DNA of 64,000 nt from Thermoplasmatales archaeon UBA447 (GTDB lineage Archaea; Thermoplasmatota; Thermoplasmata; Thermoplasmatales; Thermoplasmataceae): contig DARE01000053.1 of assembly GCA_002503205.1 (NCBI GenBank), positions 17,305 through 81,304 of the forward strand, given 5' to 3'. Both the position numbers and the translations under genes were made by a program. Numbering within the stretch: the first letter of the stretch is position 1; each line of letters begins with the position of its first letter. The notes beneath the pieces were generated by a model. The model did no database searches and was not told where the DNA came from. It saw nothing but the letters and a program-made list of their open reading frames with translations. Of this stretch, positions 1 through 64,000 are shown piece by piece.

Positions 1-714
1 AGTGAGGTACTTTCCAGTAAGGAGCCCTTCAGCCAGAGGAACATATGCAAGAAGTGCCATATTGTTATCTCTGGCAATCCTGATTTTATCTTTCTCAACA
101 TCTCTGTCCAGAATGTTGTAGGACTCCTGCATTGAAACAAATGGTTCCCAACCATGTTCCCTGGTTATGTCAATCATCTGAACAGTCGAATCAGGTGGGT
201 GATTGCTTGTCCCAAGGTAATGCACCATTCCATGATGAACCAGATCGTTCAAAATGCTCATTGTTTCCGCAGGAGGAGTATTAGGGTCCTGCCAGTGGAT
301 CTGATACAGATCAATATAATCCAGCTCCAACCTGGACAGGCTCTGCTTTATTTGCCATGAAATATGTTTCCTTGAAAGCCCTCCTCCGTTGGGAAACAAA
401 GCAACTTCAGCACGAACCTTTGTAGCAACAACATAGGATTCCCTCTCTCCTCCTTTTAAATATTGCCCCAGGATTCTTTCGGCATTACCTGAGTGCTCAG
501 GATGAAGGTGTGTCTCGCTTATTGTCCCATGGTAGGTATTGGCAGTATCGAAAAAGTTGATTCCAAGATCAACGGCCTTCTTGAAGATTTTATCGGACTT
601 CTCCTTATCAACGTAGAATATACCACTATCGTCCTTCTTACTGGAAGGAGGAAGGTGCCATGTCCCAAGTGCGAACTGTGAAACCTGCATTCCTCCTAAG
701 TATCTATATTTCAT
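1..714 (-). CDS. Aldo/keto reductase (3' end truncated by window edge; not in ORF track)
   Basis: Manual translation from ATG 714: MKYRYLGGMQVSQFALGTW...GINFFDTANTY...; AKR N-terminal and DTAxxY motifs. Confidence 0.9.
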   Translation of the reverse strand, partial: MKYRYLGGMQVSQFALGTWHLPPSSKKDDSGIFYVDKEKSDKIFKKAVDLGINFFDTANTYHGTISETHLHPEHSGNAERILGQYLKGGERESYVVATKVRAEVALFPNGGGLSRKHISWQIKQSLSRLELDYIDLYQIHWQDPNTPPAETMSILNDLVHHGMVHYLGTSNHPPDSTVQMIDITREHGWEPFVSMQESYNILDRDVEKDKIRIARDNNMALLAYVPLAEGLLTGKYLT

Positions 715-866
715 CAATTAATATGGAACTATAAGTTATAAACATTTAACATTGGCCTTGCTTCTTCAATATTTTCCCGGAGCTCATAGCAGTGCAAGGT
801 GTTACATCTAAACAAATGAAAAAGATCTCAGAATACAATTGAAAACAGTGGATATCACCGCTGGGG

Positions 867-1472
867 TTAGATCTTAGGTATACCTATGAGAATCAGGTTA
901 TACTTCTCCTCTTCTTCATCCTTTTCTTTCACTTTTTTGTCATCCTTATAGAAATCATCAAAAGTTTCCCTGATCCTGTTAACCATATATTCGTAAGATT
1001 TCCTAGAGAGCCATGAGTTTGTAAAGAGAATCTGATCAAAGAACTGAGAATCGAAATCTCTTCGAACCTCGTCATTGCTCTTCATCTCAATCTTCCTGGC
1101 AATGATCTTCAGTCTAAGGATTTCACTGTTTATTCCAGATATGAGGTATTCCCGAAGTTCATCAGGAGATTTCTTGGTCATTAGATCCATCTGCTGCTTT
1201 TCAGAAAAATCATCAAGCAGTTTCGTGTTTGGATAATAATACTTTTCAACGTAGTTTTTTTTGACCACAACTTCTGGCTCTTTTAGAATTCCATCTTCAA
1301 CCATCTCCTTCAGGTTCTGATATATATTTGACCTGGAGGTACCTATTATCTTTGCCATCTGAGTGGCTGTCATTTTCCCATCCTGAAGCAATATTATGAG
1401 AATAGAAAGTTTGGATTGATTGCGGAATGACTCTATAAGCCTTTTTTTTCCGTACTCTGTATCTTCATTCAT
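867..1472 (-). CDS. ArsR-like winged-helix transcriptional regulator
   Basis: N-terminal HTH (MTATQMAKIIGTSRSNIYQNLKEM); divergent from an MFS gene. Confidence 0.75.
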   Translation of the reverse strand: MNEDTEYGKKRLIESFRNQSKLSILIILLQDGKMTATQMAKIIGTSRSNIYQNLKEMVEDGILKEPEVVVKKNYVEKYYYPNTKLLDDFSEKQQMDLMTKKSPDELREYLISGINSEILRLKIIARKIEMKSNDEVRRDFDSQFFDQILFTNSWLSRKSYEYMVNRIRETFDDFYKDDKKVKEKDEEEEKYNLILIGIPKI

Positions 1473-1501
1473 AAAGCAGAAATATATATATCTCTAATAA
1501 G

Positions 1502-1528
1502 ATTACGTATATGTAATACTTATATGTA
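1502..1528. promoter_or_regulatory. Putative operator: tandem imperfect palindromes TACGTATATGTA / TACTTATATGTA
   Basis: ATTACGTATATGTAAT (1502-1517) and a second copy (1517-1528) between the divergent regulator and MFS starts. Confidence 0.5.
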
Positions 1529-2771
1529 TACTGAAGAAGGACAGGTAAAAGACACAAAGATAGGGTTCAGCAACAGATTTTATATGCTCGTAGCTTCCGG
1601 TTCAGTCTCAAGAGCGGGGACAACCGCATTTTCAGTCTATATACTGTGGATTACACTAGCAATTACTGGGTCGGCCCTACTGGCGGGCCTTGCAGATGGA
1701 TTTTACACTTTTCCACTCATTTTCAGTTTCTACTTCGGTGCCCTTATAGACCGTAAGGTAAGGAAAAAGGGAATCATGGCCGGGGCTGGCCTGATGAGGG
1801 TAGGAGCCATCATGCTTGTACTGGCTGCAATTCTTATACATGAATTTTTACTTGTAATTCTGCTGATCTATTCAGGAGTAATAATTACAGGAATGATGTC
1901 AGATATACAGAATTCCATCAGATCGGCTTGGATCAAGGCATTTCTCAAAGAGGAGCAGTATCAGAGAGGTACATCATTCTTAAATGCTTTAACCTCAATT
2001 GCAGAGGGAATAGGTTTTGCTGTATCTGGAATAATGATTTACTTTGGATATATTGAGGCGGTAATCCTCCTTTCCTTAATATCGGTCATATCTCTAATAC
2101 CTGTGGTCCTGATAAAGGAGGATAGCATCGCAGCCTCAGATTCAGTAAAATGGAATGTCAGAAAAGACATGCTTGAGGCAGTTAGTTTCATCAGAAAGAG
2201 CAGGAGCCTATTGCAGCTCATAATCCTCATGATTTTCGCCAACTTTGTAATAGCAATGATCGGCATTGGCTTCACTTTCACGGTAGAAAAGGTACTTGAT
2301 GTATCTGCCTTTTACCTGAGCCTTATTTTCGTTGCTCTTTTCATAGGGATTGCCTCGGGTTCCATACCGGGAGGATCCATAAGAGGGACTCTTGGGCCAG
2401 TAGTTTCATCCTTACTGGGTGTAATTGGTGCGATTTTTATCATTGTGTCATATGTTGATAATGCACTTATCCTGGCCTCACTGGTATTTGGAATCGGCTT
2501 TTCAATAGGCATAATCAATTCTACAGTGCAGACGGTTCTTATAAGGAAGGTGCCTGTTACAATGATGGCCAGAATAATGGGTGCACTCAACACATTCGCA
2601 CTGTCAGCCACATTTCTTTCTGGAACAATCGCAGGAGCCATAATAGAATTTTTCACAATAAGGTCACTGTTTCTGATTATCGGGATTGCTTCGATTGTTG
2701 TTGCAGCCATGGTAATATTCATGAAAGATTTTTCAAGGGAGCGGATTGAGCATGTGACAGAGAATGCTTAG
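1524..2771 (+). CDS. MFS transporter (DHA3-like efflux)
   Basis: About 12 TM segments, GALIDRKVRK motif A. Confidence 0.85.
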   Translation: MYTEEGQVKDTKIGFSNRFYMLVASGSVSRAGTTAFSVYILWITLAITGSALLAGLADGFYTFPLIFSFYFGALIDRKVRKKGIMAGAGLMRVGAIMLVLAAILIHEFLLVILLIYSGVIITGMMSDIQNSIRSAWIKAFLKEEQYQRGTSFLNALTSIAEGIGFAVSGIMIYFGYIEAVILLSLISVISLIPVVLIKEDSIAASDSVKWNVRKDMLEAVSFIRKSRSLLQLIILMIFANFVIAMIGIGFTFTVEKVLDVSAFYLSLIFVALFIGIASGSIPGGSIRGTLGPVVSSLLGVIGAIFIIVSYVDNALILASLVFGIGFSIGIINSTVQTVLIRKVPVTMMARIMGALNTFALSATFLSGTIAGAIIEFFTIRSLFLIIGIASIVVAAMVIFMKDFSRERIEHVTENA

Positions 2772-3011
2772 AAAGTAGAAGATTGAATATTTGTTCTTTT
2801 AATTTTCTTATTATCTGAGTTAACAAGAATTCATGGCGATTCACCCATATCAGTAAACTTTACAGGGCCAGCGCGAAAACTAGTCCAGAAGTAACGTAAT
2901 TTAGCAGCAAAGCTGCAATTCCCTCATCAAATTGATGGGCTTGGAATGATGGTAATATGTGTATGGCGCCGATCATGAAAAACGAATTATGTTAGATGAT
3001 GATCCGGTTTC

Positions 3012-4313
3012 GTGAAACTGGCAGGGATGGATGGCAAACAATGGACCAGAATAATAGCTGCGTGGTCAGGCTGGTTGATGGATGGCTATGTATCCATTTC
3101 CTACGCGCTTGTCGCGGCAACCATCGCACCAATTATATTTGGCCCCACAAAGTATGCTCTGGTCGCAACTTTCCTTGGATTTGCTGTTACTTCCCTATCC
3201 CGTGTTTTAGGTTCGCTGTTCTTTGGGAATTTCCTTGGTGACAGGCTGGGCAGAAGAAAAATGCTCACAGTCACTGTATTTGGGTTTTCAATATTTGGTT
3301 TCAGCATTGGATTTGTTCCAACGTTTTCCCAGGTTGGATTGCTGGCACCGGTTATAATGTACCTTCTTCTATTCTTCGTGGGGTTCTTTGCAGGCGCGGA
3401 ATATGGGGGTGGAGCTGCTCTCGCATCAGAAAGTGCTCCGCCTTCAAAAAGGAATTTTGTTGGTGCGTTTGTTCAGAGCGGATACGGTGTGGGCTATTTC
3501 ATTGTCTCGCTGGTTTACAGCCTGATGAGTCTGCACTTTGGACAGAGCCTTTTCAATTCAACTGACTGGAGGTATCTGTTCTTCAGTGCAATAATTCCCG
3601 GAATGATATCTCTTGCTACACGTTTTGGTTCTCTTGATTCTTCTGTATTTACGGAGATGTCTGAGAAAAAGCAAATCTCTAAGCACCCGATCCTGGATCT
3701 CTTCAGGGAGTCTCCAAGGGCACTCGTTTTTGCAATATTCATAACTGCAGGAATTCTATACATTAACTCTGGAACCCTATCTTATTATCCTACTGTAATG
3801 CACGACTACCTTGATTTAAATGATTCGTCAATAGGTTATTTCATTGCACTCATTAACCTCATTTCCCTTTTTGGAGTATGGATAGGAGGTTTCATTTCCC
3901 TCAAGTTTCAGGCCAGAAAATTGTCCATGTTTTTCTATTCACTTATCTTTACAATATTCTTCTATCCTCTTCTGCTGCTGGGATATTCCCACAATGGTAC
4001 ATATATAATAATAGGATTTGGTTTCCAGTCTTTCCTTGAAGCCATAATTTTCGCCTCACTGCCGACTTTTCTTGCCGAGACATTCAGCAAGAAATACAGG
4101 TCAACTGCCGTGGGTTTTTCCTATAATATGGGGGCAGTAATAGGTGGCTTCGCCCCAACGATCATATCTGTATTCGAGATTACGTCTTTTTCAACCACTC
4201 CATGGGCTCTGAATCTCCTTGGAGGTTGTGCTATCCTGCTGTTCGGTGTGTTCATGTCCCGGGAAACCTGGAACCCGTCTTCTAACAAGAACACAGACGT
4301 TATAGCAAATTAG
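3012..4313 (+). CDS. MFS transporter (metabolite:H+ symporter/sialate-like)
   Basis: GDRLGRR motif A, GAEYGG, ESAP; start may be the ATG 15 nt downstream. Confidence 0.88.
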   Translation: MKLAGMDGKQWTRIIAAWSGWLMDGYVSISYALVAATIAPIIFGPTKYALVATFLGFAVTSLSRVLGSLFFGNFLGDRLGRRKMLTVTVFGFSIFGFSIGFVPTFSQVGLLAPVIMYLLLFFVGFFAGAEYGGGAALASESAPPSKRNFVGAFVQSGYGVGYFIVSLVYSLMSLHFGQSLFNSTDWRYLFFSAIIPGMISLATRFGSLDSSVFTEMSEKKQISKHPILDLFRESPRALVFAIFITAGILYINSGTLSYYPTVMHDYLDLNDSSIGYFIALINLISLFGVWIGGFISLKFQARKLSMFFYSLIFTIFFYPLLLLGYSHNGTYIIIGFGFQSFLEAIIFASLPTFLAETFSKKYRSTAVGFSYNMGAVIGGFAPTIISVFEITSFSTTPWALNLLGGCAILLFGVFMSRETWNPSSNKNTDVIAN

Positions 4314-4375
4314 ATTCTCGGCAGCAGGCATAGATTCTACTGCCGGATTTAATTACTTTCCTGACATTTACTACT

Positions 4376-4891
4376 ATGGGAGAAGAATATTTGAACAACG
4401 TAAATCTGAAATTGCTGAAGGAGACAGAATCAAAAGCAAAGGGCAATGGTAACTCTTTTCCAACAAAGAAAGTTATCACTGGCCGCCTGACCCTTAGGGG
4501 AAGCCCGGAATTTGAGGCCACAGTGGCTTCAAATCTGTCAAATTTCACTCTTCAGGCTGATGAGCCTCCCGCACTTGGAGGATCAGGGGTGAATCCAACA
4601 CCACTCACCTATCTGCTATTCGGCCTGGTTTCGTGCTTCACAACAACACTGGCAAACCAGTGTGCCATCTCAGGCATAAAGTTGGAAAAACTGGAAGTGA
4701 CAGGAACAATGAATTATGATCTGGGACCAGTGGTCACTGAATCGGATGCACCCATAGTAAAGGACGTTACTTTATCACTAAAGTCCGATAAAGACCTGAC
4801 TGAAATGATAAAGAAAGCAAGAAAACACTGTCCATCGCTTTTTGCCATAGAGAATCCCATCAAGACAACGATAGTTCAGGAAAAGTCCTGA
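4376..4891 (+). CDS. OsmC/Ohr family protein
   Basis: DEPPALGG..G.NP motif and two Cys (SCF, HCPS). Confidence 0.8.
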   Translation: MGEEYLNNVNLKLLKETESKAKGNGNSFPTKKVITGRLTLRGSPEFEATVASNLSNFTLQADEPPALGGSGVNPTPLTYLLFGLVSCFTTTLANQCAISGIKLEKLEVTGTMNYDLGPVVTESDAPIVKDVTLSLKSDKDLTEMIKKARKHCPSLFAIENPIKTTIVQEKS

Positions 4892-6004
4892 TTAATTGGC
4901 CATATTAAGGACATCCTCTATAATTGTCTCGGGATTTTCAATGCCAAGGGAGAGCCTGAAGAAATTTTCATCTACACCTATCTCCCTTAGTTCATCTTTT
5001 CCAAGTGACCTGTGGGACATTGTCATTGGATGGGATATGACGGTATTTACAGAGCCGAGGGTGTTGGCAGCTTCAATGTGTTTTAATTTCTTAAGAAGTT
5101 CATCATAGCTGCCTGAACCTTTCTTAACCCTGAAGGAAAGAACGGCTCCGAAGCCTTTTAAAATCCGAGACGCAATCCTGTGATCCGGATGTTCGGGGAG
5201 CCCAGGATATATTATTTCATCGAACACATTCATTTCAGAAAGCTTCTGAGCCAGAAATAGTGCATTTTTGTTTCCCTTATCAATTCTTAAGCCAAGGGTC
5301 TTAATCCCCCTAATGGCAAGGAATGCTGTATTTGGATCCATATTGGTGCCAAGTGTTCTTCTGAAAGCATCAATTCTGGATATCAGATCATCCCTGCCGC
5401 TGACAGATCCACCGATTATGTCGTTATGCCCGCCAATAAATTTTGATAGGCTGTGCAATGAAATATCTGCACCATAATCTAGCGGCTTAAGGTTAACTGG
5501 AGTGGCAAACGTTGAATCAACTATCAGCGTACCCCCCTTTTCATGTACAGCTTTAGATATTCTTTCAATGTCATAGACCCTGAGGGATGGATTTGATATG
5601 GCCTCCAGAAATACAAGTGAGCCATCCTCAAGGGATTTTAAAACATTTTCTGTTCCAGTTCCGCAGGTTTTTACCTTCACGCCCCACTCCCTGAGAAAGC
5701 CTGTGGCTATTGACCTGCTTCTGGCAAATAGATCCAGGGGCATAACAAGTTTTGATCCCGGTTTGAGGAGGGTGAGAAGGGAAGTTGATATTGCACCCAT
5801 TCCGGAGGAAAAGCATGTTGTGGATTCAGCCCCCTCCATTAGTGAAATTATTCTTCCAAGCTCTTCAACTGTCGGATTGTTCTCTCTTCCATACCTGTAT
5901 CTGTTCCCTTCAGGAAGCTTGAACGCACTGGATTGATAAATGGGAAAGGTAAGGCTGTACCGTGGTGGATCTACAGTTTCTTTTATATCTGTTTCATAGC
6001 TCAA
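4892..6004 (-). CDS. metB: Cystathionine gamma-synthase family PLP enzyme
   Basis: YGRENNPT, FSSGMGAI, SLSKFIGGHND (PLP lysine), RLSLGIE. Confidence 0.8.
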   Translation of the reverse strand: MSYETDIKETVDPPRYSLTFPIYQSSAFKLPEGNRYRYGRENNPTVEELGRIISLMEGAESTTCFSSGMGAISTSLLTLLKPGSKLVMPLDLFARSRSIATGFLREWGVKVKTCGTGTENVLKSLEDGSLVFLEAISNPSLRVYDIERISKAVHEKGGTLIVDSTFATPVNLKPLDYGADISLHSLSKFIGGHNDIIGGSVSGRDDLISRIDAFRRTLGTNMDPNTAFLAIRGIKTLGLRIDKGNKNALFLAQKLSEMNVFDEIIYPGLPEHPDHRIASRILKGFGAVLSFRVKKGSGSYDELLKKLKHIEAANTLGSVNTVISHPMTMSHRSLGKDELREIGVDENFFRLSLGIENPETIIEDVLNMAN

Positions 6005-6917
6005 TTCTTACACCTGGCCCCTGTTTTACTTCTTTAACGGAACATGATATTCCCAATGAATGAAACTTTTCCTTTATTCCTATCATGACTTTCTCAACAT
6101 ATTCCTGAGTACATACAAATAAGAGAGATGGTCCGGCCCCTGATATGCAGGCCCCAATAGCTCCAGATTTTATTGCAGCTGCTCTGACTGCATCATAGTA
6201 TCCAAGGATTCGCCCTCTTTCCGGTTCAAATATGAAGTCATTCATCCCAAGCCTGATCAATTCGCCATCACCGCTCTGAAAGCCAGTTAATAGGAACGCA
6301 AAGGATGAGGTATTCATAATATGCTTTTCACGTGTTATCGCATTCGGAATGATGGATCTCATTTTTTCCGTCTTTGAAGGCACGATCTGAACATGAGGCA
6401 AAGCAATAATAAATTTAAATTCTGGAGATATCTCAATCCTTTTTGACCGTATTCTGCCGTTGGAACCGACAATTACAAGGCCACCAAGAATTGAGGCAGC
6501 AACATTGTCATAATGTCTTCCCTCAATGGAGCCTGATTCCCCATATCCACTTAACATAATTTTTTCGTCTTTTGTGAGGTTCATTCCATATAATTGATCG
6601 AGGGCTGTTACTGTTGCTGCAGATGATGAGCCACTACCACCAAGCCCGGAAGACAAGGGTATGCCTTTTTCGATCTCAATTGAAACGCTGTCAGAAATTC
6701 TGAAGTTCCTTAAAAATTCCTGAGCTGCCCTGCCTGCTGAATTTAAGCCAGGTGAAGTTGGGGTATCATTTGAGATAATCCTCACGCCTGATTTGCCATT
6801 TCCAGTGACTGTTACTGTTACCCGGTCATATCCAAAATCATGGCAGAGTGCCAGAGTATCAAAGCCTGGTCCAAGATTTGCAGATGAGGAATACGAGATT
6901 GCTGTTATCCTTTCCAA
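5994..6917 (-). CDS. thrB: Homoserine kinase
   Basis: SSANLGPGFD, PLSSGLGGSGS GHMP motif, HYDNVA, SGAGPS. Confidence 0.93.
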   Translation of the reverse strand: MERITAISYSSSANLGPGFDTLALCHDFGYDRVTVTVTGNGKSGVRIISNDTPTSPGLNSAGRAAQEFLRNFRISDSVSIEIEKGIPLSSGLGGSGSSSAATVTALDQLYGMNLTKDEKIMLSGYGESGSIEGRHYDNVAASILGGLVIVGSNGRIRSKRIEISPEFKFIIALPHVQIVPSKTEKMRSIIPNAITREKHIMNTSSFAFLLTGFQSGDGELIRLGMNDFIFEPERGRILGYYDAVRAAAIKSGAIGACISGAGPSLLFVCTQEYVEKVMIGIKEKFHSLGISCSVKEVKQGPGVRIEL

Positions 6918-7001
6918 TCTGAAGGGATGATATTACTCTATTACTTTATTTGTGATTATAGTATTACTGATAATAATTTAATGTAATTAAAAATTATGAA
7001 A

Positions 7002-7088
7002 TTAATCGTAACCGCAGCCGCATTGAACAGCTTCCTCCTGGGAATCATGTTCAGCACCGCACATCTTGCAGTGGTGGTTTCCTTCCAT
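7002..7088 (-). CDS. 28-aa Cys/His-rich microprotein (putative zinc finger), not in ORF track
   Basis: MEGNHHCKMCGAEHDSQEEAVQCGCGYD; SD GAGGTGA about 8 nt upstream; TTTATAAA box near 7126-7133; GC-richer than AT-rich flanks. Confidence 0.7.
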   Translation of the reverse strand: MEGNHHCKMCGAEHDSQEEAVQCGCGYD

Positions 7089-7313
7089 GCTCTTATTCAC
7101 CTCTGAATGCTAATTATTCTCACTGTTTATAAAGCTTACGAATCTGTAATTCGACAATTATCGTAATAATATAGGCAGAAACAATAATTTACTGGTTATA
7201 GGAGTATATTCGCTGATTGACTAATTTACAGCGAATCGTTTTCTGTAATATTAAAATATTATTCTGAATTTAGGAAGCAATATTCCTTCAAATGCAATGG
7301 AATATGGGATTTT

Positions 7314-7880
7314 TTATCTACGGCAAATTTTAAGGAAGTTCTCAAACATTTCTGTTCCAAATTGGGTGTTCTGCACCTCAGGATGGAATTGCACCCCGTA
7401 TATGGGTCTGGAATTATGCTGAAAAGCTTGTATTCTACATGTTTTAGACGAACCGAATACTGAGAAATAGTCAGGGAGTTCCTTCACTTCGTCATTGTGG
7501 TTTTCCCAGGCGATTATTCTCTCACTTATTCCATCGATTAGGGGTGACTTCCCTGAGAAGGAAATTTCTGCCTTTCCAAATTCAGGATGAGCACCAGGGC
7601 CAACTTTCCCTCCAAAATTAAGTGCAATGAATTGTGCCCCAACACAGATTCCAAAAACAGGGAAATTATGATCCTCTATGTATGATTTTATATTCCCCAG
7701 TTTGGGGATCTCAGATACTATGCTTGGAGCTCCCCCTGAAAGAACAATACCGTCAGCATTGCTCAGGGACTCCGAAGGAGAGGTATTTGGGATAATTGAA
7801 ACATCAACCCCGAGATCTCTCAGGACCCTGTATTCACGGTGTGTCCACTGTCCACCGTTGTCAACAACGTAAATCTGCAT
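7314..7880 (-). CDS. guaAA: GMP synthase, glutamine amidotransferase subunit A
   Basis: VVDNGGQWTHR, GICVG, QFHPE triad. Confidence 0.92.
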   Translation of the reverse strand: MQIYVVDNGGQWTHREYRVLRDLGVDVSIIPNTSPSESLSNADGIVLSGGAPSIVSEIPKLGNIKSYIEDHNFPVFGICVGAQFIALNFGGKVGPGAHPEFGKAEISFSGKSPLIDGISERIIAWENHNDEVKELPDYFSVFGSSKTCRIQAFQHNSRPIYGVQFHPEVQNTQFGTEMFENFLKICRR

Positions 7881-7884
7881 GGAT

Positions 7885-8820
7885 TTATTCCATTCCAGGA
7901 ATTCCCAGTGATTTGCTTATCTCCTTGTACCTATTCCTAATTGTAACCTCGGTAACGCCTGACACTCTCGCTATTTCTTTTTGTGTCCTGGGCTTTCCTA
8001 CCATTACGGATGCTATGTAGATTGAAGCTGCTGCCACTCCAGTTGGCCCCTTTCCTGAAGATATGCCAAGTTCTATTGACTTCCTTACAATATCTTCACT
8101 CACAATAATGGCCTGTTTATCCAGGTCGAGCTTACTGCAAAACTGGGCGACATAGGAATACGGTGTTGTGGGCTTAAGGTTCAGGCTCAATTCCTTTGCC
8201 AGATGTCTGTATGCCTTTCCAATTTTTTTCTTATTTACTTCTGAAGCCTTAGAAATTTCGTCAAGAGTTCTTGGAAGGTTAACCATACGGCATGCTGCAT
8301 AAATTGAAGCGCAGACAATGCTTTCAATGCTTCTCCCCCTGATAAGGTTCTTTTCAACGGCTCTTCTGTAAATAAGGGCCGCTGTCTCTTTTATGTCTTT
8401 TGGAATTCCAAGCTTTGCTCCGTTATCGTTTAGCATCTGAAGTGCCAGAGATAAATTTCTCTCTGCAGCATTGCTTACACGAATTCTCTGGTGCCATTTT
8501 CTAACCCTATAAATCTGAGCTCTGTTCTTATGCGGTATCCGCTTGCCATAATAATCCTTATTTGACCAGGAAATTTCGGTTGCAAGTCCCTTGTCATGGC
8601 TCAAAAAAGTCATTGGTGAACCGGTCCTGGCTCTTCTGTCATCCTGTTCAGAATCAAACGCACGCCACTCAGGTCCCTGGTCTATAAATGAATCCTCCAG
8701 AACCATACCACAGTCGTTACATATCAGTTCTCCTCTTTCATAATCCCTAATCAAATGTTCTGAGCTGCACTCAGGGCATTTCTTAGTAATGTCATGATCA
8801 ATATTTGGAGCCATTATCAC
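7885..8820 (-). CDS. tfb: Transcription initiation factor IIB (TFB paralogue 1)
   Basis: CPEC..CNDC zinc ribbon, GPEWRAF B-reader, two cyclin repeats, [11 protein letters not shown]. Confidence 0.97.
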
Positions 8821-9277
8821 ACCTATTAGTTTTAAGTACCCACATCTTTATCTATATTAAATCTTTTCGGAAAAATCAACAATTTGTGCAGGACGTTCTA
8901 TTCTTAATTGAGCATATTATTGATCTTAAACAGATCTAATGGATTTCCTGTTCTGATGGCTGATATCATAAGTTGAACAAATATTCGTAATTTACTTTTG
9001 TTAAAGTAAAGTTTACAAACAAATAAATAGCCAGATTCACATATTAAGCATGTTTGAGGAGAATACAGGAAGATATTACTGTATAACCACTCAATAATGA
9101 GTAAATAATGGCATTTTCTGCACTTTATCTCATTTGAAAAGATTAGTAAACCCCTGAATTTACTAATTCGAAAAAAGGTGCTAAGGTATTCAATCAGGAG
9201 TACCAAAGTTTTAATACGGTGATAATTTGAATTAATACTTTTGCGTTAACTTTATATATTTTACTACGATACATGAT

Positions 9278-9502
9278 ATGATGAAAGTTCCCGCTAAAAT
9301 AGAACAGAGGCTTGACAATCAGATAATAGTGAAGATGGAAGGCTGCCCGAAGCTAAAATCGAGGGTACTGGACGAATCGGGCAGGAACATTGGAAAACTC
9401 ATAAGAATCTTCGGCCCGGTAAAATCCCCATATGGTCTAGTGGCAGTCACAGGTCAGTTGGAGGGCGGGAATAATCTGTTCATCGAATATAAGGAGGTGT
9501 AA
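9278..9502 (+). CDS. gar1: H/ACA RNP protein Gar1/Naf1
   Basis: [15 protein letters not shown] motif; the usual gar1-tfb adjacency. Confidence 0.85.
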
Positions 9503-9504
9503 GC

Positions 9505-10467
9505 ATGACTGGTGAAATTGAGAAGAATGAAAAGAAGAAGAATATTGAAGAAATTGATAAATGCCCGGAATGTAGCTCCACACAGTTAGTAAGAGACTAC
9601 GAGAGGGGTGAATTAATATGCAACAATTGCGGCCTTGTAATCGATGACAGCTTCATAGATCAGGGCCCAGAATGGAGGGCATTTGACTCGGAGCAGTCAG
9701 AATCAAGAGCAAGAACCGGATCTCCAATGACTTTCACAATTCATGACAAAGGTTTGTCAACCGACATATCATGGAAAAACAAAGATTCCTATGGAAAGTC
9801 CATTCCAACAAGGAACAGGGCACAACTTTACAGACTCAGGAAATGGCAGAAGAGAATCAAGGTATCAAACGCGGCTGAAAGAAACCTATCCCAGGCTCTT
9901 CAGGAACTGGAGAGGATGGCATCAAACCTGAGCATACCCAATGATGTAAGGGAAACTGCAGCAGTCATTTACAGAAAGGCTGTAAAGCAGAACATGATAC
10001 GTGGGAGAAGCATCGAAGGTGTGGTTGCCGGATCCATATATGCTGCCTGCAGAATAACTAACGTACCCAGGACACTTGATGAAATAGCTTCAGTCACAAG
10101 GGTCAAGAAGAAGGAGATCGGAAGGACATACAGGATAATGAGCAGATTCCTCAAACTGAACATTATGCCATCGAAACCTGATGACTATGTGAACAGATTC
10201 TGCAGTAAGCTGAAGCTCTCGATGGAGGCAAGAAAAAGGGCCACAGAGATACTGAAGATGGCTCAAGAACACGATCTGACTTCAGGTAAGGGTCCCACAG
10301 GGGTTGCTGCCGCAGCAATATATATCGCATCTCTTCTAACAGAGGAGAGACGGACCCAGAGGTCTGTGGCAGAAGTGGCCGGAGTAACAGAGGTAACCAT
10401 AAGGAACAGATACAAGGAACTTACGGAGAAACTTTCATTGAAGATGGAAGGGGAGCCTTCGCTATAA
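9505..10467 (+). CDS. tfb: Transcription initiation factor IIB (TFB paralogue 2)
   Basis: CPEC..CNNC ribbon, GPEWRAF, cyclin repeats; SD GGAGGTG. Confidence 0.97.
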
Positions 10468-10683
10468 TTCCCCCATTAATTTTTTTGAAATCTCATAACA
10501 TCTGAGAATGTCCTCGGAAAGATTGTATATAGATGATATTTTTAGATTTTTAACATCAACTGTCATTATGCCGTCTGTCACAGATACAGCAATGTCATCG
10601 TTATTGTCCGGGACCAATGAGGACGCTGCATTCTTCAGTACTTCCTCCTCATCACTTATCGTTATTCTGAGTGATATTCCCAC
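10462..10683 (-). CDS. pcc1: KEOPS complex subunit Pcc1-like
   Basis: 73 aa; beta-alpha(SLVPD)-beta-beta-alpha pattern typical of Pcc1. Confidence 0.6.
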
Positions 10684-10733
10684 ATCATGAATATGGGAAA
10701 GTGAAATAAATTAATTCCCCATCAGGTTTGGAA

Positions 10734-10818
10734 GCTGAGGTTGCCGAGCCAGGTTAAAGGCGACAGACTCAAGATCTGTTTCCGAAGGGATCCGCCGGTT
10801 CAAATCCGGCCCTCAGCA
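10734..10818 (+). tRNA. tRNA-Leu(CAA)
   Basis: GCTGAGG/CCTCAGC acceptor stem, ACAGA-CTCAAGA-TCTGT anticodon arm, long variable arm, GGTTCAAATCC T-arm; CCA not encoded. Confidence 0.96.
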
Positions 10819-10898
10819 TATATTCATTTTCAAGTCATTTAGGGAGTAGATCTGGACGGTATTGCTGACTTAATGGCTTTTACGAAGCAATTTGTATT

Positions 10899-12476
10899 TT
10901 AAGGGCTGGGGACCTCAATTATGCAGACTCTTTTCGATTCAAGAGAATTTTTCAGTGCAGCACGGAATTCTTCAGGGTTGGATGCTTTGCAGTAATTCGC
11001 TCCAAAGCTTTCAGCAAGCATTTTGAAATCAGGATTGGTGAATGATATATATTCCGGCTTATAGCCAGAGTCCTCCTGTTTCTGCTTTATAAGGCCATAA
11101 GAACCGTTGTTCAGAACAATAACAGTGAATGCCAGCTGGAGCCTTGATGCTGTTTCAAGTTCCTGTACATTCATCAGGAAGCCACCATCCCCACAGACGG
11201 AAACCACACTTTCATTTGGCCTCAGGAGCTTTGCTGAAACTGCAGCTGGCAAAGACCCTCCCATTGAGGCAAAACCGTTGTAAATTATTGTCCTGTTGGG
11301 GGTAGACGGATGGTACCACCTTGCCACCCAGACTTTGTGAATTCCAACATCTGAAATCAGGGTGCTGTTGGCAGGCAGATCTTCAGTTAATACCTTCATC
11401 AGGCCTCTAGGAACTTTGTGCACTGAATCTGAGCCGTTATTGAGTTCGGCAAGCCTCTTATTCCTAATTTCATCATGGATGGAAGTATCCGTGCGCTTTT
11501 TTACCAGATTTGCCAACCTGGATACAGTGACAGAAATATCACCGACAAGATCTATCTCTACCGGGAAATGTTCATCAGTCTCTGCGGTTGAGGTATGGAT
11601 GTTTATTATCTTTCTCTTCGAGTCAGAATTCCAGGTTATGGGATCATATTCCACCAGATCGAATCCAATCGCTATGACCAGGTCTGATGCATGAAGCGGC
11701 CTCATTCCCGGAGGATAAGGTTTCCCTCCAACAACAAAAAGGTTCCGTGGGTGTTTGAATGGTATAATTCCTTTGGCCATGAATGTTGAAACTGCGGGAA
11801 TGTTGCACGTATCCACAAATCTACTTACCGCATCCCATGCCTTTGATCTGTTCACTCCATTTCCAATAAGCACTATAGGCCTTTCGGAGGCATTAATAAT
11901 ATTCGCAGACTCCTCTATCTGTTTTCCCACAGATTCGTAGACGACCTTTTCCGGAATATAAAGCGGAGAAAGGTTATCGACATTTTCTCTTGCAACATCC
12001 TCCGGCAGTTGAATATGTGAAGCTCCCGGCTGTTCAGATGTGGAAGCCTGAAATGCTTTTCTTATTATCTCCGGTATTGCCTCAGAAACTATCACTGCCG
12101 CATTATACTTCGTAATGCCTGAAAAAAGCTTAAGAGTGTCTATGTTCTGATGGGACTCCTTATGCAGCCTGTCCCTGGAAGCCTGACCTGTAATTGCTAC
12201 AATTGGAACCTTATCGAGGTGCGCATTAGCAACTCCCGTTACGAGGTTTGTCGCACCCGGCCCAAGAGTGGACAGGCAAACTCCGGGCTTTCCCGTCAAC
12301 CTTCCATAAGTGTCAGCCATGAAGGCCGCACCCTGCTCATGCCTGCAAACTATGAATCTTATTCTGGATCTGGATATGGAATCTATCAGATCAATATTTT
12401 CTTCACCTGGAATTCCAAAAATAAACTCAACCCCCTCATTCTCAAGGCACTTAACAAAAAGATCACTAGCCCTCAT
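10899..12476 (-). CDS. ThDP-dependent acetolactate synthase-like enzyme (candidate 2-oxoglutarate decarboxylase)
   Basis: GIPGEEN, RHEQGAAFMA, ESHQ, GDGGFLMN..ELET..NN ThDP motif. Confidence 0.85.
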   Translation of the reverse strand: MRASDLFVKCLENEGVEFIFGIPGEENIDLIDSISRSRIRFIVCRHEQGAAFMADTYGRLTGKPGVCLSTLGPGATNLVTGVANAHLDKVPIVAITGQASRDRLHKESHQNIDTLKLFSGITKYNAAVIVSEAIPEIIRKAFQASTSEQPGASHIQLPEDVARENVDNLSPLYIPEKVVYESVGKQIEESANIINASERPIVLIGNGVNRSKAWDAVSRFVDTCNIPAVSTFMAKGIIPFKHPRNLFVVGGKPYPPGMRPLHASDLVIAIGFDLVEYDPITWNSDSKRKIINIHTSTAETDEHFPVEIDLVGDISVTVSRLANLVKKRTDTSIHDEIRNKRLAELNNGSDSVHKVPRGLMKVLTEDLPANSTLISDVGIHKVWVARWYHPSTPNRTIIYNGFASMGGSLPAAVSAKLLRPNESVVSVCGDGGFLMNVQELETASRLQLAFTVIVLNNGSYGLIKQKQEDSGYKPEYISFTNPDFKMLAESFGANYCKASNPEEFRAALKNSLESKRVCIIEVPSP

Positions 12477-12538
12477 ATCATCACATTGCCATTGCTATAA
12501 AGAATAAAGGTATTGCGGGCTTGAGCTTACCGTTCTGT

Positions 12539-13864
12539 TCACGGATTTTTCTGTGACCAGACAGTTTTAACATTGGTGAACTCAAGCATACCGTATCTTG
12601 AGAGTTCCCTTCCATAGCCGCTCTTCTTGACTCCACCAAAGGGCAGCCTTGGGTCAGAGGCCACAATGTGGTTAACAAAGACCATTCCTGCTTTTATCCC
12701 GGGAATCAGCTTAGCCGCCTCCTCTGGATCTCCCCATATGGATGATCCAAGCCCAAAGGGGGTTTCGTTGGCTATTCTGATGCATTCATCTTCGGTTTTG
12801 AATTTCTTAAGGATAGCTACAGGCCCAAATACCTCTTCAGTATACTTTTCTCTTATCAGAGCAAGCGTTGGAGGAACAATAGCGCCATCATGTTTGCCTA
12901 TCTCATCCACTTTGCCTATTGCTGAAAGTTCTCTGATCTGTTTCCTCACAGTCTCTGCCTGTTCAGCTGAGGAGAGCGGTCCAAGAAATGTAGAGTCAGA
13001 AAGCTGATCCCCAACCTTTACCCTGCTGAACTCCTCATGCATCGCATCATAGAATTGATCAAATACGTCCTCATGGATCAGGAACCGCTTGGAGGCAATA
13101 CAGCTCTGCCCGTTGTTCTGAAGCCTTCCAAATGCTGCATTTTTTGCTGTTTTCTCAATATCTGCGCTCTTGAGGACAATAAATGGATCAGATCCTCCAA
13201 GCTCAAGAACTGCTTTCTTAAGATTTTTGCCTGCCTCCTGTGCAATCTGGGAGCCTGCCCCGGTGGAACCTGTAAAAGAAACCCCGTCTGAATATTTGAT
13301 TGCGTCAAGAGCTGATGATCCTTTTGCAACTATTGTTCTGAACAGTTCAGTTCCAGCTATCTCCTCAATTTTCCTGGCAGTTCCAGTTACAATAGAGGCA
13401 TGCTTAAGCACTATTCCATTTCCAGCAGTCATGGCAGGTATGGCCGCCCTCATAGCCTGCCATAGGGGGTAGTTCCATGGCATGATGAGAAATACCGTTC
13501 CCAGAGGTTCGAACCTTACGTAACTTCTGTCGGCTTCTGTCCGAACTGGTTCCTCTTCAAGAAATTTTCTGGCATTTTCAACTGCATAATCTATAAGTGT
13601 GATCGTCTTCTTGATTTCCGCCCTTGACTGTGTAACTGATTTTCCCATCTCAGATGACATAAGCTTTGCCAGTTCTTCGAGGTTCCTTTCAAGTGATGGT
13701 TTCAGGCTTTTCTTCATGTAGTTTATTCTTTCGTCAAGGTCCTTTCCCCAGTCTTTCTGGGCTTCAGAAACGGAATTGAACTTTACCCTTATCTGTTCAG
13801 GTGAATCCTCCTCGAACTCTGCTAATTTTTTCCCGGAATAGGGATTTACTGTTCTTACTGTCAT
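12539..13864 (-). CDS. NAD(P)-dependent succinate-semialdehyde dehydrogenase-like ALDH
   Basis: IMPWNYP, LELGGSDPF, NNGQSCIA, EEVFGP, SDPRLPFGGVKKSGYGRELS. Confidence 0.85.
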   Translation of the reverse strand: MTVRTVNPYSGKKLAEFEEDSPEQIRVKFNSVSEAQKDWGKDLDERINYMKKSLKPSLERNLEELAKLMSSEMGKSVTQSRAEIKKTITLIDYAVENARKFLEEEPVRTEADRSYVRFEPLGTVFLIMPWNYPLWQAMRAAIPAMTAGNGIVLKHASIVTGTARKIEEIAGTELFRTIVAKGSSALDAIKYSDGVSFTGSTGAGSQIAQEAGKNLKKAVLELGGSDPFIVLKSADIEKTAKNAAFGRLQNNGQSCIASKRFLIHEDVFDQFYDAMHEEFSRVKVGDQLSDSTFLGPLSSAEQAETVRKQIRELSAIGKVDEIGKHDGAIVPPTLALIREKYTEEVFGPVAILKKFKTEDECIRIANETPFGLGSSIWGDPEEAAKLIPGIKAGMVFVNHIVASDPRLPFGGVKKSGYGRELSRYGMLEFTNVKTVWSQKNP

Positions 13865-13923
13865 ATATTCATATTGGCATATGAGATAAAGATGTTTTGA
13901 ATTTTACCGGTGAAAGGGATAAA

Positions 13924-15072
13924 TCAGTTTTCCCTCTTCACCAGCAGCTTCCTGTAGCCATACATTATGTCACTGTCGAGCCTGTCATCTGGAGACGGTT
14001 TTACGGCCCTCAGGTCACTGTATTTTTCAGTTACTGCTTCAAGGACAATTTTAGCCTCCAAACGGGCCAGAGGTGCTCCCAGACAGAAATGCACACCTTC
14101 TCCGAAGGCGATGTGCCTGTTCTCCTTCCTATCCGGGATGAAATTTTCAGGATCAGTGAATATATCTTCATCCCTGTTCGCAGATCCAAGGAATACACTT
14201 ACAAAATCCCCTTTGCTTATCTCGGTGCCACCAATATTATAATTTTCTTTTGCCACTCTTCTCGTGGATTGTACAGGAGATCTATATCTCAATGACTCCT
14301 CAACCGCACTCTGAATAAGAGATGGTTTTTCTTTGAGCATCTGGTATGATCCAGAATACTCCGACAAAGTGAGTATAGAATTTCCTATTAGATTGGTTGT
14401 TGTCTCATTTCCAGCAGCAAGCAGGAGTATTGAGAATCCAGTAATTTCCTGTCTGGTCAGCCTCTCTCCGTCAACTTCTGACTCAATTAAGAGGCTTATC
14501 AGATCATCACCAAGATTCCTTCTCCTTTCATCAATGAGCTTTCCAAAATATTCTGACATCTCCTTCTGCAGAGCCAGATCTACTCCCATTCTTCCTAGAT
14601 CCATGGCAAGTTTGTCGGACCACTCTTTGAACTTAGGCATTTGATCCTCTGGAACACCAAGTATCCTGGAAATGACGAGTACAGGAAGAGGATATGATAG
14701 TGAAGTCACCAGGTCAAATTGAGTATTCTTTTCCTGTTCAAGAAGTGTCTCTGCTATCTTTCTTATCTCTCCGTCGTAACTCTGTATCCTCTTAGGGGTA
14801 AAGGCCCGGTTCACAAGATTCCTCATCTTGGTGTGCTTTGGGGGGTCAAGTATAAGAATGCTGGGTGCCGCCATCAAGTTCAATTGTGCCGCAACCTCCC
14901 TGTCCATAAAGTCCCTGAACTGCGATGAGAATACCCTGAAATTTCCAAGTATCTCTTTGCAGTCATCGTACTTGAATACAAGGACTGTTTTTCCATCCTT
15001 TACCACTGGAGAGTGGTTTCTCATATTTCTGTACCATTCAAATGGCTCATCTCGAAATCCAGGAATTTGCAT
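13924..15072 (-). CDS. Cytochrome P450
   Basis: AGNETT I-helix, EESLR (ExxR), FGEGVHFCLGA heme-cysteine motif; ATG 15072 preferred as start. Confidence 0.96.
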   Translation of the reverse strand: MQIPGFRDEPFEWYRNMRNHSPVVKDGKTVLVFKYDDCKEILGNFRVFSSQFRDFMDREVAAQLNLMAAPSILILDPPKHTKMRNLVNRAFTPKRIQSYDGEIRKIAETLLEQEKNTQFDLVTSLSYPLPVLVISRILGVPEDQMPKFKEWSDKLAMDLGRMGVDLALQKEMSEYFGKLIDERRRNLGDDLISLLIESEVDGERLTRQEITGFSILLLAAGNETTTNLIGNSILTLSEYSGSYQMLKEKPSLIQSAVEESLRYRSPVQSTRRVAKENYNIGGTEISKGDFVSVFLGSANRDEDIFTDPENFIPDRKENRHIAFGEGVHFCLGAPLARLEAKIVLEAVTEKYSDLRAVKPSPDDRLDSDIMYGYRKLLVKREN

Positions 15073-15168
15073 GATTTTAAAGTACAACGGGATATTTAAT
15101 AAAATGCAGTAAGGGCGTCATGGCTCCGGCCATCCCTTCCTTTAAAATGGAAGTTACTATCACCGGGT

Positions 15169-16350
15169 GTGAGGAATGTACTCTACATTTCGTCATATTC
15201 TATGCTCAGGGGTCTTGGCTTTTCTACCCTTTATGTGTACAGTGCTGTTTATATAACTTCAGTCCTCGGCGGGTCATTCCTTTTTGATGGCATAATATTT
15301 GCTGCTGGTGGGTCTCTTGCAGCTCTTGGCCAGTATTTCGGTGGCTCACTGTCTGACAGGATCGGATACAGTATTACGATAAAACTGTCACTGTCCATCT
15401 CTTTTCTTGTTATGGTCCTGCTCAGTTTTGATCCAGCAGCCAGCAGCAATCTCTACTCTTTTTCGGCATCTTTCATGGGGTTGCTCATTGCCAACTCACT
15501 TCAATCCCCATCTTCCAATGCCATGCTTTCATCATCTACGGATGCAAAATTAAAGGGATTCTCCATTCTCAGGGTAGCCAACAATCTTGGCTGGGGGGTA
15601 GGCCCTGCCATTGGGGGTTTCCTCATAAGTTTCGGAAAGTTTCATTCTCTCTTCTTATACGCTATGATTCTGATAGGGGCAAGCCTTGCAGTCTCACTTC
15701 TGCTCTCAGATCCAGAGAAAAAACCCCTAATAAAGTCCGGTTTCAGAACCGACAACCGTTTGCTTATACTCCTATCTCTGGCCTCTATGATGGTATTTAT
15801 CGTTCAGTCACAGGAGACCGTCACTCTTTCGAATTTTGTCAAAATAATACGGGACTTCCCATATTATTATCTCGGAATAATATATATGACTAACGGGCTC
15901 TTTGTCATAATATCTCAGGCACCTGTCTACAGGCTGATAAAAAGGATTGGAAATTACTATTCATTTGGCCTAGGCTCTATCATATATTCGATAGGTTTCT
16001 TCTCATACGCGGCAGATCCATCACTTTTCTGGATGGTAGTATCAACAATAGTTCTGACTGTAGGGGAGGATTTTGCGTTCCCTACTGGCCTTACAATAGT
16101 TTCTGAGATTTCAAGGCCAGAGAAGATCGGAAAGAATATGGGAATATACAACTCATTTCTGCAATTTGGGAGGGCCACCGGCCCCATAATATCCGGTATT
16201 GCTTTTACTGTAACACTCAATCCATATCTTTTGTGGTCAATAACTTCCGTTTGGGGAATTGCAGGGGCAATTCTGTTCTTTGTTGTATTCAGGAAAGGCA
16301 TACAAAATCCTTTTTTGCAGTCCAATCCCGAGATTAATGCAGGAAAGTAA
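15169..16350 (+). CDS. MFS transporter
   Basis: GSLSDRIG motif A; about 12 TM segments. Confidence 0.85.
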   Translation: MRNVLYISSYSMLRGLGFSTLYVYSAVYITSVLGGSFLFDGIIFAAGGSLAALGQYFGGSLSDRIGYSITIKLSLSISFLVMVLLSFDPAASSNLYSFSASFMGLLIANSLQSPSSNAMLSSSTDAKLKGFSILRVANNLGWGVGPAIGGFLISFGKFHSLFLYAMILIGASLAVSLLLSDPEKKPLIKSGFRTDNRLLILLSLASMMVFIVQSQETVTLSNFVKIIRDFPYYYLGIIYMTNGLFVIISQAPVYRLIKRIGNYYSFGLGSIIYSIGFFSYAADPSLFWMVVSTIVLTVGEDFAFPTGLTIVSEISRPEKIGKNMGIYNSFLQFGRATGPIISGIAFTVTLNPYLLWSITSVWGIAGAILFFVVFRKGIQNPFLQSNPEINAGK

Positions 16351-16501
16351 TTTAGTAAAGAGGAAATGTTTTCAACTCCATGAACATGGTCATTTGGCCA
16401 TTATGGGTTGCAAGAATATCCAGCCATCAAACGAAAGGCTATGGCAGTGAATAAAGCCCATTTTGGCAAAGTCTTTCCTCACTTTAGGAGGTATACTGGC
16501 A

Positions 16502-16795
16502 ATGGCAGTTCCATTAGCAAGATTCCTTGGAAAATACACATACCGGGAGAACAAGGGATGGAAGCTCAGCCGAGACATCTGGCTTGACATTTCAAGCATG
16601 GAAGATCTGAGGAGAGTAAAACAAATTGCAGAGAGGGATGGTTCGGAGATACAGTTTTTTATGAGGAGGAACCCAAGGGTACTGAAGACCAGGCAGGATG
16701 GGCCGAGAACCTGGGTGGAAGAGGTGCTTGATGAGGTAAGTGAAGGGTTTGTAATTGCTGAAATTTCATCGGGGAATTCTTCAGTTGAAAGTTAA
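16502..16795 (+). CDS. Hypothetical protein (97 aa)
   Basis: SD AGGAGGT upstream of ATG 16502; no recognised motif. Confidence 0.6.
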   Translation: MAVPLARFLGKYTYRENKGWKLSRDIWLDISSMEDLRRVKQIAERDGSEIQFFMRRNPRVLKTRQDGPRTWVEEVLDEVSEGFVIAEISSGNSSVES

Positions 16796-16804
16796 TTATA
16801 CTCA

Positions 16805-17734
16805 TCAATGAATGTTCAGGAAGCCTGTAAACCAATCCTGCGCAAGAGAAATTCCACTGTTCATTTTATTTTCTTTCCTGGACTTGATTTCATTGGCTGA
16901 TATCTTCTCAGGTATCTTAGAATCAATAACTGGAATTCCAAGCTGGATGAGCCTTTCAACCTTTTCCGGTGTAAAAAATGGTTTTTTAACCTCCCTGTTC
17001 TTTCTCACTTCAATCTGATATATCAAAGTCTTAAGGAGCCTGGAATCCTCAAAGTCCTGGTATCTGGGATCTGCCTGAAGTTCAGAGAATGAACCCTTCA
17101 GCTTATCTATTAGTGTTGAAACCTCCAGATCTTCATTCAGTCTCAGTGACTCTGGTGTGAACAGATATCTGACCTTTGAATATCTTGCGGAAGTATTTTC
17201 AAGGAAAAGGAAAATGCAAATTTTTCCAGGCAAAAACTGAAATTCCTTTCGAAGTATTTCTGAGTTTATTGTCATCGAGCCTTCTACGTTCCCCATCAGG
17301 TGTTCTGGCATGAAGTCATCTGGAATCATTGCACTGTTCTTGAGGAAAAAGAGTGCATCTTCCATCTTCACAGGCGCATTATCCCTTTTCTGCTGTTCTC
17401 TCACGTAAAGGAAGATTATAAGGTTCATCAGATTTTTCACTGTGATCATCTGTGGAAGCTCTGCCTTCACAACGGGGGAATCTTTGATCTGGCCTTTCAA
17501 AATTTTGTGTTTTATCGAGCCTATCTCCTCCTCTTCCATGGACAGATCATGGTTCTTGGAAACAAAATCCAGTAAAAATTCGATAGTTACTCCGGAATTG
17601 TAAGAAATGATCTCAGAATCCCATGGAACCACCCAGTATTCCTCACCCTGAAGTGATTTGAATTTCTCCCTGTAACTTTTCAGGCTTGCAGTATTGCTTA
17701 AATACCATTGAATTGAATCATATTGAGTGTCCAT
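16805..17734 (-). CDS. Hypothetical protein (309 aa)
   Basis: Long ORF with TTTTATAT box upstream (leaderless spacing); no recognised family. Confidence 0.7.
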   Translation of the reverse strand: MDTQYDSIQWYLSNTASLKSYREKFKSLQGEEYWVVPWDSEIISYNSGVTIEFLLDFVSKNHDLSMEEEEIGSIKHKILKGQIKDSPVVKAELPQMITVKNLMNLIIFLYVREQQKRDNAPVKMEDALFFLKNSAMIPDDFMPEHLMGNVEGSMTINSEILRKEFQFLPGKICIFLFLENTSARYSKVRYLFTPESLRLNEDLEVSTLIDKLKGSFSELQADPRYQDFEDSRLLKTLIYQIEVRKNREVKKPFFTPEKVERLIQLGIPVIDSKIPEKISANEIKSRKENKMNSGISLAQDWFTGFLNIH

Positions 17735-17942
17735 GCTTATGATAGCAGTGCAGAATATAAAATGGTTTTATGGCTCAAATGCAATCCTGAAAGAAGAATA
17801 TTCAACCATATACTGGACATATGCAGAGAACGAGTTTAGAAAATTCTGGCCAATTCCTGGTCATCGTCCTAAGATTTTCAATGAGACAATGTAAATGATT
17901 GCCTACCTACTGAATAAGATTATATAGCGGCATTAAGTTAAG

Positions 17943-18560
17943 TTGATAGGTATTGACATGGTAGGGGAACGTTTCAATTATTATATGAAATTAATTATGA
18001 ACTCTCCCCTTGCTGATCTGGCCCTCCTCAGCGAGCAGTTTGAAAACGATGGTTCAATATCTGAGGCAGAGGCACAGGAGCTTGAGAGGTTGGTGGAAAA
18101 ACACCTCCTAATGGGAAACAGGGACAAAGTGAGGGTCGTAAACAGCAAGACTGGAAGTGAGGAATTTCCCAGGAGATACCACATTGATGATTTCGGAAAC
18201 AGTTCAACATTCCTTGGAACAGAATCATACTTCGGGATCACGTGGATGGTGTATTCTCCAAAGCCCAATTTTCTGAATTCTCCTACAAAAAAATGGTACT
18301 ATAACGAGAAGATCAGCGATATACTTAGCGAACTGCTTATTGATGTTGTGCCAGGCAAATTCAAGGATTATTTTCACTTCCCTCCCTGGATAATGGGGAC
18401 AGTATATGCACCGGGAACTGTATTTATGCCAACCAACGAAATAATCTCCCTGGCTGTGACACGGTCGGTGATCCCTGACTGGGATTACCTTGTCTCAAAG
18501 GGAATACCAAAACAGCTTGTGGATCTGATAAGGACAGAAAATACGGGCCCTCCTCATTGA
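17943..18560 (+). CDS. Hypothetical protein (about 200 aa)
   Basis: Long ORF, TTATATA box near 17920; true start uncertain (ATG 17958 possible). Confidence 0.65.
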   Translation: MIGIDMVGERFNYYMKLIMNSPLADLALLSEQFENDGSISEAEAQELERLVEKHLLMGNRDKVRVVNSKTGSEEFPRRYHIDDFGNSSTFLGTESYFGITWMVYSPKPNFLNSPTKKWYYNEKISDILSELLIDVVPGKFKDYFHFPPWIMGTVYAPGTVFMPTNEIISLAVTRSVIPDWDYLVSKGIPKQLVDLIRTENTGPPH

Positions 18561-18623
18561 TCCATTTTTATTTGATTAATAATTCAGCTTATAAGGGAAA
18601 AATGATGGATTCACCAGAGTGAA

Positions 18624-19445
18624 TCATCCGCCGTGTTTGAAGGCAGGATAAAGAAGCATTCCTCCGTCCACGACTAGAGTTGTTCCAGTTATATAGGACG
18701 CCATGTCACTTACCAGGAATGTGACTGCCTCTGCTATGTCTTTTGTCTCACCCATTCTTGGCATTGCGATTTTTGTGAGCAGGTCCCTGTAAGTGTCTGG
18801 GTTTCCCCAGACATCTTTGTTTATAGGAGTTTTGATGGCTCCAGGGGCTACAGATACTACTCTTATCCCAGATTCAGAAACCTCCTGTGCAAGGGTCTTT
18901 GTAAACATGGAAAGGCCTGCTTTGGCACTGCAATATGCAGTATATCCAGACCACGGAAGAAACTCATGAACAGAAGTTATGTTTATGATTACGCCGTGAC
19001 CATTTTTCTTCATCCTTTTCACTGCTTCTCTTGAACAGTAGTAGGGGCCCATGAGATTTATCCCAATAACCCTGACCCAATCTTCTGGATTGTCTTCGCC
19101 GCAAAGCTGGCGTTTGCCGTCAATTCCGGCATTATTCACTAAAATATCCAAAGGGCCCAGTTTTTCATCAATGCTCTGAAATATGTTCTGAACGTCTGAT
19201 TGGCTGGAAACATCCCCGCCAAAAACTGCAGCTTTCCCGCCATTGCTATTTATTTCGGCAGCAACCTGTTCTGCCTGTTGCTTTTCTGAATGGTAATGTA
19301 TTGCTACCGACGCACCGGTTCTTGCAAGATACTTGGCAATCTCCATCCCCAGTCCAGAGCTGGAGCCTGTAACCAGTGCTGTTTTTCCTTTCAGATTTAT
19401 GTTGACTCCAGTGCCGTAAGACACCTTATTCTTTTCGTCAGCCAT
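18624..19445 (-). CDS. SDR glucose 1-dehydrogenase-like
   Basis: TGSSSGLG, NNAG, SVHE..PW, YCSAK, PGAIKTPIN, DGGMLLYP. Confidence 0.85.
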   Translation of the reverse strand: MADEKNKVSYGTGVNINLKGKTALVTGSSSGLGMEIAKYLARTGASVAIHYHSEKQQAEQVAAEINSNGGKAAVFGGDVSSQSDVQNIFQSIDEKLGPLDILVNNAGIDGKRQLCGEDNPEDWVRVIGINLMGPYYCSREAVKRMKKNGHGVIINITSVHEFLPWSGYTAYCSAKAGLSMFTKTLAQEVSESGIRVVSVAPGAIKTPINKDVWGNPDTYRDLLTKIAMPRMGETKDIAEAVTFLVSDMASYITGTTLVVDGGMLLYPAFKHGG

Positions 19446-19649
19446 GAAAATCTATGGCACCATTCAAGATAAGTTTACCTCATGCTCCAGCACATTCTCG
19501 AACATCGTTCAAAATCAGAATACATGATTAACTCAAATCTAATCACGGAATACGGAGAATAGAGTGTGGTTGAATTGCTCAAAAAATGGCATTCACAAAA
19601 TGGAATTATGGTTATGATATTGTTTTATATCTTGATCTGATGTGTAATT

Positions 19650-20534
19650 ATGAGATATGAGGGAATTATAACTCCAATGATAACACCATTCAAAAAAAAT
19701 GGTGAAATAGACCTAGAGGCCACTGATCTTCTAATTGAAAAGATAAAGGGATACGGAAGCAGCGGCCTATTTCCATTAGGAAGTACTGGATTGTTTTCTT
19801 TTCTTCAGAAGGAGGAGAGAGACCGGTTCCTAAGGTACGTAATAGACAACGCTCATGGGCTTCCTGTTCTGGCTGGAGTTGGTTCATCATCTACACAGGA
19901 GGCTATCAGCTATGGAAAGAAGGCCATGGATTTCGGTGCAACCGCTCTTGTCCTTATGCCTACGTATTACATAACACCAGGTCAGGAGGAGATCAAGGAT
20001 CATTATTCTAGATTTTTTGAATCAATCAGTGGAGACACATTTGTTTATAACATCCCCCAGCTCACTCAGGCCTGGATACAGCCTGAAACTGCCGGATCTT
20101 TAATGTCACAGCATTCTCAGATAATAGGGTTGAAGGAAAGTTCCGGTGACATGAGATATTTCTCAAAGCTTATGGCCCTCAAGGAGGGAGATTTCTCAAT
20201 ATTCCAGGGGCAGGACGATCTCCTGGTACCTTCAATGAGCCTTGGTGCAAGTGGTGGAGTATGTGGACTTACAAACTTCTCAGATGCAGTTGTAAGGGCT
20301 TACAGGGCATATAAAGATGGGTCTTATGAGAAGGCCATGGAAATTCAGCTGACTGAGGTGAATCCGATCATACATGCTCTCCAGAAGGCAACATTTCCGT
20401 CCCTGTATTATGACATGTTCTACAGGGTAAATGAAATAGAGGGCGGTTTCAGGACTCCCATGGTCAGGCCATCAAGAGATCTCTCTGAATTTGCTGAAAG
20501 GACAATTTCCCACGTGTCCTCTGAGAAAATATAA
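19650..20534 (+). CDS. DHDPS/NAL-family aldolase (KDG aldolase-like)
   Basis: GSTG, YNIP, GLKES Schiff-base lysine. Confidence 0.8.
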   Translation: MRYEGIITPMITPFKKNGEIDLEATDLLIEKIKGYGSSGLFPLGSTGLFSFLQKEERDRFLRYVIDNAHGLPVLAGVGSSSTQEAISYGKKAMDFGATALVLMPTYYITPGQEEIKDHYSRFFESISGDTFVYNIPQLTQAWIQPETAGSLMSQHSQIIGLKESSGDMRYFSKLMALKEGDFSIFQGQDDLLVPSMSLGASGGVCGLTNFSDAVVRAYRAYKDGSYEKAMEIQLTEVNPIIHALQKATFPSLYYDMFYRVNEIEGGFRTPMVRPSRDLSEFAERTISHVSSEKI

Positions 20535-20581
20535 ATAGGCTCTTGCCCTTAGGAAATGCCTTAAGTGAAGGAGGTTCCAAA

Positions 20582-20950
20582 ATGGATAAAAACAGTTATG
20601 TGAAATTTGAGACTCCCGAATCAGTAGAAAAGAAATTGTTGGATCTCGTAGAGAATTCTTTCAGAAGCGGAAAGATAAAGAAGGGGACCAATGAAGTAAT
20701 AAAGTCTATTGAGAGAGGAGAGAGCAAGATAGTTGTAATAGCAGAGGACGTGTCCCCACCAGAAGTTGTGTATTATCTCCCAACACTGTGTGATGACAGA
20801 AAAGTTCCCTATGCATATGTAAAGAAGAAGAGTGACCTTGGTGCCAAGGTCGGCATTGGTTCTGCTGCATCCATATCAGTTGTGGATTATGGCAAAAGTG
20901 AAGAGATTTACAAACAGATAATCTCTGAACTTTCGGAAGTAAAGAAATAA
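20582..20950 (+). CDS. rpl7ae: 50S ribosomal protein L7Ae
   Basis: KKGTNEVIKSIERG, IAEDVSPPE; SD GGAGG before ATG 20582. Confidence 0.97.
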   Translation: MDKNSYVKFETPESVEKKLLDLVENSFRSGKIKKGTNEVIKSIERGESKIVVIAEDVSPPEVVYYLPTLCDDRKVPYAYVKKKSDLGAKVGIGSAASISVVDYGKSEEIYKQIISELSEVKK

Positions 20951-20960
20951 GGTGTGACTG

Positions 20961-21170
20961 ATGGCTGAAGAAGCGACTCCCGCAGAAGTTGTAGAGCTTA
21001 TGGGGAGAACCGGCATGAGTGGAGAGGCAACTACCGTGAAGGTAAGAGTGCTCTCAGGTAGGGACCAGGGAAGGATTATCGCCAGAAACGTAATGGGCCC
21101 GGTAAGGGTAGGCGATATTCTGATGCTCAGAGAAACAGCAAGAGAGGCAAGAAAACTTTCGATAAGGTGA
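20961..21170 (+). CDS. rps28e: 30S ribosomal protein S28e
   Basis: [27 protein letters not shown]. Confidence 0.97.
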
Positions 21171-21175
21171 GTTAA

Positions 21176-21388
21176 TTGGCAGTAAACAAGAATTGCCACT
21201 TCTGTGGCTCAATTATAGAACCTGGTACGGGCTTTCTCTTTGTAAGAAGAGACGGGGCCCTTCTCAATTTCTGTTCAAGAAAGTGCGAGAGGAATATGAT
21301 AGAGTTGGGGAGAGTGCCAAGAAAAACACGCTGGACTAATGAGTACCACAACCTGAAGTCAATGAAGAAACAGACTTCCAAGAACTAG
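21176..21388 (+). CDS. rpl24e: 50S ribosomal protein L24e
   Basis: CHFCG..IEPGTG, FCSRKC, W-T motif. Confidence 0.96.
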
Positions 21389-21396
21389 GTGATCAA

Positions 21397-21843
21397 ATGG
21401 AGAAGACACTGGTACTCCTTAAACCCGATGCAGTAAAGAGGAGACTTTCGGGTGAAATTTTTTCTCGCTTTGAAAAGAAAGGACTTAAGATAGTTGGCCT
21501 GAAACTGATGCGCCTGACAAAGAGTCAGGCAGAAAAACATTACTCTGTTCACAAGGGGAAGCCATTTTTCAATGGCCTTGTTGAATACATCACATCCGGA
21601 CCTATTGTTGCGGCCGTTCTGGAAGGCGAAAACAGCATTTCAATAACCAGAACATTGAGTGGTGCAACCGACGGCTCCAAAGCTGCGCCTGGCACAATAA
21701 GGGGAGACTATTCAATGGGCATTGAAAAGAACATTATTCACGCATCAGATTCAAAGGAGTCTTTTGAACACGAATTCCCTATATTCTTCAGCAACGATGA
21801 AATAATGGAATACAACTGTGGCGACGAGGAGAATATATTTTGA
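21397..21843 (+). CDS. ndk: Nucleoside diphosphate kinase
   Basis: [20 protein letters not shown]. Confidence 0.97.
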
Positions 21844-21849
21844 TTGAAA

Positions 21850-23598
21850 ATGTCAGCAGATACCCTGAGACAGCCCATTGTTTGCGTTTTAGGTCACGTG
21901 GACCATGGAAAGACATCACTTCTTGACTCCATAAGAAGTACTTCAGTAGCCAAAAAGGAGGTAGGTGGCATCACCCAGAGAATAGGTGCCACTGACATAG
22001 ATATTTCTGAAATCGAAAAAAGGGCAAATATCGCCGGGAAGAAATCCCCTTTCAAGATCCCTGGTCTCTTATTTATTGATACTCCCGGTCATGTGGCCTT
22101 CTCCAACATGAGGGCAAGAGGTGGGGCCCTGGCGGATATGGCCATCCTTGTGGTCGACATTAACGAAGGATTTAAACCTCAGACAATCGAATCCATAAAC
22201 ATACTCAAAAAATTCAAGACCCCTTTCATAGTTGCTGCAAATAAGATTGATCTCATCCCATTCTTCAGGCCGGCCAAGAACAGCTCATTTGTAGAGGCAA
22301 TGAAGGGTCAGAGGCAGGAATATACTGATGAGCTGGAAAAGAGGCTATATGACCTGGTCTATAAGTTCTATGAATATGGTCTGACCACAGAAAGGTATGA
22401 CAGAATAACCGATTTTGCAAAGACAGTCGCCATTGTGCCTGTCAGTGCTAAACTGGAGATCGGGATTCAGGATGTCCTGGTAATGCTGGCCGGTCTTTCA
22501 CAAAGATACCTGGCACAGGATATCAGGTTCAAGGACACACTGGGGAGGGGCACCATCATTGAACTGAAAACTGAAGGTTCCATTGGAATCACCCTGGATA
22601 CCGTTCTCTATCAGGGAAAACTGAGAAAGGGAGACACAATTGCGATAAATACAACTTCTGGGCCGGCACTTACAAGGGTGAAGGCTCTTCTTGTGAATTC
22701 CAAGTCTAAATCTGGAAAAATTGTTGAGCGAAGTTCTGTGAGTTCAGCCGCAGGGATCCGAGTTCTCATATCAGACAAACTGGATGTGGTTTCAGGCTCC
22801 CCACTGATTGTTGTACAGGGGGACCCAGGGGAAGCATTTGAGGAAATTTCCAGAGAATCTTCAGTTAATATTAAACTGTCAGAGCATGGCCTGACTATCA
22901 AGGCTGATGCCCTAGGTTCCCTGGAAGCACTTGCCTACGAATTGGTTGACAAAGGATTCAGCATAAGGTCAGCTTCAGTGGGAAGTATTACCAGAAGGGA
23001 CGTTATTGACGTCTCGACGCTTAACGATCCACTGGACAGGCTGTTGGTGGGATTCAATGTCCAAATCACGCAGGACGCTAGAGATGAAAGTTTCTCCTCA
23101 GATATAGGCATATTATCCAGTGATGTGATCTATTCCCTGGTCGAGGAATCACTTGAATGGTACAAAAAGAGAAAAGACCAGTTGAACGAACAGAGAAAGC
23201 AGTCCACTTCAATTCCGGCTAAGATTATGATTATGCCTGAGTACATCTTCAGAACAACAAAACCTGTTATCGCGGGAGTCAAGATATTCTCCGGAAGGAT
23301 AAAGGTAGGGGATACACTGATAAGATCAGATGGCCGATACGGAGGGACCATAAAGAGCATCAGGGACGGTGAGGTCTCAAAGCAGTTTGCAGACGCCCCT
23401 TCGGAGGTTGCAGTCTCAATAGAGGGTGTCACCCTCAACAGGCAGATAAACCCTTCAGAGCCCCTCTATGTGGACATTCCCGAGTCGGTTGTAAAAATTC
23501 TCAGGGAAAACCGCCTTGATGATGAGACTATGGAAACACTTGAGGAGATTATTCGAATAAAGAGAAAGGAGAATATTTTCTGGGGTACCAGAACTTAA
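21850..23598 (+). CDS. infB: Translation initiation factor aIF5B/IF2
   Basis: RQPIVCVLGHVDHGKT, GGITQ, DTPGH, NKID. Confidence 0.97.
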   Translation: MSADTLRQPIVCVLGHVDHGKTSLLDSIRSTSVAKKEVGGITQRIGATDIDISEIEKRANIAGKKSPFKIPGLLFIDTPGHVAFSNMRARGGALADMAILVVDINEGFKPQTIESINILKKFKTPFIVAANKIDLIPFFRPAKNSSFVEAMKGQRQEYTDELEKRLYDLVYKFYEYGLTTERYDRITDFAKTVAIVPVSAKLEIGIQDVLVMLAGLSQRYLAQDIRFKDTLGRGTIIELKTEGSIGITLDTVLYQGKLRKGDTIAINTTSGPALTRVKALLVNSKSKSGKIVERSSVSSAAGIRVLISDKLDVVSGSPLIVVQGDPGEAFEEISRESSVNIKLSEHGLTIKADALGSLEALAYELVDKGFSIRSASVGSITRRDVIDVSTLNDPLDRLLVGFNVQITQDARDESFSSDIGILSSDVIYSLVEESLEWYKKRKDQLNEQRKQSTSIPAKIMIMPEYIFRTTKPVIAGVKIFSGRIKVGDTLIRSDGRYGGTIKSIRDGEVSKQFADAPSEVAVSIEGVTLNRQINPSEPLYVDIPESVVKILRENRLDDETMETLEEIIRIKRKENIFWGTRT

Positions 23599-24563
23599 TA
23601 AAGCAGGAATGCTGAAATAATCATCAGTGCACCGAGTATGAAACTGTAATATTTCCTTGATCTCACTGAAGAGAGAAAAATCAGCATAAAAGAAGCGGGA
23701 AGCATAAAGAGCATGGCCTGCAGCCCTGTATGAAAATATATTCTTGTAATTAACATTGAAATTGCAAGGAGAAAAGTCCCCTTGTAAATGGTTGATCCTA
23801 TCACCACTCCCATGGCAGCCTGGCCGTCAACTTTTCTTATGCTTGTAATGAACATGGTGATTTCAGGGAGTGAACCGGCGATGCCAGTTACAATAAACCC
23901 TGAGGCAAATGAACTTATCCCAGAAATTGCAGATATACTATCAGTGTATATAACAAGGGCATTTGAGGAGAGTGCCAGCAGTAAAACTGAAAGGGCCATA
24001 ACAGGAATGCTGAACCTCTGAATCTTTTCGTTCTCTGCCGGGGTATGCTGTGAATTGCCTGTCAATACATACAGAAGAAAGATCAGGATTAGAAATGGGG
24101 CAAATATGAGCGTGTAATGTACAGGAAGAAACGCAAGTGGCAGTACAATGGCACTGGCAACAAGAACAAGCATTGCACCGACAGTTTGCTTCCTGGAAAC
24201 TCCAGTCACAAACAGAGGAATTAATATTATAAGTATTGCAAGAGTTAGTATGTTTGATCCCTCTATTGTTCCAAAGCTTATTCCTCCAAAGCCTCTCAGT
24301 GAGGAATCCAGAACAACAGCTATTTCATCCAGGACGGCTCCAGTACCAAGAATAAACTTCCCCATGGAAGAGCTGCTTATGCGAAACCTTGACGATAGGG
24401 ACCTTGCCTCATCAACAAACACATCACTGGAAATTACAAGAGCAATTATGGAGACAGCATCAATAGAAATGATCTCAAAAACATTAGCAAGAGTCGTGAA
24501 TAAAGAAAAATAAAAAAGGATTGCAGTGAGAATGAGAAGAGCAGGAAGACTTCTTCTCAACAT
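23595..24563 (-). CDS. Sodium/calcium exchanger (CaCA) family membrane protein
   Basis: Degenerate alpha-1 repeat (GAVLDE..GSN) and alpha-2 repeat (GSLPE..GS). Confidence 0.7.
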   Translation of the reverse strand: MLRRSLPALLILTAILFYFSLFTTLANVFEIISIDAVSIIALVISSDVFVDEARSLSSRFRISSSSMGKFILGTGAVLDEIAVVLDSSLRGFGGISFGTIEGSNILTLAILIILIPLFVTGVSRKQTVGAMLVLVASAIVLPLAFLPVHYTLIFAPFLILIFLLYVLTGNSQHTPAENEKIQRFSIPVMALSVLLLALSSNALVIYTDSISAISGISSFASGFIVTGIAGSLPEITMFITSIRKVDGQAAMGVVIGSTIYKGTFLLAISMLITRIYFHTGLQAMLFMLPASFMLIFLSSVRSRKYYSFILGALMIISAFLLY

Positions 24564-24570
24564 TGCACCT

Positions 24571-24969
24571 TTACTGTATTATAAGGTGCTCCGGCTTCTC
24601 CACCTTTACCTCTTCTGTTACAGAGGTTCCTCTTCTCAGCCTCTTACAATCTATTTTATCGGGACCCAGGTGTTCCACAAGGTAATCAAATGCTGTTTCT
24701 GCCCCTTTTGGATCACCACATGTGTAGACATCCAAGGTAACAAGCCCATACTCCGGCCAAGTATGAAATGACAGATGAGACTCTGCCAGTAAAACCACTC
24801 CGCTTGCACCCGCTGGCTGGAACTGGTAATAATCGGACGATATTCTTGTCAAATTACCGGCCTTAACAGCATCCTCAATAATCGGATATATGTTGTCGGC
24901 CTTTGAAATTATGTCCGGATCCACGCCATATAGATCTGCCAAAATCTGAAACCCTACGGCCACTGCCAT
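24571..24969 (-). CDS. speD: S-adenosylmethionine decarboxylase proenzyme (pyruvoyl)
   Basis: LLAESHLSFHTWPE cleavage motif, DVYTCG. Confidence 0.9.
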   Translation of the reverse strand: MAVAVGFQILADLYGVDPDIISKADNIYPIIEDAVKAGNLTRISSDYYQFQPAGASGVVLLAESHLSFHTWPEYGLVTLDVYTCGDPKGAETAFDYLVEHLGPDKIDCKRLRRGTSVTEEVKVEKPEHLIIQ

Positions 24970-25145
24970 CTTCCTCCATATTTGCACCTCAAAGTTGACA
25001 ATCAGTCGTATTAAAATGTTGTATTTAAATATTTATTATTCCGATGAGTTTTTCTTTATATCTACGCACCTGAATAATTATGGAAAATTCAATTGTGCCA
25101 TCTAAATATCTATATCAAAATATTAGTAATTATATATTTCTATAT

Positions 25146-25907
25146 CTACAAATATTTGATTTGCAGGTTAATTTCAGGGTATCTGGTCTCCATCTCCTTG
25201 ATCAGGCTCAGTGCAAAATGAAACCTTCTGCTTGATATTACAAGTAAGACGTTCAGTCCCCTGGAAGCAGCCTCGAAACTGCCTTCCAGAGAGGCGAACT
25301 CAATCCTTGGATCATATCCTGCGGTTCTTACAAGATAGTACGCATGTTCTCCAGATACTGCTATTATGTGGTTTTTTTGTGATGCTTTTCCAATTTCCTC
25401 CATTAATGCACTTGATTTGCCTATTGAAGGGGAAACTGGTACCACAAGGATCATAACTTCCCCAATGTTGACCTCGATTTTTTCCTTGACCTGCCCTATT
25501 CCTACTATTTCCCCTTTCCTGGCATCCCATGCAGCAGTGCCTGAGTAAGGCCCATCAGTGGCAAGTGCATGAAGATACCCTCCCTCCATTCGAAGAAGTG
25601 CCCTGTCGTTTTTTGAAAAGTCATTATCAGCAATTGCCTCCCAGGTATTTACTGTGTCAAGCCTGCTGAGATTTGAAGAGACGAAATCGCGGAGATTTGT
25701 TAGGTATGTCTCGACAAAAGCAAATCCATCCTTGGTGACATGCCCATTTTGATCAAGAAGTCCTCTCTTTTCCAGTTGTTTGATATTGTACTGCACACCC
25801 TGCAGGGTAATGCCCACCTCCCGGGAGATATCCGCCGGCCTATCCTCTCCCTGCAGGATACGGAGCATTATCATCAACTGGGTAAGAGTTCCCTGATCGG
25901 GCACCAT
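25146..25907 (-). CDS. Archaeal winged-helix transcriptional regulator
   Basis: N-terminal HTH (PADISREVGITLQGVQYNIKQL); C-terminal EAASRGL archaeal domain. Confidence 0.75.
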   Translation of the reverse strand: MVPDQGTLTQLMIMLRILQGEDRPADISREVGITLQGVQYNIKQLEKRGLLDQNGHVTKDGFAFVETYLTNLRDFVSSNLSRLDTVNTWEAIADNDFSKNDRALLRMEGGYLHALATDGPYSGTAAWDARKGEIVGIGQVKEKIEVNIGEVMILVVPVSPSIGKSSALMEEIGKASQKNHIIAVSGEHAYYLVRTAGYDPRIEFASLEGSFEAASRGLNVLLVISSRRFHFALSLIKEMETRYPEINLQIKYL

Positions 25908-25981
25908 GGAAAGGCAATATGTGTTTTGATTATTAATTGTTCTTAAAAAATTTGAAATTACAGTACCACATTCCTTTGATT

Positions 25982-26710
25982 ATGGATAATGTTCCAGTGG
26001 TAAATTCTGGAAGAAGCGTTATCATTGACAACACTTCTTTTCTGTCTGAATATTTCTCAACCCTTGAAATTCAGAGACTTCTGAATGATAGACGAAACAA
26101 AAGCCAAACTGGCGACATCATAATGATGCTTCAGCATCCTCCAACATTCACTACCGGGATACATGACAATCCGGAAGAATATCCCTATCTTGAGGAAAAG
26201 CCTATCCGGATCGAACGTGGAGGGTCAGTCACCTACCATGGCCCCGGCCAGCTCGTAATGTATTTTATCGTATCATTGAAAGAAAATGGGATAAATGTTC
26301 TCCAGCTTATAGAGAGGATTCAATCATCCATGGCTGAGGCACTTCTAAGATATGGGAAAGGTTCAGAGGGCAGGCTGGGAAGGGAAACAGGTCTTTGGCT
26401 TTTAAACGGCAAAAAGATTGCATCCATCGGCCTGGCAGTTAAGGGTTTCTCCACTCTTCATGGATCCGCACTGAACGTAAGCAATGATATGGTTCCATTT
26501 TCAAAGATAATGCCCTGCGGGTTCGACCATGATATAATGACAAGTCTGAGCCTAGAAAGTGAAACCGACATTGATTTCGAACATTTTGTTGAAATACAGA
26601 AACAAATTTTAGCTGAAAAATTCAGGATAAATGATACAAAAAAATTTGGTAATGAGGGGGAATTCAGGAAATATCTGAGTGTGCAATTGTCTGAGACTGC
26701 TCCCTCATAA
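25982..26710 (+). CDS. lipB: Octanoyltransferase LipB
   Basis: QHPPTFTTG, RGGSVTYHGPGQL, KIASIG, HGSALN, PCG. Confidence 0.9.
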   Translation: MDNVPVVNSGRSVIIDNTSFLSEYFSTLEIQRLLNDRRNKSQTGDIIMMLQHPPTFTTGIHDNPEEYPYLEEKPIRIERGGSVTYHGPGQLVMYFIVSLKENGINVLQLIERIQSSMAEALLRYGKGSEGRLGRETGLWLLNGKKIASIGLAVKGFSTLHGSALNVSNDMVPFSKIMPCGFDHDIMTSLSLESETDIDFEHFVEIQKQILAEKFRINDTKKFGNEGEFRKYLSVQLSETAPS

Positions 26711-28226
26711 ACTGCTGGAGATAGTAGTAGGATCCGGTACCTTTACCGCTTATTCCACTCATTTTCCATCCAACGAATGGCTGGGAGCCGACAACAGCAC
26801 CGGTGCTTGCACCTCTGGTACGGTTGGCATATATAACTCCTGCTTCGACATTGTCGAAATAATATTCCATTTCCTTCTGGCTGTTTGTAAATATGCCTCC
26901 GGTCAATCCATATTCAGATTTGTTGATATGTTCGACGGCCTCTTCCACACTGTTTACCTTAAGAACTGCAAGTACCGGGAGGAACAGCTCTTCCCTGACA
27001 ACGTGGGAATCTGGTTTTGCATCAGCAATTAATGTCGCTTCTACATAGAAGCCTGGTTGATCAAGAGCCTTTCCTCCAGCAACAACTTTTCCTCCTTCTG
27101 AAAACTTTGGTGTCAGGTTCTTGAACCTCTCATATGCTTCACGGTTTACTACCGGATTCAAGAACGCCTCTTTCTTTCTTGGGTCCTCCGGTTTGAGGTT
27201 TCTGACTTTTTCAGAGAGTTTCTTCACGAACTCATCATAAACATCCCTGTGAACATATGCAAGTGAAGTTGCGCTGCATTTCTGTCCAGAGTATCCATAA
27301 GCCCCTCTGAAAACACCTTCTACTGCATCATCAAGCCTGCAGTTGTTGGAAACAATGACCGCATCCTTTCCACCCATTTCTGTGATCACAGGCTTTGGTC
27401 TCTTAGCCTGGGCATTTCTGTATATGCCCATTCCAACCTCTCTGGATCCGGTGAAGACGACTCCTCCGATATCGTCATCCTCAGTTATCATCTTTCCTAC
27501 AACAGACCCCTTACCTGCAACAAAGGCAAGTGCTTCTTTCGGCACTCCTGCCTCATAGAGCATATTTACTGTGAGGTAAGTGCTTATGGGAATGTCCCCG
27601 GAAGCCTTCAGAATAACGCCGTTGCCGGCCACAAGAGGTGCCGCGGTCATTCCTACAGTAATTGCAAAGAAGTTGAAAGGAGGGATCACAGCGAAGACGC
27701 CATAAGGTTTCATTACGCTGAAGCTCTCTTCGTTGTCGTAGCCTTTTCCGGTGAGTCTCTCGTATCCATTGTTCTGTATGAGGTCGAATGCATAATATCT
27801 GAGAAAGTCTATGCCTTCATCAACATCAGCCATAGCCTCTGTTCTGTTCTTGCCATTCTCATAAGCAAGGAGGGCGGATATGAGGAATTTTTTCTCACTC
27901 AAAAGGTCAGCTGCTTTCAGAATGATGGATGCCCTTTTTCTGTATCCATAGTGATACCACTTCTTATAATTGGACTTCAGCATGGAGATTGCTTTCCTTA
28001 CGCTATCTTCAGAAGCTGCTTGAAATGTTCCTATTTCTTTTCCGTCTATGGGGGAGATATCCTTCAGTTTCTCTTTCTCAATTATCTCGGTCCCGATAAT
28101 ATTCGGGTATTCCTTATTCAGATATTTTTCGGCGTCTTTGAGAGCCTTCTCATAAAGATCATGAAATTCCTTCTCTTTTCCGCCTTTTGTCATCCTGACA
28201 TATGTCAGTTCGTTCTCGAAGGTCAT
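26664..28226 (-). CDS. 1-pyrroline-5-carboxylate dehydrogenase (ALDH family)
   Basis: FENE N-terminus, EMGGK, GQKCSA, TGAVVGSQPF.GWKMSG. Confidence 0.85.
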   Translation of the reverse strand: MTFENELTYVRMTKGGKEKEFHDLYEKALKDAEKYLNKEYPNIIGTEIIEKEKLKDISPIDGKEIGTFQAASEDSVRKAISMLKSNYKKWYHYGYRKRASIILKAADLLSEKKFLISALLAYENGKNRTEAMADVDEGIDFLRYYAFDLIQNNGYERLTGKGYDNEESFSVMKPYGVFAVIPPFNFFAITVGMTAAPLVAGNGVILKASGDIPISTYLTVNMLYEAGVPKEALAFVAGKGSVVGKMITEDDDIGGVVFTGSREVGMGIYRNAQAKRPKPVITEMGGKDAVIVSNNCRLDDAVEGVFRGAYGYSGQKCSATSLAYVHRDVYDEFVKKLSEKVRNLKPEDPRKKEAFLNPVVNREAYERFKNLTPKFSEGGKVVAGGKALDQPGFYVEATLIADAKPDSHVVREELFLPVLAVLKVNSVEEAVEHINKSEYGLTGGIFTNSQKEMEYYFDNVEAGVIYANRTRGASTGAVVGSQPFVGWKMSGISGKGTGSYYYLQQFMREQSQTIAHSDIS

Positions 28227-28255
28227 GATTCTTTATGTAAGGATCATACATAAAA

Positions 28256-28990
28256 TTACTTGGTAATTGTATTTAGACCCCTGTCAACATTAATGCACTG
28301 GCCGTTAATTCCAAGTGACATCTCACTGGCCAGAAATGCATTTACCATTGCTATCTCAATAGGTTCAAGGTTTGTGCTTTCTGAAAACTTTGTGAAGTTA
28401 AATGGGAAGACCTTGTAATAGGTGTCCTCCTTTCCAACAGAACCCGGCATAACCCCATTAACTCTTATATTGTACTTCCTGAGCGTTTCAGCGGTTTTTC
28501 TGACCAGCTCCGGTACTGCTGCCTTGGATATATTGTAGGAAAGATCGTTGCCTGGCATGATATGCGGGGATGCTCCAACGAGGACGAAGGAACCTCCATT
28601 TTTTTTCATAGGCTCTGAAAATGACTCTATAATTCGAAGATGGCTGAGGAGGTTTGTCTGCAGCATGGACATGAAGAAAGTGTCATCCGGGAATTCCTTT
28701 CCTGAGGCTTCCCATTTTCCAACGTTTGATATTACGGTATCAATCTGTCCATAGGTCTTCAGTATTGCATCCCTGACTGCACTGATCTGCTCGGGCTTAG
28801 ATAGATCAGCCTTGAATGCTTTAATGGTGGAAGATTCCACCAGGCCAAACATATTGCCTGATCTTGATACTATGGCAACCTTGGCCCCAAAATTGATCAT
28901 CATTCTTACACTTGCCATTCCCTGACCTGGCCCCACACCAAGTATTACTGCAACTTTTCCAGCCAGTGAATCACGAATTATGTCTACCAT
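28256..28990 (-). CDS. Short-chain dehydrogenase/reductase
   Basis: GVGPGQG Rossmann motif, YNISK. Confidence 0.8.
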   Translation of the reverse strand: MVDIIRDSLAGKVAVILGVGPGQGMASVRMMINFGAKVAIVSRSGNMFGLVESSTIKAFKADLSKPEQISAVRDAILKTYGQIDTVISNVGKWEASGKEFPDDTFFMSMLQTNLLSHLRIIESFSEPMKKNGGSFVLVGASPHIMPGNDLSYNISKAAVPELVRKTAETLRKYNIRVNGVMPGSVGKEDTYYKVFPFNFTKFSESTNLEPIEIAMVNAFLASEMSLGINGQCINVDRGLNTITK

Positions 28991-29101
28991 AATTCCTTAT
29001 CCGTTACTTGCTATTAAGTTAAACTGGCAGGTTCTACACCATAATTATTAAACATTTGCAAACATATTTGTGCAGTGATGCAATAATGTACTTGTGATAA
29101 T

Positions 29102-30028
29102 ATGCCAGAAAATGAAAAATTAAAGGAGGTTCAGGCGGTATTCAGGGGAACCGATACTATGGACGGGGCAGGTGTAAGGCTTCGCCGAATATTCGGAGGT
29201 TACTCTACAGCTTCAATTACAGATCCATTCCTCCTTCTGGATCATTTTGGCTCTAACAAAAAAGAGGAATATATCAGAGGGTTTCCCTGGCATCCACACA
29301 GGGGTATCGAGACAATCACGTACATACTGGATGGGAAAGTAACACATGAGGACAGTGAAGGGAACAGAGGGACAATTTACCCAAATGATCTCCAGTGGAT
29401 GTCTTCCGGCAGCGGAATATACCATCAGGAAATGCCAAGGCCGATCGAAAAAACAGATCCAAGGGAGGCAATACTTTCTTCTGGAATGCCAGAATCATCA
29501 GTGGGACTGCAACTCTGGTTGAACATACCTGCTGAAAAAAAGATGAATAAACCATCCTACAGGGATATAAAGGGAAGAAATGTAACAGTCGTTGATAATG
29601 GGGATGGAGCAAAGGTGAAACTGATTTCCGGCAAGTATGGCAAAGATGAGTCCGAATTCCAGGGAGATCTAAAGATTGATCCTCATTATCTGGACATAGT
29701 GCTTGAACCTGAATCGGATTTCAAATACATAGTCCCGGATGGATACAATACTATCCTTTACACCATGGCCGGTTCTCTTTCAGTTTATCCGCAGAAAACA
29801 AACTTTTCAATGGGGGACGCCATAGTTTTCAGTATGGACGGGAACACTGTCAAACTTGTGTCGTCCGAATCAGGGGCCAGGTTTATACTCCTTGCAGGAA
29901 GGCCCCTCAGGGAGCCAGTTCACTGGTATGGCCCTATTGTTATGAATTCCCAGGACCAGCTAAATGAAGCGTTCCGGGACCTGCAGAATGGTACATTTAT
30001 CAGGGACAGGGAACCATTATTCTTATAG
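29102..30028 (+). CDS. Pirin family protein
   Basis: DPFLLLD, HPHRGIETITY, H.E, QLWLN, GPIVMN. Confidence 0.93.
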   Translation: MPENEKLKEVQAVFRGTDTMDGAGVRLRRIFGGYSTASITDPFLLLDHFGSNKKEEYIRGFPWHPHRGIETITYILDGKVTHEDSEGNRGTIYPNDLQWMSSGSGIYHQEMPRPIEKTDPREAILSSGMPESSVGLQLWLNIPAEKKMNKPSYRDIKGRNVTVVDNGDGAKVKLISGKYGKDESEFQGDLKIDPHYLDIVLEPESDFKYIVPDGYNTILYTMAGSLSVYPQKTNFSMGDAIVFSMDGNTVKLVSSESGARFILLAGRPLREPVHWYGPIVMNSQDQLNEAFRDLQNGTFIRDREPLFL

Positions 30029-30033
30029 GTGGT

Positions 30034-30432
30034 TCAAACAGGATTGTTTGGGATTGAAGCCCCAATCCTTCTCTTTTTCCAGGATACTGCCATAAAACCC
30101 CCAAGGATGCAGAGTACAAACCCAATTGTAAATCCACCTTCTGTGCCTATCCAGCTGAGCAGGGAAAAAACAACAATTATTGCACCGAATATTCTTGTCC
30201 ATCTGGTCCCAAACATCACCAGGATGCTTGAGGCGGTCAGCACAATCCCCCATACTGCCCCGAGAGTCAGCGCAAGGTGTTCCCCCGGGCTTATTCCACT
30301 GATTGAACCTGAAATAATAATGCTTCTCGCTCCCACATAAAGTATGAGAAGTCCTCCCAGAAGGGAAACAATTCCTGCGTCTATTGGTGAGTCCTTGAAA
30401 CTGAACCTTGACACGGGGGTTAATTGCCTCAA
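30034..30432 (-). CDS. Small 4-TM membrane protein (DUF6114-like)
   Basis: Four hydrophobic segments; C-terminal GGFTIGFVLCILGG..W pattern. Confidence 0.55.
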   Translation of the reverse strand: MRQLTPVSRFSFKDSPIDAGIVSLLGGLLILYVGARSIIISGSISGISPGEHLALTLGAVWGIVLTASSILVMFGTRWTRIFGAIIVVFSLLSWIGTEGGFTIGFVLCILGGFMAVSWKKRRIGASIPNNPV

Positions 30433-30444
30433 ATTAATTAATGT

Positions 30445-30465
30445 TCTCCAATTTAGAATTGGAGA
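30445..30465. repeat. Perfect 9-bp inverted repeat TCTCCAATT-tag-AATTGGAGA
   Basis: Seen directly, between the archaellin and DUF6114-like genes. Confidence 0.6.
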
Positions 30466-30479
30466 TAAAAGGTGAGGTT

Positions 30480-30502
30480 TGGCCCCGCCATCACCGGGGC
30501 CA
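30480..30502 (-). terminator. GC-rich hairpin just downstream of the archaellin stop
   Basis: TGGCCCCG-ccatcac-CGGGGCCA 8-bp stem; could be a terminator or an mRNA stabiliser. Confidence 0.45.
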
Positions 30503-30510
30503 TGAGGTGT

Positions 30511-31236
30511 CTAGTTCTGCAGCGTGATAACACTCGAGGTAAAGGCGATCGGTGCCGTGAAGTCTATCTGTGATGTGGCTCCGACTTCAGGCGTGATCTG
30601 GCCTGAAACCTGCATGTTCTGGGTTATGTTGGTACCGAATGTGTTTGTAACATTGAAGACTATTGCAGCCTCGTCACCGGATGAAATGACCGGATATTTG
30701 GCAGTCAATGACGACGTCGGGTCTATCAGTGATATTACTCCGAAGTTAGTAGGGTTGTTATCCTTCGCACTCATATCCCCAAATACAGGATCGCTGAACA
30801 GGTTCTTTGTACCTGTTTTTGACAGGTTGCTGAACAGTGTATCGTTATAGACCAGAAGTGCTGTTGCACCATTAATTGATATAGTTATACTGGTATTTGC
30901 CAGGTTAATGGCACTACCCCCGGCATTATCCTGAATCATTATTGCAACATATTCAACACCTCCACTTTCTGGGGGGTTTCCCAGATCATAACCATAGATC
31001 GAATTTATGATGAGTCCTGTTGATACCTGGTTCTCAGTGGAAGTTCCAGTAGCATCTGCCCTCTGCTGTAGTATTCCAGCGGTATGAATTAGGACAGATG
31101 CAGCCACTGCGGCGACAAGAACCAGGGCAATGAATATAATAAGGACACCTATTCCGCTTTCAGCCTTCTCATCCTCATCGAACTTGAACTGCCTGCTAAT
31201 ATTCTTGAACAGATACCTCAAACCTTTCATCATCAT
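30511..31236 (-). CDS. arlB: Archaellin (archaeal flagellin)
   Basis: Class III signal peptide ...KAES-GIGVLIIFIALVLVAAVAASVLI; C-terminal GQITPEVGA...VITLQ; SD AGGTG; many N-x-S/T sequons. Confidence 0.92.
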   Translation of the reverse strand: MMMKGLRYLFKNISRQFKFDEDEKAESGIGVLIIFIALVLVAAVAASVLIHTAGILQQRADATGTSTENQVSTGLIINSIYGYDLGNPPESGGVEYVAIMIQDNAGGSAINLANTSITISINGATALLVYNDTLFSNLSKTGTKNLFSDPVFGDMSAKDNNPTNFGVISLIDPTSSLTAKYPVISSGDEAAIVFNVTNTFGTNITQNMQVSGQITPEVGATSQIDFTAPIAFTSSVITLQN

Positions 31237-31290
31237 GATAGTTAACACCTTATGCAGTTCTGTAACTGTTTATGTATATCACTATGTCTG

Positions 31291-31336
31291 TATATAAAAG
31301 CCTTAACGCTGGGAACGATAAAATTTCGCATTTCGC
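31291..31336 (-). promoter_or_regulatory. Archaellin promoter: TATA box plus upstream tandem ATTTCGC repeat
   Basis: Minus-strand TTTTATATA at 31291-31299; ATTTCGC twice at 31323-31336. Confidence 0.6.
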
Positions 31337-31381
31337 TGTCGATCATATCTGACACTACGTACATAACAACAGGCTTCAGAT

Positions 31382-31407
31382 CTGCACTTCTTTGTACTGC
31401 ACTTCTT
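31382..31407. repeat. 11-bp direct repeat CTGCACTTCTT
   Basis: Exact copies at 31382-31392 and 31397-31407. Confidence 0.65.
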
Positions 31408-31454
31408 GCAAAAAAAGGATATGTCCAGAGTAAGGTATTGAACTTTCGATGTGA

Positions 31455-32321
31455 ATGCTTAGCACAGATGACAAGAGATTCATAGTGAAAAGTGTGGAGA
31501 ATGGTTACAAGATAAGTGACCTGGCAAGGATGTTCAATGTAACCCCTAGAAGGGTACAGCAGATACTGAAGGAGGATACCTCTGATCAGTCAATGAGAAG
31601 AAAGACTGTGAACCTGTCCAGAGAGGAGATGGAAAACATAGAGAACCTCTGGACGAACTATAAGATAGGTTCCAGGACAATATACTACCTGATGAAGAAC
31701 CAGGGGAAGCAGGTATCTTACTACCAGATCTACAATTTCATGAGAAACAGGAACATGATCAAGAGCAAGGACTCCAGGGTCAGGGGGGAGACAGACAAGC
31801 AGATGGAAACCCCTCTTTCAACCGTATATATGGATTATCACCAGACAAATACTGAGGCACCGTATGCAGTCGTATGTGTAGATATGAGCACAAAGAGAAT
31901 CCTGTCCATAGTCGAATCAAGGAAGATCACAAAGGAGGTAATGGAACAGGTTGCTGACAATGTTTTCAAATTCTCAAAAGAGAAGGGGCTTTCTGTGAAA
32001 AAGCTCTACCTCAGAAATGGAATTCTCAGCATAATCTATGGTGCAACCGATCTCAAGTACCACATGAAGAGGAAAGGATTCGAAGAGGTTGAACAGGATA
32101 AGCACGGCAATAGAGTTCATCTAGCGCTCTCCAGGCTATGGCAGAACTACGACAGGTTCAGGTGGAACACTGACAGCCCTGAGAAATTCATGTACTGGTA
32201 TAACCAGAGGCCAATAATAAATAGAAAGGAGAACCGTGTTACCACACCAAATGAGCTAATGGATGAGATGATAAATACCACGAACACGATTATTTCGCAT
32301 AGCTCGGGAATATTCAGCTGA
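31455..32321 (+). CDS. IS481-like transposase derivative with degenerate DDE triad
   Basis: N-terminal HTH (DLARMFNVTPRRVQQIL), second helical domain (IGSRTIY), RNase H-like core (VYMDY..VVCVDMSTKRI), YWYNQRP..TP tail; expected TDxG and KIER motifs read LRNG and ALSR. Confidence 0.7.
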   Translation: MLSTDDKRFIVKSVENGYKISDLARMFNVTPRRVQQILKEDTSDQSMRRKTVNLSREEMENIENLWTNYKIGSRTIYYLMKNQGKQVSYYQIYNFMRNRNMIKSKDSRVRGETDKQMETPLSTVYMDYHQTNTEAPYAVVCVDMSTKRILSIVESRKITKEVMEQVADNVFKFSKEKGLSVKKLYLRNGILSIIYGATDLKYHMKRKGFEEVEQDKHGNRVHLALSRLWQNYDRFRWNTDSPEKFMYWYNQRPIINRKENRVTTPNELMDEMINTTNTIISHSSGIFS

Positions 32322-32463
32322 CCATAGAAACAGGTCATCTGGAAGTATTCACTCACCAAATTTTTCAATTTTTGGACACATGTGCTATTTAGTGGTCACT
32401 CATAACCACAAATCTGCCGGTTTTTTGCATTAGATAGACTCATTGGCCTAACTTGGAAAAAAA

Positions 32464-33645
32464 TTAATGACTGTGAACAAGCCCCGTCCTCCAGTATTTC
32501 AACACCAGGAAAGCAGTGAAAAATGCAGATAAAAATCCCAAAATTATGAAATCTTTGTGGAACCCAATGGTGGAACTTATGTATCCGAAAAGTACAGGCA
32601 CTATCATAAACAGAATATTGTTATAAGCCATGAAATAAGAGTTGGCAGCATTTCTTTCTGAAATGTCTGTGCCTCTGGCTATTATCATTGTAGTAACTGG
32701 AAAGATACTTCCATGGGGGATGCCTAGAAGCACCATAATGACCAGGAACATTGCGAAACTGGGCATGAATGGAACCAGTATAAGGGATACGGCAGTAAGG
32801 ACAGCCGAGGCCACAAGAGGGTAGAAAAGATTGCCCAATGGCCTTATGGCTATAGAGAGCCTTGTAAGGAAGGAGGACGAAAAAAATACTATGAATGCTG
32901 TATAGGCCAATCCACTTGATATACCATAATTCTCCTGCGCATATATTACAAGAAAGGCAGTGATGGCAGCAAACGGAATGTTGTATATGCTTATAGAAAT
33001 AAGGGCTGAGTGGAAAGATTTATTTTTAAGAGTGCTTCTTCCGCCCATTTCTTTTCCTCCAGAAGGAAACCGTACAAAAGGTGCCACAGCAGTGGCCAAG
33101 AGGCAGAGTGGAAGAAATGCTACGAATAGCATTCGATAGCCAATCACCGGTAGAAGGTAGGATTCGATTGTTGGCCCTATTACAAGACTAAGGCTCAGGC
33201 TAACCGAATAGATGGCGAGCAACCTCATCTGAGATCTGTGGTCTCCCTGAATGGAAGCAGAAGTTATCAGATTAGGAAATACGATCCCGAATGCAACTCC
33301 TGCAAATGCAGCGATTAACCATATTGTATAAGCATTCGAGATGGAGAAGAGAACAAGTGCCGCATCCATTCCGATCACTGAAAGGACAAAGGCTCTCCTT
33401 CTTGCAGCACTTTTTAATCTTGGATTCAGGAGGGAAGTTGAAATGAATGTTGTGGCATAAGTCAGGGCAGTTATTTCACCAACAGAAACATTGGAAAAAT
33501 CGAAGAATAACTTGGAAAATGTTGGAACTGTAGTAACGATCATGTTGTTTGTGGATCTGAGTGTGATTGTGATTGCAGCAATGGTTAGTATCGAAAAAAT
33601 AAATGATAGTCTATGTGAGGAGGCATTATTCAGCTTTGAGTCCAT
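32464..33645 (-). CDS. MFS transporter
   Basis: About 12 TM segments; start probably MDSK at 33645. Confidence 0.8.
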   Translation of the reverse strand: MDSKLNNASSHRLSFIFSILTIAAITITLRSTNNMIVTTVPTFSKLFFDFSNVSVGEITALTYATTFISTSLLNPRLKSAARRRAFVLSVIGMDAALVLFSISNAYTIWLIAAFAGVAFGIVFPNLITSASIQGDHRSQMRLLAIYSVSLSLSLVIGPTIESYLLPVIGYRMLFVAFLPLCLLATAVAPFVRFPSGGKEMGGRSTLKNKSFHSALISISIYNIPFAAITAFLVIYAQENYGISSGLAYTAFIVFFSSSFLTRLSIAIRPLGNLFYPLVASAVLTAVSLILVPFMPSFAMFLVIMVLLGIPHGSIFPVTTMIIARGTDISERNAANSYFMAYNNILFMIVPVLFGYISSTIGFHKDFIILGFLSAFFTAFLVLKYWRTGLVHSH

Positions 33646-33826
33646 TTCACTGTCCTTTTCATCGCATAATGAAGCATTGCTAAAAAATAATTTTAAATTG
33701 TATAGAGTGGGCACTTAATATACCCTGTACCAGGTAACAAATTCAATTTAATTACAACTGGAATTTGGCTTTATTGATCATGTCAATAGAAAATATTCCA
33801 AATTCTGAAATTAAAAGATTTCTCCT

Positions 33827-34801
33827 TTATTGTTCAGATAATCCTCTAACAAGAAGAGGAATCGAATCCTCATAGAGGTATTCTATGCTGAAATGCCCCT
33901 CATCATATTCCATCAGCCTGTTCTTTATCCCCAGTTTATCCATTCTCCGACTGAGTGCTCTAATACCAATGTTTATTGCGAACTCATCCTTCAAACCGGC
34001 TTGGAGCAAAATGGTTTTGCCAGTAAGTCCAGATGCAAATTCTGTGACGTTTTCCACAGGGTCCATCTTTTTCCACTTTTTCCAGACGTCTCCTCTCAAG
34101 ATTCCTGTTTCAGTTTCAAAAGGAAGTTCAATGCCCATTTCATAACCATGACCGGGAGAATAGAAAGCTGACATGGCAATTATGTTGATGGCATCCATCT
34201 CCTTATGGGAATGAGTAGGCCGAGATCGGAAATCTTTCAGGAAAGCTGCGATTCCTGATTTTGAAACAATCTCAATGGCAGCAGGAAAATCCCTCATATA
34301 ACAGTATTCGAAGGCTGAGTCTCCAGACACATCAATAAATCCGGAAAAAATAGATGGATTTCTTGCTGTGAGTGTGTATGAGCCAAACCCACCTGAGGAC
34401 TTTCCGAAAAGACCTATTTTTCTTTTTCCATATCTGCTCCTAATCAGATCAACAATCTCTTTTGCAATAAAATCTTCATAATTGCCAACAGCAGGTGAGT
34501 TAAGATACTGGTTTCCGCCTAGTAAGGTCATTGTGTCTGGAAGAACAACTGAAAATGACAGATCAGGGTTTCTTCCTAATATATTTTCTAAAGTGGATAA
34601 AAAGTCCTGGTTTGAGTAAGATCTGTTAAGGAAATTCCTTGCACTTCCAAAGAAACCAGCCAAACCTATCAGTACTGGACTACTGTCAGTGGCGTTGCAA
34701 TCTATGAATATAACTTCCCTTTCAGCAGGATCTTCAAGCGCATTGCCTCTTAAGGATTCAGAAGCTATCTTCTCATTTTTAATGACAATATTTTTTTCCA
34801 T
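33827..34801 (-). CDS. Alpha/beta hydrolase (enterochelin esterase-like)
   Basis: LRGNALED, GGNQYLNS, GKSSGG nucleophile elbow, DEF, GH. Confidence 0.85.
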   Translation of the reverse strand: MEKNIVIKNEKIASESLRGNALEDPAEREVIFIDCNATDSSPVLIGLAGFFGSARNFLNRSYSNQDFLSTLENILGRNPDLSFSVVLPDTMTLLGGNQYLNSPAVGNYEDFIAKEIVDLIRSRYGKRKIGLFGKSSGGFGSYTLTARNPSIFSGFIDVSGDSAFEYCYMRDFPAAIEIVSKSGIAAFLKDFRSRPTHSHKEMDAINIIAMSAFYSPGHGYEMGIELPFETETGILRGDVWKKWKKMDPVENVTEFASGLTGKTILLQAGLKDEFAINIGIRALSRRMDKLGIKNRLMEYDEGHFSIEYLYEDSIPLLVRGLSEQ

Positions 34802-35364
34802 TATGTATCAGAAAGGGCAGATGGAAAATAAAGTGATCCAATACTCTCAGATCCTGCCCTTATAAAAAAGAGCAAATCGATAATTTTGATCCAATCCGTA
34901 ACTGAGGTATTTCTAGAGAAACTTCTGATTATCGCTTCATTTCTGGATTGAAGACACCTACTGCAGATTATTTAGGTGGAGCCTTGAAAAAATCCATCAA
35001 AAACATAATAATATTAAAAGTCTAACAACTACTTCTGTTACCATGGACATCATTAATATCATCAATTTCAACTCTCAAAAGGCTTGCAAGATGTGACAGA
35101 GAATTATTATATTGTCATTTTAGAATTTTCAGAGAATTGGAAACATACTTTAGTGTCTCTATACGAGACAGGATAAACGGTGCGATTGAGGGTATAAATG
35201 AAAATATCCTGATTGATTCCGAAAATATATGGGTTATCAGTGAGATTCAGCCAGAAATCCAGAGAAAGAATCCTTTACAGCTACCCATTGTATCAGGAAT
35301 GTCGAACTTAGCGGCAAGAGCAAAATATATGGATACTGTTCATGATAAGAACAAATTTTCCATT

Positions 35365-35955
35365 TTAAACAAGACGGTCTCTCATGCACTCAGTTGCAAG
35401 ATTCATCATTAATTCCTGAACCAGGCGCAGTGATTTTTCATCTTTAAGTTCCCCACTGGAATCAAATTTGTCCTGGGCAAAATTGATGAACACTTCTGGT
35501 TTGTTTATAGGTTTCATGTCAAGGTAAACAAAAACCTGCCTCAGATGATATTGTGCTCGCATACCTCCAAAAGCGCTCATAGAAGCACTCATGACTGCAA
35601 CGTGTTTTCCCTTTAGGACGTTGTCACTGTAAGGCCTTGAAGCAATGTCAATGGCATTCTTTATGAATCCAGGGATAGAATAATTGTATTCAGGTGTCAC
35701 GATCAAGATGCCATCCGCATGCCTCAAAACATTCTTGAAATTAACTACCGCCTCAACCGGCTTTTCCTCCTCGTCTGTATTATACATTGGCAGATCCTTA
35801 ATTGGAGCTATCCTGAAAGCAACATATTCCGGGACATTCCTTGATGCAACATTCAGCAGATAACCATTAAAGGAATTTCTTCTTAGGCTTCCTCCGAAAG
35901 CCGCTATATTTACTTTTTTCACATCTCCTGGTGCCCTTGATATATCATTACTCAC
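35365..35955 (-). CDS. NADPH-dependent FMN reductase (ChrR-like)
   Basis: GSLRRNSFN, TPEYNYSIPG..KNAID, GGMRAQ. Confidence 0.9.
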   Translation of the reverse strand: MSNDISRAPGDVKKVNIAAFGGSLRRNSFNGYLLNVASRNVPEYVAFRIAPIKDLPMYNTDEEEKPVEAVVNFKNVLRHADGILIVTPEYNYSIPGFIKNAIDIASRPYSDNVLKGKHVAVMSASMSAFGGMRAQYHLRQVFVYLDMKPINKPEVFINFAQDKFDSSGELKDEKSLRLVQELMMNLATECMRDRLV

Positions 35956-35956
35956 C

Positions 35957-37453
35957 TTAATCCACCTTCGTTTTCCGTGTTGTTATTACTTCCTTTGTTA
36001 AGAGAACTAGCATTCCTGATACAACTAATGCAAATGCTGACAGCATAAACACGATTGAAAATGCCTCCTGCGAGGCTAATTTAACTGGAAACGATCCTAC
36101 TAAGTAAGTTGAAGTAAAGGTTGTAAGGATTGCCGCAGCGACAGGAGAACCCATGCTTGAACCAACATTATTAAAGGTACCCTGCATTCCTGTGGCCATC
36201 CCCATTTCTCTGGGATCAACAGAGAATATTACAAAGTTGAATAAAGTGCTTAATATCATGACGACCCCAATGCCACATACTATGCTGTACACCCAAAGCA
36301 AAGTATAACCTGGCATCGTTGCCTCTAAGAGAAATCCTGAAGCTGCTACAATCGTTCCGGCAGCAGTCATTGGCTTAGCTCCTGCCTTATTTATCAAAGT
36401 TGAAGCCAAGACCCCACCCAGTATCGAACCTATGGCAAATGGAGTTACAGTAATGCCGGCTTCAAAAATATTCTTGCCAAAACCTGCAGGAACTGGATAT
36501 TCCAGACGGTAAGTCAGTGTTATCGTGGCAAGGAATAAGGCGAATTCTGCAATCAGACCAACAAGGTATGCGACAACCACATTTCTGTTTGCAAGGAGCT
36601 TAAAATTGAATATAGGTTCTTTTTGGTTCCTCAACAGGCGGCTTTCATGTAAGATAAGAGGAAGCAGAAGCACAAAATCAAGAATCATCAAAAATGACGT
36701 AAGTTCTGTTGAACTAAAGTCACCAGAGAATAGATTCATAATGCTACCGAGAGACGGCCATCCCAGTGAAGAACCCTCTGAAACAAGAAGAACAAAAAAG
36801 GAGAGGACTGTTGCAAGTAATATGGCCCCTGCATAATCGACTTTGGCATTCGGCCGCTTGTATCTTGATTCTTTGATTACAATGATCGCAAAAATTATTG
36901 CTACTATTAAAAAAGGTATAGCAGTGTAGTAAGTATACCTCCATCCAAAGCTGTTTGAAACGTAGGAGCCGATAGGAAGACCTATTGCAAAACTAGCTCC
37001 AAACAGGGACCCAAAAATCGCCTGTACCTTTGGTATAATTTCTCTTGGAAATTCCTCCCTGGCAAGCGCTGATCCCAATGGGAAGATCGCAAGCCCTACC
37101 CCCTGAACTGTCCTCGACAGAAATAAAACTTCATAGTTTGCAGATAAACTCGTGGATATTGCCGCCATTAGATAAATCACCAGCACTATGGATAGCATAC
37201 TCCTCTTACCGTAAATATCACCTAATTTGCCGAAGACAGGGGTGAGCGCCACTCCACCTACAACATACAAAGAGAGAACAAGGGCAATCTGGGAATATGT
37301 TACTTTGAAATCCTTTGCCATGGAAAGGAGCGATGGTGTTAGCATAGCTTCGATATAGCCAGTCAAGAGTATCAGAGAGCCCAGTATTATTGTAACCCTC
37401 TTTGCGTAACTGCTGTTATATTGGCCACCAGAGTAACTTTTTACACTTTCCAT
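35957..37453 (-). CDS. MFS transporter, DHA2 (14-TM) type
   Basis: GKLGDIYGKR, GWR, DYAG motifs. Confidence 0.87.
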   Translation of the reverse strand: MESVKSYSGGQYNSSYAKRVTIILGSLILLTGYIEAMLTPSLLSMAKDFKVTYSQIALVLSLYVVGGVALTPVFGKLGDIYGKRSMLSIVLVIYLMAAISTSLSANYEVLFLSRTVQGVGLAIFPLGSALAREEFPREIIPKVQAIFGSLFGASFAIGLPIGSYVSNSFGWRYTYYTAIPFLIVAIIFAIIVIKESRYKRPNAKVDYAGAILLATVLSFFVLLVSEGSSLGWPSLGSIMNLFSGDFSSTELTSFLMILDFVLLLPLILHESRLLRNQKEPIFNFKLLANRNVVVAYLVGLIAEFALFLATITLTYRLEYPVPAGFGKNIFEAGITVTPFAIGSILGGVLASTLINKAGAKPMTAAGTIVAASGFLLEATMPGYTLLWVYSIVCGIGVVMILSTLFNFVIFSVDPREMGMATGMQGTFNNVGSSMGSPVAAAILTTFTSTYLVGSFPVKLASQEAFSIVFMLSAFALVVSGMLVLLTKEVITTRKTKVD

Positions 37454-37587
37454 TTCATACTACCTCTCAAAGTATTCCAGGATATTTCTATCGATTAAGC
37501 AAAAAAGAGGGAAATCTGATAATGACCTTTGTTAAGGTTAGAGTAAAAAATGCTACTCTTTAAATAGCCTACAGTGCTTTTGCTCAG

Positions 37588-38487
37588 GTGTCGCTTCAAG
37601 ACTTCAGGATAGTTTCTGAGCTGATCAGGAATCCTCTGGAATCTTATGAAAAGATAGGATCAAAAGTCGGGATTTCAGGCATCTCTGCCCGCAGCAGGAT
37701 ACAGAAAATGTACAGATCAGGCTTGATTAAGGGCATTTACCTTATACCTTCGCCGCAGAATTTCGAAATGCATCCAAGAACATATGTGTTCAAAAACGTT
37801 GACTCGCCTTTTCAAAAATTATCAATAATAGCGGCCGTTAATGGAGTGGTTTTTGCCTGGATAGACTATGATAATGATATGATAATAACCGTTTTTTTCA
37901 AATCTGATCTGGAAAAAGCAAAAATTCTGGACAATTTGTCAATTATAGTGGGTACTAAACCAATTACAGATTATATTCCAAATTCACTTCTACCACCGAA
38001 TCTCTCCAGTTCAAGGCTTTCAAGGATCGACTGGAAAATCCTTGAGCACGTCGCATTCAATCCCAGAATGTCGGTAGCAGAAATTTCAAGGCTGACCCAT
38101 TTGTCAAGAAAAACTGTACAGGGACACCTGAATGGCATGCTATCGGAAAGGAAGTTATATGCTCTGTATATCTCAGATTTCACAAAAATCAATGGCGGAA
38201 TACTTTACGGCCTACTGGTATTTTTTAATTATCCGGAAGTAATGGGCAGGCTATTGAAAATGGGCCTTGAGCCAATCTGGTTCATGACAGAACCGATAGG
38301 TGCAACCTTACTGGGGTTCGCTGAATCTCTCGTAGATGTGGAACTTTTGAAGAAGAAAGCACAGGATATGGAGGGTATAACTAGATTTGATATCAACGTG
38401 CCAACAGGAGGGATGTTTGCTAAGGAACGGCTCAAATCATGGATTAAGGGTGAAATAGATAAGTGGAACTCAGCTTCTTTCCATTAA
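37588..38487 (+). CDS. Tandem-domain Lrp/AsnC-like regulator
   Basis: Two HTH units (DFRIVSELIRNP; IDWKILEHVAFNPRMS); divergent from the MFS/FMN reductase genes. Confidence 0.75.
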   Translation: MSLQDFRIVSELIRNPLESYEKIGSKVGISGISARSRIQKMYRSGLIKGIYLIPSPQNFEMHPRTYVFKNVDSPFQKLSIIAAVNGVVFAWIDYDNDMIITVFFKSDLEKAKILDNLSIIVGTKPITDYIPNSLLPPNLSSSRLSRIDWKILEHVAFNPRMSVAEISRLTHLSRKTVQGHLNGMLSERKLYALYISDFTKINGGILYGLLVFFNYPEVMGRLLKMGLEPIWFMTEPIGATLLGFAESLVDVELLKKKAQDMEGITRFDINVPTGGMFAKERLKSWIKGEIDKWNSASFH

Positions 38488-38719
38488 ATAAAGGGCATTC
38501 CAAAAATTTAGCCATAACCTGATAGGAATCATGGAATAAATATGGTTAAAGGCAATTAGCCCAGTTCAACATTATCTGCATTCAATCATTAACATATTTA
38601 AAAAATCGATCCGTGAGTATATGCCCGGAAGACAAAAATCCTTGAGATACTTATGCCAATAATTGTTTGCAAATATAGTATTATAAAGTTTTTCGAAAAA
38701 AAGTGAGCCACATAGAGAA

Positions 38720-38791
38720 CGGGCCCGCCGGGATTCGAACCCGAATCATAGGCTCCGGAGGCCTAGGTGATATCCATTACACTACGGGCCC
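38720..38791 (-). tRNA. tRNA-Arg(CCG)
   Basis: Reverse complement GGGCCCGTAGTGTAATGGATATCACCTAGGCCTCCGGAGCCTATGATTCGGGTTCGAATCCCGGCGGGCCCG. Confidence 0.96.
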
Positions 38792-39277
38792 TTATTTCTT
38801 GTACCCGATGTCTCTTAAGAATTTAATACGTGCCTTCTTGTCCTCAGTTGTTTCTAATCCAAGAGGTGAAAAACCGTCAATTACACCCATAATACCACCG
38901 CCATTCTTGCCTCTCGCTACAATAACACTGATAGGGTTTGCTGTAGCAGCGAATATACTTCCAACCTCCTGGCAGGCCTTTACGGCGTTAAGTATTGCTA
39001 TGGGGAATGCATTTCGTAAAATTATCATAAATGTATGGCCCGCGGCAAGCCTTTTGATATTATCCACTGCATAATTCTTAAGTTCATCATCGCTCGAGGA
39101 ATATCTGATAAGCCTTTTTCCTGAAGCTTCAGAAAAAGCAATTGCATACTTGGCTCCGTTGAGGTGCGTCTCAATGATTTCTGTCAGATCTTCAACCGTC
39201 TTAATGAAGTGAGAGTACCCCAGAATTATGTTGCAGTCTTCAGGGAATCTTATCTCTACCTCTTCAATATCAACCAT
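38792..39277 (-). CDS. Adenosine-specific kinase / DUF355 family
   Basis: NIILG.SHFIKTVEDL, FSEASG, AATANP, GVIDG. Confidence 0.85.
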   Translation of the reverse strand: MVDIEEVEIRFPEDCNIILGYSHFIKTVEDLTEIIETHLNGAKYAIAFSEASGKRLIRYSSSDDELKNYAVDNIKRLAAGHTFMIILRNAFPIAILNAVKACQEVGSIFAATANPISVIVARGKNGGGIMGVIDGFSPLGLETTEDKKARIKFLRDIGYKK

Positions 39278-39471
39278 GAAATGTGATCCCAATTGTATAT
39301 TACTCTTTTACCTACAGTATCTGAGTCTGTTTTTATCATGATAATCTGAATAGTAAGAATCTAAGTTGGTAAGAGGGCCAACGGTGTTGCCTTGACAATA
39401 TGTATAAGTGTGGAGCCATTTTCAATTATTGGATTGAGGAGGTTAGATTTTATTATTATGATGAAAATACG

Positions 39472-41025
39472 GTGATGATGGACTTCTTTGAAACGATCTC
39501 AGAGGAAATTAACAGCGGAAAGATCCGTGAACGAGATCAGCTTCAGAGAAGGAAGCTATCCCTTTCGAGTATGCTCCATCTGGATCATATTCCCAGTGAT
39601 ACTGAAATTCTTAATTCCGGGAAGGTTCAAAAGGACAAAAAGAAGCTCCTCAGGATCAAACCTACCAGAACTATATCTGGAGTTGCAGTTGTTGCTGCAA
39701 TGACATCACCAGAGAGCTGCCCGCATGGTCAGTGCCTTTACTGTCCAGGAGGAGTAAAAAACAATTCTCCGCAAGCATATACAGGTTATGAACCCTCTGC
39801 TCTTAGGGGCAGAATGAACAATTATGATCCTTATCAGATAACATTCAACCGCCTGAAACAGCTTGAAACGATCGGCCATGATACAAGCAAAATTGATCTA
39901 ATTGTTATGGGTGGGACATTCACAGCCAGAGACCCGGATTATCAGACATCATTTGTGAAGGGTTGCCTGGACGGAATGAACCGCTCAGTGTCCTCATCTA
40001 TTGAAGGCAGTATTGAAGCCAATGAAACTGCTGAAAGAAGATGCGTTGGTATCACGGTCGAAACAAAACCGGACTGGTTCCTACGAAAAGACATTGATCT
40101 GGCCCTTTCCTACGGGACTACTAAAGTTGAGCTGGGAGTTCAGATAATTAATGAGAAAGTACTTAGAATGAACGGACGTGGACATGGAATTAAGGAGATT
40201 ATTGATTCCACAAAATTTTCAAAGGATTCCGGCTTAAAGATAGTTTACCATGTCATGCCCGGAATGTACGGTTCTGACAGGGAAGAGGATATCAGAAGCT
40301 TCAGGAAAATTGTTGAAGACCAATCGTTCAGGCCGGACATGCTGAAGATCTATCCAACCCTTGTTGTCAAAGGCACAGCCCTATATAATCTCTGGAAAAT
40401 GGGCAGGTATAGGCCTCCAGACACAGAGGAGGCCGCCGATATAATTAAGGAATTCCTGAAAGTTTGCCCACCATGGATTCGGGTTCAAAGAATGCAGCGG
40501 GATATTCCCGTGAATTTTATCGAGGCAGGAGTGAAGCGGAGCGACATCAGGAACATAATAGACAGGAAGCTCCGTGAAGAGAATGAAGAGACTTGGGAGA
40601 TAAGAAGCAGAGAGATTGGTATGGCATCAAAAGAGGGCAAAGATCCTGTTCTCATAAGGCGTGATTACAACGCCTCGGATGGAAAGGAAATTTTTCTCTC
40701 TTTTGAGGAATCCCACAACATATACGGTTACCTGAGGCTGCGCATCCCTTCAGCAGATCATCACAGGCCGGAAATGGATAATGCCTCCGTCGTAAGGGAA
40801 ATAAAGGTTCTTGGTGAGGTTGTGCCTCTCGGAGAACATGAATCATCTCTGTGGCAGCATCGTGGGCTTGGCAAATCTCTGTTAGAAGAGGCTGAGAGAA
40901 TCTCCAGAGATGAATATTCCCTCAACAGGATCAATGTGATAAGTGGAATTGGCGTTAGAGAATATTTCCGGAGATTTGGCTATAATAGATTGGGACCATA
41001 CATGTCCAAAGTTCTGAAACCCTGA
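39472..41025 (+). CDS. elp3: Elp3 tRNA U34 acetyltransferase (radical SAM + GNAT)
   Basis: CPHGQCLYC, GGTF, ETKPD, QHRGLG; start uncertain (39400-39478). Confidence 0.93.
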   Translation: MMMDFFETISEEINSGKIRERDQLQRRKLSLSSMLHLDHIPSDTEILNSGKVQKDKKKLLRIKPTRTISGVAVVAAMTSPESCPHGQCLYCPGGVKNNSPQAYTGYEPSALRGRMNNYDPYQITFNRLKQLETIGHDTSKIDLIVMGGTFTARDPDYQTSFVKGCLDGMNRSVSSSIEGSIEANETAERRCVGITVETKPDWFLRKDIDLALSYGTTKVELGVQIINEKVLRMNGRGHGIKEIIDSTKFSKDSGLKIVYHVMPGMYGSDREEDIRSFRKIVEDQSFRPDMLKIYPTLVVKGTALYNLWKMGRYRPPDTEEAADIIKEFLKVCPPWIRVQRMQRDIPVNFIEAGVKRSDIRNIIDRKLREENEETWEIRSREIGMASKEGKDPVLIRRDYNASDGKEIFLSFEESHNIYGYLRLRIPSADHHRPEMDNASVVREIKVLGEVVPLGEHESSLWQHRGLGKSLLEEAERISRDEYSLNRINVISGIGVREYFRRFGYNRLGPYMSKVLKP

Positions 41026-41103
41026 TTTTTCTCTGTTAAGGGATTATAGTGTTTTAATATAATAATATTCATTTTTATCAATAATTATAAATAAGTGCTT
41101 TAC

Positions 41104-41211
41104 ATGATGAGCGGGATAGAATTGTCATATGTTCTTATATCAGTGAGCATAGTCGTGCTTCTGGTAGCTGTCTATCTTTTCTACAGTATTATAGGAGCTG
41201 AGAAATTTTGA
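41104..41211 (+). CDS. kdpF: KdpF small subunit (35 aa, not in ORF track)
   Basis: MMSGIELSYVLISVSIVVLLVAVYLFYSIIGAEKF; YL..S...AEKF signature; TTGA overlap with kdpA. Confidence 0.88.
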   Translation: MMSGIELSYVLISVSIVVLLVAVYLFYSIIGAEKF

Positions 41212-42983
41212 GTTATGTCTCCACGGATTCAACAGGAGGAACAAACTTCTGGGTGTCGTTCTTTGAAAGCCAGCGCCTCGTTTCAGGCACCATCATAATT
41301 CTGATCTATATTCTGCTTCTCTCTATCTTTGCGTATCTGATATCCGGGTATATAGCAAAGCTTTACAGAGGTGAAAAAACCTGGCTTGATCCAATATCGG
41401 GCAGATTAGTCAACTTCTTCATAAACATTTTTGGTGAAGATGCTAAAAAGGACACAAAGATGAGAGAATATTTTATCACGCTCCTTATTTTCAATGCAGC
41501 AGCAGGTATTTTTGCTTTTATTTTCTTTTATTTTCAGACCTATTTTCCCTTTGCAGGAGTAACTCATAACTATTCTTTTTCGCTTTCGTTCAACACAGTC
41601 ACATCTTTCCTGACAAATACGAATCTTCAACATTATTCAGATCCTCTTCATCTTTCTTACCTGAGCAAGACCTTTGTCCTCACAGGCCTTATGTTTCTTG
41701 CCGCGGCAACTGGCTTTGCTGTGTCCATGGCTTTCATACGGGGAATACTCAACGAAAACGGAAGGATAGGAAATTTTTACAGGGATTTTCTTGTATCAGT
41801 ATTCTACCTGATACTGCCACTTACTATTCTTGTAACAATAATATTCATACTTTCTGGGGTTCCGCAGGATCTTAGCCAGTACGTTAATGTCAACCCTATC
41901 CTCTCCGGAGGGATTCAGCGGCTCCCCCTTGGCCCAGTGGCCACCTGGGAGGCCATAAAAAACATTGGCACCAATGGTGGAGGCTTCTATGGTTCAAATG
42001 CTGCCATGCCTCTTGAAAACCCAAACTGGTTCACAAATCTGGTTGAGTTTCTCTCCTTTACCGTAATACCTCTGGGTTCTATACTTTCATTAGGAAAGGT
42101 ATTCAACAACAGAGGATTCGCACGAACACTATATATTGTGCTGATTTCAATATTCTTTTTCACAACATTCATGACGTTTTTCGCAGAATACAGTGGGATC
42201 CCCTCAATAACCTCACTCGGCACCCTGTTCACAGGTAACATGATGGGAAAAGAGACTGCCATAGGGATCTCTCAGTCATCCATATTCTCTTCTGGGGCAG
42301 TTTTCACATCAACTGGAGCAGCTGATTCTGTTCTTCTTGCTTTTACTCCGGCCGGTCTCCTTGGGCTTATGGGTAACCTGATCCTGAATGATCCTCTGGG
42401 TGGTGTTGGGACTGGTGTCCTGAACATATTCATGTATGTGATTTTCGCAATTTTCATCACATCACTGATGGTGGGGAAGCTTCCGGAGCTAATGAGTATA
42501 AAAATCAGCTCCAAGGAGATCAAATACTCAACACTGTCTCTTGTCACGCATCCCCTGCTTGTTCTGATCCCATTTGGGATAACCATGCTTCTTCCTGCTC
42601 TGGTTATAGGCGATCCAAATCCCAGACCAGATGTCATATCCAGTGTTCTCTATGAATTCCTTAGCGCAGCTTCAAACAATGGTTCTGAGGTGGGCGGTTT
42701 CGCAACCAATACTGCCTTCTTCAACATTGCAGACGGCATCCTGATGCTAATGGGCCGTTTTATTCTGATGGGGTTACAGCTGGCAATTGCACAGTCATTT
42801 GCCACTAAGAGCCCGAAAGTTGAAACGGGGAGGACAATAGAAACTGGGTCACCCTTATTCGCTCTTATGCTCTTTGTCACAATTATAATGCTCGGAGTAC
42901 TTTCTTTCTTTCCGGTCCTCGCCCTGGGCCCATTCCTGTCCTGGGCAAAGGACTTTAATCTATTTATAGGGGGGTTGTTATGA
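41208..42983 (+). CDS. kdpA: K+-transporting ATPase subunit A
   Basis: TNTNLQHY, GTNGGGF, STGA, NNGS pore motifs. Confidence 0.95.
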   Translation: MSYVSTDSTGGTNFWVSFFESQRLVSGTIIILIYILLLSIFAYLISGYIAKLYRGEKTWLDPISGRLVNFFINIFGEDAKKDTKMREYFITLLIFNAAAGIFAFIFFYFQTYFPFAGVTHNYSFSLSFNTVTSFLTNTNLQHYSDPLHLSYLSKTFVLTGLMFLAAATGFAVSMAFIRGILNENGRIGNFYRDFLVSVFYLILPLTILVTIIFILSGVPQDLSQYVNVNPILSGGIQRLPLGPVATWEAIKNIGTNGGGFYGSNAAMPLENPNWFTNLVEFLSFTVIPLGSILSLGKVFNNRGFARTLYIVLISIFFFTTFMTFFAEYSGIPSITSLGTLFTGNMMGKETAIGISQSSIFSSGAVFTSTGAADSVLLAFTPAGLLGLMGNLILNDPLGGVGTGVLNIFMYVIFAIFITSLMVGKLPELMSIKISSKEIKYSTLSLVTHPLLVLIPFGITMLLPALVIGDPNPRPDVISSVLYEFLSAASNNGSEVGGFATNTAFFNIADGILMLMGRFILMGLQLAIAQSFATKSPKVETGRTIETGSPLFALMLFVTIIMLGVLSFFPVLALGPFLSWAKDFNLFIGGLL

Positions 42984-44974
42984 AAAACAGGTTTCTCGAT
43001 GCCCTCCTTAATTCGATTTATGGTTTCCTTCCATGGCGCCTTCTGTCATCACCTGTCATGTTTGTGACTGAGATAGCCTTTATAATATCCGTATTTGCCG
43101 CAATTTTCCCTGCCCAGTTTGGAATACCTTATACTCCTGTGTATCTGGATTTCTATGTGTCGGTGGCCCTGATGCTGTTTCTCACCATCCTGTTCTCTAA
43201 CCTGAGTTCATCTCTTTCAGAGGGCAAAAGCAAGGCAATCACAGAATCCCTGAAGAGCCTCAGGAAGGAGGTAACCGGAAAACAAGTTACTGATAATGGA
43301 ATCCAGGAAGTTTCCTATTCCAATCTGAAAAAAGGAGACATTCTCAGGATAGAAAAGGGAGATACAATCCCAATTGACGGGGAGATCATAGAGGGAACCG
43401 GTTTTGTCAATGAGTCAAGCATAACCGGGGAATCAAGGCCTTCACGCAAGATTCTTGGTGACAGTGTCACAGGTGGAACTATTCTTGTGACAGATAGCCT
43501 GCTCGTTAAGGTTACAAGCAATCCTGGAGAAACCTTCCTTGACAGGATGATCAACATTGTGGAATCTTCCAAGAGAATGAAGACACCAAATGAAATCGCA
43601 CTCACAGTTTTTCTCAGCGGGGTTACTCTGGTCTTCCTGGTAGTTGTAAGCGCGGTGTTTGCAGAATCCGGATTTCTTTCCGTAACGCCCAATCTTGTAA
43701 TTTTCATAGTTCTTCTCATTGCCCTTATTCCCACAACGATTGGAGGGCTTCTCCCAGCCATAGGTATCGCCTCAATCAACAAAATAGCCCAGTATAATAT
43801 AATTGCAAAGAGCGGGAAATCAGTGGAGAATGCCGGAGACATTGATACAATCATTCTTGATAAGACCGGGACAGTTACGATGGGAGACAGAAGGGCTGTA
43901 AAATTTTACCCTAAGAAGGGTGTTGAATACATTGACTTTGTCCGTGCCTGTGCCCTTGCATCCCTTAAGGACCAGACCGCAGAGGGGATGTCAATCGTGA
44001 AGCTTGCGGCCTCAGAAGGCGTCACTTCAGAAATGAAGGATCTGGAAGGATATGATTTCATTCCATTTTCGGCTGAGACCAAATACAGTGGAATTAAATC
44101 TACAGGTGAAGAGATAGTAAAGGGGGCGCTCAAATCAATAAAGGCGAAGTACAAGATATCTGATGTGTATCTTGAGGGTCTCTGCAATGGCATATCTGCC
44201 AGAGGAGGAACTGCCCTGGCAGTTGCGAGAAACGGAGAATTCCTTGGGGTAATTGAATTAAACGATATGTTGAAACCAGGCATCAGGCAGAGGCTTGAAC
44301 TTCTGAAAAAAATGAACATCAAGACAATTATGTGCACCGGCGATGATGACATTACTGCCGCCTATATAGCCAAGGAGAGCGGAATTGACGAATATGTTGC
44401 CAACAGCACCCCTATGGACAAGTATAATGTAGTTCTCCGGGAGAAGGATAGGCAGAGGATGGTTGCTATGGTTGGAGATGGCACAAATGATGCCCCTGCC
44501 CTTGCACAGGCCGACGTTGGAATGGCAATGAATAGCGGAACACAGGCCGCTAAGGAGGCAGCAAACATGGTGGATCTTGACAGCGACCCGACAAAGTTGA
44601 TGGATGTCATATTTCTGGGGAAGCAGATACTGATAACAAGAGGGTCTCTCACAGCATTCAGTGTTGCAAATGACTTCTCAAAATATTTCGTAATAGTGCC
44701 AGCCATATTCAGTGTGTTCCCTCAGCTAGGATTCCTGAACATACTTGGCCTGACAGATCCACTTGTTGCAATAACTTCCGCCCTAATCTTCAATACTCTG
44801 ATACTTCTGATGCTTGTTCCTCTTGCTCTTAGGGGTGTAAGATACAAACCAACATCCATAAATGATCTACTGAAGAGAAATATAACCATCTACGGGCTTG
44901 GAGGAGTCATTTTTCCCTTCATAGTTATTAAGGTGATCTATCTGATCCTTGTAGCAGGAGGTGTGCACTGGTGA
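42980..44974 (+). CDS. kdpB: K+-transporting ATPase subunit B
   Basis: TGES, IPTTIGGL, DKTGT, GDGTNDAPALA, ANDFSKYF. Confidence 0.97.
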   Translation: MKNRFLDALLNSIYGFLPWRLLSSPVMFVTEIAFIISVFAAIFPAQFGIPYTPVYLDFYVSVALMLFLTILFSNLSSSLSEGKSKAITESLKSLRKEVTGKQVTDNGIQEVSYSNLKKGDILRIEKGDTIPIDGEIIEGTGFVNESSITGESRPSRKILGDSVTGGTILVTDSLLVKVTSNPGETFLDRMINIVESSKRMKTPNEIALTVFLSGVTLVFLVVVSAVFAESGFLSVTPNLVIFIVLLIALIPTTIGGLLPAIGIASINKIAQYNIIAKSGKSVENAGDIDTIILDKTGTVTMGDRRAVKFYPKKGVEYIDFVRACALASLKDQTAEGMSIVKLAASEGVTSEMKDLEGYDFIPFSAETKYSGIKSTGEEIVKGALKSIKAKYKISDVYLEGLCNGISARGGTALAVARNGEFLGVIELNDMLKPGIRQRLELLKKMNIKTIMCTGDDDITAAYIAKESGIDEYVANSTPMDKYNVVLREKDRQRMVAMVGDGTNDAPALAQADVGMAMNSGTQAAKEAANMVDLDSDPTKLMDVIFLGKQILITRGSLTAFSVANDFSKYFVIVPAIFSVFPQLGFLNILGLTDPLVAITSALIFNTLILLMLVPLALRGVRYKPTSINDLLKRNITIYGLGGVIFPFIVIKVIYLILVAGGVHW

Positions 44975-45603
44975 AGCCTAAATCTGTCATAAAGCTGTTT
45001 GCGTTCGCTGCCCTGTTCATGTTCATTCTGGGTTTCGTATATCCCACCGTATCATCTCTGGCGGCAGAAGGCCTTGATCCATTCCAGGCCAACGGATCAC
45101 TGATAGAGGACAACGGAACTGTCTACGGCTCATATCTGCTGGCACAGGCATTCAACGAATCCTATTTCTTCCAACCAAGGCCATCTGCGACAGGGTACAA
45201 TTACACAGGCTCAGGCTCCGGCCCCTATGCTCTTGATGCGAACCAGACTCTGAACCAGACCAGGAATTTAATTAACAAATTCATAAGTGATAACCCAACT
45301 GTCAACATTTCCAAAATTCCCTACTCGATGGTATCATATTCAGGTTCAGGAGTCGATCCGGATATACCCCTACTGGGGGCGCAGGACCAGATACCCCGTA
45401 TAACCGGCTCACTGCATTCTATCCTTCTTGTTTCAGGGAAGAATGTGAGCAACTCGTCCCTGGAGTCATTCCTCAATAAAACCGTTTCAAAGTATGTTGT
45501 GCAGAATTTCCCACTCTTCGGATCCTATTACGTCAATACAGTACAGCTTAATTTTGCAATACTGAATCTCCTAATTGGCTACGGTGCAATAAAGGGCTAC
45601 TGA
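44971..45603 (+). CDS. kdpC: K+-transporting ATPase subunit C
   Basis: QANGSL, YFFQPRPSA, SGSGVDP. Confidence 0.93.
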   Translation: MKPKSVIKLFAFAALFMFILGFVYPTVSSLAAEGLDPFQANGSLIEDNGTVYGSYLLAQAFNESYFFQPRPSATGYNYTGSGSGPYALDANQTLNQTRNLINKFISDNPTVNISKIPYSMVSYSGSGVDPDIPLLGAQDQIPRITGSLHSILLVSGKNVSNSSLESFLNKTVSKYVVQNFPLFGSYYVNTVQLNFAILNLLIGYGAIKGY

Positions 45604-45627
45604 GACAATATCCAAATTTATGCCAGG

Positions 45628-46446
45628 CTATTTTCTCAGTACAGCCGTGTCAATTGGGGATTCCTTAATCAGGGCCTTCAGTGTCGAGTTTACCCTAATT
45701 TTCCTGTCCTGAGCAAAGCGCAGGCCAAGCACAAGGAGATCAGCACTGTACTCTTTTATAGCACCGTTTATCTGGTTGGTAATTGTTCCGCCATCTCCTC
45801 CTCTGACAACTGTTATTCCCTCACCAAACCTGGTGTGGATCTCCCCCAGGTTATCAAAAAGGTGCTGAAAACCATGGGTTTTCTTTTCATCAAACTTTCT
45901 GAGATCCAGGAGTGTCAGGGAAGCATTCGAGCTTTTCATCAGGTGAAGGGCGAAGGAGACTGCCATTCTGTTGTTGATTGTTTCTGACACGGGCAGGAGT
46001 ATATTCCTGTACGGAAGTTCATTTCTCTTTATGCTGAATACAACGACTGGTGTTGTGCTGTTCTTTATAACATAGTCACCTATGGTACCGAATGTGCTCC
46101 CGGACAAGCCGCTTCTCCTGTGGGTTCCCATGAGAACAAGATCATAATTTTTCTCCTTGAGTTCATCAACAATTCCAGTTTTTATGTTCCTCGCTGTCCT
46201 TACTCTGGGAACAACCTTGATATTGCGTTCTTTCCCGTCTTCGTAGGCGTTGGTGATTATTCTGACCTTGTCGCTCCACGTGAGCTCTTTCATCTCCTCT
46301 TTCACGGTCAGTGCAGTTATCTCACCCGAGTACTTGCCTGCAAGATAAAATGCGATTTCTAAAGGAAGGCGTGATTGCTGGCCCTTGGCCATAGGGACCA
46401 TAATTTTTTCGAATTTAACAACATATGACCTTGCATTGGAGAACAT
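45628..46446 (-). CDS. Universal stress protein (two USP domains)
   Basis: DLVLMGTHRRSG...GTIGDYV; second USP repeat. Confidence 0.85.
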   Translation of the reverse strand: MFSNARSYVVKFEKIMVPMAKGQQSRLPLEIAFYLAGKYSGEITALTVKEEMKELTWSDKVRIITNAYEDGKERNIKVVPRVRTARNIKTGIVDELKEKNYDLVLMGTHRRSGLSGSTFGTIGDYVIKNSTTPVVVFSIKRNELPYRNILLPVSETINNRMAVSFALHLMKSSNASLTLLDLRKFDEKKTHGFQHLFDNLGEIHTRFGEGITVVRGGDGGTITNQINGAIKEYSADLLVLGLRFAQDRKIRVNSTLKALIKESPIDTAVLRK

Positions 46447-46628
46447 TATAAAATATAATACCTAATAGATATTTATATTATTGCAATTCGTTTTCTTCGA
46501 AGTTAATGATTGACTTAAAAACTACACACTAATGCTGTACCACAATATTTTATAATTGTGTTGTATTATAAAACGCACTGTCATTGTCTGTCACTTAAGC
46601 CAGAATTAAAATATGATCTCCACATGCT

Positions 46629-47120
46629 ATGTCAGTGCACATTCCGTCTGTGGTAATAAGAAGGAAAGAGATAGTAGGACGAAAGACAGCATATGATCTC
46701 ATGAAGGAGGGGATTGAGGAGCTTATGGTCTGCGATCTGGATTCAATCATAGACGGCAAGACAAATTTCAAACTCTACAATGAGCTTTCAAAATTTTTTG
46801 AGTTTACTGTGTTTAACCTGATATACACTGTTGGAGATCTGGTCGATTCCTTTGTAGCAGGTGCATCGAAGGTTGTTGTGAGCCCGGATCTCACTGCTGA
46901 TAGGCTTGTATCTTTCCTGGAAATCAGCCAGAATGTGGTCGACCCCAACTCCTCAAGATTCAGTATATTTCAGAAGTCAGGAGGAAAATATGTTATGGTC
47001 TCCGGACGAATGCCATATCAGAATTTTAGTGGAGTATACAACATTGGTCCAAGCATGGGTGGTGACAATACAATAAATGTTGATAATTTTCCCTCAGAAC
47101 TGAATCATTTTATCACATGA
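46629..47120 (+). CDS. Short HisA/HisF-like barrel protein
   Basis: HIPSV, ELMVCDLDS, AGASKVVV resemble the N-terminal half of HisA. Confidence 0.5.
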   Translation: MSVHIPSVVIRRKEIVGRKTAYDLMKEGIEELMVCDLDSIIDGKTNFKLYNELSKFFEFTVFNLIYTVGDLVDSFVAGASKVVVSPDLTADRLVSFLEISQNVVDPNSSRFSIFQKSGGKYVMVSGRMPYQNFSGVYNIGPSMGGDNTINVDNFPSELNHFIT

Positions 47121-47200
47121 TTCAGGGAACTGGGCAATAATATACCTGTAAATTGAAAATCAAAAAGAATAATATATATTATTGGTGTTTGACGTCTTAA

Positions 47201-48475
47201 TTGTCTGAACCAGACCTTTCAAAGCCAAAGAATAATGGCATAAATCCTTTCGTCACTGGTCTTTCCATTGTGAATCTCTTCTATTCTCTCCTTATGACTC
47301 TCTTCGGCTATACACTTTATCTGCTTCTGGAGAGGGAAGGTGTATCTCTTTACTGGGGTGCTCTCGGAGTATCTCTTGGTCAGCTTGCTCTTTTAGCAAT
47401 ACTGATTCCACAGGGTAGGGCCATAGACAGGGGATACACCTATTCAATTATGGTGGCTGGTTCTATCATATATTCACTGTCTATTGGAGTGCTGTTCTTC
47501 TCAGGCACACTATTCCGGGATGGCCTGATATTTGCAATACCCTTGGCAATTCTGATAGCAACTGCCAGTCAGAATGCCTTCAGATCATCGATGAACTCTT
47601 TTATTGGGAAGGCCGTAAGGAGCTCACTTATGGGTTCAAATTATGCAAGGATTCTCACAATGGAAATGGTTGGAGGGGCTTTGGCAATGGTGGTGGCATA
47701 CATAATAGGCGAAACCTCATCCATAAGGTATGCATACATTATATTCCCGGCCATTCTCATAATAACTGTGTCTCTTATTTTCACTGTCCTGTATAGAGAC
47801 AGCAGAACAAGCATGGCACTTCAGGTCTCCAGCATTCCTCCGCAGTCCCTGAGGCAAGGGTTGAGAAACCTTGGCTCAAGAAAGAGGTTCCTGATTCCGA
47901 TCTATTCTGGTAAAATCTTCATGGCTATCGGCTTCTACGGTTTTTCTTACTATTTCATTTTGACAGGAGTGAATCTGGGCCTTGGCCCAGAAGTTCCCAT
48001 CCTGCTGCTTGCTGCAGTCTTTGCTGCCTCCATACCATTTGGAAAGATTGCTGAATCTGTGCTTCAGAAATTTCCTAACTTGGGTAAGGCATATGTGATT
48101 ATGATAAGCATCATAGATGTATTCTCATATCTTTTGATATTCCTCTCAACACTTACAGGAAATGGAATTCTATATTTTGCATCGGTCGCAGTCATGATCC
48201 CGGGCCCTCTTCCAACCTCTGGTGCCCTTGGGTATGAGGTAAGAATGGTTGGAAAGGAGAACAGGGGGATATACACCTCTTTCCAGAGGATACTGGTTGC
48301 AATAGCCTTTATTGTGGTCAGTTTTCCAATGGTCGAACTTTACTACAGGAATGTCTATCTGCTCTGGCTTTTCATACTGTCAACATCCCTGATGGGCCTG
48401 ATATCAGGCATACTGTTGCCTGGTGAGAAAAAGAACAGGGAAATTATGACCAATGATGGAAGTACTGTAAATTAA
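47201..48475 (+). CDS. MFS transporter
   Basis: GRAIDRG motif A-like; about 12 TM segments. Confidence 0.8.
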   Translation: MSEPDLSKPKNNGINPFVTGLSIVNLFYSLLMTLFGYTLYLLLEREGVSLYWGALGVSLGQLALLAILIPQGRAIDRGYTYSIMVAGSIIYSLSIGVLFFSGTLFRDGLIFAIPLAILIATASQNAFRSSMNSFIGKAVRSSLMGSNYARILTMEMVGGALAMVVAYIIGETSSIRYAYIIFPAILIITVSLIFTVLYRDSRTSMALQVSSIPPQSLRQGLRNLGSRKRFLIPIYSGKIFMAIGFYGFSYYFILTGVNLGLGPEVPILLLAAVFAASIPFGKIAESVLQKFPNLGKAYVIMISIIDVFSYLLIFLSTLTGNGILYFASVAVMIPGPLPTSGALGYEVRMVGKENRGIYTSFQRILVAIAFIVVSFPMVELYYRNVYLLWLFILSTSLMGLISGILLPGEKKNREIMTNDGSTVN

Positions 48476-48500
48476 ATAATCCAGAGCAGCATTCAGCCAC

Positions 48501-49052
48501 ATGGATATAGGAAAAAATTCTGTTCTTATTCCAATTGATATTCAGAAAGGCTTCATGGAGGGCAAATACAGGAACAGGAACAATCCTGATTTCGAAAGGA
48601 ATGTATCAGAACTTATGAAATACTGGCGTGAATCAGGTGGGCGCATAATTCACGTAAGGCATGATTCCCTCAGTGAGTCATCTCCCCTAAAGGCAGGAAA
48701 ACCTGGGTTCAATTTCTTCAGGGAAGCTGAGCCCCTGGACTCTGAGACCATTATAACGAAACATGTGCACAGCGCTTTCATAGGCACAGATCTTCTAAAA
48801 ATGCTGAATTCGATGGAGAAACCGGAACTTTATTTCATGGGTATTACCACAGACCACTGCGTGAGCACCTCGGTTCGTATGGCCTCAGATTATGGCTTCA
48901 ATACATCACTGGTATATGACGCCTGTGCCACATTTGACAGGAGATCTGCTGACGGTTCTTTAATAGACTCGCAATTAGTTCATGATTCAGCCATTGCATC
49001 ACTTAAGGGGGAGTTCTGCAAGGTACTTTACACCAGGGACATTATTTCTTAG
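48501..49052 (+). CDS. Isochorismatase-family cysteine hydrolase
   Basis: IDIQ, K..HSAF.GT, GITTDHCV (D-K-C triad). Confidence 0.9.
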   Translation: MDIGKNSVLIPIDIQKGFMEGKYRNRNNPDFERNVSELMKYWRESGGRIIHVRHDSLSESSPLKAGKPGFNFFREAEPLDSETIITKHVHSAFIGTDLLKMLNSMEKPELYFMGITTDHCVSTSVRMASDYGFNTSLVYDACATFDRRSADGSLIDSQLVHDSAIASLKGEFCKVLYTRDIIS

Positions 49053-49193
49053 CTCTGAGAATGGTTAAAAAAAGGATACTTCCTAAATAGTCGCCCATAA
49101 TTCAAGGAAAGATTTATGCTCAATAAAATCTGTTAACGCGGATTATGGTACACATTCACCAACTATTTAAGGCGTGAATGAATTCTAAACTAT

Positions 49194-49487
49194 ATGATAA
49201 ACGTTGGATTCTTCTATTCTGTAATTCCCGGCAAGGAGGAAGAGTTTGAAACAACATTCAAGGAAGTTGTAAAGTTTCTTAGAACCGGTCATTCTGGAAT
49301 CAAGGACGCAAAACTCTACAGGGATGTTGATCAACCAGGAGAGTTCATGATTTTCACAGAATGGGACACCGTTGAATCCTTCAAGGACTTTACCACCAGC
49401 AGGCCTTTCAAGAATACAACAGAGGCAGGAAAGCAGATTTTAAAGTCCCACCCCCGGCACATAGTGCTCAGGGCAGAGAACATCTGA
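49194..49487 (+). CDS. Antibiotic biosynthesis monooxygenase (ABM) family protein
   Basis: VIPGKEEEFE, FTEWDTVESF dimeric alpha-beta barrel pattern. Confidence 0.8.
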   Translation: MINVGFFYSVIPGKEEEFETTFKEVVKFLRTGHSGIKDAKLYRDVDQPGEFMIFTEWDTVESFKDFTTSRPFKNTTEAGKQILKSHPRHIVLRAENI

Positions 49488-49644
49488 TCCTTAAAACAAG
49501 TACTCACCTTATTTTTTCCAGTTCTTCAGGGTTTAGCCATTACATCAAATTGTCTCCCATTGCGGAAAAATTTTTCCCACAGCAGAAAACCGCCGTAGAA
49601 AAATAAACTCATAAAATTTAAGGAAAGAGATTAAAATAGGTATT

Positions 49645-50595
49645 TTAGACAGATTCTGCTAGTTTCCCATTCTGCTTTGTATATATCCTGAAAAACAGGA
49701 TGGTCATTAACAGAAGAATAACTCCACCCACAATTGTTGAATAGAATATCTGCGTCTGCATGGCTGAATTATTGAGTATGGTGTTGATATTCAGAGTTTT
49801 GCCAAGGAGATATGGGTAGTCTGTCAGTGCAAGGAAAAATACTGCCACGGCAAGAAGGCCTTGAAACAGAATTTTGTTGTGTAGATACTTTTTAGCTCCT
49901 TTTAAAAAGTTTAATACAGGAATTGCCAGCGTTATAACAAGAGGTATTGCGACAAAAGGCAGTGTTGTGAGGTCCCCCATCTCATAGAATGAAATTCCTG
50001 CAATAATTACCCCAACAATTACTGTGATGAAAGTCATTATAGGATCGACGAAAAGGTCATAGAATATCGAAGCAAGGCCGAAAAGGATGATAGCAGAGCC
50101 AATTACGAACCCGTCATTTGGAAGGAATGAAACGAACTTAGTTGCATCAAAGCTCTGGAGGCTATAGTTTATCCCGGCTCCACTGATCATTGACGCATAT
50201 ATCATCAGCACCACTGCACCAAGCACAAATGTTACTACTGCATAGATTTTATAAAGGGATTTCCTGTTCGCAAACCTGTTTTTCCAGACATACTCCGCAC
50301 TTATGATTGCAGCATTTCTGAGGATGAACACGATCAGGAAGAACAGTATGTAGCTGATGAACGTGTATGCTATAGGCGGAAGTATTGATGGAACAAGTGC
50401 TTCCAGATTCACTACATAGAACACGAAAAATGTTCCTGTTATTTCCCATATAGGTATGATGAATGGGATGACCTTTTTCTGGCTCTCCTTGTACCTGAAT
50501 AATATCGCGGATGCAGCCATTAGTTCCATTGAAAGCATGGCAAAGAACATGGAGAATATGCCAATATTGATGAATACTTCAGGATGGAGAGACAT
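49645..50595 (-). CDS. cydB: Cytochrome bd oxidase subunit II (divergent)
   Basis: PIWEITGTF motif; overlaps the cydA 3' end. Confidence 0.75.
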   Translation of the reverse strand: MSLHPEVFINIGIFSMFFAMLSMELMAASAILFRYKESQKKVIPFIIPIWEITGTFFVFYVVNLEALVPSILPPIAYTFISYILFFLIVFILRNAAIISAEYVWKNRFANRKSLYKIYAVVTFVLGAVVLMIYASMISGAGINYSLQSFDATKFVSFLPNDGFVIGSAIILFGLASIFYDLFVDPIMTFITVIVGVIIAGISFYEMGDLTTLPFVAIPLVITLAIPVLNFLKGAKKYLHNKILFQGLLAVAVFFLALTDYPYLLGKTLNINTILNNSAMQTQIFYSTIVGGVILLLMTILFFRIYTKQNGKLAESV

Positions 50596-51943
50596 CTTCC
50601 TTTTTCACCCCCGCTGAAAGTTCATCTCCAATTTTACTGTGCTGAAGAAGACGATGTGCAAAGTAGAAGGTAAATGGAACCACTATAAGATAGAACAGTA
50701 TAATGCCTATTCCCAGAGGAATCACACTGGGCGAAGTGTTAGCGGCTGATGAAACTGACATAACATTGTAAATAATCCATGGCTGTCTTCCAACTTCATC
50801 AGTGACCCATCCTGAATCATATACAACCTCAATTAGAACTCCGGCAACAACCATCCCTAAAAGGCTGAGGTTGTTCAGGTAATTCCTCTTTATGATCATC
50901 CTGTAAAGCAGGTAAAGGCCAAACAGCCCTACAAGTGAACCTCCGCCAACCATTGTATCAAAGGTAAGATGGATGAAGAGTGGAGGCCAGTCTGACTTTG
51001 GAAATTGTGACAGGCCTGGTACAACCTGTTTGGAATTGAAGCTGAGGAATGCAAGTATGCTCTGAAGATGTGGTATTGAGATGAAGTAAGCCGGTGCCCC
51101 GTTAACCATTATGCCTCCAAGCCTTTCTGCTGCATCCACTGCAGGATGGAGGTTAAGCTCGATTGCAGCATATTTCAAAGGTTGAAGCGATATGAGCGTT
51201 CTCGCTGCAGAATCTCCGCTTATGCCTGCCAGAACTATTCCTATGAAGCCTGAAACTATGGTTATCTTCATGGCTTTGGAGTAAAGAATCCTTGCCTGGG
51301 TGTCATGATTTTTAATATAGCTGTATGCAAGATATGCCAGGAAGAGGAAAGCACCAGCAGCGAATGTAGCTGTCGTGACATGAGCAACCTCCACAAATCC
51401 AGAGGGTGACATGAAAGCAGCAACAGGATTCACTCCTGTAATGTTTCCTGTCTTGAGGTATTCCGATATGTTGAATCCTGACGGTGTATTCATAAAGGCG
51501 TTAATCAATGTGATAAAAACTGCTGACATCACAGTTCCTATTGCAACCAACACTGAAAGAAGCCAGTGATGGTATCTGTTCTTGAAGTATTCCCAGTAAT
51601 AGACATAAAGGACAAGTGCAATAGCTTCAAGGAAGAAGGCAAAGACCTCATAATAGAATGGAAGAATATCCACTTTACCAATCAGGACCATGAAAGATGG
51701 CCAGAGTGCGAAAAGTTCTACTGCCAGAACAGTACCACTGGCTGTCCCAACAGCAAAGAAGACCACAAGTGCCTTGGAAAACCTTCTGGCAATGGCTTCA
51801 TAATACCGGTCCTTTCTCCTTATCCCAAGAAACTCTGCGGTTGAAATAAGTATAGCAAGCGAAATGCTCAGAGTGACTATGAGAATATGGGCTCCAAGAG
51901 TATACCCCATTAGAAATCTGTCAAAGCCGACGATTGAAACCAT
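50579..51943 (-). CDS. cydA: Cytochrome bd oxidase subunit I
   Basis: N-terminal His, FAVGTASG, EVFAFFLEA, QPLKYAA.E, GWVTDEVGRQPW. Confidence 0.95.
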   Translation of the reverse strand: MVSIVGFDRFLMGYTLGAHILIVTLSISLAILISTAEFLGIRRKDRYYEAIARRFSKALVVFFAVGTASGTVLAVELFALWPSFMVLIGKVDILPFYYEVFAFFLEAIALVLYVYYWEYFKNRYHHWLLSVLVAIGTVMSAVFITLINAFMNTPSGFNISEYLKTGNITGVNPVAAFMSPSGFVEVAHVTTATFAAGAFLFLAYLAYSYIKNHDTQARILYSKAMKITIVSGFIGIVLAGISGDSAARTLISLQPLKYAAIELNLHPAVDAAERLGGIMVNGAPAYFISIPHLQSILAFLSFNSKQVVPGLSQFPKSDWPPLFIHLTFDTMVGGGSLVGLFGLYLLYRMIIKRNYLNNLSLLGMVVAGVLIEVVYDSGWVTDEVGRQPWIIYNVMSVSSAANTSPSVIPLGIGIILFYLIVVPFTFYFAHRLLQHSKIGDELSAGVKKEDVSPS

Positions 51944-52143
51944 AATTGCTTATCTCAATCAAATATTTACGTTATATGGACTAAAAATCACTCCTATTAA
52001 CAATTTCCCAAGGAATGTATCAAAGCAGGCAAAGTTGGATCGTAACCCGTTTTGTGCCCAATTTGTAAATCCTTTAAGAGGTAACAAGAAATTATATTGT
52101 AATTGTTGGTTCAGGAAACAAATTCAATTCCATCGCATTAAAG

Positions 52144-52758
52144 CTATCTTTCACCGAACTCGCTCATTATAGCTGCCATTATGAGCACCAGATATCTGTC
52201 ACAATCCCCATTAAATTCTAGTTTCCATCTGTCACGCATTGAAACTATGGGAGCATGCAATAAAGCAACCTGGGCACCATTGCTGTCAAGAACTTCTAGT
52301 GATTTTCTGAACCCACTATATTCAGAAATCAGTATAGGGTTTGAACCTGTATCAGTGATCTCCACCTTCTCCTTTGCTAGGTTCATTAAATAGTGCGCTG
52401 CCTTGAATTTCTCCTCTGTCTCATTCCCATTCATTATTGAAAAATCATTCTTTTTATGGAAAAAGTTCAGTGACTTCACCGAATAAATATAATTTCCTGC
52501 CAGATCCCCTATTTTGAAATTAAGGAAGCCTTCAACCATCTGTGCTATTCTGTTTAACAATCCTCCACCGGGCTGCTGAGGATTGCCAGGAGATGGGTCG
52601 TAATCAATTCTGAGTACCTCATTGTCGTTCTCATCCCTGACAATCTTTGTCCGGTACTTCTCGAAATTTATGGGCACTCCTTCGATGTATGGCTTTATTA
52701 TTTTTTTATCCATCATGTACAGAATCCTGCTTTCCTTTATGTTTGACTGATCTGCCAT
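52144..52758 (-). CDS. LURP-one/Tubby-C/scramblase-like protein
   Basis: Beta-rich repeats, RDRWKLEF and a C-terminal hydrophobic helix. Confidence 0.55.
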   Translation of the reverse strand: MADQSNIKESRILYMMDKKIIKPYIEGVPINFEKYRTKIVRDENDNEVLRIDYDPSPGNPQQPGGGLLNRIAQMVEGFLNFKIGDLAGNYIYSVKSLNFFHKKNDFSIMNGNETEEKFKAAHYLMNLAKEKVEITDTGSNPILISEYSGFRKSLEVLDSNGAQVALLHAPIVSMRDRWKLEFNGDCDRYLVLIMAAIMSEFGER

Positions 52759-53072
52759 TATAATACCAAACAATTAATTTATTTTAATTTTTCTAAAAAA
52801 ATTTTATCTATTTTACATCCAACCATAGGAATCCTAAAGTTTACTGCATGGCTCAATGACTGATTTCTTTAATATTTACAACAGGAAAATCTCGAAATTG
52901 CTTTAATATAATTGCATCAATTGCTTTGCAGAGGACATTATTTCAATACCTGATGAAATCATCTTAATTTTGAGAAAATTAAAATTATGCAATTGGGTAG
53001 ACTAATATATGAAGATAGATTTATATATATTCGAAATGTTAAGCATATGACATTTGTCAGACAGAGGTCATT

Positions 53073-56000
53073 ATGATAGTCGAGTCTTTGGAACTGGATA
53101 ACTTCAAGTCCTTCGGTAAGAAGGTTCAGATATTTTTTAGAAAGGGATTTACGGTGATAAGTGGCCCAAATGGAAGCGGGAAGTCCAACATCGGGGACTC
53201 ATTCCTGTTTGTAATGGGTGAACGGTCAAACAAGACTGTTAGGGCTGACAGGTTGTCAGACCTCATCCACAAAAGTTCTAAAGGGGAAAGGCAGAAAAAT
53301 TATTGCAGCGTTTCAATAAGAATAGATACTGAGGATAAAAGCGCGGAAGAAAAGGACAGGAAGGTGGAGATTAGAAGGGAAGTGGTATCTGAAAGTGATG
53401 GCTACAAATCTAACTATTTCATAAATGGCCGCAAGGTAAGGTATTCAGAGGTTTCCACAATGCTGGATTCTTTCCGGATTTTCCTTGACTCTTACAGTTT
53501 TGTTCTCCAGGGTGACATAAATAATATCGTGAAAATGAGTGGAGGCGAGAGGAGGAAATTGCTGGAATCCATAGCCGGCATAGAAAGTTTTGATCTGCAG
53601 ATTGACAAAGCAAAATACGATATTGAGACTCTTAACTCAAACCTTGGTAAACTGGAGGTTCTGGAGGAGGAACTGAAGGGCAGGAAGATCTCTCTTGAGA
53701 TTGAGAGGGAGATAGCCCAGAAATATATGGACCTGACAAACAGGCTGAAAAACCTGAAATTCACTGAACTGTCGATTCAACAGGATTTCCTGAGGAGGGA
53801 AATAACATCACAGACAGACCAGATCTCATCATTCGAAAATGAGATTCAGCAGCTAAATTTAGAGGTCTCAGAATTACTGGCCCAGCTCAATGATCTGAAA
53901 AGCAGGATTGATGTAGAAAAAGAAAATCTCGAGAGAACCGGAAATTCTGAGTTGAAAGAGATAAGGCAAAAAATTCAGGATCTTAAAATCAGTCTTGCCT
54001 CCAACCGGATGAAGAGTTCTGATCTGAAGGACAACGGTGCATCAGTAAGATCGGAAATTGAGTCAAATACAAAATATCAAGAGGAATCGTCCAGGAGGTT
54101 ACAGTGGCTCGAGTCTAACATAAGGGAAAGCGAAGCCATTTTAAAGGAAACATCTGATAAGTTGTCAGAGAAGAACGAAATACTTAAAAAACTGAGAGAG
54201 TCCTCAGCAGAGAATTCTAAAGTTCTCATGAGTCTGCAGGAGTCAATCCGCAGACACGACGAAGAACTATCAGTAATGAATTCAGAGCTTGAGTCGCTGC
54301 AGGAAAAACAGAAGGAGCTGGCAGTGGAAAGAAGCCGTCTTAACACTGAGATGGCTTCAATTGAAAATCGCATAGGTGAGGTTGAATTCCAGATTAAGGA
54401 TTACAGGTGGGCAATAAGGGAGATAAATGAAACTGAAACAACAAGTTCAGAAAGTTTTCAGGAGCTTAACCGCAGATACTACTCCCTGAAATCAGAGCTT
54501 TCGGCCAAGAGGCAAAGGAAGGATGAGATAGTTAGGGAGCTCTCAAGGCTTAACCATGAATATTCTCAGATCCAGATTTCACTGGGTTCCCGTGGATTCA
54601 CAGTAAACAGGGCTCTGGCCACAATTCTGGAAGCAAGAAACAGCGGCTCAATACAGGGAATTATAGGGCCTCTAAAGGAGTTAATCTCCTATGACCAGAA
54701 GTTCAGGCAGGCAGTTGAGGCAGCAGCAGGCTCAAGGCTAAACTCTGTGGTCGTCAGAGACGATGGGGTTGCCGAAGAATGCCTTAACCTGCTTAAGTCA
54801 AGCCGAACCGGAAAGTTGACTTTTCTGCCTATGAACAAGATGCTCCCAGGCAGGCCAAGGGGAAAGGCAATAACTGTGCGTTCTTCCGAGGGATCCCTTG
54901 GGTATATATTTGAAAACCTGAAGTACCATGAGGAGTATTCAAACGTAATATGGTACGCATTTCAGGATACTGTGATCGTGGATACCGTCAGATCAGCCCG
55001 AAAATATATGGGTGGCATTCGTATGGTCACACTTGATGGGGATATTTTTGAGGCTAGTGGAGCTATATCCGGTGGATTTACGGAAAGAGCTAAGAATAGT
55101 GAGGACCTGGAAAACAGGGCAAAGTCTCTCTCAGAATCCATTCAGGCTCTCAATGCTGAACTCTCTTCTCTAGAGGTTGATATTGCAGATATTTCCGCAT
55201 CATTTGAATCTGTATCTTCTGATTTGCAGTCAAGATCGCAGGATCAGGGTTCCCACAAAACAAAACTTAACATGCTCAACGAGAATCTTGAGAAGGCAAC
55301 AGTGCAGCTTGACGAGCTGAGGCCACAGGAGGAAGCAAAGAAGAGGGAGATTACAGATCTTGATGTAAGGTTTAACTCTATTTCAGCTAGCATAGAGGAG
55401 ATTAAGAAAATGATATCTTCTGAGAATGAAGCGAAGGAAAAAGATTTCACTGAGTTCAGAAGAATTTCTCCATCCTATGCTTCCCAGGACGAGGACCTGA
55501 ACTCGGAGATAGAATCCCTTTCATCCAAGAAAAGTGAATACGCCCTGGAAATATCCAAACTCCGTTCAGAAATGGAGTTCATACAGAAGAATGTCCAGAA
55601 TGTCATATCAAAAAACAGAACACTTGAGGACGACCTGAACTCAAAACGTTCCCAGATATCATCACTTGAGGCTCAGGAGAAAACATTATCTTCTGATCTT
55701 GAAAAACTTCTCGCGCTTGAAACTCAGATCGATGAACGAACCAGAGAGACAGTTGAAAGAATAAGAAGCATGGAGCGTGAAGAAAGTTCCATCAATGATA
55801 GCATCGAATCCACAAGAGCTATGATTTCAACAAAGAAGGAGATGATGATAACCCTTCAGGGAAAAAGAGAGAATTCACAGAACAGGTTAAGGGATATTGA
55901 AGGGGAGATCAGTATATCGGAAGGCACCAGGATCGAATCCGTGAAAACGGTATCCGAAGCAAGGTCATTGATGACAGCAACCATGAACGATATAGAATCC

Positions 56001-56648
56001 CTGGGACCTGTGAACCAGAAGGCTATAGAGGAGTTCGATAAAGTATCCAGGGATCTCGATTCAATAAGAGGGGAAATTGAACAGCTCTCCTCGGAAAAGA
56101 AACAGCTTGTGGATCTCACTGAAAGGCTTACCGAACAGAAGAAATCCGCATTCATGGATATGTTCCATGGTATAAACAATTCAATGAGAGCAATATATGA
56201 ACAGCTCTCTGGAGGTGGGGATGCTTTCCTGGAGCTCAGTGATCCAGAAAATCCTCTGGAGTCTGAAGTCACTATAAGGGCCAGGCCGAAGGGGTCGAAC
56301 TTTACAAAACTTGAAGCACTGAGTGGAGGAGAGAAAAGCCTCACCGCTCTTTCATTTATCCTTGCGGTTCAGAGAATCAATCCCTCTCCATTCTATTATC
56401 TGGATGAGGTGGACATGTTTCTTGACGGAGCAAATGCAGAGAGGGTTGGTAAGCTTTTCAAGGCAAACTCAGGGACTTCACAAATATTCTCTGTTTCTTT
56501 GAGGAAATCAATGCTGAAGTACGCAGATAATGTGGTAGCTGTGGTTAATGTCGATGGTGAAAATTCCAATGTATACGAGAAGAGTTTCCATGAGGGGTTA
56601 GATCAGGAGAGAGGTGATGAAGACGAACAGGGAAGAGATTCTGCATAG
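53073..56648 (+). CDS. smc: Chromosome segregation protein SMC
   Basis: NFKSF, GPNGSGKSN, QG Q-loop, hinge (TLDGD...GAISGG), LSGGEKS, LDEVD. Confidence 0.98.
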   Translation: MIVESLELDNFKSFGKKVQIFFRKGFTVISGPNGSGKSNIGDSFLFVMGERSNKTVRADRLSDLIHKSSKGERQKNYCSVSIRIDTEDKSAEEKDRKVEIRREVVSESDGYKSNYFINGRKVRYSEVSTMLDSFRIFLDSYSFVLQGDINNIVKMSGGERRKLLESIAGIESFDLQIDKAKYDIETLNSNLGKLEVLEEELKGRKISLEIEREIAQKYMDLTNRLKNLKFTELSIQQDFLRREITSQTDQISSFENEIQQLNLEVSELLAQLNDLKSRIDVEKENLERTGNSELKEIRQKIQDLKISLASNRMKSSDLKDNGASVRSEIESNTKYQEESSRRLQWLESNIRESEAILKETSDKLSEKNEILKKLRESSAENSKVLMSLQESIRRHDEELSVMNSELESLQEKQKELAVERSRLNTEMASIENRIGEVEFQIKDYRWAIREINETETTSSESFQELNRRYYSLKSELSAKRQRKDEIVRELSRLNHEYSQIQISLGSRGFTVNRALATILEARNSGSIQGIIGPLKELISYDQKFRQAVEAAAGSRLNSVVVRDDGVAEECLNLLKSSRTGKLTFLPMNKMLPGRPRGKAITVRSSEGSLGYIFENLKYHEEYSNVIWYAFQDTVIVDTVRSARKYMGGIRMVTLDGDIFEASGAISGGFTERAKNSEDLENRAKSLSESIQALNAELSSLEVDIADISASFESVSSDLQSRSQDQGSHKTKLNMLNENLEKATVQLDELRPQEEAKKREITDLDVRFNSISASIEEIKKMISSENEAKEKDFTEFRRISPSYASQDEDLNSEIESLSSKKSEYALEISKLRSEMEFIQKNVQNVISKNRTLEDDLNSKRSQISSLEAQEKTLSSDLEKLLALETQIDERTRETVERIRSMEREESSINDSIESTRAMISTKKEMMITLQGKRENSQNRLRDIEGEISISEGTRIESVKTVSEARSLMTATMNDIESLGPVNQKAIEEFDKVSRDLDSIRGEIEQLSSEKKQLVDLTERLTEQKKSAFMDMFHGINNSMRAIYEQLSGGGDAFLELSDPENPLESEVTIRARPKGSNFTKLEALSGGEKSLTALSFILAVQRINPSPFYYLDEVDMFLDGANAERVGKLFKANSGTSQIFSVSLRKSMLKYADNVVAVVNVDGENSNVYEKSFHEGLDQERGDEDEQGRDSA

Positions 56649-57414
56649 CCTCATAGTTCAGGGAAACATGCTGGAAAGCGATACGGAGAATTATATCACC
56701 ATACTCGAATCCTCAAAAACAGAGATACACTTCGATGATCCGCTGGAGGAGCTCATAGCAGGGGTTTTCAACATGTGCCTCAATGGAACACTTGATCCCT
56801 GGTCTGTGGACATCGGTGCCTTCAGCAGGATCTTTTCAAATTTTATAGACCGAAATTTCAGGGATTTCTATGTTGCAGGATACCTTATCCAGAGTGCCTG
56901 GAGGATACTTTCACTGAAGTCTGATGAAGCCGTTCTAAGAAGATTCAGGAGTGAAGAGGAGGAAAACGCAGAGGAAATTGAATTCGAAGATGGAGTTAAC
57001 ATCAAGTCCCGGGAAGATCCCCTGGAGCTGAAAGAGCCAGTCATACACAGTGAAAGGAGGAAAGTTTTCCTCGTCGAGCTTTTGGATGTGATGAAGGATG
57101 CCTATGAATATTCTGGGAAAAAACGGCATGAAAGGAGATTTGAAGTTGAACATCCAACCGGAGATATAGATTCCATATTTGAGAAGCTTCACCCGGAAGA
57201 GCCTGAAAAGGAGGCCAGGGACATTCTGGATGTGATCAAAAGCATTAATTCTGAGCCAATCAACATAGACAGTATTCCAACAAACCTGGGAGTTACAGGG
57301 CAATCACTGCTTGTTTACTGTATGTTTCTTGCCCGGGATAGAGAGATCGATATAGAACAGGAATATCCGTTCGGCCCAATCACTCTGAGGGTTAACAGTG
57401 AGTTGAAAAAATGA
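56614..57414 (+). CDS. scpA: Kleisin ScpA
   Basis: LDPWSVDI, LKSD, C-terminal winged helix EQEYPFGPI; overlaps smc. Confidence 0.9.
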   Translation: MMKTNREEILHSLIVQGNMLESDTENYITILESSKTEIHFDDPLEELIAGVFNMCLNGTLDPWSVDIGAFSRIFSNFIDRNFRDFYVAGYLIQSAWRILSLKSDEAVLRRFRSEEEENAEEIEFEDGVNIKSREDPLELKEPVIHSERRKVFLVELLDVMKDAYEYSGKKRHERRFEVEHPTGDIDSIFEKLHPEEPEKEARDILDVIKSINSEPINIDSIPTNLGVTGQSLLVYCMFLARDREIDIEQEYPFGPITLRVNSELKK

Positions 57415-57683
57415 CCTCAATGAATGAACATTCTGAAAATGCAACAAGAATTATCCCAGCATCTGAGATTTCCCAGTATGAGTTCTGCAACGTTGCCTGG
57501 GAGATGGATAGGGCCGGTGTTCCACATTCAACACAATCTTCAGTGAGGATGAGAAGGGGCATAACAAAACATCAGAAGAAAGAGAGGCAATTCCGGTATG
57601 CCAGGGCACTTTCCATAAGCATGGTCATTCTAATGGCTATATTAATAATAACAACTGTACTGATGCTTGCGGGATTGGTTTGA
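57411..57683 (+). CDS. Membrane-anchored protein carrying the Cas4/RecB-family N-terminal segment
   Basis: IIPASEISQYEFC..W...RG...H followed by a basic patch and a C-terminal TM helix. Confidence 0.75.
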   Translation: MTSMNEHSENATRIIPASEISQYEFCNVAWEMDRAGVPHSTQSSVRMRRGITKHQKKERQFRYARALSISMVILMAILIITTVLMLAGLV

Positions 57684-58195
57684 ACGGGCAATTGCTGCCG
57701 GTAATTTTTGTCACTCTAATTCTTGTCCTGTATCTTATTTATCACTTTCTGAGAAAAGCCAACCCTGAACCTGGATCCAGGAGGATATACAGCGATCTAT
57801 CATCGAGCGGTAAAATTATTGTCAGTAACAGATACAGAATTTCTGGCAAGCCCGATATGATTATGCGTAAAGGCAGATATCTGGTTCCATTCGAATACAA
57901 GAGCACAGACGCTGATAGGCCAAGAAGTGGCCATCTGCTTCAGATGGCAGCATACTTCCTGATTCTTGAGGAGAATTTCCCGGAATTGAGAGTGGATCAC
58001 GGGGTTCTGGAATACAGACGAAAGAAATTCAGGATTGAAAACTCCAGAGAGTTAAGAGACCAACTTCTGAAAACTGTCCACAAAATGAGGGGAAGCAATC
58101 TGAATGGGAAAAGAAATCACAATAACCCTGGGAAATGCTTCAGGTGCTCATTCAAGGATTCCTGTTTGCAAAATTTAATTACAGCAAAACGATAG
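57680..58195 (+). CDS. Cas4-like PD-(D/E)xK nuclease with an N-terminal TM helix (solo, no CRISPR)
   Basis: TM at residues 4-23; GKPD, EYK, QMAAY, CFRCSFKDSC. Confidence 0.85.
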   Translation: MNGQLLPVIFVTLILVLYLIYHFLRKANPEPGSRRIYSDLSSSGKIIVSNRYRISGKPDMIMRKGRYLVPFEYKSTDADRPRSGHLLQMAAYFLILEENFPELRVDHGVLEYRRKKFRIENSRELRDQLLKTVHKMRGSNLNGKRNHNNPGKCFRCSFKDSCLQNLITAKR

Positions 58196-58204
58196 AGCGG
58201 AGAA

Positions 58205-59209
58205 ATGTTCCCTGTCAATATTCTTTCCAGAAACATGGCCGAGGTTGTCACAGTGGAAGAGGCGGAGAAACTTGATCCAGAGTCATCCACTGCCTATATT
58301 GGTTTTGAGCCCTCCGGGCTTCCCCATATCGCCACCGGGATACTCTGGACCATGAAAGTGAAGGAACTGGCTGAGGCTGGCATCAGGGTAACAGTTTTGC
58401 TGGCTGATCTGCATTCACAGATAAACGACAAACTTGGGGGCGATCTTCAAAGGATACGGGAAAGCGGTAGAATGATAGAGCGATGCATGAAGGCATATGG
58501 CCTCCCATCCGATGTTGAATTCAAATGGGCGACCGACCTTGTAAACAATATGGATTACTGGACAACACTCATAAAGGTTGCAAAGAGTTCAACCCTTTCC
58601 CGGCTAAAGCGTTCACTTCCAATTATGGGAAGGACAGAGGAGGATGCAGAGGGTGACTTCAGCAAATTCATATACCCCCTGATGCAGGTGACAGACATAG
58701 TATACAGCGGCTTCGACATAGCACTTGGAGGCATGGACCAGAGGCATGCCCATATGCTGCAGAGGGATATAGCTGAACGAATGGGAGTGAAGAAGGTAGT
58801 CTCGGTACATGGGAATCTTCTGGAAAGCCTGAAAGGCACAGGTAGGATGGACCCATTTAAGAAAATGTCCAAGAGTGATGCCGATTCGGCCATATTCATG
58901 ACGGACAGTGAAACAGAAGTGGTAAGGAAAATATCCTCGGCTTTCTGCCCTGTAAAAGAGACATCCGGGAATCCTGTGGTTGACATACTCAAATACATAA
59001 TTCTCCCATACTCAGAAGATGGAATAGAAATAGTCCGCCCCCCTTCCAAAGGAGGTGCAATAAGCTTCACAGATTTCGCTGAATTCAGCAGAGTTTATGA
59101 AAAAGGCGAGATTCATCCCCTTGATCTTAAGAAGGCAGTTGCATCCGGATTGAACAATTTGATGGAAAAAGGGAGGAGAGCACTGGCAGCGGATCTTTCT
59201 CCAATGTGA
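58205..59209 (+). CDS. tyrS: Tyrosine--tRNA ligase
   Basis: YIGFEPSG.PHI, YPLMQVTD, GGMDQR, KMSKS. Confidence 0.94.
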   Translation: MFPVNILSRNMAEVVTVEEAEKLDPESSTAYIGFEPSGLPHIATGILWTMKVKELAEAGIRVTVLLADLHSQINDKLGGDLQRIRESGRMIERCMKAYGLPSDVEFKWATDLVNNMDYWTTLIKVAKSSTLSRLKRSLPIMGRTEEDAEGDFSKFIYPLMQVTDIVYSGFDIALGGMDQRHAHMLQRDIAERMGVKKVVSVHGNLLESLKGTGRMDPFKKMSKSDADSAIFMTDSETEVVRKISSAFCPVKETSGNPVVDILKYIILPYSEDGIEIVRPPSKGGAISFTDFAEFSRVYEKGEIHPLDLKKAVASGLNNLMEKGRRALAADLSPM

Positions 59210-59232
59210 TAATGTCCTCCTGCATACAGAAT

Positions 59233-59391
59233 CTATTTCAGTTTTTCCAGCACTATTTTTCCATCCTCAAGGTAGTAGCCAAGTATCTCAGATGGCTGAA
59301 TTCTCAATTCATCTATGACTTTCTTTGGAATTGTAATCCTAAGGGATTTGCTTTTCTTTGAAACATGTGATACGTCAATGAGAGTTCTCAT
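59233..59391 (-). CDS. AbrB/MazE/SpoVT-family DNA-binding protein (52 aa, not in ORF track)
   Basis: MRTLIDVSHVSKKSKSLRITIPKKVIDELRIQPSEILGYYLEDGKIVLEKLK; TTATAT box upstream. Confidence 0.8.
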   Translation of the reverse strand: MRTLIDVSHVSKKSKSLRITIPKKVIDELRIQPSEILGYYLEDGKIVLEKLK

Positions 59392-59449
59392 AATAATATG
59401 CTAACATAAATTCCATATATAAGTATGACACTTGCTAGCAATAAAATCC

Positions 59450-60469
59450 TCAGAAAAACCTGTCCAGGCTTTTCTGAGCACCCTTGGAATACAGTTTGGA
59501 CAGGGTATCCACGTATGGAGAAACACGCTCTGGTGAGAAATTATGTCTGTCACAGAGTATCTTAATGATCGATTCCCTGTCCGGAGGCCTTAACTGGATA
59601 TCTCCCCATTCCTCATGCGGTGGGTTCAGGAAGATGTCCTCAACCTCATCAAGGCTTTCTATAGTTGCACTTTTCATTTCAAGAATCTGCTGAAGAGTGT
59701 TACCCTTTCGAACAAGATTGAGGCCAGTTTTTGCTCCCACTCTATGCACCCCTCTATTGAAATCAGTGCCTGTAAGCATGCCAATCCAGATTAGCTGTCT
59801 CCTGTTGATTGAAAGGTTTGAAAGGTTTTCCTCCAGATCGATATATTCGGGCCTCACGTTGACATAGAAGTTTCTGCCCGGGACCTTTCTTCTTCCCGAG
59901 AATGTCATATTTCGGAAGACTCTTCTGGCACCGAAAAGCAGGCAGTCATAATCCTGAGAAATCACGCCGTCAACTGCCCCCTGCGCATTCATGTAGGATG
60001 CCTGTGCCTCTCCTTCTGACTTTGCCTGAACCACAGGAATGCCCATAGCCTCCAGGAGTTCCCTGCACTCATCTATCATTGGCCGTGTGAGATAATTGAT
60101 TCTTCCGGACAGGGAACGTATTCGCTCCTCATCTCCAGCCTCCTCTGCCTTCTTCAGCTCCATAATATTTTTCTCCCTCATCATCCTCCTTTCATCAAGT
60201 GTGTTTCCCTTCAGGCTTGAAGGCTTGCCATCAAGCACATAAACCAGTCTCAGGCCTGCGGAGATGAGGCTGACAGATCTGTAGAAGAGGCCTGAAAGGT
60301 GTGATGTAACGTTTCCAGCATTATCCATCAGGGGGGTCCCGTCTGGTTGCCTGATGCTGCTGAGGAACTGGTAAATTATATTGTATGAGTCAACAGCCAT
60401 TGTCATTCCGGAATGGTCCTCAATCCGTGTCTCATGTTTGATGAGTATATCAGAAATATCTACTCCCAT
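59450..60469 (-). CDS. fen: Flap endonuclease 1
   Basis: YQFLSSIRQPDG, EGEAQA, SQDYD, GTDFN, PIP box QKSLDRFF. Confidence 0.97.
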   Translation of the reverse strand: MGVDISDILIKHETRIEDHSGMTMAVDSYNIIYQFLSSIRQPDGTPLMDNAGNVTSHLSGLFYRSVSLISAGLRLVYVLDGKPSSLKGNTLDERRMMREKNIMELKKAEEAGDEERIRSLSGRINYLTRPMIDECRELLEAMGIPVVQAKSEGEAQASYMNAQGAVDGVISQDYDCLLFGARRVFRNMTFSGRRKVPGRNFYVNVRPEYIDLEENLSNLSINRRQLIWIGMLTGTDFNRGVHRVGAKTGLNLVRKGNTLQQILEMKSATIESLDEVEDIFLNPPHEEWGDIQLRPPDRESIIKILCDRHNFSPERVSPYVDTLSKLYSKGAQKSLDRFF

Positions 60470-61170
60470 CAGGGCACCTCACAAGAAATTCCATATTCCA
60501 TGAGCCTGAAAATCGCACTTTTGCCCTCGGCGATGGATCTGTGTTTTACAACACTGATCTTCCTCCCTCCACCTGCTGTTTTCTCAACCCTGAATATTGC
60601 CTTCATGAGATGATCCATGAGGAACCCGCCGAAGGGATGAAGGTTGCCGGAATCAGGATCCTGGTATATCTGGTTCGTAAGCAGCACAGGAATTGAGTTC
60701 CTGACAGCTATGCCGGTCAGAAGGTTAAGCTGGCGTTGAAATGCAGAACTCCTGCTCTGGTAATCCTGAAAATTCTCAAGCCTGAAGAATTCTGTGAATG
60801 AATCAATGACGACAACACCCACACCCCCGGGCTTTTCCGTGAGTTTGGAGGCCTTGATTATTGAAACCTCCTGGTCATCAAGAGATGAGACCCTGTAAAG
60901 AAGAAGGTTATCCATATTATCTGTTCTGCTGGAATTCAGCTGAAGAAACCTTTCTGTGGAGAAACCTTCCGAATCCAGGAAGATTACCTTTTTGCCAGAA
61001 CTTAGTGCGGAGATGGTGAACAGCATGGCCAGATTGCTCTTCCCTGCACCGCCTTCTCCGAATATTTCAGTAATAACACCAGACTCAATCCCTCCGCCCA
61101 TAACCGTATCTATGCAAGCCACGCCTGAACTCAATTTAGGCTGAAGGCTGGTGGGATCAAGTTTTTCCAT
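60469..61170 (-). CDS. radB: DNA repair protein RadB
   Basis: GEGGAGKSN, VIDS, KHR basic patch. Confidence 0.93.
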   Translation of the reverse strand: MEKLDPTSLQPKLSSGVACIDTVMGGGIESGVITEIFGEGGAGKSNLAMLFTISALSSGKKVIFLDSEGFSTERFLQLNSSRTDNMDNLLLYRVSSLDDQEVSIIKASKLTEKPGGVGVVVIDSFTEFFRLENFQDYQSRSSAFQRQLNLLTGIAVRNSIPVLLTNQIYQDPDSGNLHPFGGFLMDHLMKAIFRVEKTAGGGRKISVVKHRSIAEGKSAIFRLMEYGISCEVP

Positions 61171-61216
61171 GATCCCTTATTGGTTGTGGATATTTATTTT
61201 TCCTTCGAGCAGAAGC

Positions 61217-61873
61217 TCACTGGGAATTCCATCCAAGTATAGTTTCAGCTACGGGCTTCAGATCTCCTGGTGGAAGTACGCATGTGGCGCTAATTCCATT
61301 CATTCTATCTTCAGCTGCTATATATATTGAATTAGCTGATAAAAAGAACATCCTGGAGTCTTCTGGTGAATCACCAATACTGACAGTTGAATCCGGTTTT
61401 ATTCCATTCTTCTTCTGTATATCTCTAAGAACGATATCTTTTGAATTTGGTTCAACCATTATGATGCCATTTTCGGTGAGTTTTCCGTCTTCAGCAGTAA
61501 CAATGTCGTTGGCCCTGACAATGCCAATGCCCGATTCTGAACTTATCCTTTCCGCCAGAGGCATCAAACCCCCTGAAATTATGGCGCAGGTTATCCCAGC
61601 ATCTTTCAAAGCCCGGACAGATGAATTAATGTTTTTGACCGTCTTTATTCCAGAAAGTATATTCTTCAGATCCGTGGTGGTCATATCCGGCTTTACTGAT
61701 AGCCATCTTCTCACATCTCTAGCAAGGAATTCACTGTAGGTTATCTCAGATTTCCTGTAGAGATCCAGGTTGTCTGAGTTGTCAACGCCCAGATGCCTGT
61801 GGACGAATTCCCAGCTGGATCTCTCCAAAGTGAGAACACCGTCCATATCAAATGCCACCAGCCTGACATGCAT
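61217..61873 (-). CDS. HAD hydrolase, phosphoserine phosphatase-like
   Basis: FDMDGVL, ISGG, K, GDSPED. Confidence 0.8.
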   Translation of the reverse strand: MHVRLVAFDMDGVLTLERSSWEFVHRHLGVDNSDNLDLYRKSEITYSEFLARDVRRWLSVKPDMTTTDLKNILSGIKTVKNINSSVRALKDAGITCAIISGGLMPLAERISSESGIGIVRANDIVTAEDGKLTENGIIMVEPNSKDIVLRDIQKKNGIKPDSTVSIGDSPEDSRMFFLSANSIYIAAEDRMNGISATCVLPPGDLKPVAETILGWNSQ

Positions 61874-61883
61874 TTAAATTACC

Positions 61884-63281
61884 TCAGTAAGGTGTTGAAG
61901 CCGTGGCTACTCGTCCATCTTTTCCACAAATAAGGCATTTACCTTTGTTCTCATTCTCCTTCTGCATGCCAAGAACAGTTTTTCCTGTTTCACCCTCAAT
62001 CCTGTCAGAACATTCCTTTGAGCCACACCAGTAGAATCTGAACATTGTCTCGCCTTTTTTCATTATTTCCAGGGAATTCCCGTCTTCTATGCTTCTTTCA
62101 AAATGCTCGAATGCCCGGCGGCGCAGTTCCTCTTTCAATGAGGCAAGTGCCCTTGAAGCCTCTGAAGGGAGGTCATCAATGCGGCACTTTATCCTGTCCC
62201 CACCAGTTCTCAGCCTCATGGTGATTTTATTATCCCTTACCTCTCTTCCGCCAATTTCTATCCTTAATGGCACACCTTTCATTTCCCACTCATTGAATTT
62301 GAAACCTGGTGTGTAATTGTCCCTGTTGTCTATGTGGACTCTGAAACCCTCAGCGGAGAGGATCTGGCTTACCCTGCTGCAGTATGAGTCAGTGTCAGCG
62401 CCCTCTGAAGGAATTGGGATTATGACGATCTGAACGGGAGCAATGGATGGCGGGAATATCAGTCCAGTATCATCCCCATGAATTCCGATGACAGCTGCAA
62501 GGAGGCGCTCGCTGAGTCCGAAAGTTGTCTGTGAGACATAGGAGTGTGTGCCATCCTCCTTAAGGTATTCAATGCCGTAATTTCTCGAAAAGTTCTCACC
62601 ATACTGATGAATTGTGCCTATCTGAAGGCTTCTTCCTCCGGGCATTGCTGTGTCAAATGCAAGTGTGTACATTGCTCCGGGGAACTTGTCCCAGTCTGGT
62701 CTCTGATCAACAACAAATGGAAGACACAGTTCGCTGCTTATTTGGTCCCATATCTGCCTGTATTCAACCATCTGTTTCTCAGCAGAATCATAATCAGTGT
62801 GGGCAGTATGTGCCTCGAAGAAGTGAATTTCCCGTATTCTGATGAATGTCCTTGTATGTTTTGTCTCATATCTGTATACACTGACGATCTGGTAAATCTT
62901 CAGTGGCAGATCAGTATGAGCTCTTACCCAGAGCTGAAACATGCCATACATGGCCGCCTCACTGGTTGGCCTGAGGGCCATTTCCACTTCCAGGGGTTCT
63001 CTGCCCCCACGGGTTACCCAGTAGACCTCGTTTTCAAAGCCCTTGACATGCTCAAATTCGATACTTAACTGGTCCCTGGTAATAAGTACAGGGAACTGCA
63101 CCTCCTGAAAGCCCGAGATATCCACATTATCCCTTATAATGCGGTCTATTCCTTTCATAACCTTAAGCCCATATGGGAGCCATACATTCATCCCTTTTAT
63201 GGGGTACCGCTTATCGCTAAGCCCGCTCAGATCTATGATTTCATTGTACCAGGAGCTGAAGTCACTCTTCTTGTTCTCCAT
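61884..63281 (-). CDS. proS: Proline--tRNA ligase (archaeal type)
   Basis: LRPTSE, RYETK, FFEAHT, C-terminal Tyr. Confidence 0.96.
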   Translation of the reverse strand: MENKKSDFSSWYNEIIDLSGLSDKRYPIKGMNVWLPYGLKVMKGIDRIIRDNVDISGFQEVQFPVLITRDQLSIEFEHVKGFENEVYWVTRGGREPLEVEMALRPTSEAAMYGMFQLWVRAHTDLPLKIYQIVSVYRYETKHTRTFIRIREIHFFEAHTAHTDYDSAEKQMVEYRQIWDQISSELCLPFVVDQRPDWDKFPGAMYTLAFDTAMPGGRSLQIGTIHQYGENFSRNYGIEYLKEDGTHSYVSQTTFGLSERLLAAVIGIHGDDTGLIFPPSIAPVQIVIIPIPSEGADTDSYCSRVSQILSAEGFRVHIDNRDNYTPGFKFNEWEMKGVPLRIEIGGREVRDNKITMRLRTGGDRIKCRIDDLPSEASRALASLKEELRRRAFEHFERSIEDGNSLEIMKKGETMFRFYWCGSKECSDRIEGETGKTVLGMQKENENKGKCLICGKDGRVATASTPY

Positions 63282-63483
63282 TCACAGCCATAACTCCGTT
63301 TTTTTAATTAATCTTTCACTATAGCTTGTTTTACAAATTCAGGCATGGGAAAGGAAAATGGGAAAACATTCCACTGAAATATAAATGAAAAGGATATGAA
63401 CAGGCTTATGAAAAGTCAGGACTGACTTAATTGTGAAATTAAAATCACGAAGCAATTATAAACAAATCCTCATTATGTACTCT

Positions 63484-64000
63484 ATGAATCAGTTAGAAAC
63501 TACGGATGACAGTGAATTCATCATTGAGTTGGCAAAGAGGATAATTCCAGTTCAGGCGATATCTCCAGAGTCAGGAGGTGAAGGTGAAGGCAAGAGAGCT
63601 GATGTCCTGATGGAGATACTCTCCGAGATGGGCATCAGGAATGTCAACAGGTACGAAACAAAGGATTCACATAACGTTGCCAGGCCAAGCCTTGTAGTGA
63701 AGGAGGGAAACCAGGACAGGACATTCTGGATTATTGCCCACATTGATACAGTACCAGTTGGAAACCGTTCTCTCTGGACTTTTGATCCATTTCAGCCTAC
63801 AGTAAAGGGGGATCGCATTTATGGCCGTGGCACATCTGATAATGGGCAGGCAGTTTTCCTGTCACTGCTACTTCTCAAAAAGCTTAGAAAAACTGACCTG
63901 AAGTACAATCTCGGCATAGTTTTCGTTGCCGATGAGGAAGTCGGTAGCAAGTACGGAATAGATTTTCTTCTCGACAAAGGGCTCTTCTCCAAGAATGATC
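63484..64000 (+). CDS. M20 metallopeptidase (DapE/ArgE-like), 3' truncated
   Basis: Manual translation: AHIDTVP, YGRGTSDNG, ADEE. Confidence 0.9.
   Translation, partial: MNQLETTDDSEFIIELAKRIIPVQAISPESGGEGEGKRADVLMEILSEMGIRNVNRYETKDSHNVARPSLVVKEGNQDRTFWIIAHIDTVPVGNRSLWTFDPFQPTVKGDRIYGRGTSDNGQAVFLSLLLLKKLRKTDLKYNLGIVFVADEEVGSKYGIDFLLDKGLFSKND

Follow-up and report, generated by a model that had tools for sequence, protein, structure and literature searches.

The known nucleases of the Cas4 family are soluble, serve in CRISPR adaptation and in the processing of DNA ends, and need DNA ends. In Dna2 and AddB, an iron-sulfur cluster ties an N-terminal element to the C-terminal end. Cas4 proteins of solved structure include SSO0001 (4IC1), Pcal_0546 (4R5Q), the type I-C Cas4 (8D3L) and Cas4-Cas1 (7MI4/7MI5). 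Solo-Cas4 of Methanosarcina mazei is a soluble high-order oligomer (PMC12501428). The words 'transmembrane' and 'split' occur 0 times each in the phylogenomic survey of Cas4 (Hudaiberdiev et al. 2017; PMC5704561), and full-text searches of a limited literature collection turned up neither a Cas4 that is split or anchored in the membrane nor a link between Cas4 and SMC. No publication on the single-chain membrane-embedded Cas4-like proteins of Thermoplasmatota was found in the literature searched.

Here we describe two small overlapping genes, ORF1 and ORF2, of a Thermoplasmatales archaeon from acid mine drainage (Table 1). They lie in a stretch of 64,000 nucleotides, which we call the window. 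We conclude, with a probability of about 0.82, that ORF1 and ORF2 together form a single Cas4-family nuclease, composed of two subunits, tethered to the membrane and without CRISPR context; this figure applies to the molecular architecture only. The two-subunit design is real and conserved and apparently undescribed. The family is large, and both it and its split, membrane-embedded form are apparently new, as no description was found in the literature searched.

Table 1. Genes and features around ORF1 and ORF2; positions are those of the window
Feature	Position	Strand	Description
smc	53073..56648	+	1191 aa; canonical chromosome segregation SMC; first gene of the cluster
scpA	56614..57414	+	kleisin, 265-266 aa; start overlaps smc end; stop overlaps ORF1 start (ATGA, 57411-57414)
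ORF1 (N-piece)	57411..57683	+	90 aa, ATG start; Cas4 N-terminal segment, then C-terminal tail-anchor helix
Membrane helix of ORF1	57591..57680		residues about 61-90; Kyte-Doolittle 19-residue window maximum 2.91
TTGA junction	57680..57683	+	ORF2 start codon TTG overlapping ORF1 stop codon TGA
ORF2 (C-piece)	57680..58195	+	171 aa, TTG start; N-terminal membrane helix, then PD-(D/E)XK/Cas4 core
Membrane helix of ORF2	57680..57760		residues about 1-27; Kyte-Doolittle 19-residue window maximum 2.44
tyrS	58205..59209	+	tyrosine-tRNA ligase of 334 aa; follows ORF2 at 9 nt and closes the tightly packed cluster

The genes that flank the pair were identified by profile. The smc product scores 868.8 bits against TIGR02169 SMC_prok_A (cut-off 729.4) and matches SMC_N and SMC_hinge of Pfam, and TyrS scores 386 bits against NF006330 (cut-off 220). 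A ScpA profile built from 20 homologues matches the solved N-terminal domain of ScpA (6ivh, E 4e-7) and C-terminal winged-helix domains (5xns, 3e-4; 4i99, 4e-4), and Rad21_Rec8 or SMC_ScpA of Pfam was matched in 9/20 and 5/20 of these homologues. ORF2 is read in frame -1 relative to ORF1. The neighbours of the pair are smc, scpA and tyrS, not cas1/cas2 or a CRISPR array. Tandem-repeat and direct-repeat scans found no CRISPR-like repeats in the window, and the cas1 gene and a full-length cas4 gene of the same genome lie on another contig (C70). The two overlaps of the pair, ATGA with scpA and TTGA between ORF1 and ORF2, and the lack of a CRISPR array or cas1 nearby had been pointed out in a first-pass annotation made from the sequence, and both points held.

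Motifs, membrane helices and the proposed assembly

ORF2 carries GKPD (D59), EYK (E72, K74) and QMAAY (Q88, Y92), and then C153xxC156x5C162. By a curated threshold together with its D, ExK and QxxxY motifs, it belongs to the PD-(D/E)XK superfamily: it scores 38 bits against PDDEXK_1 (PF12705, cut-off 22), and also 35.9 bits against Cas_Cas4 (PF01930, cut-off 22.7). Its profile matches the PDB Cas4 8d3l at 3.6e-8, and its best PDB matches are the Cas4 structures 8d3l and 4r5q. With PADLOC, ORF2 matches only models of Cas4 type, down to 1.6e-20. ORF1 carries ASEISQYEFC, which includes Cys26, and G50xxxH54. The two ORFs cover complementary positions of TIGR00372: ORF1 matches positions 2-47 weakly (12.5 bits, E 0.099), and ORF2 matches positions 59-179 of 180 with 64.9 bits, which is 0.1 bit short of the cut-off of 65. 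In 18 homologous pairs, A17, C26, W30, G36, G50 and H54 of ORF1 are invariant, and so are D59, E72, K74, Q88, Y92, C153, C156 and C162 of ORF2; the motif agreement is far beyond chance. The pattern of the four putative cluster cysteines, one N-terminal Cys plus CxxCx5C, is therefore invariant and divided, with C26 in ORF1 and the other three in ORF2. The first-pass annotation had proposed a Cas4/RecB-type N-terminal segment and a terminal helix for the 90-residue ORF, a helix with GKPD, EYK, QxxxY and CxxCx5C for the next ORF, and a division of the cluster cysteines into one and three. Each of these motifs and helices was found, profile searches with the separate halves and the invariance of the Cys in the small ORF, two checks that it had suggested, came out in its favour, and the binding of a cluster is predicted. 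We add one point to that reading. By motif and spacing, His54 of ORF1 is probably the equivalent of the metal-ligand His of Cas4, which is His62 in SSO0001 (Lemak 2013, as cited in PMC13621843). A putative metal ligand is thus likely to lie on the small subunit too.

Kyte-Doolittle plots revealed one strongly hydrophobic segment in each ORF. Whereas Cas4 is one soluble chain of about 170-220 aa, the pair consists of two ORFs, each with a hydrophobic helix. In 17 pairs, the mean number of K+R in the 15 flanking residues on the soluble side is 3.9 and 3.7 for the two helices; the outer tails, which are 0-5 residues long, have about 0. The charge pattern of both helices fits the positive-inside rule. 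Single-chain relatives from the same phylum carry 0, 2, 4 or about 8 helices at one shared insertion point, and the Thermoplasmatota form with four inserted helices has about 320-345 aa. Since the number of inserted helices is even, both halves should be on the same side of the membrane. These observations agree with the earlier proposal that both soluble parts face the cytoplasm. The ORF2 profile matches the single-chain relatives at 1e-23 to 1e-41. The pair has what defines this family, namely the N-terminal Cas4 segment and the core with an even number of helices between them at one insertion point, and it represents a split form with 1+1 helices. Genomes of family f5 have one single-chain copy plus one split copy. 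When a single-chain relative was modelled with AlphaFold (mean pLDDT 69, about 90 in the core), Foldseek matched the model to the nuclease folds of Cas4, Dna2 and MGME1.

We propose that ORF1 is tail-anchored and that its cytoplasmic 60 residues would provide His54, Cys26 as the first of the [4Fe-4S] cysteines, and the helices with which the Cas4 fold begins. ORF2 would be anchored by its N-terminal helix, with the N-terminus outside, and would provide the D-ExK-QxxxY core and CxxCx5C. The two cytoplasmic parts would dock and rebuild one Cas4 domain at the inner membrane face, so that the cluster site and the active site would both be composite. Such a pair could have originated from a single-chain membrane-embedded Cas4-like protein, with a hairpin after its N-terminal segment, that was cut in the outer loop, and the overlapping stop and start codons may couple translation and yield equimolar halves. 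By homology, the product would be an Mn2+/Mg2+-dependent DNA nuclease acting on 5' ends or single-stranded DNA. The metal-dependent nuclease activity is predicted from the intact motifs only, and cluster binding, the substrate and membrane insertion are likewise predictions. In this model, the catalytic domain of Cas4 is built from two membrane-anchored polypeptides with composite iron-sulfur and active sites. If the model is true, a DNA nuclease is held at the inner membrane face in many archaea and conserved among them, and a natural Fe-S cluster bridges two nuclease subunits, which could be used for studying cluster-dependent assembly.

Family spread, gene neighbours and possible roles

In Thermoplasmatota, the gene was found in 280/401 genomes (about 70%) and in 120/162 genera, among housekeeping genes. 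The membrane Cas4-like family is also present in other prokaryotes. A search of the ESM Atlas returned only unnamed small-protein clusters, mostly labelled bacterial (Chloroflexota), which is a lead and not evidence. No common partner gene emerged, since each of the families sampled has its own neighbours. In families f4, f5, f6, f11 and f26 they are RFC, DUF2240, MBL hydrolase, TPD protein and aRF1-like/ABCE1 genes, and elsewhere the neighbour sets are YifB, rve transposase, relaxase/Topo III and smc/scpA/tyrS. In a maximum-likelihood tree of the nuclease core, for which only a quick search was run, the split clades f1, f5 and f26 are well supported and the single-chain clade is weak; the outgroup, a distant single-chain protein (P0148) and L029 are on long branches. 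At its base, the tree does not separate one fission from several. The role that we consider the most likely for the pair would be a housekeeping one, in the processing of DNA ends near the membrane.

A different role would be to guard or process DNA that crosses the membrane, whether conjugative, transforming or viral, by attacking free ends at entry in defence or uptake. P0148, which has two helices, is encoded between the genes of a MOB relaxase and topoisomerase III on an element that also has a T4SS coupling protein and an integrase. Furthermore, one high-GC split pair follows a gene of the YifB/ComM-family ATPase with overlapping stops and starts, another split pair adjoins an rve transposase, and Cas4-family enzymes require DNA ends (Lemak 2013, as cited in PMC13621843). 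However, these are three anecdotes among many contexts, and P0148 is on a very long branch. The wide occurrence of the gene in housekeeping surroundings fits a core function better than defence genes, which tend to be patchy, and PADLOC yields Cas4-type matches only. A role at DNA entry is thus rather unlikely, although we keep it in mind.

The pair might instead be a functional accessory of Smc-ScpA, that is, a membrane-tethered nuclease in segregation, resection or DNA handling. The first-pass annotation had placed the pair in the smc-scpA operon and had suggested a module working with SMC. The first part stands for one Thermoplasmataceae subclade, in which the order smc-scpA-ORF1-ORF2-tyrS is invariant and to which it is peculiar. 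This order is present in 39/39 species-level genomes with enough contig and in 17 loci of the other survey, scpA-to-ORF1 distances in relatives being -38 to +36 nt. In 41/41 related loci, tyrS comes directly after the pair; two of these loci start too late to show the upstream genes. Contigs from RNA libraries cover the locus and bridge smc-scpA-ORF1-ORF2, but they are contigs and may contain DNA, so neither a single transcript nor an expression level is claimed. The second part was not borne out by the synteny survey that the annotation had asked for: relatives outside the subclade lack the smc linkage, an outcome that the annotation itself had named as a refutation. In 20 loci from 17 other families, scpA, smc or tyrS was within 5 kb of the gene in 0/20, and the smc linkage is absent in families f4, f5, f6, f11 and f26, which have other neighbours. 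Seven family members without the pair retain smc-scpA. Moreover, tyrS has no relation to SMC and yet lies equally close in the operon, and the related genomes that share the order are non-independent samples. Because the linkage is limited to one subclade and smc-scpA is kept without the pair, a shared function with SMC is unsupported, and we consider the accessory role improbable. The smc-scpA operon offers one concrete hypothesis of role, which the comparative evidence does not favour; in the Thermoplasmataceae subclade, the pair may merely be co-transcribed with smc-scpA and tyrS.

It is a little harder still to believe that the Thermoplasmataceae clade recruited the pair as a partner of Smc-ScpA. 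At the membrane, the nuclease would then cut or resect DNA that the condensin-like complex reels in or holds, for instance to remove trapped or broken DNA when these wall-less cells divide, and the inter-subunit Fe-S cluster would make the assembly dependent on iron or redox state. If true, this would be a membrane-tethered chromosomal SMC-plus-nuclease machine. Replacement of ScpB by the pair was also considered and was rejected, as the genome encodes a ScpB at another place, in agreement with what is described for Thermoplasmatales (PMC7055376).

ORF1 as a subunit and the division into two chains

Whether ORF1 belongs to the nuclease bears directly on the two-subunit reading. By itself, ORF1 matches Cas4 models weakly (E 0.1-0.7) and no PADLOC model, and the cluster cysteines of M. 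mazei Solo-Cas4 are dispensable for activity (PMC12501428). Thus, a shared cluster need not hold ORF1 and ORF2 together, and ORF2 alone or as a homo-oligomer might be the nuclease, with ORF1 being an unrelated small membrane protein or a regulator. This is very improbable. In hhalign, the ORF1 profile pairs with the N-terminal part of the single-chain relatives, and the Cys and G..H fall within the alignment (probability 96%, E 3.3e-9); its top two PDB matches are both Cas4 (8d3l, 4r5q), again with the Cys and G..H aligned. The Cys, Trp, Gly and His of ORF1 are invariant, and ORF2 without ORF1 has no first Cys and no His. In addition, a model of the ORF1-ORF2 complex places residues 10-43 of ORF1, including Cys26, on the ORF2 core, at residues 46-57, 82-95, 129-147 and 152-164, including Cys156 and Cys162. 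Its score was 0.83, compared with 0.01 for the best of three controls; the mark used was reached by 58/80 solved complexes and 2/110 mismatched pairs. Contact agreement between runs was at least 92% and partner pLDDT at least 74, and the membrane helices are outside the confidently placed contacts. The model supports the assembly of ORF1 with ORF2, although its pass may be explained by likeness to solved single-chain Cas4. Modelling the pair had been proposed in the first-pass annotation, and its heterodimeric, membrane-tethered Cas4-like nuclease is strengthened by the conserved split, the invariant ligands, the profile matches and this modelled assembly.

The division into two chains is kept across relatives. 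It was present in 17/17 and 39/39 related genomes in two surveys; families f5 and f26 have it as well, and so do high-GC pairs from metagenomes. The junctions differ among relatives: they range from -7 to +4 nt, show three frame relations and include ATGA/TTGA/GTGA (-4 nt), TGATG (-1), an in-frame stop followed by a start (0) and spacings of +1 to +4 nt. No indel was found at ORF1/ORF2 in four independent sequencing runs, one of which is an independent DNA assembly. dN/dS is 0.03-0.09 for ORF1 and 0.05-0.11 for ORF2. In the N-piece family, which has 869 clusters, a length of 77-137 aa was found for 149 of the best 150. The genuine two-polypeptide split claimed earlier is therefore upheld, and an indel that fuses the frames, which would have refuted it, was absent from the four runs. 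That the split is unreal at the protein level, through a pseudogene, an assembly error or a programmed frameshift or read-through giving one fused polypeptide, is largely refuted already: a single-base indel would join the frames in this genome and seven relatives have both ORFs in frame with only a stop codon between them, but dozens of species keep the split, their junctions would need -1, +1 or read-through with no common sequence, both ORFs are under purifying selection, the runs lack an indel, the N-piece is a small protein in nearly all of the best clusters, and each ORF has its own start codon, positioned for reinitiation.

Comparison with known systems

The locus shares with Wadjet JetABCD and with Lamassu LmuB plus effector a gene for an SMC-family ATPase and a nuclease gene in one operon, and a likeness to such SMC-plus-nuclease defence had been suggested. 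This likeness did not hold, as the SMC of the locus is the canonical chromosomal equivalog TIGR02169 with a hinge, not a defence-type protein. The PADLOC models of JetC and LmuB match it only partially, and the kleisin ScpA matches no PADLOC model. Unlike in Wadjet, the nuclease is Cas4-like and not Toprim/JetD, and the linkage is confined to one clade.

The nuclease domains of Dna2, MGME1 and AddB/AdnAB were matched by the model of the single-chain relative in Foldseek (E 8e-5 to 4e-3). Dna2 and AddB/AdnAB are domains of large soluble helicase-nucleases, and MGME1 is a mitochondrial enzyme. To our knowledge, none of them is membrane-anchored or split at the same point as the pair.

Canonical Cas4 (PF01930 / TIGR00372) and the pair share the fold and the motifs: one Cys in an N-terminal helix, then G..H, D, ExK and QxxxY, and CxxCx5C towards the C-terminus. 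Like Cas4, the pair presumably binds a [4Fe-4S] cluster and acts on DNA as a metal-dependent nuclease. In contrast to canonical Cas4, the pair is divided between profile positions 47 and 59, has a membrane helix on each part and lies away from cas1, cas2 and a CRISPR array, in a genome that has a separate soluble cas4 beside cas1. The solo-Cas4s (PMC5704561; PMC12501428) resemble the pair in having no CRISPR context and four conserved Cys, but those described are soluble single chains, whereas the pair is split and membrane-anchored. The single-chain membrane-embedded Cas4-like proteins share with the split pair the insertion point, the N-terminal motifs I-S-A-x-[DE]-x-x-x-[YF]-x-[YF]-C-x-x-x-W and G..H, and the motifs of the core, among them RNH and CxxCSxxxxC, and both forms are found outside the CRISPR context. 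Unlike in the single-chain form, each gene of the split pair has just one helix of the hairpin, and the break between the chains lies in the outer loop.

Gene order and reality of the split

Five tightly packed genes lie on the same strand of the window (see table). ORF1 carries the Cas4 N-terminal segment followed by a helix, and ORF2 begins with a helix followed by the nuclease core. The scpA stop overlaps the ORF1 start as ATGA, and the ORF1 stop overlaps the ORF2 start as TTGA.

Features of the five-gene run in the window
Feature	Position	Strand	Evidence
smc	53073-56648	+	TIGR02169, 868.8 bits (cut-off 729.4); hinge domain
scpA (kleisin, 266-aa ORF)	56614-57414	+	20-homologue profile matches solved ScpA domains
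ORF1 (N-piece, 90 aa)	57411-57683	+	Cas4 N-terminal segment and membrane helix
ORF2 (C-piece, 171 aa, TTG start)	57680-58195	+	PDDEXK_1 and Cas_Cas4 above Pfam thresholds
tyrS (tyrosine-tRNA ligase)	58205-59209	+	NF006330, 386 bits

The scpA profile matched the N-terminal domain of solved ScpA (6ivh, 4e-7) and its C-terminal domains (5xns, 3e-4; 4i99, 4e-4). The annotated GTG start of scpA gives a 35-nt overlap with the end of smc (56614-56648), and ATG codons lie at 56617 and 56620; the true start is uncertain because the overlap is 4 nt in most relatives. The smc coding region also contains an imperfect 31-nt direct repeat (56059-56089 and 56179-56209, 77% identity, 120 nt apart), which is probably a chance match or coiled-coil periodicity.

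The split between ORF1 and ORF2 is real and is not an indel artefact. Contigs of four public acid mine drainage runs, including an independent DNA assembly and three RNA libraries, contained no inserted or deleted base across 56000-59300, and both junctions were bridged by contig pieces from such runs. The pair is kept as two ORFs in 17/17 family members with a match and in all 39 further species-level genomes whose contigs were long enough. In these 39 genomes the junction is a 4-nt overlap (n=14), a 1-nt overlap (n=8) or a stop followed immediately by an in-frame start (n=7); the remaining ones are gaps of +1 to +4 nt or a -7 nt overlap, and the C-piece start is ambiguous in three. These junction types are too varied for one recoding event to read through them all. 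The dN/dS values were 0.03-0.09 for ORF1 and 0.05-0.11 for ORF2. When the ORF1 profile was run against 1.84 billion representatives, 869 clusters of N-pieces matched at E up to 0.001, and 149 of the best 150 of these were 77-137 aa long. Of seven contexts sampled, six (high-GC metagenomic contigs among them) have a Cas4-like gene directly downstream with a stop/start overlap; in the seventh the contig stops at the N-piece.

At four loci of E-plasma-like relatives (L004:1474-1983, L036, L045 and L071), no ATG, GTG or TTG for the C-piece lies near the N-piece stop, and the codon overlapping this stop is CTG (CTGA). This points to CTG as the start codon, or to termination-reinitiation that needs no standard start codon.

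Two halves of a probable membrane-tethered nuclease

Profile searches of each half bore out the assignment to Cas4 made in the first-pass annotation. ORF2, besides its Pfam matches, aligned with positions 59-179 of the 180 of TIGR00372 (64.9 bits, cut-off 65), and ORF1 gave a weak match to positions 2-47 of the same model (E 0.099). When an ORF1 profile of 18 homologues was compared with the whole PDB, the top two matches were both Cas4 (8d3l, E 0.2; 4r5q, E 0.66), and the Cys and the G..H motif were aligned in both. Comparison with the N-terminus of natural single-chain relatives by hhalign gave a probability of 96% (E 3.3e-9), and this is the stronger test of ORF1 identity.

Among 18 pairs, A17, C26, W30, G36, G50 and H54 are invariant in ORF1, and D59, E72, K74, Q88, Y92, C153, C156 and C162, among others, in ORF2. 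This places one predicted cluster cysteine on ORF1 and three on ORF2, as had been proposed, and the one on the small ORF is invariant. The histidine of the G..H motif, H54, is also located on the small subunit. The Cys-to-His distance is 28 residues in ORF1 and about 31 in SSO0001. By motif and spacing, we infer that H54 is equivalent to His62 of SSO0001, which the G..H motif provides as a metal ligand according to a passage of PMC13621843 that cites Lemak et al. 2013.

The complex of ORF2 with ORF1 was predicted with a 4Fe-4S cluster included and with custom alignments. The score was 0.83, versus 0.01 for the best control; in a calibration without ligand or user alignments, this mark was reached by 58/80 solved complexes and 2/110 mismatched pairs. 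At least 92% of contacts were shared between runs, and the pLDDT of the partner was at least 74. Contacts placed with confidence lie between ORF1 residues 10-43 and ORF2 residues 46-57, 82-95, 129-147 and 152-164, and thus the segments with Cys26 and Cys156/Cys162 touch in the model. This supports the suggested binding of the two halves but does not show it, and the pair may pass the test by likeness, because its members are halves of a fold with solved single-chain structures.

The hydrophobic segments cover residues 61-90 of ORF1 (Kyte-Doolittle maximum 2.91) and 1-27 of ORF2 (2.44). Among 17 pairs, the 15 residues on the soluble side of the helices hold on average 3.9 (ORF1) and 3.7 (ORF2) K+R, versus almost none in the outer tails (mean 1.0 residue past the ORF1 helix and 2.2 at the ORF2 N-terminus). 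By the positive-inside rule, both soluble parts are thus predicted to be cytoplasmic, in agreement with the topology expected earlier. With this topology ORF1 would be laid out like a tail-anchored protein and ORF2 like a signal-anchor protein whose N-terminus lies outside.

Single-chain proteins of 322-345 aa occur in sister families within the same order, with four hydrophobic helices between the shared N-terminal segment and the shared core. The AlphaFold prediction for one single-chain relative contains four long helices, with a mean pLDDT of 69 that rises to about 90 in the core and is low in the helices; its top structural hits were Cas4, Dna2 and MGME1. In a survey of the phylum (400 further genomes and the window's own), the nuclease family, split or single-chain, was present in 280/401 genomes and 120/162 genera. 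It is demonstrably single-chain at 18 of 20 loci from 17 further families, with no helix (207 aa), two, four or about eight. An even helix number keeps both halves on the same membrane side, and the split form is consistent with a hairpin cut in its outer loop. A quick tree left one and several origins of the split unseparated. Taken together, the molecular reading is well supported (probability about 0.8), and we class the pair as a nuclease of the Cas4 family that is built from two subunits and tethered to the membrane.

Genomes of the related family f5 carry one single-chain and one split copy. The split copy lies 3' of a DUF2240 gene with an ATGA overlap (L026:3253-4501 and L025), and the single-chain copy, with four helices, is encoded elsewhere; in the window's genome DUF2240 is on contig C34, apart from the pair. 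The 207-aa chain, from family f31 (L172:4992-5612), keeps the N-terminal motif and the core. It is a soluble form in a membrane-embedded family, through either helix loss or an ancestral state.

Genomic neighbours and cellular role

The nuclease might act on DNA crossing the membrane. The gene for P0148, a distant single-chain relative (278 aa, two helices), overlaps the stop codon of a MOB relaxase gene and is followed by a topoisomerase III gene on a metagenomic contig (L152:5677-11278), in a conjugative element that also has NikA-like, RadC, T4SS coupling protein and integrase genes. A high-GC split pair (L144:6196-8923, GCA_035652455.1) ends a run of four genes with overlapping stops and starts, in the order YifB/ComM-family ATPase, 140-aa ORF without family match, N-piece and C-piece, and one split pair adjoins a transposase gene. 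These contexts fit such a role, but they are anecdotes, and a core function is the better fit to a gene that is nearly universal in Thermoplasmatota and lies there among housekeeping genes.

The first-pass annotation had proposed a processing module working with SMC. The linkage itself stood in one Thermoplasmataceae subclade, where the order smc-scpA-ORF1-ORF2-tyrS is invariant (39/39 loci) and the spacers are too short for promoters (scpA-ORF1, -38 to +36 nt; ORF2-tyrS, -23 to +20 nt, one 81 nt). It did not extend further: scpA, smc or tyrS was found within 5 kb of the Cas4-like gene at 0/20 loci of 17 other families, and no Cas4-like gene was found within 1.5-kb flanks of scpA in families f4, f6 and f7. 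Cas4-like genes of f4, f5, f6, f11 and f26 neighbour genes for RFC, DUF2240, an MBL-fold hydrolase, a TPD protein, and aRF1-like and ABCE1 proteins. The pair is missing from seven family members that have smc-scpA, and two of these keep scpA beside tyrS. Clade-limited conserved order can be inheritance, and tyrS is in the same operon too. A functional partnership with Smc-ScpA is thus unsupported and improbable. The ScpB gene is elsewhere in the window's genome, in agreement with a report on Thermoplasmatales (PMC7055376).

Among the members lacking the pair, G010 (L089) has an 85-aa ORF between scpA and tyrS that carries a hydrophobic helix at its C-terminus but lacks Cas4 motifs; it may be a decayed N-piece. 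In G011 (L092; genome 50% complete) scpA is directly 5' of tyrS, which is apparently frameshifted.

A CRISPR adaptation role is unlikely because a different contig of the window's genome (C70:1085-2385; loci L141 and L142) carries a canonical cas1 next to a full-length soluble cas4, that is, a normal adaptation Cas4 besides the split membrane form. A defence-type SMC was rejected, as the window SMC is the chromosomal equivalog TIGR02169.

A literature search for a membrane-anchored or split Cas4 found no description. The solo Cas4 of M. mazei is soluble (PMC12501428), whereas the pair in the window consists of two subunits and is predicted to be membrane-tethered.
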